A stretch of 64,000 bases of DNA from Parasitella parasitica NRRL 2501. Taxonomy: Eukaryota > Fungi > Mucoromycota. Below the pieces are notes generated by a model. That model was not told the DNA's origin, ran no database searches, and was given only the letters and a program-made list of their open reading frames with translations. The position numbers and the translations under genes are program-made. Where the stretch lies: NCBI GenBank assembly GCA_025201805.1, contig MU619286.1, positions 112,678-176,677 of the forward strand, in the 5' to 3' direction. Below are positions 1-64,000 of this stretch, piece by piece (the stretch's first letter is position 1; the number at the start of each line of letters is the position of its first letter).

Positions 1-400
1 AGAAATCTTGCACTTGTAACCCAGATGTGCCCATGTGCAAACCTTGTCATGACAGACATATACAAGAAGTTTGGTCTCGCCAACAGCTCTTGAATAATTC
101 TACATTAGCTTAAGTATATTTCTATAAATTTTTTTTTTATAAATTGTTATACACTATACAAATTATATATAATCGAAAAGTCGGCCCATTTGGGCTGATT
201 AAAATCGGGCAAAACAGCCTCCGGAAAATCAATCCCTGATAGCTCAATTTTCACTTTTTTCAAACAAAATCAATTAGATCGCTGACAAGAACACCCATTT
301 CAATATTAAAAAGAGTTTTTAGCATGTTATCTTCAATTTCTGTGGAGGAATTTATTATGGAAGGGTCGGCCCAAATGGGCCGATCGGGGTAATCCCAACT
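1..400 (+). mobile_element. 3' end of a probable piggyBac-like DNA transposon (Cys-rich C-terminus plus subterminal palindromes)
   Basis: Frame 3..113 reads KSCTCNPDVPMCKPCHDRHIQEVW...*, resembling the piggyBac C-terminal Cys-rich domain. TCGGCCCATTTGGGC (181-195) recurs inverted within the palindrome TCGGCCCA-AA-TGGGCCGA (366-383). No clean GGG-TTAA terminus. Confidence 0.45.
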
Positions 401-574
401 TGATAATAAATACCCTATATTCTGCATTATGATATAATCACCTGTAGGCTCTTTATTTATTTTTTATTGTTCGTTATTTATGGAATGGTTGCTATATTGA
501 TACAGATAATTTATCAAGACGCTCTTATAAAATTGATCAAAATAAAGAAAACGTTTATTACATTTAAAATAGAG

Positions 575-710
575 GGTTTATATACTTTCTGCGAGCTGAA
601 GGGAGCGATGCGGTGAGGATAAAGGCTTTAGTGATGAGATCTGGGAGGTAGGGTAGATTATATCTATCCCAAATTCATGGCATATTCAATTTCTAATCTG
701 AAGTTTACTT
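575..710. repeat. Dispersed repeat, copy 1 (inverted homolog at ~22803-22975)
   Basis: GTGAGGATAAAGGCTTTAGTGATGAGATCTGGGAGGTAGGGTAGATTATATCTATC matches the reverse complement of ~22890-22950 (GTGAGGATAAAGGTTTTAGTGATGAGATTCAGGAGACAGGGTAGATTATATCTATC). Confidence 0.8.
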
Positions 711-1578
711 TTTTGATGCAAGTTTATATTATACTGACGTAGCAATTATGAGGAAATAACTCTCAGATGTAAATCCATATATTTTAATTGCTATTTTTTG
801 TAGACTTCTTTGGAATGAAGCCAGACCCTTACACGAAATTGGATGGTTATATTACTTTCGTTATGCATTCAATTGAATTGAATATGGAATGGTTTTCTGT
901 TAACTTTACTCTATCATGAACCCCTGTTAATATATATAATCATACAACGACCCATTTACATTGAGGTTGTTACTGCTTGTATCATATGCAATGCGATAAA
1001 CACTTCACCAAGCACGTAGGCAACCTGCAAGTTCATTTGAAATGTGCCTATACCCCTGAAGTTTATTTAATAAATATTGCAGAAACGAAACAATTTACAA
1101 TTCAATGTTTTCATGAGATCATAACATATTGTGTTTAAACGGGCGAAATGTTTAAATAAAGTCTATCACTTTGAATATTGTCCAAGGTGCCTGATAGGAA
1201 ATGAACTGCTCACGTTTTCAATCAAGGGGTGATACATATTGAATGAACAGCAGTGATAGCAGTTCTTTTCTTATAATTGTACTCACATTAAATGATGACA
1301 AAGGCAATTAAACCACATACAATAGCAATTGGTAATTAAATCCAGAAACATAATATGTTATTATTCTGGAAAATGCTACTTTTCCTGGTATTCATATTAA
1401 AATAGTTCGTCTTCTTGGTTAAATACTTGGTCTGATACATTTTTGTAAAAAAAAAAAAAAAAAAAAAGACCATGAAAATCGGTAAGATTAATGGAATTTC
1501 CAGATGATATTATAGAAGAAATCAATGTATCATGTACTACATTTAGCAAAAATCAGGAGGCCACGACACAAGTAAATA

Positions 1579-2700
1579 TTAATCTTCCAATATTGATGAG
1601 ACTTCCGATGATTCTTTTCTATTACTGTTTCTTCTTTTATAGTGCTCTCTTGTAGAAGCTACAGCCTTTTCGTTTGAATCGTAATATTTGACAATCATGT
1701 AGACCATGGTTACATTGATACTTGCTGACAGTAAAAGACAATTTGATTGTGGGCAAATGCTCATTTGGTATCCTGTTAATGTGATACCTGCAATAAATTG
1801 AATAATTTCAAAGAACAGGGCAATATTCTTTTTGTACATTTTTAGCTGCAAGAATTATATTGAACAAAAAACAAACCTTGAGCCATGCTGTCATAACCAT
1901 ATTTGTGCAGTTGGAAAAGTAGTAGCAATACCTAAATATCTGCACAAAACTGATGATCGCTGTCGCTAGACTTCAAGCAAGTTACTTCCAACAGCTGCCC
2001 AGATCTCTTCACACATTTGCTTTACCTTCCAAATATACTTTGATCTTGTATCCATGACCAGAACATGAGAATGACAAACATATGCTGATACCAGTGCAAA
2101 AAAGGTATTGATTTCTATAAAAAACATCATGTCAGTAACACCTGTTGATTCGGAAAAACATGCTTTTACCTTTCTTAGTGCTAGAATGACAGTATCGAAA
2201 AAGACATAATATCGTAACAGGTAGCATACGTACATCGAATAAAACATTTTGCCGCCATATTGATTAAAATTAGGATACTGCGCCGCATGGCAGTAAGACA
2301 ATGCCCCTGGCTGATGTCTCTGTGCAAAAGAAATGTAATTCAGTTTAAACAAGCCAGGCATTACGTTCTTTGCCAACACATTACCACCATCTTCCAGGTA
2401 GAAATTGAAGAATTAAACCATAAATACGTGCTAAAAATGACCATCGAGCAGTTGTAAAACTTCAATATCTTGTGAGATCTGTCAATTCTAGTTCTTTCTG
2501 CCATATGCCAACGCACAGATATGATGACTATGAAATAAGCTACCCAGCTTGCATAAATAACCTATGCGGATTTTAGTCGAGTAACATGACAATGCTTTTA
2601 TTCAACCTACACTAAGGTCAGACATTGGAGTTGATCCATATATCCATTTAAATTCACTAGATATTGTTGGATTCAAATGATTCCAGTTCCAGATAAACAT
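1579..2700 (-). CDS. GNS1/SUR4 (ELO) fatty-acid elongase family protein with non-canonical His motifs, ~6 exons
   Basis: Spliced translation: MFIWNW..FKWIYGSTPMS..YFIVIISVRWHMAER..FYN, YLLRYYVFFDTVILALRK|KSIPFLHWYQH, ISFVQIFRYCYY, EIIQFIAG. These are the ELO motifs in the usual order. Confidence 0.8.
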
Positions 2701-3171
2701 TGCGTTTAGGATAAAAGAAGAAAAAAGGTGGTTCACTCACATCGGTTTGGTTTATTCTTTCATAGTGTCATTTTATGATCGGCCTAGCTGACGGTCAAGT
2801 CTTGATTAAAATAAGGGGAGACCTTTCATTGACAGGCAATATTAATTATCTCTAGGATAAACCAGGGCGGTGCATTTGGGTCATTAAAAGTACAAATTAC
2901 AAGTTACACCAGCCATTATACAGTTTATTCTACCAATGTTTTCTGTTTTTTTAATTGAAGTTAATATATAGCAAAGAAATGCTGGAAGGAGCAGAAAAAG
3001 ATAGAATCCCAAGAAAAAGAAGTACATAATATATTGAATGGTATCACAGGCGATTCATATAAAATCCACAGTATGTCAACGTCTGTCGATGGACCTTCTC
3101 TCTTCCCTTTCCTTGATATAACCAGTTTACTTAAGACAAACCCCCCACACCATTCCTTACCTGTTATTTGA

Positions 3172-4768
3172 ATGCAAATAATAAAACCACTTTTCGCTGT
3201 AGCTGTTGCTTCCACGGTTTCAGCATTGAATTTAAGAAGCGGCATTGCCATTGTCCACAGAAACTTGTCGATTCCTGCCAACGTCAATTTTGCTGCTAGT
3301 TATTTAGCACCTTTTGCACCTGAAGATGCTGTTGAGCAACCTTTCAACTTGATTGATGACCATGAAGATATGATAATTAACCATCAAGGCGCTTTTGTTT
3401 CCTTAAGAAAAAGAGGTGATGATTGTCAAAAATACCACAAGGCTGTTTCAGGTGATAATTGTTACACATTGGCACTTAAATACAGTGTCGCTGAAAAGAG
3501 CCTTCATGCTTGGAATGAGCAAATCAACCCTGGATGTACCAATCTATACATTGGAAAATCGTATTGCGTCAGAAAGGAAGACGAAATGGTTTTGGAAACT
3601 GAATGCGCCAAAACTTATGTTGGTATGAACACATGTTATGGCGACTATCTTGTATGATTTTACTAACTAACGGAAACAATAGTCCAGAGCGTTGATACTT
3701 GCATCTCTGTCTCAAAAGCCCATGGAATTGAATTGGATACGTTTTATAACATGAACCCCTCAATCAACAAAGGCTCTTGTGGTAATTTGTTAACTGGTGG
3801 TTCTTACTGTGTCAAAGAATCAATCAAGAGCGTTGCCGATACCATTGTCAATAAAGCCGCGAAAAAGCTTGATATTAGCACTTCCAGGCGTCGTAATACC
3901 AAAAAGAAATCTCGTTCTACAAGAACTGCTTCAAATCGTCCTACCAAACATTCTCAGAAATCAAAGAAAGCTAATGTTACTACTACTGCTACTACTACTG
4001 CTACTACTACTGCTACTACTACTACAACAACTACTACTACTGTTATTACTACTACCAATAGACGGACCACCACCACTACTCATCGAGCTACTACCACCAA
4101 AAAAGAAAAAGAGGCAAAGGCTACTAGCACATCTGAAAAGAAGAATAGCCGCAAACTGCTCCAAAAAGGATCTGATTTGACTTATTACTGGATTGCTCAC
4201 CCAGATGATTATGATCATGATGGTAAATCTGTTACTGTCAGGACCTGTGATGGCGATAGTCTTGGTACTGTCTCTGAGGAATACGCGGATGCGCTGGTCA
4301 TGGAGGGCACTGGCATTGTTGGCAACAAGGTCATTAATCTTGGTGGCTGTTCTTGTAATAATTATAAATGTTTTATGGAGGTTGACAAAAAGGAGGATCC
4401 CTATGGGCTAACCTCCTTTGGTAGCCCTCTTCGTCCGTTCATAACAGTGGCTGCTAATGATATCAAGAGGAATACAAAGATCTTTGTTCCTTCCATTGTT
4501 GGATGGGAAATTCCTGGCAGTTCCAAGAAACACAATGGCTGCTTACTTGTTGATGGTAAGGATATTTTAATTGCTTAATTTAACAATGTAGCACAGCACT
4601 AACCTTCTTGGATGTGATGCTATAGATCGCAGTTGGAGTTTTGATAGTAACCACATTGACTTTTATGTTTATCGTGAAAAGAATTATCGTTCCTTAAATG
4701 GTGAACACAAGGTCAGCTCTATCGACGTCTATGAGGGTGGTGATTGTAATCTACTCAATTACATCTAA
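3172..4768 (+). CDS. Secreted protein: signal peptide, 2x Cys-containing LysM (CBM50), Thr/Lys-rich linker, C-terminal 3D (MltA-like double-psi beta-barrel) domain
   Basis: Exons 3172-3622, 3683-4555, 4626-4768. LysM1 CQKYHKAVSGDNC..WNEQINPGCTNLYIGKSYCV; LysM2 CAKTYVVQSVDTC..MNPSINKGSCGNLLTGGSYCV. C-domain TYYW..MEGTG..CF..PYG..LRPFITVAAND..HNGCLLVDDRS..HIDFYV. Confidence 0.85.
3977..4098 (+). repeat. (ACT)n-type trinucleotide repeat encoding a poly-Thr linker
   Basis: ACTACTACTGCTACTACT... in frame within the LysM gene. Confidence 0.9.
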
Positions 4769-4789
4769 ATTCTAGCAACCTTTATTGTA

Positions 4790-6036
4790 TTAAGCATATA
4801 TAGTTTCCCCAAATGATGTTGTGATAAAACGGCTTGATCCATCTTCTATTTTGCTATATAATTCAGACAGTTGCTGCGTAGGCGATAAATAAGGCTCGTT
4901 GGATTTCATAAATGTGCCCCAGTGTATCCCGATAGATATTCTGGGTGATCCTAAATCAAAGTGTGCCTGGATTGCCTCTTTGGGATTCATGTAATTCGAT
5001 TTGAACATGGTTTCTGGTTCAAACGTGCCAATGGGCAAGGCTGCAAAAGTAAACGGGGAATAGATGTCTCGTATAGATTGGAATAATTCAGGAACATAGC
5101 CTGTGTCACCACTGCACAAATTGTCAGCTATTATCATTGTGTTATCAATAAACCACATTCATGTCTCACCAAAAAAGAATCCTCTCACTCTGACTCTTGA
5201 TTACAAAACTGCACCACAAAGACTCTTCCTTGTTACTTGTATGCATGGAGGGTACACTGGCTATTACAAGATCTGAACGTCCCTTATGGTGCATTTCTTG
5301 CCACCAGTCTAGTTCTATAACATTGTCGACTCCCTTTTTATTGAACCACTGCCTTAAGCCCAAGGGTATATACCAAGTGGCATTGTTTCCTAGTTGCTCC
5401 ACAGCCTTTTCATCCAAATGGTCGAAATGCTGATGTGATACGAGTACAATATCTATCCTGCCAATTTCACTCAGTGGACAGGGTGGCGGTCTGAGACGTT
5501 TAGAGTGCTCAAAAACAGGATCTGTCAATATCTTGAGTCCTTCCATAGTAATCAGACACGTAGACTGGCCGAGCCAAGTCAGGCTTGTGCTGTTGCAGTT
5601 GAATTCGGGCTTTACGATGGGCAATGCATCGACGAGTTCCTTTAAAAAAAAATTGTTAGTGTTTATATGTGCTACAATCGCTACAACCTACTTGTTCGAT
5701 TTTTGGTATTTGATTGTTGTTATTGATACCGAACCAGTAAAGCAACGAATTCAAGAGAGAGGTACTAGGCTGCCTCCACTCACTGAATGGATTCACATAG
5801 TGGTTTTCTATCTTCAGGCTGGCAAACTTGTCTTGCTTTCTCTTTAAACGTCTGCGTTTATGTACAACCTGCTGTCGAATGGCTTCTTTGAGGTCGGATT
5901 TGTGTGATGCCTGTAGTGAATAATATAACATAGCACTTGCCCCTACTGTTGCAATGAGCGTAGGAATGGTATATGGGTGGTCAAACGGTATAGGAAAGTT
6001 AACAAAGGATAATCGTTTATTGTTTGATACAGGCAT
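4790..6036 (-). CDS. NAPEPLD: NAPE-phospholipase D-like metallo-beta-lactamase
   Basis: YVNPFSEW, TWLGQSTC, LTDPVF, SHQHFDHLD (HxHxDH), ELDWW, GDTGY, LPIGTFEP, IHWGTF across 3 exons. Confidence 0.9.
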
Positions 6037-6163
6037 CTGGCGAAAAGTAGGGTGAGAAAAAGAAGTAGAAAAAAAAAAAAAAAAAAAAAATAGAGGATAT
6101 AAATTGCACAAAGTTAAAGCGTACTTATACATAGCAGTGCATCTAGCCCAACCCATTAGCCAA

Positions 6164-6899
6164 TCAATCAACGGTATCAAAGTCATCCTTAATGCCAAAT
6201 GTTTGATCAAACAACTGTCTTTCCATGCCAAACCTGTTGACACAGTACGATTGCATTTCCCAGATACTCTCTGTCCATCGATTAGCTGCTTCTTTGGCAA
6301 TTTGAGACGCTTTCTCTTTCTTGTGGTATAGTTCTGGATCGTTCTCTGCGTACTTGTGCAGTTCCAGTTGTAGTTCCTTGCTTAGGTCCTGCTCTTGTTT
6401 CAGCTCGGCAAGCAATTGACTTCTTTCTACGCTTTCTTGGCGATCGTCTGCTGCTTCCTTGATGCAATCATCCAGTTTCTTTTTTCGTTCCTCTTGTTTA
6501 TGGACATTTTGGCGCAAATCGTCCAATTTAGTGCGCTTCGTTTGGATGGCTGCGGAAGGGAATGACCAGAAGTAGTTTGATGTGCCAATTTTGTCTGTCA
6601 TAACTAACCCATCATCCACGAGACTCATAAGAATATCTTTGATAGACTGAGATGTAACGCCTTTTTTGACGCCTAGTTTTTCTATATCCTTTAGCTGATA
6701 GAATTCACCCTAAACACCAAATTGATAATGCTGTCATAAAAAAAAAGCTTTCTTCACTCACACTTTCATGAAACAAGCTCTCGATACGCTTTCTTTTTTC
6801 ATCGACTGAGAGGCCTTTCTATATCATGTCGAGTGCGCTAAAGTTAAAAAAAATGGAAGATGTATCGTCAGATGAACTTGGGTTCATAATTACCACCAT
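6164..6899 (-). CDS. MND1: Meiotic nuclear division protein 1
   Basis: KGLSVDEKRKR, EFYQLKDIEK, SLVDDGLVMTDKIGTSNYFWSFPS, AANRWTESI. The first micro-exon (ATG GTG|gtaatt) is inferred. Confidence 0.92.
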
Positions 6900-7223
6900 T
6901 CCTATAATTTCGGTAGAAGCAAGAAAAGAGAAGAAGGCTTTACCACCGAAAATGTCGACTGGTGAAAACTCCTTTTGTTGGCCGCACTGACTAATCCACC
7001 ATTCAGGCTATTTATGTAGATCAAAGCCAGAAACTTACGGTACACTGCTAATCCGAGTGATAACATATGCCATCAAGGCTCTAGGCGTGGCCTTTATGAA
7101 AAATGCCATGTCTATTGCTAAAGAGTGATTCGATCATTGAATCGTTTTATAATACAAGTGATGATTTATTTATTCGCTTGAATAGACAGATATGAATTAA
7201 CCGAAATGCAGCAGTAATTTAGC

Positions 7224-8153
7224 TTAGCTTGATGCGGTGTTGATGATGGAGGCAGGAGTAGTAGAATGCTCAACTGATCCAGAAGCATCAGGAGTTGTAC
7301 TGTTAGCATCAGCAAAGTAAGGCTCAACACCAATGCATTCAGACACAGTAACAAATTCATATCCCTTCTGCTTGACATATTGAACGAACCATGGAACCAG
7401 CGTTTCAACAGTATCTTGATGGATATCATGTTCAAGGGCAATATGACCCATAGTCTTGTTTGCAACATCTTTATCCATAACCTCTCGAATGCGAGCTTGT
7501 TCTGCCTTCAAGCCCTTATGCTCCCAATCTTTGGTATCGACATCCCACATGATATCGTAGTAGCCAAGTTCGCTGAGAACTCTGCTAGAAACGTCATCAA
7601 CGACACCTTCTGGAGGTCTCATAAGACGAACTCTTTTACCGATAGCCTTGTAGATAATGTCAGATTGCTTGTTCATTTGTTCCTTGACTTGTTCTTCAGA
7701 AAGACCAACAAGATTCATGTGCTTCAATGTGTGGCTGGCAACTTCATGGCCTGAATCATAATAGTGCTTGATAACTTCCAAGTAGCTCTTTTCTCCCTCA
7801 TCAGTCAGGGTGGAATCAGTAAGGACATTGCTGAAGAACAATAAAAAAAGGAGAATAAGTGAATGAGACAAATCTTGATCAAACTCTATTGTAACCTACA
7901 CCGAATTCTCACCATTGAGAAAAAAGGTAGCCTTTATGCCTTGATCCTTTAATGATTTTGCTAATCCCCACGAAAACTTGTCTGGTCCGTCGTCAAATGT
8001 CAAGGCAAATATACCAGGCCTGTTGCAGTGAGTAAACACCTCTACTTTATCGCCATTGTTGGTAGGCACAGCAGATGAGGTGGTAGTATAAGGACGACCC
8101 GCAACCAAAGAAGCAGTATAGGCTAAAGTGAGTAATAACGTGGTAGAACGCAT
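7224..8153 (-). CDS. Secreted CE4 polysaccharide/chitin deacetylase
   Basis: Signal peptide MRSTTLLLTLAY; motifs TFDDGP, HTLKH, RPPEG, DTKDW, LEHD; one intron. Confidence 0.92.
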
Positions 8154-8519
8154 ATTAATGTTGAATACGTTCAATTCAATTAGAATGGCTGCTGCTTGGT
8201 TCTTTTATTTATAGGAAATTCAATTATATGATCTGATCTATTCCATAAAATTATCAGGGTGTCTCCGATCAAGTTATTTATAATTGAAGAGATCATGGAA
8301 TTCCATGTATACAGCCTGAATCTTTCAACGGAATAAAAAATCTGAAACTCACCCTATGGCTTTTAATACTACCATCAAATTGTGAACGACTGTATATTAT
8401 ATATATATTTATTTTTAGTGATTTCTTTTATTATAATTATTGCATATGTGTATCAATAAATGGCATGTGAAACAGTGATGAAATATATATTATGAACAAT
8501 TGCATGGCAGGCAAGAGTA

Positions 8520-9452
8520 TTATTGGTAGGCGGCAACACCTAAACATTCGGACACGGTAACAAACTTATATTTCTTTGACTTGACATATTTGATAGCCCA
8601 AGGAGCGAGACCATTAACCGTTTGGTCAAAAACCTCATGCTCAAGTGCGATGTGGCCAAGAGTTGAGGATGTGTCTTTGTCCATAATCTGGTAGGCAATC
8701 TTTTCTTGCGATAAATTATGCGTTAGCCAATCTTGTGTATCAATGTCCCATGTCACTACACTGTATCCAAGCTTTCTCAAAACCTTCAAACTATTTGCAT
8801 CGTATGAACCAGCAGGAGGACGCATAATAGCGGGTCTAACACCAGCAGCCTTATATATAATTTTTGATTGGGTGTTCATTTGATACTCAATTTCAGCTTC
8901 ACTAAGACCAGCCAATTCCTTGTGTTCATATGTATGGCTGGCAATTTCATGACCCATATCCTTGAAATGCTTGATAACTTCCATATAAGTCTTCATACCC
9001 TCAGATGTAGTAATGCTATCGGTTTCAACGTTTACCCAATTCTTTCCGTTGATGAAAAATGTCGCAGAGATGCCTTGCTTTTTCAAGGATTTTGCCAAAT
9101 CCCAAGAGTACTGATAAGGTCCATCATCAAATGTCAGTGCAAATACGCCAGGTTTAGAACAAGAAACATAAACACCATCTCGAACGTTTTTACCAGTGGG
9201 AGCACGAACAGAGGCCACAGTAACGGGCTTACTAGAAGCATTAACTGTATTTGTAGAAGTTGTGGAAGATCGTTCAACAATGTGATTGTATCTGGAAGCC
9301 AAAGATGCACTAGCAGATTCTTGACGCTAAAAATACACATGTTATTATTTTTAGCGCTTCTAGCGTTGTGTTGAATCACTTACTGTGTTTAAAGGCATTG
9401 CCATGGCAACAGTTGAAGCCATTATGAAGGAAGCAATAAGAGAAAGACGCAT
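8520..9452 (-). CDS. Secreted CE4 polysaccharide/chitin deacetylase (tandem paralog)
   Basis: Signal peptide MRLSLIASFIMAST; motifs TFDDGP, HTYEH, RPPAG, DTQDW, LEHE; one intron near the 5' end. Confidence 0.92.
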
Positions 9453-12030
9453 TTTGATGTTCAGAAAATGCTTTGATATACAAGCGAAAGAAAAAGGATG
9501 TTAAATGCGCTTGCACAAGACCACATTTATATGCATGAGTTTTCAAATGGTGGTTTCCAGGACTCGTTAGGATTGAACCTTATCCTTTTCCAAATAAAGA
9601 ATGATCACCCAAAGTTGATAATTGCTCTTGATATAGAATAAAGCTGGAGATGTAGAGTATATGGATTAACTGGAAATGTAACATTATATCATATGTAATC
9701 TTTTACATGAGCATTAATTGAATTAGAATACATTTCAATGTGAAAGCACTGGCCAGTACTTGTGCTTGATACGCAATTCCGGGAATACATGGCTCCGAGC
9801 TGTCAAATGTGGTACTTTTTAAAGTCAATCTGTCATAACATTCTCGATTATGTGATCATATAAATAACTTGTAGGAGCCATGGCAGCAAAATCAATGAAA
9901 TAAACGCTTGGTTCCTTGGTTATTATATATGAGTACACTATCCATATTTAAACAGGAAGCATGTATTCTGTAAACAAGCATGCAAACATATTAAATATAT
10001 ACATCAATCTGGGTATCACACATAGTGATCGGCTCGTTTGTTGGTTATGGTAAACTTAACTAAAAACTGGATTCATCTCCTTAAAAAAAATTATGGTAAA
10101 CGTGAGCCCGCAAATCACCAATTTAACAAGTTCTGAAAGACAAATACATAACTCTCCTTCTTTCAGCAGTATCTTGCATGCTGTTGCGTTATCAAAATTA
10201 TTTTTAACATGCATGATGCGCTTTAATTACGCTTAATCTATTAACAGAAAAAAGCATTCTTTATTAGGCAACAGACATTGAGATAAAAAAAGGAGCTAAA
10301 AACAGATCCATTGAAAAAAAGTGTCAAGGTACAGTAATTTAAGTTTGAACCCATAATTTTTGGAGCATAGAGGTAGAGTTTATCGTTTACCTAACGGGAT
10401 TTGGCAAGCTGTAAAGTGCCTTGACTACTGGTAAAAATGTTTGACCATCAAAAGGTATCGCCTACGAAGGCTTTCTTTTTTTGTGCAATATACAATGTCG
10501 CTTAAAGCTAATGTTGAGCTTGTAACTGCATTTGATAAGAAAAATAAAATAAAATAAAAAAGTAGTAATATATTCCTAATCTAACACTCTACTGGAAGTC
10601 GAATGAAATTCTCAATCCTATTAATCAAGTACTAACGCTGAAAGCAATAAAATACTGTGTATTTGTGTATGAAAGATGCAATTACTTACTAATTGTATTG
10701 AAATTGCTAACAAATAATGCCTTGGCTCAAACAAAATTGAAGTAAATACACATTTTGTTGGGCAGAAAAATGCCTGATTCTTCTTTCTGATTTGAGTATC
10801 AAACCTATTGGTACTCAAACTTTATAAATCCAGATAACAAAAGGTTTTCTTTCTATTGCAATATAGAAAATCAAACTATTAATTAGCTTAGTGAAGCTAC
10901 GATACAAGAGCTACTACTATTTCTTGGTACAGACATGACATTAAGAGCTTCTTGATGAATTTGCTGAGGCATACAAAATAAATAGCACTTTCACAGTTGT
11001 CCATGTGAAGGCTGTAGACCTATTTCGTATTCTTCATTTGACTTTTTTTTTTATGGCTATGAATAGTTTCTTGATTTAGTTCACTCTTGTCTTTCGTCTT
11101 CATATAGTGTACAGAAAGCGTCTAATTAGCAGCAACTCCAAATTTTGCGCTTGTAATGTGTTAAAATGGGCAATTACCACAAACAGATCCTTGGAGTCTT
11201 TGACTGAAATAAAATTAGCCTCTAATGAGGTATTGGAGAATATATTTTTTTTTACTACAAAGACAAGCACTGCAGTTGAAACATTTATACACTTGAATGC
11301 CAATAGTTTCTATTGCATTTCTACTAGACAAATACTTTTTATTCTCGAAACATTGTATTTTCAAACGCAAAGCACTGTATTTTTGCAGAGCACTGCCATT
11401 TACCTTTAAAAATGCATTGAGTCCTTGTCGATTAAACTTGCGAAACAGAGTAGAAAATGCAAGAGCTTGGAGATAGAATCATGTATTGTAAGCAATCCAG
11501 ACAGAAGGGACCTTACAAAGAGCGATTGAATGAACTTGTAGCTAGTGAGAAGCTCCTCAAGATCATGTACCTATCAGCATGAATGTAAAGTGTAAGGGAC
11601 GTCGTGACAGTTGTTTCTGATGAAGGCAAACGGAATCATTGCTTGACATTGAATTNNNNNNNNNNNNNNNNNNNNNNNNNNNNNNNNNNNNNNNNNNNNN
11701 NNNNNNNNNNNNNNNNNNNNNNNNNNNNNNAAAAACCACCCAAAGGATACACAGCTCTTTTCCACTTGTTATAGCATTATATGAATACATCTCAAGCGGC
11801 AGAAGCAGGTAAAGCCGGGTTTATTTTTAATTTTTTTTTTTTTTTGGGGGAAAAACTTGATTTAAAAGTCAAATATTGACAAGTTGCAACCAACATTTAG
11901 GAACAAAAGATCCACTTGTCATTACTTCTGAAGAAGCAATCCCCAGTCCAAGGTAAAAAAGCTGAATATATGTGTATATTGATCAAGCTTTAAAACACAC
12001 TATTGCAGATTCAGTACCCCTCAATCCAAC

Positions 12031-15000
12031 ATGTCAGACAGCGATGACAATAGCAATAACCAGCTAGCAATACAAGGGTTTGAGCGTTTTCGAGAAAATA
12101 GTGTCATTTCAATGGAATTACCAGTATCGCCTACATCCCTCAACAGCGCACCAGCAAATGACTCAATTGCAGAATACTGCACAGAGTCGTTGTACAGCTA
12201 CAGCTTCACTCCTATCTCTCGAGTGAATAAAGCTGCTAAAATCAAACGACAAATTTTGAACCGAGGAATGGACTATATGCAACGGATCCGATGGAAAACA
12301 GGCGAGAGAGACACAGCAAGAAGATTTTCTCAGCCGGATATTGGTGTGTTGGATCATCCCCAAGACTGGGCCGAGGATGGGGATCGCGTGAAATCTGCAA
12401 CTACATCAAAGACAAAGACTTCACACTTGAAAGCATGTCCGTCACTCAATGATATTGCTTCAAGGAACTATGATGATTTCACATCACCAATTGCACCTTT
12501 TACTTCTTCCAATATAGCTGCCGCTTCATCACACCATGCATCAATATTACCAAACGCTGTTACAAACAGTAGTGAGGAATTATCAGCTTGCAACGGCAAT
12601 GCCGAAAACTCGAGCGAAATAAACGACGAAGGATTCCATCTAGGACGAAGACAAACAATCGAAGTCTTTAATAATTTACCGCCTATTTATGAAGACCCTA
12701 AGCCCAGCGCATCCATGACAACGACATCAGCACAATTCACAAGAGCATTGCACACCCCATCTCGATTTTTACCACAAAATCAGGCTATTTTAACCACAGA
12801 CGCCGATGCTACCACTTTGCTATTCAACGACATGGCTAGCCTGTGTTTTGGGATTGACAAGTCATTTATTGGAAAGTCTATTTTAGATGCGTTGGAAGAA
12901 CCCTTCAAGAAGCAAATTCGCAATATTTTGAAGAGGAGAAAAAGCTTATCTTCCATTGCAAATCAATTGCCATCGCCTATGCGAGAAAGCCGATTAGAAA
13001 AAGGCCTTGTGCTGGTGTGCGGCATTGTTGTGCCTATTTGTAAAATGAATGGAGAGACTTCTTCAGCAGCCTCACTCTGGCTAAAAGAGAAATTGACAGA
13101 CGAAGGAAAAAGCATATACATTTGGATTTTTGAGGAGATTTATGAAACTTCACTGTCGACTAAATTAGATCAACACGTGAGTTCTCCTGCGTGGTGAATT
13201 TCTGTAGGTTGCATTGACTCTTTTGTTTTAGGGCAATGTTGAAGAAGTTATCGGTACAACAAAGGATTTGTTTGGCTATGAACCCTCTCAAGTGGTTGGT
13301 AAGCCCATTACACAGTTAATACCAGCATTGTCCAACGGCAATCTCGTTAATCCCGGCGTCAATCTACGTAAAATTGACAAGCTAAAATTTTACGGTGGTC
13401 GATCAAAGTTGGGAACTTGTTTTCCTATAATGGTCAATTTAGGATCTTCCATTCCAGATATGATAAAGATTGTATCTTTGCCATCTGTAGCCGGCTTGAT
13501 AACTGTTTATCATAATGGGAAAATCCAGAGTATCAATCCCGTGCCTGCAAAGTACCTGTTTGGATACTCACCTGAAGCGCTCGTCGAGAAATTCGATATT
13601 GATCAAATCATCCCGCAGTTTTCCAGCATTGTCACAGGATTACGCCGTTGCAATTTACTGCAATTTTCCAGTACAGTAAACAACCATGCGTGTCGGTGGG
13701 CTATCTCAGACATGCACTCAGCTGATAAATACAAATCGATGGACGTTTCCCAGTCATTAAAGTCGTTGGAAAGACAACCCTCTATAAGTTCTAATGGACA
13801 AACGTTACCTACAATTTTTGCTGTGCACAGAGATGGAAGTCGATTCGAAGTTCAGCTACAACTGAGATTGATTGAAAGCGAGCAGGAGGGTTTGATCAGT
13901 ATTTGGGTGACTTACGATCGTATCTATGCCCTAAAGAGAGCAAAAAGATTTCAGGCACAAAGGCAGCAGCAAAAACCAGCATTACCGATAAAAAATACTG
14001 CCACAGAAGTTCCCACAATGACAGATCAACAGCAACTGTCCCACCCTCAATGTTCTACTCCTGCTTCAAATACGGAGGGAATATCCCCCCTAGATACAAC
14101 CATACAACTTGATAAATCGACAGAAATGCCCATCATCACTAAAAAGAGACCGCCAATCCGACCTTACGGCTTTTCATCATTTGGATCAGTGGATCAAAAA
14201 AAGGCACTATTCCCGAGTAATTTTAAAGAAAAACAAGGTGATCAACCACAGCAGGAAAAACAGATCAAATCTTTAGAGATTCAAGAGCCTACCATGCCAG
14301 AGAAAAAGGTGCCACATCCTATGGATGCTTATGCTATTATTGGCACTTTAGGCGAAGGAGCTTATGGCACGGCTAAACTTGCTTACCGTAAAGATGACAT
14401 AACAAAGGTACACATATCGTAATATGATACAAACAAACACTAATTCCATAATTAGACCAAAATGGTTATAAAATTCATTGTCAAGTCGAGGATTATTATC
14501 GATTCATGGATTAGGGACCGTGAACTTGGACTGATACCACTGGAAATCCATATTCTAAAGAAATTAAAAGAGCATCCTCAGGCAAACTGTTGCGCCCTAG
14601 GTACGTGTATAAATAAGTATCATCAGGTCAACCCAAACCCTAATTATAATTTTTGTAAACAAGTAACATACATGGAAGATGAGGATAACTACTTTGTCGT
14701 CATGAAATTACATGGCTTAAACAGCATGGATCTATTCGACTACATTGAACTCAATGAACATATCAATGAACAAGAAATCAAAAGCATATTTAAACAAGTT
14801 GCTTTAGCAGTGGAGCATATCCAAAGCCTGAGAATTGTGCATCGTGATATTAAGGATGAAAATATTCTCCTGGACGAAACTGGCCGTGTTCATTTGATTG
14901 ATTTTGGAAGCGCCGCTTATTTTAGAAAGGGCAGAACCTTTGATACGTTTGGTGGCACATTAGACTTTTGCGCCCCTGAGATATTAAAAGGTATGCCTTA

Positions 15001-15300
15001 TGAGGGCCCAGCTCAAGACATATGGAGTCTAGGTACCTTATTGTACACGTTGATTTACAGAGAAAATCCCTTTTACAATGTCGATGAAATCATGGAACAT
15101 GATTTGAGGATACCGTTTGTTCTATCCGAAGGTATGCAGATTATATCATGACTTTTTAACATGTCATTAAGATTCTAACTTTTGCTATCTTGACAAAAGA
15201 TTCGCTTGATCTAATCAAGAAGATGTTAAATCGTGATGTTGAAAAGCGTTATACTATTCATGAGGTGCTGGAACACCCTTATCTAAAATCTTGTACATAA
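12031..15300 (+). CDS. PASK: PAS-domain Ser/Thr kinase (PSK1/2, PASK family)
   Basis: PAS-like repeats (LFGYEPSQVVGKPITQLIP; HRDGSRFEVQL) followed by kinase motifs LGEGAYG, IKFIVKSRI, MDLFDYIE, HRDIKDEN, DFG, ENPFYN; multi-exon. Confidence 0.92.
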
Positions 15301-15738
15301 TAAATCCTTATTTAGACATCTGTTTTTTTTAATATCTTTTCCGCTGCTCTTAATTGTAATATTCAATCGGTGATATCGTTTATCGGCTGATAATAGTGAT
15401 TATCGTATTCGATGTATGTTTTTAGAGGCTCATTGTAAATACTATATATAGATATTTATGGATTAAACAAAAAGTTATATACAAATATAAACATAGAAAG
15501 AAATCCTTTAATTGAAGCAGGTCCAAAAACAATGAAAAATTACTTCATTCATTTTTTTTTTTTTGCCTTATCATCCATACTATTTTCGGCAAATGGTGCT
15601 ACCCCGTGTGATTATCAAATTCATATCAAAATGACAATTTCAATGAGAAAATTTTACTCATTGTTGCATAAAATAACTAAAAAAAAAAAGAAGGCTCCTC
15701 GCAGTTCTGTTTTCCTCTTTCTTTTTTTTAAATGTATA

Positions 15739-17072
15739 ATGGGCAGAATGACTACTAAATCGAGCGCAAAACTAAAAATTCACTTGGAAAGCGACCAGTT
15801 GATCATGTATGGCACATCAAATGAATCTTCTGGATGTGTGTTGAGAGGCGCATTAAGTCTACGGTTAAAAAAAGCTACAAGTTTAAAATCATTGGTGCTG
15901 TCATTTTATGGCACAATATCTGTTAGTTGGAGCCAATGTAAGTATAATGCACTGAAATGATACAGGTGTAGCAAATAATTTACATGGCAGATTATTCAGT
16001 GCTAGGAAATGGCCATGAGCGCAAATACAACGACCATCGAATCCTCATCAATCACAAATGGACTTTTTTACCACCACAAGCGCACAACAAGCACCATTTA
16101 CTAGAAGCCGGATATCACTCTTATGAATTTGAATTAGTTTTACCTGGCACACTTCCGGAGTCAATCCATGTGGCCAAGTACTACCTTGTTCAGTACCAAA
16201 TGAAAGCAATAGCAGAACGATCGGGGTTTTTGCTTTCAAATTACACCACCCGTCAAGACATACTCCTATCCAGACAGAAATTATCTTTCTCGATCGACTA
16301 TTTAGATCCTGTCACTGTAGCTAATCATTGGCCAAATAAGTTGGATTACGAAATTTCATTACCTACAAAGGTCTACAGCCATGGCAACATTATTCCTGTA
16401 TCTGTCCAAGCGTTACCGCTCGCGCCCAACCTGCAAGTCCGTTATATATCTTGTACATTCAAAGAATACATGACCTGCCGTGCAATCAATGGCTGGTTCA
16501 ATGGCAAAAACAAATCTCACGGTCGCATTATACACTATACTAGAAGAGATCAAGAGCGGCGGCAACAGCAGAGTATGTGGTCAACTGTCATACACATTAA
16601 AGTGCCCGATAGTCTGAAGGACATTCAGTGTGATGCACACAATGACTCTGTCAGGGTGCGGCACAAACTCAAATTTGTCATGTCAATTGAGAACGAAGAC
16701 GGCCACATATCTGAATTGAGGGCTGTATTACCGGTGGTCATTGCAACAACAAACTCAGTTGATAGACTACCGGCATATGAAGAGACGGGAAGAACTATGC
16801 CATATGATCCGGTCTTAATGATGGCATTGATCAGACGCTCAACAGAATCTACTATCACTAACAACCAAATAGTGCATTTAATGCCACAAAGGGGGTACAA
16901 TGAAATCATACCTCGAAATAGTAGTAGTTGCAGTGGCATATTGCCTAGTTACAGTAGCTTGACAACCACTGTAGCTGCAGCTGATGAACTTAGTGAGAGC
17001 GACGAGGATGATGGCGATGATAGACAGGACTATTCCAGAAGATCATTGCCAAGCTATGATGGAATTTATTAG
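15739..17072 (+). CDS. Alpha-arrestin (ART/Rod1-like) ubiquitin-ligase adaptor
   Basis: VLRGALSL, GYHSYEFELVLPGTLPES, NHWPNKLDYEISLP, VRHKLKF, SELRA; PY-type motifs LPAY, LPSY, LPSY; one intron. Confidence 0.9.
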
Positions 17073-17130
17073 AAAATAACGAGCCGTATGACTCTGCCAT
17101 GTTAGAAATAATATGTACATGTATATTAGT

Positions 17131-17841
17131 TTATTTATATGTTGAAGATGAAATAAAATGTTTGTATGATAGTCCAGATTTCAAATAGGCCACCAGTTCA
17201 TTTAGAAGCCTTATTGCTACGTTTTTATCATCGTCTAACCATTCAGATAGTTTTTCAATAATTGCTTCGTCATCAAACATTGACTTCAAACGCTGTTCGT
17301 ATGGTATTAATAGAAGCTTTACAAAATGATCATGCAAGAAATCATCATAGGCATCAACGCCTACAATTATTTTCAATTCATTTTGCAGGAATACTCGGGC
17401 TCTTGGCATATATTCTGGAGTAATTACTGTGAAATCAGTATGACGAGGCAGTGGATCAGGATATTTGTCAACTTGCACAATCCCCTTGTATACATTCCTT
17501 CGCTCGATTCTTAATCTTTCTTCAGGTGATGGATATCTCTTTTTGTATAGCGGCGGATCATAGTATTTTCTATTTTCCTTGTCTTTTAAATAGTACTCAT
17601 CAAATGTATTTTCTTCGTCCTCGATGTTATACACTAAGGAACTAATAGTTTGCCTACATACTGGACACACACACGATGCGATATTTATCCAATGCCGTAT
17701 ACAATAAAAGCAGTATGAATGATAACATGGTCGAAGAAATGTTCTGTTTGCATACTCCTGAAGACAAATTGTGCATGTTGGTATCATTTGATCTTGGCCT
17801 TTCTGATCAACTCTCTTTCGTTTTCCTACTATTGATGTCAT
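17131..17841 (-). CDS. RING-HC (C3HC4) E3 ligase, Topors-like
   Basis: CTICLQ..PCYHSYCFYCIRHW..CPVCRQ. Confidence 0.85.
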   Translation of the reverse strand: MTSIVGKRKRVDQKGQDQMIPTCTICLQEYANRTFLRPCYHSYCFYCIRHWINIASCVCPVCRQTISSLVYNIEDEENTFDEYYLKDKENRKYYDPPLYKKRYPSPEERLRIERRNVYKGIVQVDKYPDPLPRHTDFTVITPEYMPRARVFLQNELKIIVGVDAYDDFLHDHFVKLLLIPYEQRLKSMFDDEAIIEKLSEWLDDDKNVAIRLLNELVAYLKSGLSYKHFISSSTYK

Positions 17842-17996
17842 TTCGTGTGTAAGTGGTTTGAGCAAAAAAAAAAGAGAAAGAGAGAGAGACAAACATCTTC
17901 TCGAGTCACGAAAAGCATGTCTTTTCACTCCTCTTCCCAATCACAAAACTTCCTTTTTCTTTCATTCTTGAACTAGTTTAACAATCAAAAAATCCC

Positions 17997-18457
17997 ATGG
18001 GCGTAAAGCAAAAGACATCACAATCGACTCCAACAAATGGCATAAATCAAGCTTCTGACAGAGATAGAGAGCGTGATAAGAAAAGAAGAGTAGTAGAGAC
18101 AAATGTTGGAAAAGAATTTCAGACCGCAAGTATCTTCTTTCTCTTGGCTAGAGAAAGATCTACCACTAATATCTTCTTACAGATTGACTTTAATTCTATG
18201 GATATCTCTGTTCTTCGTAAATATGCTCGGGTTCACAAGATCAAAGCTAAATCCAAGGCCAGTAAAGAGGAATTGGCTGCTTCCGTATCTCGTCATTTTG
18301 CAAACCAAACAGTAAAAGAATTAGACACAATTACTTGCTTTTTATATACCGCTCATTATAAGGGTAAGTGGATAGCTACATTACATTTGGACGATGATCT
18401 TATAGCGTATGACTTATTTGATTAGATTCCGTATTAAGGCTTCCATTACATATTTAA
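17997..18457 (+). CDS. SAP30: SAP30-like Sin3-binding subunit
   Basis: IDFNSMDISVLRKY..SKEELAASVSRHF..ELDTITCFLY; probable GC-AG intron 18126-18182 and GT-AG intron ~18364-18425. Confidence 0.85.
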
Positions 18458-18760
18458 CATCAAATCCAAAGATGTTCATCGTTGTCTCTCATTCATCATC
18501 CGTTTAGTCTCCGTTTCGAATCGCAATTCCTCAATAAACCACTCTTTTTTACATCTAACACAGTAGCAACGAGACACCGAGAAGTAGTATGTACCATGCG
18601 TTTGTGTAAAGAACAATTATCCCTCCCAAAAAAAAAAACAGACAGGAAAGATAACGAACACAACTTCTAATAGCCCTCTCAAGTGCATATTTTGATTGGT
18701 CGAGTATTAGTGACGGTAGTGATCAAGTAAATTGCATCAAAGTATTGCAAGCTAAAATAA

Positions 18761-18791
<31 letters not shown>

Positions 18792-19015
18792 GAAGATTTT
18801 AAACCAGCCAAGTATACGTAAACATCAGCATACTTCTCCTACACGGATGCTTAAATCAAGTTAGTCCATGTCCAACTTCGAATTATGAGTACGTTTATTA
18901 ATCTTATATCAAACTTAATTCAAAATCTCTTGTATATCTTGAAAGACGAGAGCGTTGAGAGCGATGCCGTGTAAGAGTGCTTGATAAGCCAACCTTTATT
19001 TCATGTCAAATCTCT

Positions 19016-19029
19016 GTTTCCATGGCAAC
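19016..19029. promoter_or_regulatory. RFX X-box
   Basis: GTTTCCATGGCAAC, ~50 nt upstream of TATAAA and ~140 nt upstream of the DnaJ ATG. Confidence 0.6.
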
Positions 19030-19169
19030 AATCAGATACTTGAAGCTGCAGCCTCAAACCAATTTCCGCATTTGATTGTATAAATAGAAACTGCATTTTC
19101 CAATAAAATCCTATTTGCTTTTTGCTTTTTGCTTTTTACTTTTTACTTTTTATTGCAACATCCTACAAG

Positions 19170-20367
19170 ATGGACTTTTATAAAATGTTGGAGATTACTC
19201 CAGATGCTTCAGAAGAAGATATCAAAAAAGCATACAGAAAACTTGCACTTAAATATCATCCGGATAAAAACCATGAACCAGGCGCTGCTGAAAAGGTAGA
19301 TTTTTGACGTATTGCAGACATATTAATCAACTATTTAATATTTGTTTACATGAATAGTTCAAAAGCGTAAGGTAATAACTACATTCTGTATAAAAAGCAT
19401 ATCAACCTAACAAGTATCTTGAAATATTTAGTGAAGCATATCAAATATTATCTGATCGTAACGTATATAACTGTCTGATAAAAACCCTTGGATTTAAATT
19501 TTAAAACCTGTGCTATTAGCTGAAAAAAGAAGAATGTATGATAACCAAGCTGATGAGGATGATGCGGATCAACAAGACTATTATACAACATCTCAACCTT
19601 TCAACGCTAAAACAACTTCTTCTACCAGGACCAGATCATTCAGACACGATCCGCTATTTGCCACATTCCAAGTAAACCAGACTAAAAAGTTTTTGTACCT
19701 GTGTAAAAAAAAACTAATGGCTTTCATTACAGTTCCGAACTCCAGATGATATTTTTAATCAGTTTTTTAATGGCCAAGATCCATTCAAATTATTTATGAA
19801 TGACCCATTTTTAGGCGGTGGAATTGGTTCGGGCGATATTCACGCTTCCATGATGCCAGATTCATTTAGATCTCCATTTGATCATGCACAGAACAGCAAT
19901 ATCTATAATATGAGTGGTATGTCTGGTGCTTCAAGGACCATGTCCACTACGACAAGTATTGTGAATGGCCGTAAACACACAATTACCAAAATCACTGATG
20001 CTAATGGGACACGCATTATTGAGGATTATGGCGATGGGCGTCAACGGGTCACAGTAAATGGAGAAGAAGAGGTGATACCATCTCAGCAAACTCAGCAACT
20101 TCAACAGCCTCAGCAACATAGAATCATTGATAGCCGACCATCCTACGATGCGCCTGCCACCATTAGGCCTTATGCAAGTGGTAAGTCGTATTTTGGCCAT
20201 TATTATGATTAAAGGTTAATTGAATATCCAAATGAACGATAGTAGATTTGAATAGAGAATATGGAGACAATCATAACACAGGGGATTATGATGAAGAAGA
20301 CAATCAAAGACGTCGTAAAAGCCCACTTCACGAACTTTGTTCTCGACTTTGTTGTTGCTTTGAATAA
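19170..20367 (+). CDS. DnaJ class B protein (DNAJB6-like) with micro-exons and a C-terminal Cys cluster
   Basis: [21 protein letters not shown]; 14-nt and 26-nt exons complete the J domain ([13 protein letters not shown]); G/F-rich region; [16 protein letters not shown]; ends [10 protein letters not shown]. Confidence 0.88.
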
Positions 20368-20978
20368 ACTGTAGTTTGACAAGCTCAATAATGGATAACT
20401 CACCTTCAATATTATCATTGTACCAATAGAGACGTAAACCCGATCAACTTTCTTTAATTATAATATTAGCAGATGTGTGACAAGACATAAACAATTGCGT
20501 TATTATGGATATAACAGTTTAGCGTTATTGACATGGTTGGGAGTACAACTTATTCTTCATACAATATAAGGTATACATGCTGCTGATATGGGTGGGGGCA
20601 TGATATGGATCATCTCTGAGTAAAATCATGTCATATATAACAAGAGTGTATTGTGCGTAAATATGCCCTCTTTTGCACATCAGTAAACTAGACACATCAT
20701 GAATGTGTCAATGTCCTGCCCATCTAACGAAATAGATTCAGATTTTAGATGAAAGTGGTATAAATGTGTAATAATAACGGTTAATTTCGTCCAGGAAATA
20801 CCACCACAGTGGGATGAGCTACATTTTCATTTTCAATAGTGTCCTGCGTGCAGATCACTGAAATCTCTAGGCATTCCACCTAGTGGCTTGTCAGCTATCC
20901 AAAAAAAAACCAAAGGTACCTGTGTCCTGCTTCGTATTAAATATCTCTCTTTTTTGACTTTACGTGATTTACAGAACC

Positions 20979-22506
20979 ATGAGATTGAGAAACAGCGTCA
21001 AGAAAGATGAACATGCATCAGAGCAAGAGAAAGACAACAAGAATATTAAACTCGAGGAAACTGGCAATGGTATAATCCCATTCACCGATTACCATAATCA
21101 CGCCATTAACTCACAAAACAGGTCAAATTGAGCAAGGTCCACCATTACCCCCAGATAACCGCTATCAGTGTGATATCTGCAAATATGAAATCGAGGGTTA
21201 TAGGGCGTACGAATTCCATTTGAAATTAGCACACAAATTGCACTTTGTCAAGAAGTTAATCTACAAGCATTGGTTGAGACTAGATGGGCAAGAGTCTCCT
21301 TACATCTGTCCAGACTGTGGAAGGCACTTTAAAGCGACACGCCATTATGAGATGCATATGGGAACGGCTCACAAGAACGATATGCTATCGATGATGAAGG
21401 AAAAGATGCTGCCTATCATCAATGATCCCAACAATTACTGTCAATCTTGCGAAAATACATATTCAAACAAAAACAACTTCAGAGCTCATTTAAGGAAGGT
21501 ACACTCCATTGCAATATATAATCGAGTCGCAAATGTTGTACCTGATCCGCACGACCCTGATTTCAACTGTGCAGCTTGCCAGAAAAAATATGAAAATAAA
21601 AAGAAATATCGAAAGCACCTGTATAGTATCCACAATATACGCAGTGTCAATGACAAGCTAGTAGAGATTGATTCCAATGTAAAGCTGGAGGAACACGATC
21701 CCAACTTGATTATGAAGCAAGCAACAATGAGTAATATTGCAGCCGAAAGTTTGTATTCCACTTCAAACCACAAGGGCTCGAACGGTATTTTGAGAAGAAG
21801 GCCAGAATCTCTCGATTTAGAGAAAGAAGTAGCAAGTACTACAGTAAAAAAAAAAAAAGAAGGGACCTCATTGCTGCCAAAGATTGGTGACCCCAACTTT
21901 TATTGCCGCGTTTGCAAAAAGACATACTCAAACAAATACAGCTACAGCGTACATCTTGACCATGTACACGACATACAGCCACCGCAGCACCTGAGCAAAA
22001 CTCCAGTCGACCCTGACAAGCTTTTTCCTGACCCCCATGATCCTGATTTTTATTGCCGTATATGCGAAATCACTCACTTCAATTTACCAGAGCATCGCCT
22101 TCATTGCAGGATCGTTCACCACATGGTGTTCGAACGACAGTACAAGAATCCTGATGCAGTGATCAACATTGATTGCCCCAATTTCTTTTGTCGAAAATGC
22201 GAAAAACAATATCCAGGAAAGTATAACTATAGGAGCCATCTCAAGTCAGTGCATGAAATCATATACAAGCAAGCAAAAAAGAGGGCTAATAGCGATATCG
22301 AAATCAACATTGACAGCCCGGATTTTTATTGTGACAAATGTGACAAAAGATTCCAGGAGAAGTACTACTTTAGAAGGCATTTGAAATATGTCCACAATCT
22401 ACGATACAAACGTGAAAAGCTCATCAGAAAGGAGGGGAAAAGACGTGTACAATTTGCAGATGTGGCTGGTAATGCCTTAGATCCCTGTTTATTGCATGGC
22501 TACTGA
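20979..22506 (+). CDS. Multi-C2H2 zinc-finger protein
   Basis: ~8 fingers, most with the prefix DPNFYC/DPDFYC (CxxC-x12-H-x4-H); intron 21069-21121 joins the ATG exon in frame. Confidence 0.88.
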
Positions 22507-22802
22507 AAGGGTGATTTTCCAAAATTTGGTTGTGATATAGCATAATAAACTTTCTGTTTAAAATGGATAGACCATTATATAGTATAAAGACGAATACGTC
22601 TCAATAAACGCCAACCTTGTTAGACCTGTACGAATAGCCACGTGGTTAGATTTACAAAGCAAGATGTCTTTCAACGTTCTTAACTGTATTAATCTTGAGC
22701 TTACATGCTCCCATTGCATCATTGGCAGATTTTTATTTTTGTTCCAGCAAGAACAACTGCTACCAAAATTAGGTGATGTATCATTTCGAAAACCGGATGT
22801 CA

Positions 22803-22975
22803 ATAAAATAAACTCATATTAGAGAGTGAATTATGGTTCATAGAGTAATATATAAACAATATGAAACTGAACATGTTATAACATTTGAGATAGATATAAT
22901 CTACCCTGTCTCCTGAATCTCATCACTAAAACCTTTATCCTCACATCGCTTCTCTCACATATAAGTATTTAACAT
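22803..22975. repeat. Dispersed repeat, copy 2 (inverted relative to 575-710)
   Basis: Reverse-complement match to 575-710 with an internal insertion. Confidence 0.75.
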
Positions 22976-23449
22976 ATGTTAATCAGAAAGCAACCGAAAC
23001 CTAGTAAGCTGAAGCCACCAGTGAAGTTCTACCGGGGAAACATTTATAGACCGTATGCTCGAAACCCCTCAAGAGCATGAACTAATTGCAAGAGACTTAA
23101 ATATTAGCTACTTCCTTGTGATAAAATAGTGAAATTGTTACAAAGGGACAGAAGAGGTTGCGTATAAAAAGTCTGAATAAACAACGGTCTGGAAAGCTCC
23201 TTCAAAACTGTGCAATTTGAAGATTTTAGTTAAATGAAATTGGTCAAGATTTAAAATTGGTACGGTGATATTTCCAGCAAAATCACTGCGAACAGGAAAA
23301 TTATCATGAAGAATAAGGAATAAAAGTGCTCAACCTTATGAATGATGTTCCAACGTAAGCCAACGATCCTAACATTGTTCTGGAAAACAATGCCTTACAA
23401 AACTTTTATTTAGAAGCAAACAAATCCATTGAAGAAAGAATTGTGGAGA

Positions 23450-23910
23450 AAAGCGATGATATAGAAGAACCAAAGGTTGTTGCTTGATTAAGTTTAAAGA
23501 GGGATACTTACAATGATTCTAGTGATAAGTCAAATGATATGTTAATAGATTGAATGCTAGAAGGTGTTGAGGAAAGGGGAAGAATGATCTGATTTGCAAA
23601 GGAGCTTGGCAATAAAGCTCGTACTTCTTGAGGGTGATTGGCAAAATGTCAATAGACTCAAATATATGAAGAAATTTGTATGACTAGCAGCGTCTTTTCT
23701 GAAAGTCTGAATTTCAGTTTCTTACTAAATATATTATCGACAGTTGTCTAGACATTTAATGGGCTCTTCTATTTCTAACATTTATGAGATAGAAATATAC
23801 TGATTTGTATTTTACAAAAAAGATGTAATTTTATTGACAAAATTGAGTTTCATGTCGATTTGAGTAATGATTCAGTCAGATCCAATGTTGGAACACCCGC
23901 TATAGTATCT
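23450..23910 (+). mobile_element. Decayed Tc1/IS630-type transposase relic
   Basis: HTH-like FAKELGNKARTS (~23593). RCNFIDKIEFHVDLSNDSVRSNVGTPAIV (23821-23907) resembles the first-Asp motif 'CVFIDExGF...ARS..GTPA'. Many stops. Confidence 0.6.
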
Positions 23911-24403
23911 AGTATCCTTCATGTTACAATAGAGAAGCTCTAAATATAGAGTGGATGGCAATGAAAAAGAATAGTGAAAAAACAACCAACAGGCGCGTTA
24001 CATATGAGTCTATTGCGAAATAATCAGTAAGAGTATAGTAATATAAATAAGGATAATGCTCAAAATAATTCCATACTAACATCAAAAAGTGCAGCAGCTA
24101 TATCACGGATCTTAATGGAAATTGAAAGTTATTGAGCGGTGTGCCTGCCTCCATAATCGACATTCGTCTGAATTAAATCCAATTGGACAGATTTGCTAGT
24201 TGTAAAAGGAAACTTGAAGAGTCGCAGGTTGTTCATTGAAGAAATGCGTCTGGATGAATTGTGCCTGGATGGATTGTTGAGGTTTGTATTAGCATACCTA
24301 TCAAGCAACTGTACAACAGCTAGATAAAACATAGTCAGTATATATTCATATTTAAAAATTCATCTTATCTTGTAAATAGAGGCAAATCTATTTGCTAGTG
24401 AAC

Positions 24404-24980
24404 TATTCTCCTCCAGTCTTTTGCAATAGAAGGGTTGAACCGATCAAAAGACTCTGTCCTTCTCTATTCTATATGGATCAAGTAAATAATCCGAACAGAG
24501 AAGTAAGNNNNNNNNNNCCAGTCTTTTGCAATAGAAGGGTTGAACCGATCAAAAGACTCTGTCCTTCTCTATTCTATATGGATCAAGTAAATAATCCGAA
24601 CAGAGAAGTAAGGAGGCATGAATCAACACGGGGAGCCAGCCTTTGTTGAGAAGTCATGGCAAGTACACACGTATTGTCGTTCACTAAGGAATCCGCAAAC
24701 CATTCTCCTCCAGTCTTTTGCGATAGAAGGGTTGAACCGATCAAAAGACTCTGTCCTTCTCTATTCTATATGGATCAAGTAAATAATCCGAACAAAGAAG
24801 TAAGGAGGCATGAATCAACACGGGGAGCCAGCCTTTGTTGAAAAGNNNNNNNNNNCTGTCCTTCTCTATTCTATATGGATCAAGTAAATAATCCGAACAA
24901 AGAAGTAAGGAGGCATGAATCAACACGGGGAGCCAGCCTTTGTTGAAAAGTCATGGCAAGTACACACGTATTGTTGTTTG
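24404..24980. repeat. ~192-bp tandem repeat interrupted by two 10-N gaps
   Basis: CCAGTCTTTTGC(A/G)ATAGAAGGG... starts at 24413, 24518 and 24710, with a partial copy at 24856. Two sequence variants. Confidence 0.9.
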
Positions 24981-25535
24981 CCGTATAATTTGAATTAACC
25001 GCCTAATTGCAAATGTCCGTGAAATTAAACAAAATCCTAGGCTTAGGGCATTAGATTGATCCTATTCTTGAAATTATTAGCAATGACAAGATCGATGTAT
25101 CGATTATCTTCACCTGAGCCACTACCTTTTGAAAAATTACTGACAAAAGTATAGTAAAAAGAAAAAAAGCTTCATTATCAATTTTCAAGTTTACAAAATA
25201 ATATTAGCCACGAAAAGACTTGAGAAAACACGTGTCAAATTTCCCATTTATTACCCTCCTCAATGCCAAAAAAAAAAAAAGAAAACACAACTAAAGAAGA
25301 GCTTTATTCTTTACATTCGAGCCTGTCTTATGTCGATTACGCTGACTCCAAGCAATATAGACTGTAATGGCACGAATAGAGGCCACAAAAGTACACTAGA
25401 GAAAGCAAGCTAGGTACCAAAACGGCATAGGTTTGACTATTATTACAAAGTTTTAGCCTTGACTCCAACTGACATTTTAAATACAAAGTCTCTCGTGAAA
25501 TTTTTTTCTGCTTGCTAACTTTTGTCGAATTTTAA

Positions 25536-27704
25536 ATGTCTGCCAACATTAAAGTGTGAGCACCCATTACGAATATAAAGGGAAAACCAGCTAACTCGAC
25601 ATTTCCATAGTCTTGTTACGGGATCCACAAATGGAAAATTTAAGGATTTGTTTAGCAAAGCAAAGCAAATCCACGAGAAATATGGACCTTTTGATGTTCA
25701 TTTGTGCACTGGCAACTTTTTTGGCACTAATACCACAGAAGATGATATTCAGGAATTGATTAATAATAAGATAGATGGTAAAGCCATAAAAATATATTAT
25801 CTTGCATTCAACTTAACGAGAAACTTAGTTCCTCTCACAACTTATTTCATCATTGGAGATCAGCCTTTTCCTGAAACGATCAAACATCACATTGCAACTA
25901 CAGATGGCGAAGTCTGTTCCAACCTTTATTATCTTGGAAAACAAGGCGTATTAACTACATCTGAAGGGCTTAAAATTGCTTTTATTTCCGGTAAATTTGA
26001 TGAGCAATCCTCACCCACAACTTACAACAAAAGCGACGTGGAGAAACTGTGCCTCACCAAGCTACCTGCCACCTTACCTCCTGGCGTAGACTTCTTATTA
26101 TCTCATGAATGGTCGCAAGATATCACTAATTCGACAACTGCTCAGTTGACCCTCGATGACGATAAATCATCTTTGCTTATTTCAGAATTAGCAGCAGCTT
26201 TAAAGCCTAGATATCATTTTGCTGCTGCTCAAAATATATTTTATGAACGGGAGCCTTATGAAAACATTGTCAGTGGATTCGGACAAGATGAAAGACCTGC
26301 TAATCATGCTACTCGCTTTATAGGATTGGGCCAGGTTCTGAATAAGGAGAAGCAAAGGGTAAGTATGGGCAATATCAATTGAGAGCAGTAAAAGTAACTT
26401 TTGATCTAGTGGTTCTATGCCTTCAATTTAATGCCCATGTCAAAAGCGCCTACGGAAGCATTAGAGAATGTACCTGAAAACACAACCGAGTGCCCATTTT
26501 TGCCTTTATTTTCTAGTAACAAGAGAAAGCATGGAAACAGCACTGAGGATAATGGTTCATTCTTTTGGGGTGAGGACACTAAGCGTGCAAAGATAATTGA
26601 TGTACCTAGAGAGGGATATATTTGTAAGAGATGTAATATTCCTGGTCATTTTATCAAGGATTGCCCGCAAGTTGCCGCAGATTATGTATGCAATAAATGT
26701 AACGAAAAAGGTCATCATATCAGAGATTGTCTTCAAGGCGACAGCACTTTCAGCGGTGTCCCTCCTGAAGGATATGTTTGCAATATCTGTAAGCAGGCTG
26801 GCCATTTCATTAAAAATTGTCCTGATCGGCAAACAAGACAACCAAGAGGTGAACAGCCTAAACGTAAGGATTTATCTTATTGATGCTTCCAGCATGATCG
26901 GTATACTCATCCTCTTGTTTAGTGGATTCCTGCTGGTTCTGTTTAGCAAATCCTAAGGTTGAAAAACATTTGATCGTATCTATTGGTGCAGAGATATATG
27001 TAACACTGGCCAAAGGTCCTGTTATCTCGCCCAACGATAAAGATTGTAAGGTGCCTGGTATGGGACATGTCTTGTTGATCCCCATCACTCATTATCCTAC
27101 GCTCGGCAAGATCCCAACGGAATCACAAGTCGAAGTAGTTGCTGAACTTGAAAAATACAAGAGTGCAATCCGTCGTTTATTCGACCAATATGATCAGGAT
27201 ATGGTTCTATTTGAAGTCTCCAGAGATTCTTTCAGAGGCATGTCTCATGCTCACCTCCAGGTAGTGCCTGTCCCAAAATCCAAGTCAAATCAAGTTGAGA
27301 AAGTTGCTAGGGAACACGCTGCATTGACTGGTATCGATGTTATTGACCAAGTCCCTGTAAGTGTAAAAAATACTTTTTAAATCCTGCAATGATACTAAAA
27401 ATGAGCTCTAAGCAAAACCCAGAGATTCCTTATTTTAGGATGGAATTACCCAATGGCAAATCTTTAGTGCATTTGATCAAACCTAAAGAGCAATTCAATT
27501 TACAATTTGGAAGGTAGTAACGCACCGACAGGACATAGCAACTGTAAATGTAACAACGAATGTAATAGATTGGTGCTGGCTACTGTACTTGGCGCCCCTC
27601 AACGGGAGAATTGGAAGGCATGCAGTCAGACTGAGGAAGAAGAAAAGAGAGATGCTAGTCTCTTTAAGGCTGCTTTCAAACCCTTTGACTTTTCATTAGA
27701 CTAA
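25536..27704 (+). CDS. CWF19L1: CWF19-like 1 / Drn1 (pseudo-metallophosphoesterase + 3 CCHC knuckles + CwfJ)
   Basis: GPFDVHLCTGNFF, VDFLLSHEW, LKPRYHFAA..FYEREPY, TRFIGL, CWFCLANPKVEKHL, GHVLLIPITH, HAHLQVVP, FKPFDFS. Confidence 0.93.
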
Positions 27705-27867
27705 ATTTAAGAGATGATTACTGTCCCATTAATGAACAAATGTGTTAATTTTAAGAGACATTCACACAGCTTCTTGATTGTAGTTCGACAAACCCAGGAA
27801 TTTCTGGATAAATTGCTTCGTTACAGTCACAAGACACGTACATACACCTGAAAAAAGTCTTTCTTCC

Positions 27868-29592
27868 ATGTCTAGCAGTTCTTATACAAACAATATAACT
27901 ATGTCATCTATTGATGGATTTCACCCTATATTCGAAAAAAACCGTGTACCTGCATCGGCTAGTTGGGACTTGACAGAATTAGAAAATAATATACGCGAGC
28001 GAGACCATATTGAATTCCTAGCCAACAAGAGCATCGACAGACCTAATGTCGATAGACTCTATTTAGAGCCAATCCCTCTTGAACTTTGGGAGCCTTTATT
28101 GTCAAAATCAGATGTTGAAATGAAAGATACGACGCCTCCAAATGATGATAGACTTGAATTACTATCTATTAGTCGATTTGAATTTCTGTATGAATCAGAT
28201 AACGAAGCAGAAGATTCTTCAAAAGCTCCCACTGCGATATTAAACGTATCCGAGTACCGAAAACGACGGGAACAGAACTTGTCTCAGCCATTATTCATCA
28301 CACCAAGCATTGAGCCCGTAGTTAATAATAATGAGACCCAAACAACCATAGATCAAGTTCCAGCTTCCGATCAACAGCCAACTGCTGATGTGACATTGAC
28401 GATAGCACCTGCGATTGATCCTTTGGTTAAAAAACCATCAGCAACTACATTGTTTGCTAACCTTTATGATGATTCACTAATGGACACTAGTATGCTGCCA
28501 GAAGGACCAGGAGCAAAGATATACGCTTATCCTGAAAATATCATCCCCATCTTTGCAACCCCTACACAACAAAGCGAATGTGATCAGCACTTGAGAAAAG
28601 ATTTCCGCTTCTACAAAATCAACTACCAAGACTCAGTACATACCCTCAGCTTTCCTGCTAGTGCTGATATGTCCGAGTCAGGGAAAGGGCTGTTTATAAA
28701 GAAACTTCTTACAAATTTACAAGATCGTAATTTGACATTGGCCTTTGCAACCACAGATTTTAATGAAGAGTGTTTATTGTCTGACGGAATCAAACAGCTT
28801 GGCTTACGGTGCGATCGATTTTCGAATGTATTAAGAGATTGGGAAGCAGATTACGGCGTCTATGTTGAAACGAAACGTTTGAATTCTTCATCAGAATCTT
28901 TACAGCGCAGCTTCAACCAAGCTGATTTTGTTATATGTGTTGGTGCGACTATTGATAGCGACACTATTAAAAGATTACAGGCAACACCTCAGACTCCAGT
29001 CGCATGGATGATTACGGTGGGATCAGTAGAGCAACAAGTGTTCGAATTCAATGCTCAGCATCAAAAAAGATACCCTGAAATTGCAAATTTGAAAGGATTT
29101 GAGGAGCTGTTTAAAGTAGCAAATAAATGGCCAGTATATGATCAATACACCTTTCAAGAGCTGACATCCCGGGTTGCTAATCATGTCAGTGGATGGTTAA
29201 ATCTACCTGATAAATCAGTGTATCAATTTAGATCAATTGAACAACTGCCATTATCGCATTATTTTTCAAGCTTCAAGGTACAGACAGAAGAAGACGTTGA
29301 AGATATGGATATCAGCTCTGATACGGAAGACACTCAATCAGTTCGTCAGGTATTTGATCATATATGCCTTAACCTCACTTGAAATTTTGACACATTTTTC
29401 TACCCAAAACAGGTGATTTTCCCCATTTATGAGATTATCAAGAAATCGTCCAAAACAACTGCAAATGTACCCCAAACCATTTTGGATAGTTACGATCGAG
29501 AAGCCCAACTTCTCAAAGAGAAATACGATGCCGAATATAAATTATTGCTTGATAAATATAAAACCAAAGTAGTCGAATCCAATCAGGCATGA
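27868..29592 (+). CDS. Uncharacterised ~550-aa protein, weak HDA2/HDA3-like motif
   Basis: 504-codon ORF plus a spliced last exon (intron ~29350-29412); segment ADFVICVGATID...PVAWMITVGSVEQ. Confidence 0.7.
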
Positions 29593-29646
29593 ACAACACT
29601 ATATATCCATCAGCATTGATAATAATAAAAGTTGTACGTTTTATTC

Positions 29647-30206
29647 TCAAATGCGAGGAAATGTGGTTTGTCCAATAAGGCAGGCAACACGCTTCTTTTC
29701 AGGTGTAACAATTTCGGCATGCACAGTGTATTTTCCAGGAGGAATTTCCTTGGGAAGAGCGACAACTTTGTTGAAAGTTAACTCGCCTTCCGGGATAGGG
29801 CACTTCTCGTCTACCTCTTGAATTTTGTCACAAAAATCAAACTTCTTTTGAATCAATTTAACTACGCCATATTTGACAATAATTTCCACAACCGTTCCAT
29901 TGGGTACAGCCTCTGATAAGAAACCCTTAAAATCAATTTCAAGATCTTGACCTTTCACAGGTGGGTCGGGTGAAAGAGCGACATAATCAATACTATAACA
30001 TTCGTTAAATGACTCTGGTACTCTGCAGAGCTTTCTTGTACTTACGTAAGGATATCATGAACATCGCCACAATTGGTTATCAATTTTGTAGAGTCCTGTA
30101 ATATAGACCCAAAATCGTCGTCTTGAATAATAAAACCAGGTAAATAGCTGGCTTGGGACAAACCAAGAACAGCACCAAATACAAGAACTAAACTCGGTAA
30201 TTTCAT
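29647..30206 (-). CDS. NPC2: ML-domain lipid-transfer protein (NPC2 / PG-PI transfer protein)
   Basis: Signal peptide, ITNCG, LSPDPPVKGQDL, VKYGVVKLI, FDFCD, CPI, LPKEIPPGKY. Confidence 0.92.
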
Positions 30207-30886
30207 TAAATTTTTTTCAAGAGGAAAAGAGAAAAACAGAAAAACAGATGCAATAATCATTTTGTGTATCATGTACGCGGACAATCAAAAGACGGTGTAG
30301 TCGTAATAGTGATGATCATCTCAGCAGACGAATACAATAGCATCATTAGAGTTCTCAAAGAAAATAGACCTCATTACTTTTTCTTGTGGCAAGTAGCAAA
30401 TTAACCTGTCAATTTTCCTGATCGGCACAAATATCATATGCATAACAGTAACACTCGGTTTGTTTGTGTATGTTTTGCGCATTGATCTGCATTACCTATT
30501 GCACACATCCAAGTCAGTCAAGCGCGAATTCTGCAGTAAAATGTCTTGCATTTGTAAAAATCTCGATTCTCTAAGAAAAATAGCATACATACCATCTACA
30601 AGTGTTTATACCAATAGAACAGATATTCGAATTTTGTATACGCTTCCGGAATATTGTTGCATTCTGCCATGTATTTTAGTAATATTTTGCACAAAAAAAG
30701 CGTGATGTCTTAAATTCTATAGCATGTAGCTCTTGAAGAGCTACTGGAAAAATATACAATAAGCTAGCGAATACTTATTGGGCTATTCATTTAGCAGAAA
30801 AATGGAAACGCAATGCTATCAATAAATTGGGCTGTATCTCTATAATATTGATGATGTCTGTGTTCGTACGATTGGAATGTAAGGCA

Positions 30887-32045
30887 TTATTGTGTAAGTA
30901 TCTCTACTCCATTTTCATTAATGATAAGCTGTTATGTAAAATTTATCAGTATCAGTGCCTTCTAAACATGCCAAGTATTTACCGTATGTTCAAACTGTGC
31001 ACTTCTACCTCCATCTACCGTAGAAATTGTCCACTCATCCGGCCACATTACACCCGTTGCTGATCCTTGACATAAAATGGGTTCCTAAGCATAGAATATT
31101 AGTCAAATAAATATTAGTGTCAATATTTTACATACTATGGTAAATGCAGTTCCTGGTTCCATTAGACCTTCCTCATCATTCGCTATATTGTGTAAATGTA
31201 GTTTGTATTTTATCTTAGCAAAAAGAAAAACTAATATACTTACAGTGGTGATATATCAATGGTAAACTATGAAACTCTTTCCCGATACCATGTCCCGACA
31301 ACTCATCAGATACAGAGAACCCGTTCTTCATGGCTATTTCGCAGATAACCCTGCCAATCTCTTTATACGGCACGCCTGGTCCACAGATAGAAATAGCCTT
31401 ATATAATGTTTCCCGGGTACATTCCACTAATGCTTTTCCTTTTTCATCCACTTTACCAACCAAAAATGTGGCCGAAGTGTCTCCGTGATATTCATCTATG
31501 TATACAGTTACGTCTACATTGATAATATCGCCTTCTTGGAGTGGACGATCATCAGGGATGCCATGCGCAATAATATTATTGACAGATGTACAGACACTTT
31601 TAGGAAATCCCATGTAATTGAGAGGCGAAGGATAAGCTCCTTTGGCTATAATAGCCTTATGAATGGCTCTATCAATGTCTTTGGTGGTGGTACCAGGTTG
31701 ACACAAGGTTTCTCCCAAGTCCAAAATTTGCTTTGCGAGTTTCCCTGCTTTCCGCATACCTTGTGTATCTCGTTGTGTAAGTGTTGGGATATCTGGACCC
31801 CATTTCGAAGAGCTACCATCTAACGCATAATGGGGTCGTGTTATGTGAGCAGGAATTCCTTGACGTGGCATGCTTTTTACATCAATACTTGCTAAAGAAG
31901 CAGGAACAATGCGTTGGTAACTACCCCAGTGATTCATGAGCTTGGAAGCGCGGGGAAAACGTTTTGGTGCAGTTGTATGAAAGCATTTTCGTATCTCTCT
32001 TGTTAAAACTCGATGAATATCTCTTGAAAAGTAACCTATGTTCAT
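30887..32045 (-). CDS. Methionine aminopeptidase type 1, likely mitochondrial (METAP1D-like)
   Basis: [51 protein letters not shown]; basic N-terminal extension; 4 exons. Confidence 0.93.
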
Positions 32046-32278
32046 TACAGGTGATCCCAGAACTAGCCTCAAATAAAAGACCAGCTGTAAATGTAACAGA
32101 TGAAAGAAAAAATAAATAAATTGCAGGCAGAATTTGGATCTGCGATGGGGACAATCGGCGCATTAAATGGTTCACGTGGTGATGTTTGATGGCGCTGGTT
32201 TATTTGGGTACAATGTCTGTCTGTAAAATTTCAAGTATTGACAAGAGGTCATGGTTATTGTTGCTAGGTAAATATAAG

Positions 32279-32306
32279 GTTGCCATGGTTACTGTGCCAT
32301 GACTCA
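32279..32306. promoter_or_regulatory. RFX X-box plus adjacent AP-1/Gcn4-type site
   Basis: GTTGCCATGGTTAC (32279-32292) and TGACTCA (32300-32306), ~235 nt upstream of the MetAP ATG. Confidence 0.5.
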
Positions 32307-32386
32307 GCTGTCAAATGAAACATGAGGTTACTATGATATTGAAGCTTTATTACAACATTTTCGTATAAATGTTAAACCTGGGATAT

Positions 32387-34116
32387 TTATAATCGGTCAC
32401 TCAAGTCAAACACATTCCAATGGTCTAATTCTGGTGTGATCTTGATATATACAAGAAGGAATTTGAATAAATCGCCTTGAAACTATATGAAAGAAGAAGG
32501 AATTAGATGGAAAAAGCAAAAGATTAGAAACAATACTTACTGGAACAAGAGGAGGAATTGCATAAGGTTCCTTCAGACTTAAGTAATGTTGGAAAACATG
32601 CATGATGATGGTTGCGTCGGTAGGCATTCCAGTAACAGTTGGCAAGAAGCGATAGGTTTGCATTTTGCTGCTTGAGGCAAGGTCTATTTACGATATAAAT
32701 TAGCCTGTGAGTATCTTTACTGAATAAATTGCTTACCTTTAATACGCTCAACAACATAATCTCTTCCATCCACATGTGTGTAGCCATTAATATTTATGAA
32801 ATTTTCAATTTCAGGTAATCCAAAAGCAACATTTTGCTAATTTATAGCTTGTCAGTTACGTTTAAAAGCTGAATCCCTGTCGAACACTTACAACATTTGG
32901 CATTACCATTGAGAGTAATACTGTAGCTGCAGTACAATTTGCTACGGATCTGTTCTTGGGTGTAAGCATTTCATTATAGAAATCAATTGATTTTGACAAC
33001 GGGACAAAAATCCTCTTCAACAATTCCTGATTACATGGTTGACGTTAATTTCATGTTTATAACGAATTGATGCAAACTTACGCATGACATTTTATCATAG
33101 TACACACGAGAAGCACGGTCGTTATATCTGTTCCAATTTTTTTGAAGATCAATCATCTAATAAAAGTGTGTTGAACAATGAATCCACTAATAAGCCTAAA
33201 TTTAAATAGCATACCTGTTCAATTCTGAAGTCATCGATAAGTTCAGGAGTAGGTGGTGACAAAAACCATAATAATCGTTCACGATGTCTTGTTGGTTGAA
33301 GTGGAGGCTGGACGCAGGGTGTATACTTGAGCTTTGGCAACATTTTCTGCTCCTTGACAGGAATCCCAAAACAGGTGACGCTAGCTCCAGGTTCGGTGTC
33401 TTCAATATTGCCATAACGTTGTAAACCTGTCGTGGCGACTTCCACTTCATCTACTTTTGACATGACAGCTGGCTGGCTGAAGACAGATTGAAGAGAAAAG
33501 TTGGGAGCAAAGGGATTTGTAGCGGGTAGTTTCGTCGCAGGCACGCTTGACGATTGTTGGCGAGGATTACTATCTTTTAAAAACAACGAAGTGAATTGTG
33601 CATCGTCTTTCAAGCTTTGTAGAGGTGCAGTCGGTGGTTGAACGACAGGTGCTGGTTGAGCTGGCTTGTTTTGAGAAGTAAGCTCGTTAAGAAGAAATCT
33701 GAATATGTTTCTGGTGGTAATTAAGATTGGTCCAGATGCTATATCGTGATAATCGATCATTGTTTAATATTTAATTTGAATACGAGTATACATTAAGTTT
33801 ACCAAACGCAATGTTTCCAAATGGTAGATTGATTTGGCTGAGAACCAGCTTTGTTACACTGTTTGAAGTGCACCAGATATTTGCAAGACCAACAAACCCC
33901 AAAACATATTCTACAAAGTTATTAGCATCAAATTGTAGCGGAGGGAGTTGAGCCAAAGTATTTATTACCTGCAAAGATAACCAAACGGAAATTCAAAATG
34001 TACCCAAGGAGCCGAATATTCAAGACATCTGTTACATAGTTTATGAATAACATGGCAATAATCATCAACAGATTTGATTGTACAACATATGAATCGTGTG
34101 ATGAAAATGATGGCAT
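32387..34116 (-). CDS. TMEM209: TMEM209-like nuclear envelope membrane protein
   Basis: Two N-terminal hydrophobic segments, a Pro/Ser-rich middle, and C-terminal DYVVERIKDLA..MQTYRF..MPTDATIIMHVFQHYL, like the TMEM209 'Y..RIKEL...LPTD.AIIMHVF..YL' motif; multi-exon. Confidence 0.75.
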
Positions 34117-34214
34117 ATTGATAAAATTAATTGAGAACAAAGCAAGAAGAACAACAAAAACTGTGCACGCGTTTGTTTACTTCCAAAAAAAATTAACAAG
34201 CATAGGGTGACTGG

Positions 34215-34430
34215 ATATTCAGTTCAAATTGTGCCGCATGTGGCAAGTGGATGAGCCTCCAGTGTCACTGATGCATTGATTGCAAATTCTGGATGTCAGA
34301 AATTCGTCAATCAGTACGGCCAGAAGGTCACCAGCAGCTTCTCTTTTCTTGAAGCAGCGCCACATTATTTTCCAAACATTCTATTCCCAAACCCGATAAG
34401 AGAAATATGGGATCTGTTTGCACCTGTTTC
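34215..34430 (-). pseudogene. Short TnpB/Fanzor-like relic (RuvC-II and Zn-ribbon region)
   Basis: ISLIGFGNRMFGK* then MWRCFKKREAAGDLLAVLIDEFLTSRICNQC, then ATCGTI*. Confidence 0.6.
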
Positions 34431-35389
34431 CTCACAATCATTAGGTATTCGATACTATATAAAAGGTTTTAAGCTTACTTTTTACATTGCTGTCATCTAT
34501 TCTTTACTCTCTGAATGTTCCAAGATTAGAATGCTCATATTCACACTTGCTCGTTCAAAATATACTTTGAACATTTTTTTCACATTTTCGAGAGCAAAAG
34601 ACAAAGAACGGTGCCTTTATTGCCAATTGGTCAATTTTACCCAAATTACGCTTTTGATTATATCTGTTCGCATCAACAATAAACATCAAAGGCCAAAACG
34701 ATCGATACCACAAAGAGGTTCCATTGGCAAGCATTTACGAAAATGTTTACAATATGGTGATTAATGTTCCCTCAAGTATATATGGATCAAATTATTAAAG
34801 ATTAGACCACTTTTCCATACAACATACATGCAACCTTATAGAAAAACTAGAGCCCAAAATATTAGGATCTATCTATGACAACCTCAACTTGATCATAAAA
34901 ATGATTAGTATAAAAGAAATAGTTTTTTTACTGCTCAGTTTCACACAAATAACGCTAGATTTAGCCTTTTGAAAGCAAATATGCTGATGTATACCATCTT
35001 ATTGCGATGTAGGTGGTTTCTGATGCTCTCTCCCGAGTAATCTAAATATTGATTTCTGTTCGTGCGCTACTAATCAAATTTTTAAATGTCTAATTGAATA
35101 CAGATTCGGACCAAGTCATTGGTGGTTGCTTCTTATTCATATTTTTTTGAACTATTGATTAAGGTGAGTGTAACCCGATATGGAAGTAGTTGATTTACAT
35201 ACACAACTAGAGTGATTTTCTTTATGAACTTGCATTCTGATTTATATTCAGCCAAATTGTCAATGTTTTCAACGTTTTCTTCCAATGCGGATGATGACTA
35301 CGAAATAAAAACATCAGCACTAAATTCACCCTCATTTGATAAATGTTTATACCGCCGCACTGAATAAAGATTCAATGAATCACATATAT

Positions 35390-37825
35390 AACTTGAGTAA
35401 TTTTGTCAGTTTAAAAAAAATAAATGTCGTTAGTAAAATAATGAATGTCGTTTGGCAAAAAAAAATGCCACTAACCTAAGAAAAATATCTGTTAGCTCAT
35501 CAATTATTGTCGTTTAGGATTCAAGAGTACGTTCCTGCATTAAAAGCATTAACCTTGGTGGAAAGTTGTCCTGAGAAAATTGTCGGTTGTCTGCCTGTCT
35601 CCCTCAAGGAGATTAAAATCCTTCTGAAGTTTAATACAGCTGCAAGATCTCGATTCCATAGTCGGTTTTCATTGCTTGAATACATACTGCTTCGACATCT
35701 TGAAGAAGGTTAGTCTTCATGATCCACTGTTACGTGAGTATATATTTTTTCTTTTTACCTTGTTAGGCCATGACACTTTACAGTGGGCATTTTGTGCTGT
35801 TGATATGGGTATAGGGTTTCGGATTGTTTAAACTTTTAATCAAGCTTGCCACCACAGCTTGGGCAGAGGGTATATGTTTTGTATTCGCCAATGAGATAAA
35901 CTTTAAAACCATTCTTTTGCGGCATCTTGACTGGAGGCTCTTTTCGGGAGGTATCGCAGTTCTGTTTAATGATACGGGCACCAACTCCATCAGTTTCAAG
36001 AGTACCTTTGAAGCTTAAGGACCCTTGCTTTTTAAAAGTCTTGATTCTAAGATTGACTATAGATCCCCAGTTTTCGAGTTGACTTCTTGGCATCAAAGGT
36101 TTCTTGCTTTGAATAATATGATAGTGGATAATCTTGTTATCCAACGTCATGTAGCAAGGAATAAACGTCGTTCTTAATGGGAAACAAAAAAATTGCTTTA
36201 GCTGCACCGATTCAAACAATTCAGCAAGTTTAACAAAGGCTTTGAAGTGGTTTTCTGGATTAGCGTTTACATCGTAGAAGATTGAGACTATTTTAAACTT
36301 GTAATTTTCTAGGTATGCCGACAAGAAAGTTAGTACTTTTGGTTTTGATGATTCATTCAAAATATCAATGTTGGGCATGCCTTTTTTGGCTACAGCATGT
36401 ATAACTTGGTTACAGGGATTGCAAGCCTTTTGTCGTATCGCTTCTTTAATAGCTCCTTCACTAAACGCATTGGACGCCATTCCTTTACGGATGGTATCCG
36501 CTCTTTCTTTTTTTTTTTTTTCACAGAGCTTATTTAGTAGAGTTCGCAATCTATTTCCAAAATGGTCTTGATGCACTCATATAGTGCTATCTGTTGAGCA
36601 TTCACCAGTTTGATTGGAGTATATTTCGTGTATTCCAAGTAAGATTGTTGTTATTTTGCTATGAACTTCCTGTATTCCGCAGTCGTGTCTTTAAGCTTAA
36701 CAGACCTGCGGGTAGTATTTTGGGCAATCAGAGATAAGTACAGTTCCACAAAGAAGTCTTTTCGTACAAATTCATTTTAAGTTGAAATTGCTGTTCGTAG
36801 CCAGCTCTTTCAAGGTTATGTATTTTGAAAAAGCAAATGCGTAGCCTTCTTGTATTTTACATACAAAACTTTGTAAAAAAATTCTATACTTTTACATTAA
36901 ATATTAAGTCCTAGAATGTGTTAATATTAAGACTAAAGACCCGAAACCAGGTTATTTAATTGTAAATAGTTACTAATAACCTTTATTTTAATTGTCCTGG
37001 GGAAGAATTGAACTTCTTCTGTGAGTGATAACTGCATGAGTAGTATTCACTAGATTATACAATGGCTGCAAAAATTCTGGTTTCCATATATTTTTGATCG
37101 TCGTTTTCACTGTCATCACCTTTTTTCTTGTTTTATCATCAAAGCTTTTCGTTGCAGAACCAGGCTTGATAGCAGTAGAGTCAGACTTGGAAGCAGTAAC
37201 ATTGGGTACATTCATGAAACTATCTGGTTGTGTAGTCTTGCTTGATTCACCTATCATTGGACCTTGAGCATTGGTGTTACGAAAGCCGATCTTGCTTGTG
37301 CTACCAATTTCGTCTTTGGCCCTCTTTCTTGCTTTGTTTACCTATGTAATGGGTGTTTAAAATGCTATGAATCTTCAGTACTTATGAATATAATGTGCTA
37401 ATACATACTTCTTTTTCTAAAGGTTACTGATGGCTGAAAACCATCGTCTGAATTGTCGGTTATAATTTTTTCATGTGTCTACCATCATAGCTTAAATTAG
37501 TAACGTTTTGATCAGAAATTAATATGTATCTTTACCGTTTCTGTTCTTAATAGACTCCTCTTCAGAGCAAGAAGTAAAAGAATCCTTCCGACTTTTCGTC
37601 ATATGTACTTTTCTAAAGGGAATAGACAAAAAATATTTATGGAGGATATATATGCAATGTAGGTACTTGTAACGATAATATGTGCTTTTGAATATGGCAA
37701 TTATTTTTGTCGAAATCGACATTTAATTTTGAGGAAACATCATTTATTTTTTTCCAATGGATGTTTATATTCAATAAACGCCATTTGTTTTTACAAAATG
37801 GACAAAATTTACAGGTTGCACTGTA
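35390..37825 (-). mobile_element. DNA transposon carrying a disrupted Fanzor1 (TnpB-derived) gene, with imperfect terminal inverted repeats
   Basis: Left end GTAATTTTGTCAGTTTAAAAAAAATAAATGTCGTT (~35397) versus the reverse complement of the right end GTAAATTTTGTCCATTTTGTAAAAACAAATGGCGTT (~37776-37812). The right end closes with CACTG|TA, which is Tc1/mariner-like. Confidence 0.55.
35521..37490 (-). pseudogene. Fanzor1-like nuclease pseudogene
   Basis: TVKTTIKNIWK, AFAFSKYITLKEL, CFPLRTTFIPCYMTLD, FKGTLETDGVG, NGFKVYLIGEYKTYTLCPSC, RLWNRDLAAVLNFRRIL. Stops, frameshifts, a ~175-bp insertion (~36843-37020), an intron (~37343-37408), and no RuvC-I segment. Confidence 0.8.
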
Positions 37826-38299
37826 TACAATTCACTATTTACCCACGCACACTGGCTTTAGCCCCTTGATCTGGCTTCAAGCCCTATAGAATGTTATTGA
37901 TATATCAGGCTGCTGGCACTCTGTATGTCGAAGAGACAAGAATATTTCCGTATAAAGGACAATATTTCCTTGATTTCTACTTTTTCGAAGTTATATGCCT
38001 CTTCGTTGAATGGGTTGGCAGGCAAAAATACGATATCAAGAAAACTGGCTACTTGTGCTTTGGAGACTATAAACATGCTCCTGGACCATACAGAAAGATT
38101 GCCTTTACTATTACCTAAACCCACTTGATTTTTCGTGCACACTTTTGTGATCTTCGTTATATGATTTTTTTTTCTTGATTGAATATCTTTTGTACAGTAT
38201 ATGAATGGGTAGGTATTAATTTTGTAGATGGAGATCACCTTTGGCTCCATAGGAGTCTCCTTGTAGAAGATCATTGAAGAACATAATCCAAACTCAAAA

Positions 38300-39060
38300 G
38301 GTAAAAAGTCGACAAATTACAAGTATTCAAAAAGCTCCAAAATGCAAGCAAAAGCTCCAATTGAAATATTCGCCTACTTGGCAGCATCAAGGGCAATATT
38401 ACTTCCCAAACAGTAGATAACCAAGCAGTACATCAAGCAGCCTTTGAACAAACTGAAAACTTTGCAATTGTTGGATTTGCAACAGCAAATTCCAGGATTA
38501 AGAAGCCAGAAAATATACTTGGACTGCCAGCCAGTTTAAAATATTTAGAGAGAAAAGATGCTGAAGATGACAGAAGAACAGCCAATGCTACGAAGTATTA
38601 TTCATCGGATAAACTACAGGAGCAAGATTTGAATCAAAGATGGTCGCAGCAGCAACAAAACCCTCATCAAAATGGCAAATAATCGAGAGGAGGTATAGTG
38701 AGAATATAAGATCAATCAGACTTGCAACCATACCTGAATGGAAGAAAAAAATTATGGAAAAAGCAGGCGTTGACGCTGTGGTCTTCAAGGCATATTCAAT
38801 CAGGTCTGCCGCATTTGAAAATGGGTTTGACATTGACGATATCAAAATACATGCAAATTGGTGTTTGAAGATAAACATTTTTGAGCGTTATGACTCTAAG
38901 CCTACAATGAAGATGCATACAAGCACCAAGATAAAACTCTTTTTGTCAGAAAACTAAACCATATTGGAGGCCGGAACGGAACCAAACGAGATTGCTTAGG
39001 CATGACAGGCAATCCAAGATGTTACCGAAGTGAAGTCTAAAAACGTGGTAATATCTGTCC
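38300..39060 (+). mobile_element. DIRS1-like tyrosine-recombinase retroelement relic
   Basis: WKKKIMEKAGVD..FKAYSIRSA..GFDIDDIKIHANW..FERYDSKP resembles the YR 'AHSxRS...HANW...TFE.YY' region, with the catalytic His and one Tyr altered. Confidence 0.7.
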
Positions 39061-39356
39061 CTGGTATCATCTTTGGTGATTTTCCCCTTCCCAAAAAAAA
39101 CCCCCAAGAGTCTTTCATTGCAGTTAGAAATAAGAAAGGGAAATATATAGTTTTTTATTATTATTATGAGAGCATTTACCACGGAGATTGTCTTAAGCAA
39201 GACATGGCGATCACAATTTTTTCAAACTTGAGTATATTTACGACCTCGTTATTCACTTTGACAAGCTTGGTACACTTACTCGTGAACTTGGCATAACTTG
39301 TTGCACTTGGTAATCAAGGCTATTATCTCCAATTGTATTAGGGTATTAATGATTTA

Positions 39357-40461
39357 TTAGATTTTTTTTGACTTTTTCATTAAATTAGAGTTGGTTGCAG
39401 TAGTTTTTTCAATTGAAGCAAGGTTTTTACGAGGCATGATGGCAAGAGCAGTTTCAATTAGAATGAAGCGAGTGATAAATTTGAAAATAAATGCTGCTCC
39501 GTACATGAAAATTCTGTATAGTGGTCCGAGATCTAACAAGAATTTAACTGGAAAAAGAATTGAGTTGCTCTCTAACTGGATGTCCAAAAAAGAAAAAGAA
39601 AACTTACTTGGAGGAGGGGCCCACATGTAATTCAAATTGTATCCCGAAGTCAGAGATATTAAATGAAGCAGGGGAGTGTGGAAGAAGCTATACAAAAAGA
39701 ATGACAAAAACAAGATTTCCTTGGATTTAGGTAGCACCACATATCGTCTGCTGTAGATCATATAGATTGGAACAACCAATAACAAAATGTGCTCTGATTT
39801 TTGCATTAGTCGCACATGTCAAATAGGAATCAAATAGAACTTACCAGCGAAAAAGTTAAATGTTTCACCAATCATAGTATGCTCTCTTAAGTCAGGAAAT
39901 GCAAGAGCAGCTAAAGCACCCCATTGAAGATGCAGGTAGATGTTGAAGAATACATGTGGGATAGGCGATCTCTTATTAGGATAGACCAAAGTGAACAAGA
40001 GTAACACACCGCTCATATGACATGGCTGCATCATGAACCAAACTCTGTTGCGAATAACCTTGTGAGTCAAAGTCAACAAAAGGGAGAAGATTAGGGAAAG
40101 AGTCATCCCTCTTTCGGTCAATGAGGCCCTGCAAGGCACCTGGAATTCAGTCAAGAGCTTGTAATTTTTGGTTCCCGGCTTGAGCAGACGGCAAAACATG
40201 ATGTATGTAGCAAATCCCCAGAAGCTGGCCAAGAACAACAGTTCTATACCATGCTGACGAGGTTCGTTATACCTATTTAAAGATAAATATTTATTTGTAT
40301 AGTGCCCAAAAGCCTTTTGATTGTTGTATGTATATGTACCATGAACCGAAAGAGGACTGAGCCCAATCTGTATCTGCAGGGACATCAGCAGCAATAGCCT
40401 TCACCCAAGACTCAAGCCTCAAAAGTGAAGGTTCAATGAATTCCAAAAAATGAGCCTTCAT
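39357..40461 (-). CDS. TMEM164: TMEM164-family membrane acyltransferase-like protein
   Basis: RQHGIE, FMMQPCHM, WGALAALAFPD, EHILLLVVPIY, GYNLNYMWAPP; 4 exons. Confidence 0.85.
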
Positions 40462-40661
40462 AATAGCCACTGATATATGATAAAAAAAAAAAAAAAAAAA
40501 AAAAAGAATAAAAACAAATGATTCTATAATTTATACCTAATAGGGGGGCTGGATTTGGCCTACAAATTGAGACCCCCAAATCTTGATTGATATGAAATTT
40601 AGAGTTTCTTTTCGCTCTTTTTTCTTTCTTTTCTACTCGATTCTGATAAAAATATTTTATA

Positions 40662-42160
40662 ATGTCCAGTTACAGACGAACATACTCCTCTTCTTCTTCG
40701 TCAAGAGACTCATTTTCCAGGCGAAGGTCTCGTAGTCCCACCCGCCCCAGACAAGATTACAACGAGCAAGAAGTACACGTGAAAGAAATATAGCTTGTAT
40801 CAAAATCTAATCTTATTCCATTGTTAGAATAGAGCAAGACATACTAGACGAGATGACCATGATAGCCGTGGCAGACATTACGGTAGCCATGACAACAGCA
40901 ATAATAATAGAAGGAATTACCATCACAACAATGACTATCGCCAAGAGTCAAAGCTGGAGCCCAACATTAACGTTGTCTTGAGAAATTTGCCAGACAAAGC
41001 AAGAGAAGTCGATGTATATCTTGTTACAGTGAATATCGCAGCAAAGTCTAATCAATACTTGAACCAAGTAGATTGAGCAGAAATTAAACTCGATGGAAGC
41101 AAGTATTGATGATGTGTCTTTGATAAAAGACCGTGATTCAGGCGAATCTAGAAAGTTTGCTTTCATTCGTTTCAACAGCGTAGGTCATGCCATCCAATTT
41201 GTCGAAAAGCACCGCACCTTTGATATGGACTCCTATATTGTGCGCGTAGATTATTGCAAAAAAACCAATGTGGCGGACGACAAGGAGGAATGGCGTTGTA
41301 CCAAGGTAAGTTTCGGTGGTTTTAGAAAGTCAAGTGTGTTAATGTGGTCTAGTGCGGAAATTTTAATCCTTCAAGCCGACGAAACTGCCTTGAGTGCAAG
41401 CAGTCTTTTTCATGTAAGTTATCAGCGTGAAGTTCATCTATGGAGGAGGGAAGGTGTTGAATCAGCTTTCTCCATTAGCCTCTGCCGCTGAAAAGAGATC
41501 ATACGAAACAGAAACAATTGAGATCAACGATGGCACAAAAGATTCATCAACTGTACCCAGCAAAATGCTGCTTTTACGTCAACTGGATCACTTGTCAACC
41601 GAAGAATCTATTTATAATGCTGTGCATTCTCTTCACGGTGTATGCAGATCAATTTTGATTAGGGATAAATTGACAAGGATGTCGTGCGAATTCGCCTTTG
41701 TGGAATTTTCGGATATTGAGGTATGGACAGTCTAAAATACGATGGTAACTGTGATGTCTAACGACAAGGAGCACGCCAGTCTGCCAGATTAGCATTGGAT
41801 TACTGCAGGGAACTTTTAACCATTGACGGCCGTAGAGCAACTGTGTCATTTGCCAACCCAGATAGCTTTATCCCAGTTTATGGCCAATCTGAATGGTTCA
41901 TTCCAGCAGATGCGATGGATGGTCTTTGGGCTTACTGGGATAAATCAGCTTATGCTTCCGAGTATTCATATGCTATTGTGCAAGAGAAACAGCGTAGAGA
42001 AGAAGAACTGAAAAGAAGCAAGGAGGAGGAGTCAAGGAAGGCTCAGCAAGTGAAGGAAAGTTTGGAGGATGATTTAAGTGCGTTTTACGCGGATATGGGT
42101 GATCTTGTTGCTGATGAAGATGCCAATTCTGGTATTTTTGCAGTTCCCAAGTTAAAATAA
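40662..42160 (+). CDS. RBM5/RBM10-like protein (RS region, RRM, RanBP2 ZnF, RRM), short form
   Basis: RRRSRSP; RRM1 ESRKFAFIRF; WRCTKCGNFNPSSRRNCLEC; RRM2 MSCEFAFVEF; WAYWDKSAYASEY; stop at 42160. Confidence 0.82.
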
Positions 42161-42658
42161 ATGTATTTTCAATCCCTAAAGCTATACGTACTATGATTTA
42201 CATTCCCGTTGACCAAGGAACTTGAGTATCTGCAATGCTTCTAATTCTCAACCAAATAGACAACAGTAAAACAGGTGGTCGGTCATATGGCAAAATGTCA
42301 GTATTTGTAACTAATTTCGCAAGATGCTTGGCATGTAAAACAATCGTCTAGATATCCTTTTTCCTTGAAGCAAGTGTTTAGACCAAATGTCATTAGATAT
42401 TCTTTCACACCATTACCATTCACTAACAATTGAGAACATACAAGTTTAATTGAAGAAAGATAAAGCAAATTTATTGTTTATTTTATTTCTTTTTTTACAA
42501 TGATATAATAAATTTGTTATGGCATGATTTAAAAAAAAAAAAAAGAAAAAAGAATTCTGTACAAATAGGAAGGGTAATGGGGCGAAAATGAGAGTGTAGA
42601 TCTCTCATATTCGAGGTTGCTTGCAAGCATTGAAAGTGGATATTACACAGATGAGATT

Positions 42659-43012
42659 TTATTTGGAGCTAGTGTACTTGGTAACAGCCTTGGTGCCTTC
42701 AGAGACGGCGTGCTTGGCAAGTTCACCAGGAAGAATAAGACGAACAGCGGTTTGGATTTCACGAGATGAGATGGTGGAACGCTTGTTGTAAGCGGCCAAC
42801 TTGGAGGCTTCAGAAGCAATACGCTCAAAGATATCGTTGACAAAAGAGTTCAAGATGGACATGGCCTTGTTGGAGATACCAGTATCGGGATGAACTTGCT
42901 TCAAGACCTTGTAGATGTAGGAAGAATAGGTTTCACGACGAGTGATCTTTCTCTTCTTGCTGTCCTTGGAAGCAGACTTCTTATTATCTTTGGTAGGGAG
43001 ATCGGCAGCCAT
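42659..43012 (-). CDS. H2B: Histone H2B (copy 1)
   Basis: [21 protein letters not shown]...AVTKYTSSK; intronless. Confidence 0.99.
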
Positions 43013-43183
43013 TTTCGTTGTAGGTGTAAACTTGTTTAATGAAAAGAAAAAGCAGAAATCCCAGAGATTTGCCAAATATATAGAACTTCGTGTCGGTGAC
43101 TCGATTTCTATATACAGAAACTTTGAAGAAAAAAATTCTTTACAACCACAAAATCAGAAATAGAATGAAATCCAAGGAAGACG

Positions 43184-43210
43184 TCGTGAAATCGCGAAAC
43201 AAACGCGAAA
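43184..43210. promoter_or_regulatory. SCB/E2F-like CGCGAAA motifs in the divergent H2A-H2B promoter
   Basis: TCGTGAAATCGCGAAACAAACGCGAAA; mirrored at ~52779-52805. Confidence 0.55.
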
Positions 43211-43467
43211 TATGCTCGAATTATATACAACAGATTTCATTTTGAATAGAAAAAAAATTGCTAATTTTTGTTGGTATTTTTTTTTTTTTTTTTTTTTTTT
43301 TTTCGTTCGGCAACATTTGATGCCAATAACTCTTGAAGAAAAAACTTTAAAAAAAAAAAAATTGCTTCCGACTTTTTACATTAACCTTGAACATATATAA
43401 ACTCGAATTTAAAATAGCACTTCTTTCTTCCTTCAACAACTTTTTTCAAAGAAATAAATATTATATA

Positions 43468-43863
43468 ATGTCTGGTGGTAAATCTGGTGGAAAGTCTGCT
43501 TCTGGCTCCAAGTCTCAAACTCGCTCAGCTAAGGCTGGTTTGCAGTTCCCTGTTGGTCGTATCCATCGTCTCTTGCGTCGTGGAAACTATGCTCAACGTG
43601 TCGGTGCTGGTGCTCCCGTTTATCTTGCTGCCGTTCTTGAATATCTCGCTGCTGAAATCCTCGAATTGGCTGGAAATGCTGCTCGTGATAACAAGAAATC
43701 TCGTATCATCCCTCGTCATTTGCAATTGGCCATCCGTAACGATGAAGAATTAAACAAGCTCCTCGGCCATGTCACTATCGCCCAAGGTGGTGTTCTTCCC
43801 AACATCCACGCTTCATTGTTGCCTACCAAGTCCAAGAAGGCTGGTGCTTCCCAAGAACTTTAA
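43468..43863 (+). CDS. H2A: Histone H2A (copy 1), C-terminal SQEL
   Basis: [12 protein letters not shown]...[13 protein letters not shown]. Confidence 0.99.
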
Positions 43864-44169
43864 AAAATGAGAAAATATAGCAAGACTTTATATCTGCCAA
43901 TATATTTCTAGCATTTTTTTTTTTTTTTCCTTCTTATTTGATATCCCAAACTCAACGCCTAATCGAAAAATCATTTATTACCTCCTTCATATGTAGAATT
44001 GATCTCGTCTCCTTTTTTCTTTTGGCTTCTTGTAAATAAATAATAAAAAACAGGATAATAGCACAATACAGGATTAATAATTGAGAAAAATAACAAGTTT
44101 TCCATTTTTGATTTATTGAATCTGATCATAAATAGTATAGAGAAAGTACATCCAAAAATATATTAATTT

Positions 44170-44670
44170 TGCTGTTGATTCGGCCAATAATGCAATTATC
44201 CCAATGTATCTTCATTGCGGCAGAGGAGGACATTCACGTACAACTTAAAGAAAATGTTCCAGAGATCCAGCAAATTTGGATACTGCTCCAACAGTCAACA
44301 TTACATGAAATTGCACGTTGCCAGAAGTTACCAAGGCAGCGTTTGGGAGTCATAGAGACATTGTGCTCATTTTGTGGAGAGTACATGTGGGTTACAGAAC
44401 GGAAAAGCAGATCCAGTACGTTGGTGTCTATTTACAAACATATTGTGGAGTGGAGCAAGCGAGCATAATTACAACTGCATCCAACAACCATCATCGACTT
44501 ACTTGCAAGAAACGATGCGATTGGCAAAGAGACGATGCAATTGGAAAGAAGTTTAAGCGAAACATCACGATGCATAACTCTGCTGTAAGCTTCACCCCCA
44601 ATGAATGCTGACGAACAACATGGAGACTATGCTTTTCGTATTTACGGAGGCGTCCATTATTTAATAAATT
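44170..44670 (+). mobile_element. Helitron RepHel N-terminal relic
   Basis: HCGRGGHSRTT*RKC knuckle; LGVIETLCSFCGEYMWVTERK; GKKFKRNITMHNSAVSFT; GDYAFRIYGGVHYL, in the usual Helitron order across frameshifts. Confidence 0.7.
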
Positions 44671-47600
44671 CTATTCTAATTCCGGATGATAAATCAGTGT
44701 AATCCAATGCTACCAAACATGTTAATTATATATCTTTTAAAATTAAACTTAACTTTTGTTGGCAAAATTATCCTCAATCTCAATCTTAACCTCTATTGTA
44801 CTTTTTATTTTACATGTTTAACATTAGAATCACGAAAAAGGGAACTCTTGGATGACATTAAGCATTATCATAAGCAACATGGTAAATAGGGCTTCTCTGT
44901 CACTAGCAATTAGCAACTTGCGAATTATTCACAAATAGCAAGGGATTACCACAGCGAAAACATTGGATTCAATAATTATCTTCTTCTGCTTCCAACTCGA
45001 TGAGGCACACCTGTTTTATTATTTTACTATGAAGAAAGGTATACTTGTGGCATTAAAAATACTTACTTTATAGAGCTGTGTCATGTACTAGAATCGATAT
45101 TGACGTGATATCATTTCTAGATAGATATTTTTACAGCTTAAAAGCAAGAAATTTAGCTTTGTGCGCCATTTTTTGATTAATTTTAATAATCAAACGTGCC
45201 CTGAAAACGTCAGAAATAGTATCCATTGGGAAAGAACTATATTATATATGATTTTGGTGCAATCTGAGCATGATTTTTTTTTCGATGCAAAATGACGGAT
45301 TTTTTCGATTTTTTCCTTGTATCCACACATGCAAAATCATCGATTACGCATTATCCTCGATTTTGACCCCAAAAATACAACTTTTTACTATAGCATATAT
45401 TAGAGGGAAATGATCGTAAAAGACCATTCCTTGATCTGAAAGACTGGAAATGCTCTTTGGTTAAACAAAATTTTGACTTTTCCCTCTTGATCTGTTTTGA
45501 GGTTTTCTCGAAATAACTCCTTCCATAAGCATACGAGAATTATAAAATAGTACCATCGTGTAAAGCGTCTAAAAATACAGCTATTATCATAGATTGACAG
45601 CCGAGGTATGCATAGTATCGGGGGATGATATGTTGCCTTAAAGAAGTAATTTTGTTTTCTAATTGTACAAATGGAGTTTCTGAAAGAATTTCTCCTTCCT
45701 GATTTTGGACGCGTCCAATCTCCGCCATCAAAGAAAAATGGTATATTTTCCAAGAAAGCATGAGCTTTGAGAAGCCATAGCTTACCCAATTCAAGAGAAA
45801 AACAATTGCAACCTAGTTTGCTAAATGGTGTGCTTCTTGGCTTTCTAATGGTAGTACTTACATGTCTGTACCTGGCTTGACGATCTCACGCTCCGATTTT
45901 GAAAAATACTTTGCCGATAAAAGTCAGAAAAGTCGCTACTGTCATTTTATGTCAACTTAAAACGTACAAAATTTTGCTCTAAGCTATGCAAATATGTTAT
46001 CAAAAGGTGTCTTATAGTCTAATGCATTACTTTGTATTACTTTTTTTGTGTCTGAAATCTCTAAACATTGTTTTCTTGCAGTTTTTGTCTTTTTTCTGAC
46101 AAAAGCACACTAAAGTTCACGTAGGCCAAAAAAAAAAAAAAAAAAGCCTAAAATTTACGCTTCACAAAGACCCAAACTTTTGAACCATTCCAATATTATG
46201 GAAAAGATGGCACAGGTTTGGCTAGCTGTTCTACTGTGCAACTCGATATAGAAAACCTAGCTTGGTACTTTTCTGACAAGACTTTCTATACCAAAAGACG
46301 CCAGATCAACAGAAGTATAAGAAAATGCCAGAGAAAAGGAAACAATATGCCACCAGGATACCACATCCATTCATAAAATTTCATCTGTACAGAAATTTAT
46401 GAAATCCCAAGGACATAAATAAAGCTTATCTTCAACCTTGTTCTTTGTTCCTGAATCCAATTAAAGGTTTTGATCCAAAGTCAACGGATACACTTACACC
46501 CAGAATCACAGATATTTGTAATTAGACAACTGTAATTTTTTTAAAGACTAGCTTGAATTCAAAGATATGATATAAATAGCTTATTTCACAACGTATTTTC
46601 TTGTATCTTCACTATAAATAAAACAAAGCAATTACTCTCTTCTCTTAAAAACTTCAGAAACGATATAAGGACCGTATACTTTGTGCGCATGCATTTAAGG
46701 TAAAAGTAATGCATCCTTATCACTAGCCCCCACTCCATGGATTATTAAACAGTGCTAGAAAAATTATCCATAAAAGTTGCAGCCTCAACGGCTACATCCT
46801 TTTTATCCTGCACCCTGATAATAGTAGCACTGCTAAAGACTGAATTATTTGGATTTATTCAACTCTACCTTGAATACCATTCCACCAAATCAATAGCAAC
46901 TCCAAATCACAGCGTTAGAAGTGTTTCTAAAAGCATCATGTCACTGACAACCACTAACAGAAAGGTACAATCCAGCACACCGAGAAGGAAAATCATGCTG
47001 CTCACAGTAGACTCAAATTGCCTCTGGCCATTCAATATAATGGCATTCGTTATAGAACTTTTGCTGAGGACGATATGAATGGAACTGGTCCTCCCACCTA
47101 GTGGCAAAAGGCTATCTTTTGTATCCTCGCATTTTAAAAACGATAACTCTGTAGATTAATTATTCTAAATATGCTACAAACGCAGATATTGGCCACGATC
47201 AGCTTACATTTATTTATATGCAACCGGTTGATAGTAGACCAAGCTTGACATTGTCTGCGCCATACAATGGGAAATCGTTAATTCGGAGAGACAGATTCAT
47301 CCCACTTGCAAAAAGACGCAGCGCTTCATGGATATTATAGTTGCCAGACTGTAATCAAGACGAGAGCGCAATTATCAAGGCTATTATCGTAATAATGTGC
47401 AAGCCATTGATCAGACAAACAATTTTAAAGATGACAAGCTGCACTACATCACTACGTTTGCCTAAAATATTGACTTCGCTTCTCTACAGTAACTTTAGTT
47501 TCAAGCAGCTCGTGCTGCCGCAGCCCTGCTTTGCCTTTGAGTAATAAAAAGTTCATAACGCACTTGAAATTTACAAATAGGCACATGTATGTTTAAAGAA

Positions 47601-47869
47601 CTTGTATGAGGGCTTTTCTTGGTATTTCCACGTAAGATAAGCTTTACTAAAATGGGTAGTACATACTGTATTGTTGAATTATTTAGTCCGTTGTCAGCAG
47701 TGTAGTTGATGATTTATTTTTGACTGAAGATTCAAGCAGAAGGTTATATTACACCTAGTGTGTAGTCAGATTGTGGTAGAGGATTTCATACAAAAAAAAA
47801 AGATTGTGGTAGAGGAAGATGCTTCTAAATATCATCACTATCATCTTCGTGTCAAATCATAAATGGATG

Positions 47870-48175
47870 AATTACTGCCTGGATCAAAACAGTATTCATA
47901 GAAGTAAACAAGCAGAATTATGCACTTTTATCTTCTGTTTTGAATCTTTTGCTCTAAGCGTCGTTATTTTTAATCAAGTCCACAATTCTTTCAGAAAATG
48001 GGTTTAATGGTTCAATTATACCCTTGTCCTGCTGCATAGCACATACAAAATCTGGGAGTTAACATACTAGAGCTAACCTCCATTCCACAGCGTTTTGGTT
48101 ATGTCTATCATGCCACGCAATTTGCGCTTGTTCTTCTAGTATGACCGCATCTTCCACATGAACGGCATTGTTAAG
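47870..48175 (-). mobile_element. Second Helitron RepHel N-terminal relic
   Basis: QCRSCGRCGHTRRTSANC; SSMLTPRFCMCYAAG; IVDLIKNNDA*SKRFK; KVHNSA; FTSMN across frameshifts. Confidence 0.6.
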
Positions 48176-48212
48176 TCCATGGAATACACTAGGTTCCCGT
48201 TATTTCACATCC

Positions 48213-48241
48213 GTCGTAAGGGCAACCGTTACCATAGCAAC
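48213..48241. promoter_or_regulatory. Tandem RFX X-box-like sites
   Basis: GTCGTAAGGGCAAC followed by GTTACCATAGCAAC; TATAAAT ~90 nt downstream. Confidence 0.45.
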
Positions 48242-48900
48242 CGCTCCTGGGTCGGACCTAATGCTATACCGTTGTTGGACAACTAAATGTCAAATATGAT
48301 CTGATTGTATTCATGTAGATTTAGTCAATATAAATACACAACTTCCTTTCACTCAACAAAATCTTTTAGCTCTATTATCTTCCTTTTTCTATCAAATACA
48401 ATTATCTGCTGAGCCCTTTACAAAATTTAGCACAACAGGCTTGGAATATCTACTACAGTGCTGGAATTGACTTGGTGACCATAAACTAAGCAATTTCTTT
48501 ATTTAAGCTCTTAATGCCCTGCCAACATTTAACAAAATAATGTGAGCCTTCCAAATATTAGCCAGCGTAGTGATGACAATTAACAAGAGCACAGATTTTC
48601 GCAACCAAAGGTCTGTCAACTAGATCTTTCATAGCTCATAAAATTACGGATTCCTTACACGTCAAAGCACAATATACAATGTATAGCATTTTATGTTTTA
48701 TCACATTTTTTATTTAAAAAAATAATAGAAAAAAACTGTACAGGGAGAAAAAAAAAATCGTCTTGGATTTTTCTTTTAGTTCGTTCGTTGCAAATATTAA
48801 AAAAAAAAGCTCGAGTCGATTGGAGGTGATATGATATTGAAGAAATGGCGTTTGAAGAGAAATGGGTATTCTTAAATGATTAAAACAAGATGTCGACAAT

Positions 48901-49419
<519 letters not shown>

Positions 49420-49828
49420 TCAAAAAATCCAAATATGGACATGAAAAGCTATACTTTTTTTTTTTTGTTGTGTAAAAAAAAAAATATACATTTATTCTCT
49501 CCCTCAAAACCGTGNNNNNNNNNNNNNNNNNNNNNNNNNNNNNNNNNNNNNNNNNNNNNNNNNNNNNNNNNNNNNNNNNNNNNNNNNNNNNNNNNNNNNN
49601 NNNNNNNNNNNNNNNNNNNNNNNNNNNNNNNNNNNNNNNNNNNNNNNNNNNNNNNNNNNNNNNNNNNNNNNNNNNNNNNNNNNNNNNNNNNNNNNNNNNN
49701 NNNNNNNNNNNNNNNNNNNNNNNNAAAAAAAAAAAAAAAGTAGACGCGCGATGGTATTCGGTTATTTAATTGATTATTGCGAACAATTTTTTTTGCACTT
49801 CCAAAAAAAAATACATTTGATGATATAA

Positions 49829-50257
<429 letters not shown>

Positions 50258-52125
50258 ATGTACTTCACTTGAAAAATATAATATCCCTCTTTTTATTCAA
50301 AAAGAATTCCAATCTTTATTTACGCATTCTATTCGTCTCCCTATTTTATCAATTACGATCCCCAAGCCTTTTTTCCTATTTCGTTCAACTCGGTGACAAT
50401 CAACTCTCTTATTGCAAGTTCAGCATTCTGTATATAGCTTTACTTTAGCTTTTTGGTCTTTGCCATCAAAAACTTTAAAATAAATAAAATATTTTAAAAA
50501 AATCAAATAAGCTGTTTTACCATTTTGATAATCTTGTCGATATGACACTGCTGATCCAATGATGCCAACAAAGTTTATTGACATCTATACAATAGAAGGT
50601 TTTCTTTGCAATTTGGAACTGTTCTCTGAGATAACTGACTAGGTGGAAATGACCATAAGTGTATTCAGAACAACTTTCGTTACAAACTTGATGATAATAT
50701 TAGCGTATTTTCAAGTTTTCTGAATATTGCATCTGTCCCATTTATTACAGAAAGCCAGTTACAAGTATTTTCAAGTAGTAGATTTGGCACACGAAAAAAA
50801 AAAAAAAAAAAAAAAAAAAAGAAGTTTTGAATGTGTCGCCTTACTTTTGAAAAAAATTGGTCAACACTCTCCATTCATCACATGTGCAAAGAAATTGTCT
50901 AATATGCAATTCAAACCTGCTGCATTAAATTTTTGACTGTGCAGAAAGATTTAATAAAAGGTTATCTATCCGCAGGCTTGCTTATGAAGTACATAGCCCG
51001 GATGCTACTCAAGTGTCCTTCTCAATATCCATAATTTCAAGGTACATTGTAGACAGCCAATAATTGAAGGCAATATTGCTAAAATATCCTTTTACTATTT
51101 ATCAGAATTAGGTCAATCAGAACGAAATTAATGCTATAATTTACGAATCTATTTCATTAAATTTAATATCTGGAGCTAATTCCAAAGCTTTGCATTCTTT
51201 TGAATTGTTTTTCAGAGACATCTGGTATCCTGCTATCAGCTCACAACTGATAGATTGTAATACGAAGCAATTCGATCACCGGTATTTTTTGATTTGATAA
51301 ACAGAGGCCAGATTTGGATTTGTATGTCATTTTTTTTATATGTATTTCAAGCAAGATTCAGATCGAAATTTAGATTAATGTACGCCCAAAAGAAAGAAAT
51401 TGCGACTTCAAAATCTAAAATTTCGTATATAATTACCTACAATGGTAATAATGCACCAATTCTTTTTTACTTTTTGGCAAAAACATCTAATACCAACTAC
51501 GACCCCTGGGAACCATTTGGTGTGGCTCTGTGTGCACTTGCATTGGTCAAGGCTGTGTGCATGACTGAGAAGCGTGATGTTTACTCAGTATTGCATTTTG
51601 TAATCCCTCTAAAGACAAAAGCATTTAGTAGTATAAAGCAAACATTTCCTTGCAAAACAAAATGATATTGAGATATTTGAGGCAGTAACCAGTTATTGAA
51701 ATTGCCATGTACAAAAGTATCATGGTGCTCTATTTGAACAGATCGGAAGAAGGAACATTTTACACATTTCCAGGGAAACTTTAGTGCGGCGAGTTCAACA
51801 TTGCATTTTAATAGGAACAAGAGGTCGCAGAGTTTTCAAGAGAAAAAAAAAAAAAGTATACCCAATATCTTATTCCCTAACGAAGGGTTGATATTTAAAA
51901 AAGACGAATCCATATAGTTGTTGTAATATTTGTACATAATTTCTTTTTATAGAGTTAACATTTGGAATTTTTGAATAAAGCAAGTGGAATAGATTCGGGA
52001 GGGGGATAATTTAATGGATTATAAAAAAAGTTTCCAAAGCTAAACATTGAATAAAAAGATAATTTTTTTGGAGTATAAAAGTTATGAAATGATGGATTTT
52101 GTTTGAGTGCGAAGTGTATACATAT

Positions 52126-52521
52126 TTAAAGTTCTTGAGAGACACCAGCCTTCTTGGTTTTGGTAGGCAACAATGAAGCGTGGATGTTGGGAAGAACACC
52201 ACCTTGGGCGATAGTGACATGGCCGAGGAGCTTGTTTAATTCTTCATCGTTACGGATGGCCAATTGCAAATGACGAGGGATGATACGAGATTTCTTGTTA
52301 TCACGAGCAGCATTTCCAGCCAATTCGAGGATTTCAGCAGCGAGATATTCAAGAACGGCAGCAAGATAAACGGGAGCACCAGCACCGACACGTTGAGCAT
52401 AGTTTCCACGACGCAAGAGACGATGGATACGACCAACAGGGAACTGCAAACCAGCCTTAGCTGAGCGAGTTTGAGACTTGGAGCCAGAAGCAGACTTTCC
52501 ACCAGATTTACCACCAGACAT
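52126..52521 (-). CDS. H2A: Histone H2A (copy 2), C-terminal SQEL
   Basis: Same as copy 1 except the tail [13 protein letters not shown]. Confidence 0.99.
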
Positions 52522-52976
52522 TATATAATATTTATTTCTTTGAAAAAAGTTGTTGAAGGAAGAAAGAAGTGCTATTTTAAATTCGAGTTTATATATGTTC
52601 AAGGTTAATGTAAAAAGTCGGAAGCAATTTTTTTTTTTTTAAAGTTTTTTCTTCAAGAGTTATTGGCATCAAATGTTGCCGAACGAAAAAAAAAAAAAAA
52701 AAAAAAAAAAAATACCAACAAAAATTAGCAATTTTTTTTCTATTCAAAATGAAATCTGTTGTATATAATTCGAGCATATTTCGCGTTTGTTTCGCGATTT
52801 CACGACGTCTTCCTTGGATTTCATTCTATTTCTGATTTTGTGGTTGTAAAGAATTTTTTTCTTCAAAGTTTCTGTATATAGAAATCGAGTCACCGACACG
52901 AAGTTCTATATATTTGGCAAATCTCTGGGATTTCTGCTTTTTCTTTTCATTAAACAAGTTTACACCTACAACGAAA

Positions 52977-53330
52977 ATGGCTGCCGATCTCCCTACCAAA
53001 GATAATAAGAAGTCTGCTTCCAAGGACAGCAAGAAGAGAAAGATCACTCGTCGTGAAACCTATTCTTCCTACATCTACAAGGTCTTGAAGCAAGTTCATC
53101 CCGATACTGGTATCTCCAACAAGGCCATGTCCATCTTGAACTCTTTTGTCAACGATATCTTTGAGCGTATTGCTTCTGAAGCCTCCAAGTTGGCCGCTTA
53201 CAACAAGCGTTCCACCATCTCCTCTCGTGAAATCCAAACCGCTGTTCGTCTTATTCTTCCTGGTGAACTTGCCAAGCACGCCGTCTCTGAAGGCACCAAG
53301 GCTGTCACCAAGTACACTAGCTCCAAATAA
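52977..53330 (+). CDS. H2B: Histone H2B (copy 2)
   Basis: Protein identical to copy 1. Confidence 0.99.
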
Positions 53331-53707
53331 ATTGAGCGTCCCAAATACTATATTAATGCTATTCCAAACGAAACAAACTTATTATCACCTTCTGACCCTC
53401 TTTTAAGCCTTTCTCTTCCTGCATTCAATATAATTCACCATTATATTACCCCCAAAAAAATCGTTATATATATTATTTTTTTTATTCCCTCCTGTTATAT
53501 ATTTTGGGATCCTTTCAAAGCTTTTTTTTAAATAAAAATTCATTGAATCATGCTATATTTGTATACGTTTGCAGAGAATCCATTAAATGTGCTGTGTATC
53601 ATTATTAATTTTTCCAATTTATCGGTTGTTAACTTGACACGTAAATTTGATCAAACGTGTTGTATATTATTTATTTGCTTTGGAAAAGAAAAAAACGATC
53701 AATTTAC

Positions 53708-54348
53708 TTAGGCAATGAGCTCAACAACACCACCAGCTTCCTTGATTTTCTTCTCCGCAAGGCGAGAGACGAAACGAGTACGGACAATAACAGGTTGAGA
53801 AATAGTACCCTTGGCTAAAACCTTTCCGTAACCCTAATTATGCGCCCATAAGTGTTAATTACCTAAATCGATTGAACCATTGTTGACAATATCCCATTTT
53901 ACCTTTTGGAGAGCATCGATGACAGGAACCTTCTCAGTGTTCTTATATTGTTCACGAACGCCTTCACCAGCAAGGGTCCAGATTTTATCGAGATTGACAA
54001 TAGGACGCCAGTTGACGTTGTTCTTCAAGTGGAAATGTCGCATACCGACCTTACCAAAGTAACCAGGATGGTACTTATCCATGTTGATACGGTGATGATG
54101 TTGACCACCTGCAAGACCACGACCACCAGGATGTTTTCTGTGTTTACCTGAATATCAAATCCAAATAGTGTGAATACGTCTAGTAGGAATGAAATCATTG
54201 AAAACATACCAACACGACCGTGACCGGCGGAAACATGTCCACGCTTCTTTCTGTTGTGGTGAAGTCTAGTAGGCTATAGGTTCATCAAAAAACATTGATC
54301 AGTACTATGTTGCATGGATGGATTGATGAATGGATTAAAATTTACCAT
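53708..54348 (-). CDS. RPL28: 60S ribosomal protein uL15 (L27a/L28)
   Basis: ATG-only first exon; [22 protein letters not shown]; [18 protein letters not shown]; AGGVVELIA*. Confidence 0.97.
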
Positions 54349-54642
54349 GGCTTAAAATGCTTTACTGGATAGAGAGGGATTATTAGAACTGCAGTGTGGG
54401 CATTTACTATGAGGTTATTGCGATTGAATTCCAGTAAAAAAGTGACAATCCGGGCCGAAGTAGCTAATGCTCGGCCACCAAGTCCAACCCCTTGGAAAAA
54501 TATAGTTGTTTGCATGCAAATGTGTTTATTGATCTAGCAATTTATTTCATGATCAGGATAAAAATAAAAACCAAAAAAAAGGGATAAAAAGCAAGGTATA
54601 TATGTATATATATACAGATAGTTTAGAGTGGTATTCTCAATG

Positions 54643-54683
<41 letters not shown>

Positions 54684-54726
54684 TTTTTTTTTTTTTTTTT
54701 TTTTTTTTTGCAAGGCAAATGGGTGT

Positions 54727-55769
54727 TCAATTTGAATCATTCTTGATGATACAGGGAGATGATGTTGCAAACCGTGTTCCACGCTTCAACTTTTCAAGTT
54801 CGATTTCTAATCTTAATTGTTCCAACTTCATTTCTTGCATTCGTTCTTGATGGTCCATTTTTTTGAGTTCAAGCTCCACATTCACCAACGTCAGTCTGCT
54901 CTCATCTGAATGGTCATTCAATGTGTATCTGCAAATTTGTTAATTGACGCGCAATATAAACAGCCCAAATTTACCTAGCATTATGGCCACTGTTCAGCGA
55001 TTGCAGAGAAGATGTCGGCTGGCATCCTGCTACAATCTTGGCCAATGTGTGCTGATTTTGTCTTCTTTTCTTGTAGGAGGAGTCAGGGGCAGCCGTAGAC
55101 CTCTTGCTAGTGGTAGCATGTCGTAGATCTGTATACTCTTGTTGCTGAGCGGGTAATGGAGTAGGATAAGGTGTTTCTGACCTACCGGGTGGCGAGGCGC
55201 TGTTTATCATGTGAAAAGGTTCAGGCTTCAAGATGGGCATTTCATCCTCATTTGATTTATGAGTACTATCAACATGCTCTGCAGGGGCAATATTTTGATG
55301 AACGGAAGGGGAATCTGTAAAAGAACTTGCGAATATAGGTTTGCAGCGATCATAATATGGAAATTCTTTAAACATTTTCACTGAACAAATAAACAAATAG
55401 GCTTGTTAGTATTGCTATTTCAGCATTTTTCTCACTTTTACCTCTTAGCTCGTTAATGGCAACTTGATCGTTTTCAACGTCAGGAGATGTCAACTGTTCG
55501 TTCCACCGTTTAAAGCGAGATTCCAGCCAACGTACTTTAAACTTGATAGCTTCATGATTCATGGCGTTGTTGAATATTTGCTCTCCTACTCGTTTTGAAT
55601 ATCCAGATTTGTTCTCTCTCCACTTACTGTAACTGCCTGGCAGCTCCAGATCGTCGAGTAAAAGTTTGATATCTTCTTCTTTCCATTGAATATAGCGCCT
55701 TGAAGGTTCGGGAGCAGAAGACACAGGCGGGGCAATTGTATCCTCAGATGTAAAAGACTGCGTGCTCAT
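54727..55769 (-). CDS. Myb/SANT-like DNA-binding protein with C-terminal coiled coil
   Basis: WKEEDIKLLLD..AIKFKVRWLESRFK..FPYYDRCKPIF; C-terminal ELELKKMDHQERMQEMKLEQLRLEIELEK; 3 exons. Confidence 0.65.
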
Positions 55770-56604
55770 CACTACAAAGCAGGTGCGTGTTAAACGAAAG
55801 TGTGTAAAAGGAGAAAGGGCGAAAGAAGAAGAAAGAGATAGAGAGTTTCAATTTTCTTTTTTGTAAATTGCGTAAAATCCACGCAGTTACCATCCAATCA
55901 TTTAATATACACACAGTGGAGAGTATAGTTTGGGGAAAGTGGTGCGTTCCTCGTTCATCAAAGCAACTATTATAAAATGTATATTAAACACAAGCATCCC
56001 TGTTTTATCGCGCCTGTAAATTTGGTAATACTATAGAAATGGAACTTTATCGATCTGCCGTTTTCGTTACGATAGAAAAACTCCAAGCATTTTCAGTGCG
56101 ACACATCTCCCATTCTTATTGCAAAATACATACATTTTGACCCTGAGACGATTAATTGATGACTTTTGAGCAATTCAGGTACCGCAGTCGAGTACGTTAT
56201 ACGGTACATCTTTACCCAAATTAATAGATAACATGTATAAGAAAAAACATTTGGATGATCATCATTTGAATCTCTTTATCCAGCAGTTTACGTTAATTTA
56301 AGTTCTTTATTCTTCAAAAATAAAAGTTTGCTGTTTTTAACATTTGATATTTCGTACACTTTTTGATTAATGCTACAATTTTTTTTTGCTTTGTTTTGTT
56401 TTATGCCAGGCGAACAGCTTTATTGGTGGGCTGTAATAGTTACATATGGCTAATTACATGGAATAAATCTAGGAATTGCACAAGTATGGTTTATATTGCG
56501 GTATTGTTCAACTGGTAATTCAACAATAAATAACATATTTTATGTCTTTATTAAAGGAAAATGTATATCAGAGTTACAATCAGAGCTTTTTAAGGATAAG
56601 AAAT

Positions 56605-57531
56605 TTAATCAAAGAGACCGAAACCCATATCATCATCCTCTTCCTCCTCTTCTTCGGCAGCAGCCTCGGCAGCGGGGGCAGAAGTGGTCTCAGCAGCAGC
56701 GGGGGCAGCAACAGCGAAAGCATCAGGGTTAGCAATGTATTCCTTGATTTGCTCAGAGCCGGGGAATGTGTAGTCGGAAGCGACAGAAACAGCCAACAAG
56801 TTCTTGTATCCGTTGATGACAGAGTGAGGAACGGAAGCCAAGGTAGGATAACCAACAGCAAGAGAGATGGAGGCAATCTCGCGGATAGCAGCCAACAAGT
56901 TGGCAACCAATTGGGACTCCTCAACATCGAGAACTTCGGCAGAGAAGAGAGATCCATCGTCGTAGATTTGAACGACACCCATACCGTAGGTGAAGGGAGA
57001 GATGTTCAGCATGTTCAAAAGGGTAGCCTCGGAAGGACCGACCTTGGTACCAGCGGCGACAAGCTTGACATCAGAAACAATTTCAATGGTACCACGAGCA
57101 ATCTTGGTGGGAATACCGAGAGCTTGGAAGAAAGAGGTCTTTCCTGGTTCCATACCAGTGTTACCACCGGGAACAGTAACATCATCAGGAGCAATGGCAC
57201 CAGCACGAGCAGGAGCAGCGACACGGTTGGAGACGATCTTTTCACGGATAGCCTTGAGGTCACCGTTGGTAAAAACAAAACCAATGTTACCCTTAACGAA
57301 GCCGAGAAGCTTCTCAAGTTCGGGACGCTCAGCGATCAAACCCTTCAAGGCACGACGAACCATGGTGTTCTTACCCATGAGGACAACAGCCTCACCACGG
57401 AGGGAGAAACGGATTTGATGCATTTGGTTAGAGCTGACATTGTCAACGTTGACAATGAAGATGGACTTGTAGGTGTCCAAGTAGTTGGTCAGCTTTTGGA
57501 AATAAAGGGCCTTGTTTTCTCTCTTCGACAT
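56605..57531 (-). CDS. RPP0: 60S acidic ribosomal protein P0 (uL10)
   Basis: [29 protein letters not shown]-terminal [10 protein letters not shown]; 5'-UTR intron 57569-57641. Confidence 0.99.
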
Positions 57532-58531
57532 GTTGATATTTTACTGTTCGAGGACCTTTTTAAAGAAACTACATCATGATGGTTTGTTAGTTCATGATGG
57601 ATGGATGGATGGATGGACTTGGTTTTCGTTCAAGTTCTTACCTTGGCAGATGAGGATGATTATGTTCATCGCGATTGTCAATGGCTCTGATATTGCTTTC
57701 TTTTTTGAATAGATTCCCAGTCCGTTCCGAAAACTGTGACAACTGGCAAGTGTCTTTTAATGCAATGTAAATTCAGTCAAAACATTTACGGTGCTTCCCC
57801 ACTCTTATATTGCCGACTTTATGAACCCCAATTTAAACCAGTATTTGGTGAAAATCACTACTTTAATCCTCAATTTTTTGGCGCAAATTGAGAGTGGAAG
57901 TACTCTAAACCAATTTTTAATACATAGAAGTATGCTATAATCTTTGCCTCGTAATCAATCGCAACTCTAATCAGTAATGTTTTCAATTTTTCAATTTTCG
58001 AATGTACCTTTTCTAGTCATAAGCATCAACCACCACGAGTAATGCTGTCCAACCAACCTGCTGGCAACAAGACCTCATGTTGAAAAGGGTTAATTAGTAA
58101 ACCTAAGTTGCAGTCGTACATTATGGCATTAGGATATGATGTTGGTCCATGTAAATACATCCCGAAGATGTATTTCTAATAAAAGGGCAGATTCGAGGAA
58201 AGTGGTTAAAGTCAGCAAAAGTAAGCCTCACAGACTCTCTGATCAAAAGAGTATACAGCAATACAAGAGAAAAAGTACAAGTAAGAAGCCTGTATGCCTT
58301 GAAGGATGGATATTTAGGTAAGTCTGACTTTAGTTTGTATAAAGCATGTATTTATCAATTAATGGGTTTCAAGGTTTTTATTAAACAAATGTAATATATT
58401 ACAAGGCTGTACAAGCGAATATGACTAATTAACAATTAAAGTTTTTTTTTTTTTTTAATTGATTCAAAGTGTGTATAAGGAGAATTGATGTTGGTCAAAG
58501 TGGTAGCATATTTAGTTGCAGGAGAAATACT

Positions 58532-61493
58532 CTAGTCAAATCCTTGATGTGCGGCCAATTTGTTAATCTTGGTGACCCAAACAGCAGTAGAGTTTGGCGT
58601 TGAAGGTAACTCTCGACACTCTTCATACACGCGCTGAGCGCCCTTGTGATCATTACATTCCAACATGGCCTTCATCACAGCATAATAAGATCTGACAAAC
58701 AATACGATATTGTCAGGAGTGCGAGCTTGCCAAACTTTTTGAACCGTTTCGATGTCAGACACGCCATATGCACCCCAGATCATCAAATCAAATGTGTGTG
58801 CATCGGGAGCAGCCATCTTTGAGTTTTGTAGCATTTCGTCGAATACCATCTTTGCTGCTGGATACCAGACCTTGGTGGTTGTTAAGCTTGCCAGTAAAGA
58901 GTTGTAGTGGAGCGTTGTCAAGGCAACTTGATCTTGCTTCAAGGTGTTCCATAATTTCCATGCTGCATCAGGGTTCTTCATGTGGCGATGTGCTGTTAGC
59001 AGGGTGGTGATTGCCTTGGCATCAAGCCATTGATTGTCATTGAGCTCGTGGTAAATTCTGTCTATTTTCTGTATGTAATTGACTTGACGTTGTTTGGAAC
59101 CCTTAATCGTATAGGCTTTTGCCAGTAAAGTCAATGAGGCGGCATCCATGGAAATGCCAGCTTTTTCAATGCCTTCCAGCAACTCAATAGCACGGCCTTC
59201 GTCGGCTCGTGGTGATTGCAAAAAGACAGAGGCCAGGATGGTGTAAATGACAAGATCGGCATTGATGTTGTTTGCTAGCATATCTCGAAACAGCTTGTAC
59301 GCTCTATCAAACTCTGCGGATTCCGCGAATCCCTTGATGAGAGGTGCGTAGTGCACGGCTGTAGGATGCAACTGATAACTCTCCATGTGGTGCAGTAGTT
59401 CGCTTGCTTTATCCATTTTGCCCTGCACAACATGGCCATAAATGAGGTGCGAAAACACAAAATGATTGGGCTTTACGCCTGCATCCACCATTTCTTTATA
59501 AATCGATTCAGCCTTGGTCATATTACCAGCATATGCAGCATTGCGGATACCAAGGGCATAGGTATATACATCCGGTCTCAGATGCGACGTATCCAAAGAA
59601 GCAATAATACTGTCGAGAGTCATGTTGAGGCGGTTCGAGTGCTTTGGTTTATAAAATTTGCCTGCCGTCTGCAAGATGGTATTATAGGTACGGGTGCTTA
59701 TATCGGGTGCTTCGAATGTGCTCTGCAATACACTTGTAAATCGCTCGAAATTCGACTCTAGATCTTCCTTTTCCAGGTACTGAAATCGCGCAATTGGGAT
59801 TCGTGAAGAGATGCTATCCAGCGTGCTGCTACCATCTGCTATCATCCTGTAAAGATGCGAGGTGACTAAATGGGCCTCTTTGGGGTGCTTGAGAGAGTAA
59901 TTCAAGAGTGTGTTGTAAATGTGATTGCTGCTGGGCATTCCCTTTCGCTGCATCACATCCACGTATTTCAGCGCTTCTGCGACGTTTCCTTGATCAGCAT
60001 AGTACCGCACAAAATTGCCATACGTGATTGTATCCGGTTCCAACTTTAAATTTACCATAGTATCGTACATTTGAAAAGCGAGTTTTGTATTGTTCTTGTC
60101 CAAGTGGTATTTGATCAGTATGTTGAATGTGTACGCATCTGGCTTCACCTTGAACTTTGGCTTTGCAGCAGCAGCTTTGCTTGCACATGCACATTTTTCA
60201 CCACACCCCTTTTTCTCGTAAATCACCAGCAGCTCAATGATTTCCTCGATACGATCGATATCATCGGCAGCTGTGTAGCATTTGAGGAGGGTGTTGATTA
60301 TTTCTGTGTCAGGCCGATGGCCCAATCGACGCATTGCCTGATACAAGCTGGAGACTGACTGAGCTATGTTTTGCAGGTCGTCGGTTTCCTGTAATCGAGC
60401 GCGTTGTACCGCTTGGCCAGCTAAACCGTCCATAATACTATTAAATGTCTTTCTGTTGGGAACAATTCCTGAATCAACCAATCTCTTCATCCACTGCTGT
60501 GTGATTTCCTTGTCTGCGTTGTTTCTGTAGTCCTTGAGGAAGCCATTGAGCAAAATGTTAAAAGTGGTGCGGTCTGGCGAGGTGGTCATTTTCGAGTAAA
60601 TAGCCTCTGCTCCTTGCAGGTCGTGCAGCTTGATTTTGGCGGCTAGCAATATATTATAGGACGATGTATCCGGCTGTAGGCCTTTGCGGATCATCTCCTG
60701 TTCAAGTGTCTTTAGTTTGGAAAAGTAGCGCTTCTTTGTTGTATCGTCAACGTATTTGAATCGGCGGACGTAGACGGCCATCATCTGGTTGTACACTTTG
60801 ACATGTGGGCTAGTAAACGATGTGTAGTGCGATAGATTACGAAACAAGGATTCGGCGCGTTTCACTTGGCCCAATTTGCCGTACAGCTCGAGCACCATGC
60901 CGATTTCGTGTGCATCCCAAGAGATGTCTCTACTTTTACGCACAACATTTGATAGTGTCTCAAGTCGATTCAGGTACAACTGCTGTAATCTAGCAAAATC
61001 CAGAGAGAGATGAGGCAGATGTGTATGCACTTGGGTGTGTAGTGATTTCAACAGCGACTGAACTGTTATACGAGGTATATTCTGCTGCGTTAAATAAGAG
61101 GCGGATTTGTCGACGAGCCTCCAAGCGTTTTCGACATCGCCACTCTGTAAATAGCTCTGGATAGACATGGTCGTAGGCGACGGTAATTTCTTGTCAATGT
61201 TGGAGCTGATGTGAACAGGGATGCGTCTTTTTGCTATAGACTTTATCTGACGCAGATGCTCCAAAGAGTCTATTTCCTCTAGTAGCTTTGGTGCTGCATC
61301 ACATTGCAGTCAGTACGAGGCGCTGGCAAACGGTCTGGCTATTCTTACCTTGCTTCGATCTTGTCACAACTGTAGACGCCTGTCTTGCTTGACAGCTGTG
61401 GGCAAACAAAAAGGAACGCCATTGTTCCATGAGTCGTTGTTTGACGTTTTGTCTAATCTCTGACTGCAGGTGCCTACACCGCATATGGGCCAT
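58532..61493 (-). CDS. Pentatricopeptide-repeat (PPR) protein, probably mitochondrial
   Basis: Many 35-aa repeats (PDTSSYNILL, PDRTTFNILL, PDAYTFNILI, PTAVHYAPLI); Arg-rich N-terminal exon spliced via an intron at ~61295-61348. Confidence 0.92.
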
Positions 61494-61850
61494 TGCTCTA
61501 AATTGCTGCTCAAATTACAGCGATAAAAAAAAAAAAAAGAGACAAGGATGCAGCCAAATGTCGAGTTGTTTAATAATAATAAAAAAAAAAAAAAAAAGTG
61601 GAGTAACAAAAAATGAATTGGCAAGGCTGTTTTGCTCTTTTCCCCCAATGAGATACCAAGCACCCCTAGGTCTCCTTTGCTTCCATGAACAATCATACTC
61701 AAAAGACGTCACCGCTGCCGATCAGCTTGGCAAACTATGATGTTGTTACATCTGCATTTTTGCGCTCAGTTCAGCACAATCCTCCACAGATAAAGAATCA
61801 AAAGATAACTTTATTGATATTTGTTTGTATGTCTTATTTATGTAACCACC

Positions 61851-62818
61851 TTATTCAGGGCCAAGCTGCAAGCTATGGAATTGCTGTCGGAATTGTATCG
61901 AGCCCACTCGTTGATGGCCATTTCTTGGCGTATTATCCGCCGCATCAAATGTATTGTGCACTGCATTTGGCATGTTTGGCGTTGCCATGTCGGGTATCAA
62001 CTCACCACGCTTTGCACACTCGATCATGTACTCTAATTTTTTGATCTGCTCCTGGTAATTACTCACGTCTTCACGCAGCTCTTTGATGTGGTCAACAGAG
62101 AGTTTGAGTATCGTGCCCTTGTTGATGGCTCTTCCGTTAGAACCAACCTGGCCGTTGGAGACTGACATGACATTTGAACTGGTAGGAGCTGAATCGAGCA
62201 ATTTTTCGGGTAAAAGAGTGCATAGCTCTACACATAGGTATACACAAGCAAAGTTAGCCCTACACTCGCACTGTCTGCTTTCTATGTCACAAGCAACATG
62301 CATTTACCTTGGATGCGCTCATTGATGTTGTCTCTTCTTCGTCTCTCGACTGCGTTATGAGACTCTCGTCTCCGACGACGCTTCTCAAACATCTCTTGAA
62401 GACTGCAGCAAACAAAAGGGACGGATCAGTATGCAAAGAATGCAGCAGACTCTCCACAATACAACACTTACTTTCTCTGTTGGCCATCGTCGTCATCGCC
62501 GTTCTGCGTGCTGCCAATCAGCTCCAAATGGCCACTGGAGGTAGAAGGAGAGACAATACCTCCAAATATGGGAGATTGGCCGAATGAAGAGCCATTCGAG
62601 TCCAAGCTTGTGCCAAACCAGTTTTGCGAATTGTTCTCGTTGAAGGCCATGCCGCCAGAATGGTTGGGAGGAGACATGGCAGACACTGCAGTGCCAAAGG
62701 AGCTTTGGCGTTGATGGTGGTAGGGAGGATTGAACAGCCGATTTCGTACCACAGGTACGGCTCCGACCGTAGTATGATCATTGTCCATGTTGCTGTTGTA
62801 ATCTTGCTGCTGTGGAGG
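61851..62818 (-). CDS. bHLH-Zip transcription factor (Rtg3/MiT-TFE-like), 5' end in the gap
   Basis: KRRRRRESHNAVERRRRDNINERIQ|ELCTLLP..NKGTILKLSVDHIKEL. Confidence 0.88.
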
Positions 62819-63059
62819 NNNNNNNNNNNNNNNNNNNNNNNNNNNNNNNNNNNNNNNNNNNNNNNNNNNNNNNNNNNNNNNNNNNNNNNNNNNNNNNNNN
62901 NNNNNNNNNNNNNNNNNNNNNNNNNNNNNNNNNNNNNNNNNNNNNNNNNNNNNNNNNNNNNNNNNNNNNNNNNNNNNNNNNNNNNNNNNNNNNNNNNNNN
63001 NNNNNNNNNNNNNNNNNNNNNNNNNNNNNNNNNTTTTTTGTATGTAGAGAAAAGGATAG

Positions 63060-63074
63060 TTACACATACACATA

Positions 63075-63112
<38 letters not shown>
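63060..63112. repeat. (CA)n microsatellite
   Basis: Directly visible. Confidence 0.95.
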
Positions 63113-63115
<3 letters not shown>

Positions 63116-63158
63116 CTATAACTTTTACTGAAAATGTGCATAAACATGCATCCTTTAT

Positions 63159-63802
63159 TTACCAATGTTCTTGATTAGGATAATGCACAACTTGGATCCT
63201 TCTCGCTCGTTTCTCGTCTTGCCATTTGTCAAGATAGGCAGACATGGCTTGCGATTGACTGACGTTGACAGTGGGTATAATCTGCTGTATGTCCAGACTA
63301 GCAACAAAGGACGCCAGCTCTCTGAAGCTAGAGTGTTCGGAATAAGGCACCCCAAAGAGCTTGATGCCGTGTCTGTTGTAGTAGGGCTCCAGCCGAACTG
63401 CTCTATCTGCAGGCGGTATAATGATTTCAGACAATGGTGCCTGCTTCATGTCTGATGTCTGTGATGCCGTGGATTTGTATGTCCACCCCGAAGGCTTAAA
63501 GGCGATAAGCGACTTGAAATGGGCCTGGTGCTCCTTTAGATAATTTGACATGATCTATTACAGCTGTGTCAGGAACCCCCATGGTCTCTACTGGTATTAC
63601 AGCACCCACTTACATCTGCTCGGATATCTCGCAGCGGGACAACATGGACTTGCGCTTCGAGCGGATTGCTCGTGAGCATGCTCTTTAATTCGTCGTCTTC
63701 CTGGCACTGCAGGATGCGCATCTTTTTGTAGGGCGTGTATACCTTGCACTTGAGCATGCGAGCAATGTCTACACAGTATCAAACAGTTAGAGGCCTCGTC
63801 AT

Positions 63803-63834
<32 letters not shown>

Positions 63835-64000
63835 CATACTGATGAATACTCGCTCCTTGCCAATGGTGTATGTGCCAACTACAATCAGCACTCGTGATGC
63901 TGTCGCCCTGCTATTTTGGTCCATCACCAATTTAAAGGCGTCATTGTTGGTCATGGGATCCTGTTCAGTTACAGCTGGCGTCTTTGCGTGGATCCAGGCT
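63159..64000 (-). CDS. PSO2: DNA cross-link repair nuclease SNM1/PSO2 (3' part)
   Basis: VVGTYTIGKERVF, EAQVHVVPL, AFKPSGW, GVPYSEHSSFREL, IIPTVNV. Confidence 0.93.

Follow-up and report, generated by a model that had tools for sequence, protein, structure and literature searches.

Does a fungal gene that joins LysM modules to a domain resembling the catalytic core of bacterial peptidoglycan enzymes really encode such a core, where did the domain come from, and which polymer would the protein act on? These questions are raised by a gene in the window analysed here, which is a stretch of 64,000 nucleotides from contig MU619286.1 of the fungus Parasitella parasitica NRRL 2501. An earlier note, made from the letters of this DNA, had read the gene as encoding a secreted LysM protein fused to a bacterial-type 3D (MltA-like) domain, suggested that the domain was acquired horizontally, and proposed an antibacterial or wall-remodelling lytic transglycosylase.

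Gene structure, predicted secretion signals and LysM modules

Translated exon by exon from the sequence, the gene comprises three exons on the forward strand (3172-4768) and yields a product of about 488 amino acids (Table 1). The proposal that a C-terminal exon at 4626-4768, overlooked among the open reading frames, completes the last domain was borne out by the split codons and by a close orthologue. The codon divided by intron 1 encodes Val and that divided by intron 2 encodes Asp, and both junctions (...TYV-V-QSVD... and ...LLVD-D-RSWSF...) are the same as in the annotated P. parasitica orthologue P0001, with the C-terminus of which exon 3 shares 96% identity. The position of intron 2 is probably common to the relatives, since many metagenomic gene calls run past ...LLVDG at this point; a paralogue on contig C37 of the same genome has no intron there. 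All searches described below were queried with single exons or with natural relatives (e.g. P0001, P0004 and P0026) rather than with the joined product of the window gene.

Table 1. Layout of the gene and of the encoded protein; positions are those of the window.
Feature	Position	Strand	Characteristics
Exon 1	3172-3622	+	Signal peptide, acidic pro-region, LRKR, LysM 1, start of LysM 2
Putative signal peptide	about 3172-3225	+	Hydrophobic N-terminus ending V-S-A
LRKR dibasic motif, candidate Kex2-type site	3403-3414	+	Shortly before the first Cys of LysM 1
LysM 1	3424-3567	+	Cys85 to Cys132, four Cys
LysM 2	3604-3810	+	Four Cys; split by intron 1
Intron 1	3623-3682	+	60 nt, phase 1, gtatga...tactaac...tag; GT..AG boundaries, tactaac as branch site
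Exon 2	3683-4555	+	Remainder of LysM 2, linker, exon-2 part of 3D/MltA-like domain
Lys/Ser/Thr low-complexity linker	3814-4170	+	Contains a poly-Thr run
3D/MltA-like domain, exon-2 part	4171-4555	+	T-Y-Y-W 4180-4191; M-E-G-T-G 4300-4314; Cys-rich hairpin; A-A-N-D 4450-4461; H-N-G-C...V-D up to 4554
Intron 2	4556-4625	+	70 nt, phase 1, gtaagg...cactaac...tag
Exon 3	4626-4768	+	Remainder of 3D domain, H-I-D, last Cys, TAA stop 4766-4768

The N-terminal features that had been recognised before, namely a signal-peptide-like N-terminus, the LRKR motif, two Cys-bearing LysM modules and a Thr/Lys linker, were all found, and they are kept in 41 relatives. An acidic stretch precedes LRKR in the window protein, and the KR of this motif is retained in the consensus of the 41 relatives. 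From these sequence motifs we infer that the protein is secreted and processed at LRKR by a Kex2-type protease. The linker differs between relatives in both sequence and length. On exon 1, the Pfam LysM model (PF01476, CBM50) matched residues 90-129 with 22.4 bits, compared to a cut-off of 20.9. As LysM 2 spans intron 1, the second module was assessed via the orthologues P0001 and P0004, in each of which Pfam identified two LysM stretches (34.7 and 41.1 bits). A search of the PDB with the family profile matched LysM chains, among them those of Ecp6, LytE and a fern chitinase.

The C-terminal domain as a divergent member of the 3D/MltA superfamily

The C-terminal domain has a length of about 175 amino acids. 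All motifs on which its identification had been based (TYYW, MEGTG, AAND, HNGC, VDD and HIDF) are present in the window gene, and T8, Y10, E48-G51, N99, D100 and H124-C127 are invariant across the 41 relatives. Pfam, applied to the exons of the window gene, reported LysM alone and neither 3D nor MltA. On close relatives, the 3D model (PF06725) stayed below its cut-off of 23.8 bits, with best scores of 13.0-14.0 bits (E 0.06-0.13) at the expected position in two of them. It gave no match at E <= 1 in the whole 32.8-Mb genome, while matches were obtained in six of the 14 control bacterial genomes in the same search. The Pfam MltA model (PF03562), which describes the inserted domain B, matched neither the window exons nor the full-length orthologues, and PDB sequence searches with one exon piece and two family profiles returned LysM chains or nothing, but no MltA or 3D entry. 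Given standard profile evidence alone, the assignment to the 3D family would fail. At the Pfam threshold the earlier note thus found no confirmation on this point, but its assignment held with custom profiles and with structure.

A domain-only alignment of both fungal subfamilies, LysM-fused and LysM-less (A3), was converted into a profile and searched against 1.84 billion cluster representatives, of which 1217 matched at E <= 1e-3 and 606 at E <= 1e-10. These matches include the bacterial proteins P0337, P0363, P0331, P0316 and P0350, which were recovered at about 1e-23 to 1e-28 with the whole domain covered, and which pass the Pfam 3D model with 28-45 bits (P0337, 41.3; P0363, 44.7; P0331, 34.0). 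Among 53 longer relatives, 14 carry a Pfam 3D match at E <= 1e-4. Aligned with hhalign, the fungal and the bacterial alignments matched with a probability of 100% (E 3.4e-41, 168 columns), and the bacterial alignment matched E. coli MltA with a probability of 93% (E 2.9e-7). The direct comparison of the fungal profile with E. coli MltA was weak (E 0.087), and the relationship is convincing solely through the bacterial intermediates. This bridge via Pfam-positive bacterial proteins indicates that true 3D/MltA domains and the fungal domain share a common ancestry, the latter forming a divergent branch. The bacterial lipoproteins with T-Y-Y-W, E-G-T-G and 3D motifs, such as P0337, align end to end with the fungal domain, including the conserved Cys, but they keep the canonical A-V-D and D-V-G-G-x-I. 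The Pfam 3D model overlooks an entire eukaryotic branch of the family.

For the fold, P0026, a domain-only relative of 178 amino acids, was modelled in place of the window's own spliced product, using AlphaFold with an alignment of 41 sequences. P0026 is 69% identical to the exon-2 part of the window domain and 94% identical to the C37 paralogue of the same genome, and its model reached a pLDDT of 90.5 and a pTM of 0.83. The top Foldseek matches of this model were MltA of four species, a Caulobacter homologue, LtgG and YuiC, with E-values of about 1e-3 to 2e-2. VIA-align, which is independent of Foldseek, placed MltA-family chains at ranks 1-6 (Z 8.1-10.3, 154-159 of the 178 residues), and YuiC was aligned with a Z of 8.0 and an rmsd of 2.3 over 88 residues. 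Pa4485 and two phage-type baseplate proteins scored Z 7.1-7.8. Expansins, loosenin, kiwellin, barwin and cerato-platanins reached Z 5.6-6.7 over about 80-87 residues, and it is this difference in aligned extent, about 155 versus about 85 residues, that sets MltA apart from generic double-psi barrels. With the structure match of the predicted model, the profile bridge and the retained catalytic Asp, Thr and Tyr, the 3D/MltA-type double-psi beta-barrel proposed for this region is borne out, and we regard the C-terminal domain as a real member of the 3D/MltA superfamily.

The best structural matches, E. coli MltA and its homologues (GH102; PDB 2AE0, 2PI8, 2PNW, 7ESJ, 2G6G, 3CZB; LtgG 6QK4), share F-T-x-Y, (Q/E)-G-(S/T)-G and H-(F/I)-D with the fungal domain. 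The latter, however, spans about 175 residues compared to an aligned MltA span of roughly 250 and is devoid of the inserted domain B, and the fungal protein differs from MltA in being eukaryotic, intron-bearing and not a lipoprotein. YuiC (PDB 4WJT/4WLI/4WLK), a minimal MltA, is a similarly stripped-down double-psi barrel with the same set of Thr, Tyr and Asp, but forms a domain-swapped dimer and does not have the Cys-rich hairpin of the fungal domain.

In the numbering of P0026, D143 of the H-I-D motif (window codon 4658-4660) aligns with D308 of MltA, and D132, the codon of which is interrupted by intron 2 (window positions 4555 and 4626-4627), aligns with D297. The position of MltA D261 is occupied by N99 in the profile alignments, followed by the invariant D100. 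The claim that all three Asp positions are kept therefore holds for the second and the third, which align exactly, and approximately for the first, where the Asn of AAND is found and the Asp follows one position later. As judged by motif and aligned range rather than by residue-level superposition, F-T-Y-Y-W of the first strand corresponds to F-T99-G-Y101-Y of MltA; M-E-G-T-G corresponds to Q-G-S-G. Conservation of the Asp pair equivalent to D308 and D297, of the Thr and of the Tyr is complete or almost complete, both among the 41 relatives and in the A3 alignment. D308 (YuiC D162) has been described as the catalytic carboxylate that is oriented by T99 (YuiC T91), D297 (YuiC D151) as binding the N-acetyl nitrogen of the -2 sugar, and the Tyr at the Y101 position (YuiC Y93) as figuring in an alternative mechanism (PMC4499186). 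The same Asp, Thr and Tyr are named for LtgG (PMC6667503). MltA-type catalysis appears to be the most economical reading of this conserved site. In the fungal proteins, the glycine-rich loop D-x-G-G-x-I has been exchanged for D-D-x-S/G-W-S-F. This loop touches the -1 sugar in YuiC and MltA. Its replacement, together with Asn at the position of the first Asp, suggests that the protein could have an altered activity or specificity, or none.

Distribution and descent of the family

The family profile matched seven places in the genome of this fungus, corresponding to at least six gene copies. A second gene of the LysM type is located on contig C37 and encodes the domain without an intron, at least three genes on contig C25 consist of a signal peptide and the domain only, and two additional loci carry long Ser/Thr/Lys regions. 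The Mucorales paralogues termed "3D domain-containing protein" possess the same domain at about 40% identity, but without LysM, linker and Cys hairpin. A word search with the C-terminal domain retrieved 105 relatives, all of them from Mucorales, Umbelopsis or metagenomes. According to the taxon labels, which are available for a minority of the 150 matches listed, relatives occur in Mucorales, Umbelopsis, Bifiguratus, Endogone, Jimgerdemannia and Rhizophagus (Mucoromycota), in Neoconidiobolus, Basidiobolus and Tieghemiomyces (Zoopagomycota) and in the chytrids Lobulomyces, Clydaea and Hyaloraphidium.

The nearest identified non-fungal relatives are bacterial 3D-domain lipoproteins, and those placed taxonomically belong to the Myxococcota. 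The gene for P0337 is flanked on its contig by those for a Ser/Thr kinase and for a Mur ligase, and a copy with 82% identity is present in a Polyangiaceae genome (Myxococcota by NCBI taxonomy). P0361 and P0359 are located on contigs with bacterial-looking gene neighbourhoods. In the phylum to which the Polyangiaceae genome belongs, taken to be Myxococcota, A3 matched 21 of the 201 genomes sampled.

A phylogeny was calculated with 35 fungal and 27 confirmed bacterial rows using IQ-TREE, the tree being unrooted and the window domain being represented by its exon-2 part only. All bacterial rows placed taxonomically are from Myxococcota, and three come from unplaced metagenome contigs. One branch divides all fungal from all bacterial rows (UFboot 85, SH-aLRT 97). 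The LysM-fused proteins are united in a single clade (100/99), with the LysM-less Rhizophagus sequence as its neighbour (94/82), and within this clade the window gene clusters with sequences of Parasitella and Mucor. The same main split was recovered, with a support of 92, when 142 rows, unlabelled metagenomic sequences among them, were analysed with FastTree. In this tree, two sequences that resemble lipoproteins and are probably bacterial branch off basally on the fungal side; P0279, one of the two, derives from a contig with 66-71% GC. This basal placement would fit a nesting of the fungi in bacterial diversity.

A transfer of recent date, confined to this fungus or its genus, in which a bacterial gene subsequently gained introns and LysM, would agree with the abundance of the 3D superfamily in bacteria, where the Pfam model matched in the control genomes mentioned above, and with the existence of full-length bacterial relatives. 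We consider it very improbable, since orthologues and paralogues are found throughout Mucorales and Umbelopsis, the domain also occurs in Glomeromycotina, Endogonales, Zoopagomycota and chytrids, all fungal rows stand opposite the bacterial ones, and identity to the fungal domain amounts to no more than about 30-35% even in the nearest bacterial sequences. On distribution and trees, recent transfer was rejected and is excluded for practical purposes. Of the horizontal acquisition suggested earlier, the recent and gene-specific form is therefore not supported, given a multigene family, three phyla and a split along one branch; what can be upheld is solely a transfer of ancient date, into early fungi. 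The direction, from bacteria into early fungi, is suggested by the abundance of the superfamily in bacteria. In our reading, expansion of the family followed, and fusion with LysM took place within Mucoromycotina.

YocH of Bacillus subtilis and the SpsA subfamily of stationary-phase survival proteins have the same plan of a signal peptide, two LysM and a C-terminal minimal 3D domain (PMC1084345), which, like the fungal one, is without the inserted domain of MltA. YocH differs in being bacterial, in acting on peptidoglycan and in passing the Pfam 3D model. The fungal protein, on the other hand, is distinguished by Cys-bearing LysM, a pro-region with KR, an extended Thr/Lys linker and a catalytic module of greater length comprising T-Y-Y-W...E-G-T-G...Cys hairpin, in which N-D replaces the first D and D-D-x-S-W-S-F replaces D-x-G-G-x-I. 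Given that the closest relatives outside Mucoromycotina, those of Rhizophagus and Myxococcota, are without LysM, the fungal LysM fusion looks independent of that in YocH.

Possible function and substrate

We hypothesize that the window gene encodes a secreted protein, probably freed from its pro-region by Kex2-type cleavage, whose two fungal-type LysM modules would anchor a "mini-MltA" catalytic module to a polymer containing GlcNAc. By intramolecular transglycosylation, this module would cut beta-1,4 glycan strands and generate 1,6-anhydro ends. Fungal-wall chitin, as such or partly deacetylated, would be the likeliest substrate, either in remodelling of the own wall or in an action on other fungi, with bacterial peptidoglycan as the main alternative. 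Taken as a whole, this explanation is in our view probable, albeit with considerable reserve.

Several observations point to chitin. YuiC converts penta-GlcNAc to a 1,6-anhydro disaccharide and is thus a 3D enzyme able to cut a chitin oligomer; chitohexaose, in addition, is a ligand of MltA (PMC4499186). In four relatives the 3D domain is joined to CE4 polysaccharide-deacetylase domains, and one of these relatives is a protein of 1644 amino acids encoded on a eukaryotic genome contig, and a bacterial CE4-3D-CBM2 protein adjoins a GH19 chitinase and a CBM5/12 protein. The Cys-bearing, fungal-type LysM and the occurrence of the family in multiple copies in fungi with chitin/chitosan walls also belong to the chitin clues. 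LysM in general binds both peptidoglycan and chitin. By analogy with these relatives, chitin appears at least as likely a substrate as peptidoglycan.

A secreted enzyme directed against bacteria or controlling endosymbionts, bound to peptidoglycan by LysM and cleaving it in the manner of MltA, YocH and YuiC, is the rival that we take most seriously, although we judge it unlikely. Peptidoglycan is the substrate of all characterised relatives (PMC4499186, PMC6667503, PMC1084345), two LysM combined with Sps/3D define the SpsA/YocH group of Firmicutes (PMC1084345), and the catalytic residues are retained. Some bacterial members of the subfamily also point in this direction, one by its neighbouring Mur ligase and another by a fusion with a weak match to VanY. 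However, an old multi-copy family in fungi of very different lifestyles is more in keeping with a housekeeping role in the wall than with a specialised weapon, LysM is present in its Cys-bearing fungal form, both the CE4 fusions and the neighbourhood of GH19 and CBM5_12 indicate chitin, and the loop contacting the -1 sugar is remodelled.

The latter change, along with the altered first Asp and the failure of the Pfam 3D model, could also be expected of a non-catalytic protein that binds or loosens the wall and uses the barrel as a carbohydrate-binding surface, as do expansins, loosenins and cerato-platanins; expansins, loosenin, cerato-platanins and kiwellin indeed have the same barrel. We regard this as improbable, for the alignment with the MltA family extends well beyond that with expansin-type barrels, and a catalytic Asp, a second Asp, a Thr and a Tyr that are (nearly) invariant are not expected in a pure binder. 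An expansin-like identity was ranked low on these two grounds, the aligned extent and the conserved active-site residues. Chitin-directed remodelling of the wall is thus ranked before an anti-bacterial action, and the latter before a non-catalytic role.

In UniRef, the LysM-less paralogues bear the name "3D domain-containing protein", a label that is also found in the clusters of a language-model atlas and for one JGI fragment of the LysM subfamily. Otherwise, the LysM-fused subfamily is labelled as LysM or CBM50 only in these sources. A study characterising a fungal 3D/MltA-like protein was not found in the literature, nor does the family appear in a survey that covers transfers between kingdoms in 44 early-diverging fungi. 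To our knowledge, all characterised 3D/MltA enzymes are bacterial or phage proteins acting on peptidoglycan.

The window gene is a real member of a divergent eukaryotic branch of a known enzyme superfamily, in which the catalytic core of peptidoglycan enzymes is conserved in multi-copy, predictedly secreted proteins of fungi with chitin/chitosan walls. As a broader, tentative and on balance doubtful proposal drawn from analogy, early-diverging fungi might possess lytic transglycosylases with an ancient ancestry in bacterial peptidoglycan enzymes that cut chitin or partly deacetylated chitin non-hydrolytically, leave 1,6-anhydro-GlcNAc ends and serve the remodelling of the chitin/chitosan wall. 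Some members would be anchored through LysM, others combined with CE4 chitin deacetylases. Mucorales include agents of mucormycosis. If the family is active on peptidoglycan, it would represent a widespread anti-bacterial enzyme of fungi; if it is active on chitin, it would add a non-hydrolytic way of cutting this polymer, an activity not described there, to the biology of the fungal wall.

Gene structure and immediate neighbour

The Asp codon of the LysM-3D gene that aligns with D297 of E. coli MltA is interrupted by intron 2 (window 4555/4626). In the alignment of relatives (A2), many gene calls of metagenomic relatives run beyond the ...LLVDG at which this intron sits, and its position therefore seems to be common to relatives; the paralogue on contig C37 of the window's genome is devoid of intron 2. 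Downstream, the LysM-3D stop codon is separated by approximately 20 nt from the 3' end of a convergent gene of the metallo-beta-lactamase fold, which consists of two ORF pieces, presumably with an intron between them.

Paralogues and fusions of the 3D-like domain

Three genes on contig C25 belong to a paralogue subfamily with the UniRef name '3D domain-containing protein'. In their products of approximately 230 aa, nothing but the 3D-like domain follows the signal peptide, and the third copy (L005) is located approximately 33 kb from the tandem pair (L003).

Features with coordinates in the window or at the respective locus
Feature	Position	Strand	Source or evidence
Signal peptide + 3D-like domain gene, tandem copy	L003 130-825	-	G000 (genome of the window), contig C25
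Signal peptide + 3D-like domain gene, tandem copy	L003 1441-2220	-	G000, contig C25
Signal peptide + 3D-like domain gene, third copy	L005 1378-2067		G000, contig C25
Metallo-beta-lactamase fold gene	window 4790-5624	-	Pfam Lactamase_B_2, 60 and 28 bits
CE4 polysaccharide deacetylase + 3D-like domain fusion, 1644 aa	L041 6001-12890		NCBI assembly GCA_027600675.1
CE4 deacetylase + 3D-like domain + CBM2 protein, 969 aa	L011 2012-4921		metagenome contig

The CE4 fusion gene at L041 is eukaryotic and rich in introns, and a 7tm_3/ANF-receptor gene is among its neighbours. In a metagenomic relative of 1212 aa (P0264), the 3D-like domain occurs together with a calcineurin-like phosphoesterase, teneurin-type EGF repeats and a weak GH18 match.

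A CE4/3D-like/CBM2 gene beside a chitinase

Judging by its gene neighbourhood, the metagenome contig of L011 looks bacterial. The CE4/3D-like/CBM2 gene is adjoined by a GH19 chitinase gene; where the contig is available in a longer version, genes for CBM2 and CBM5/12 proteins are neighbours too. The gene upstream on L011 also partially matches the family profile (39.8 bits). L011 looks like a chitin-processing locus that employs the 3D-like domain.
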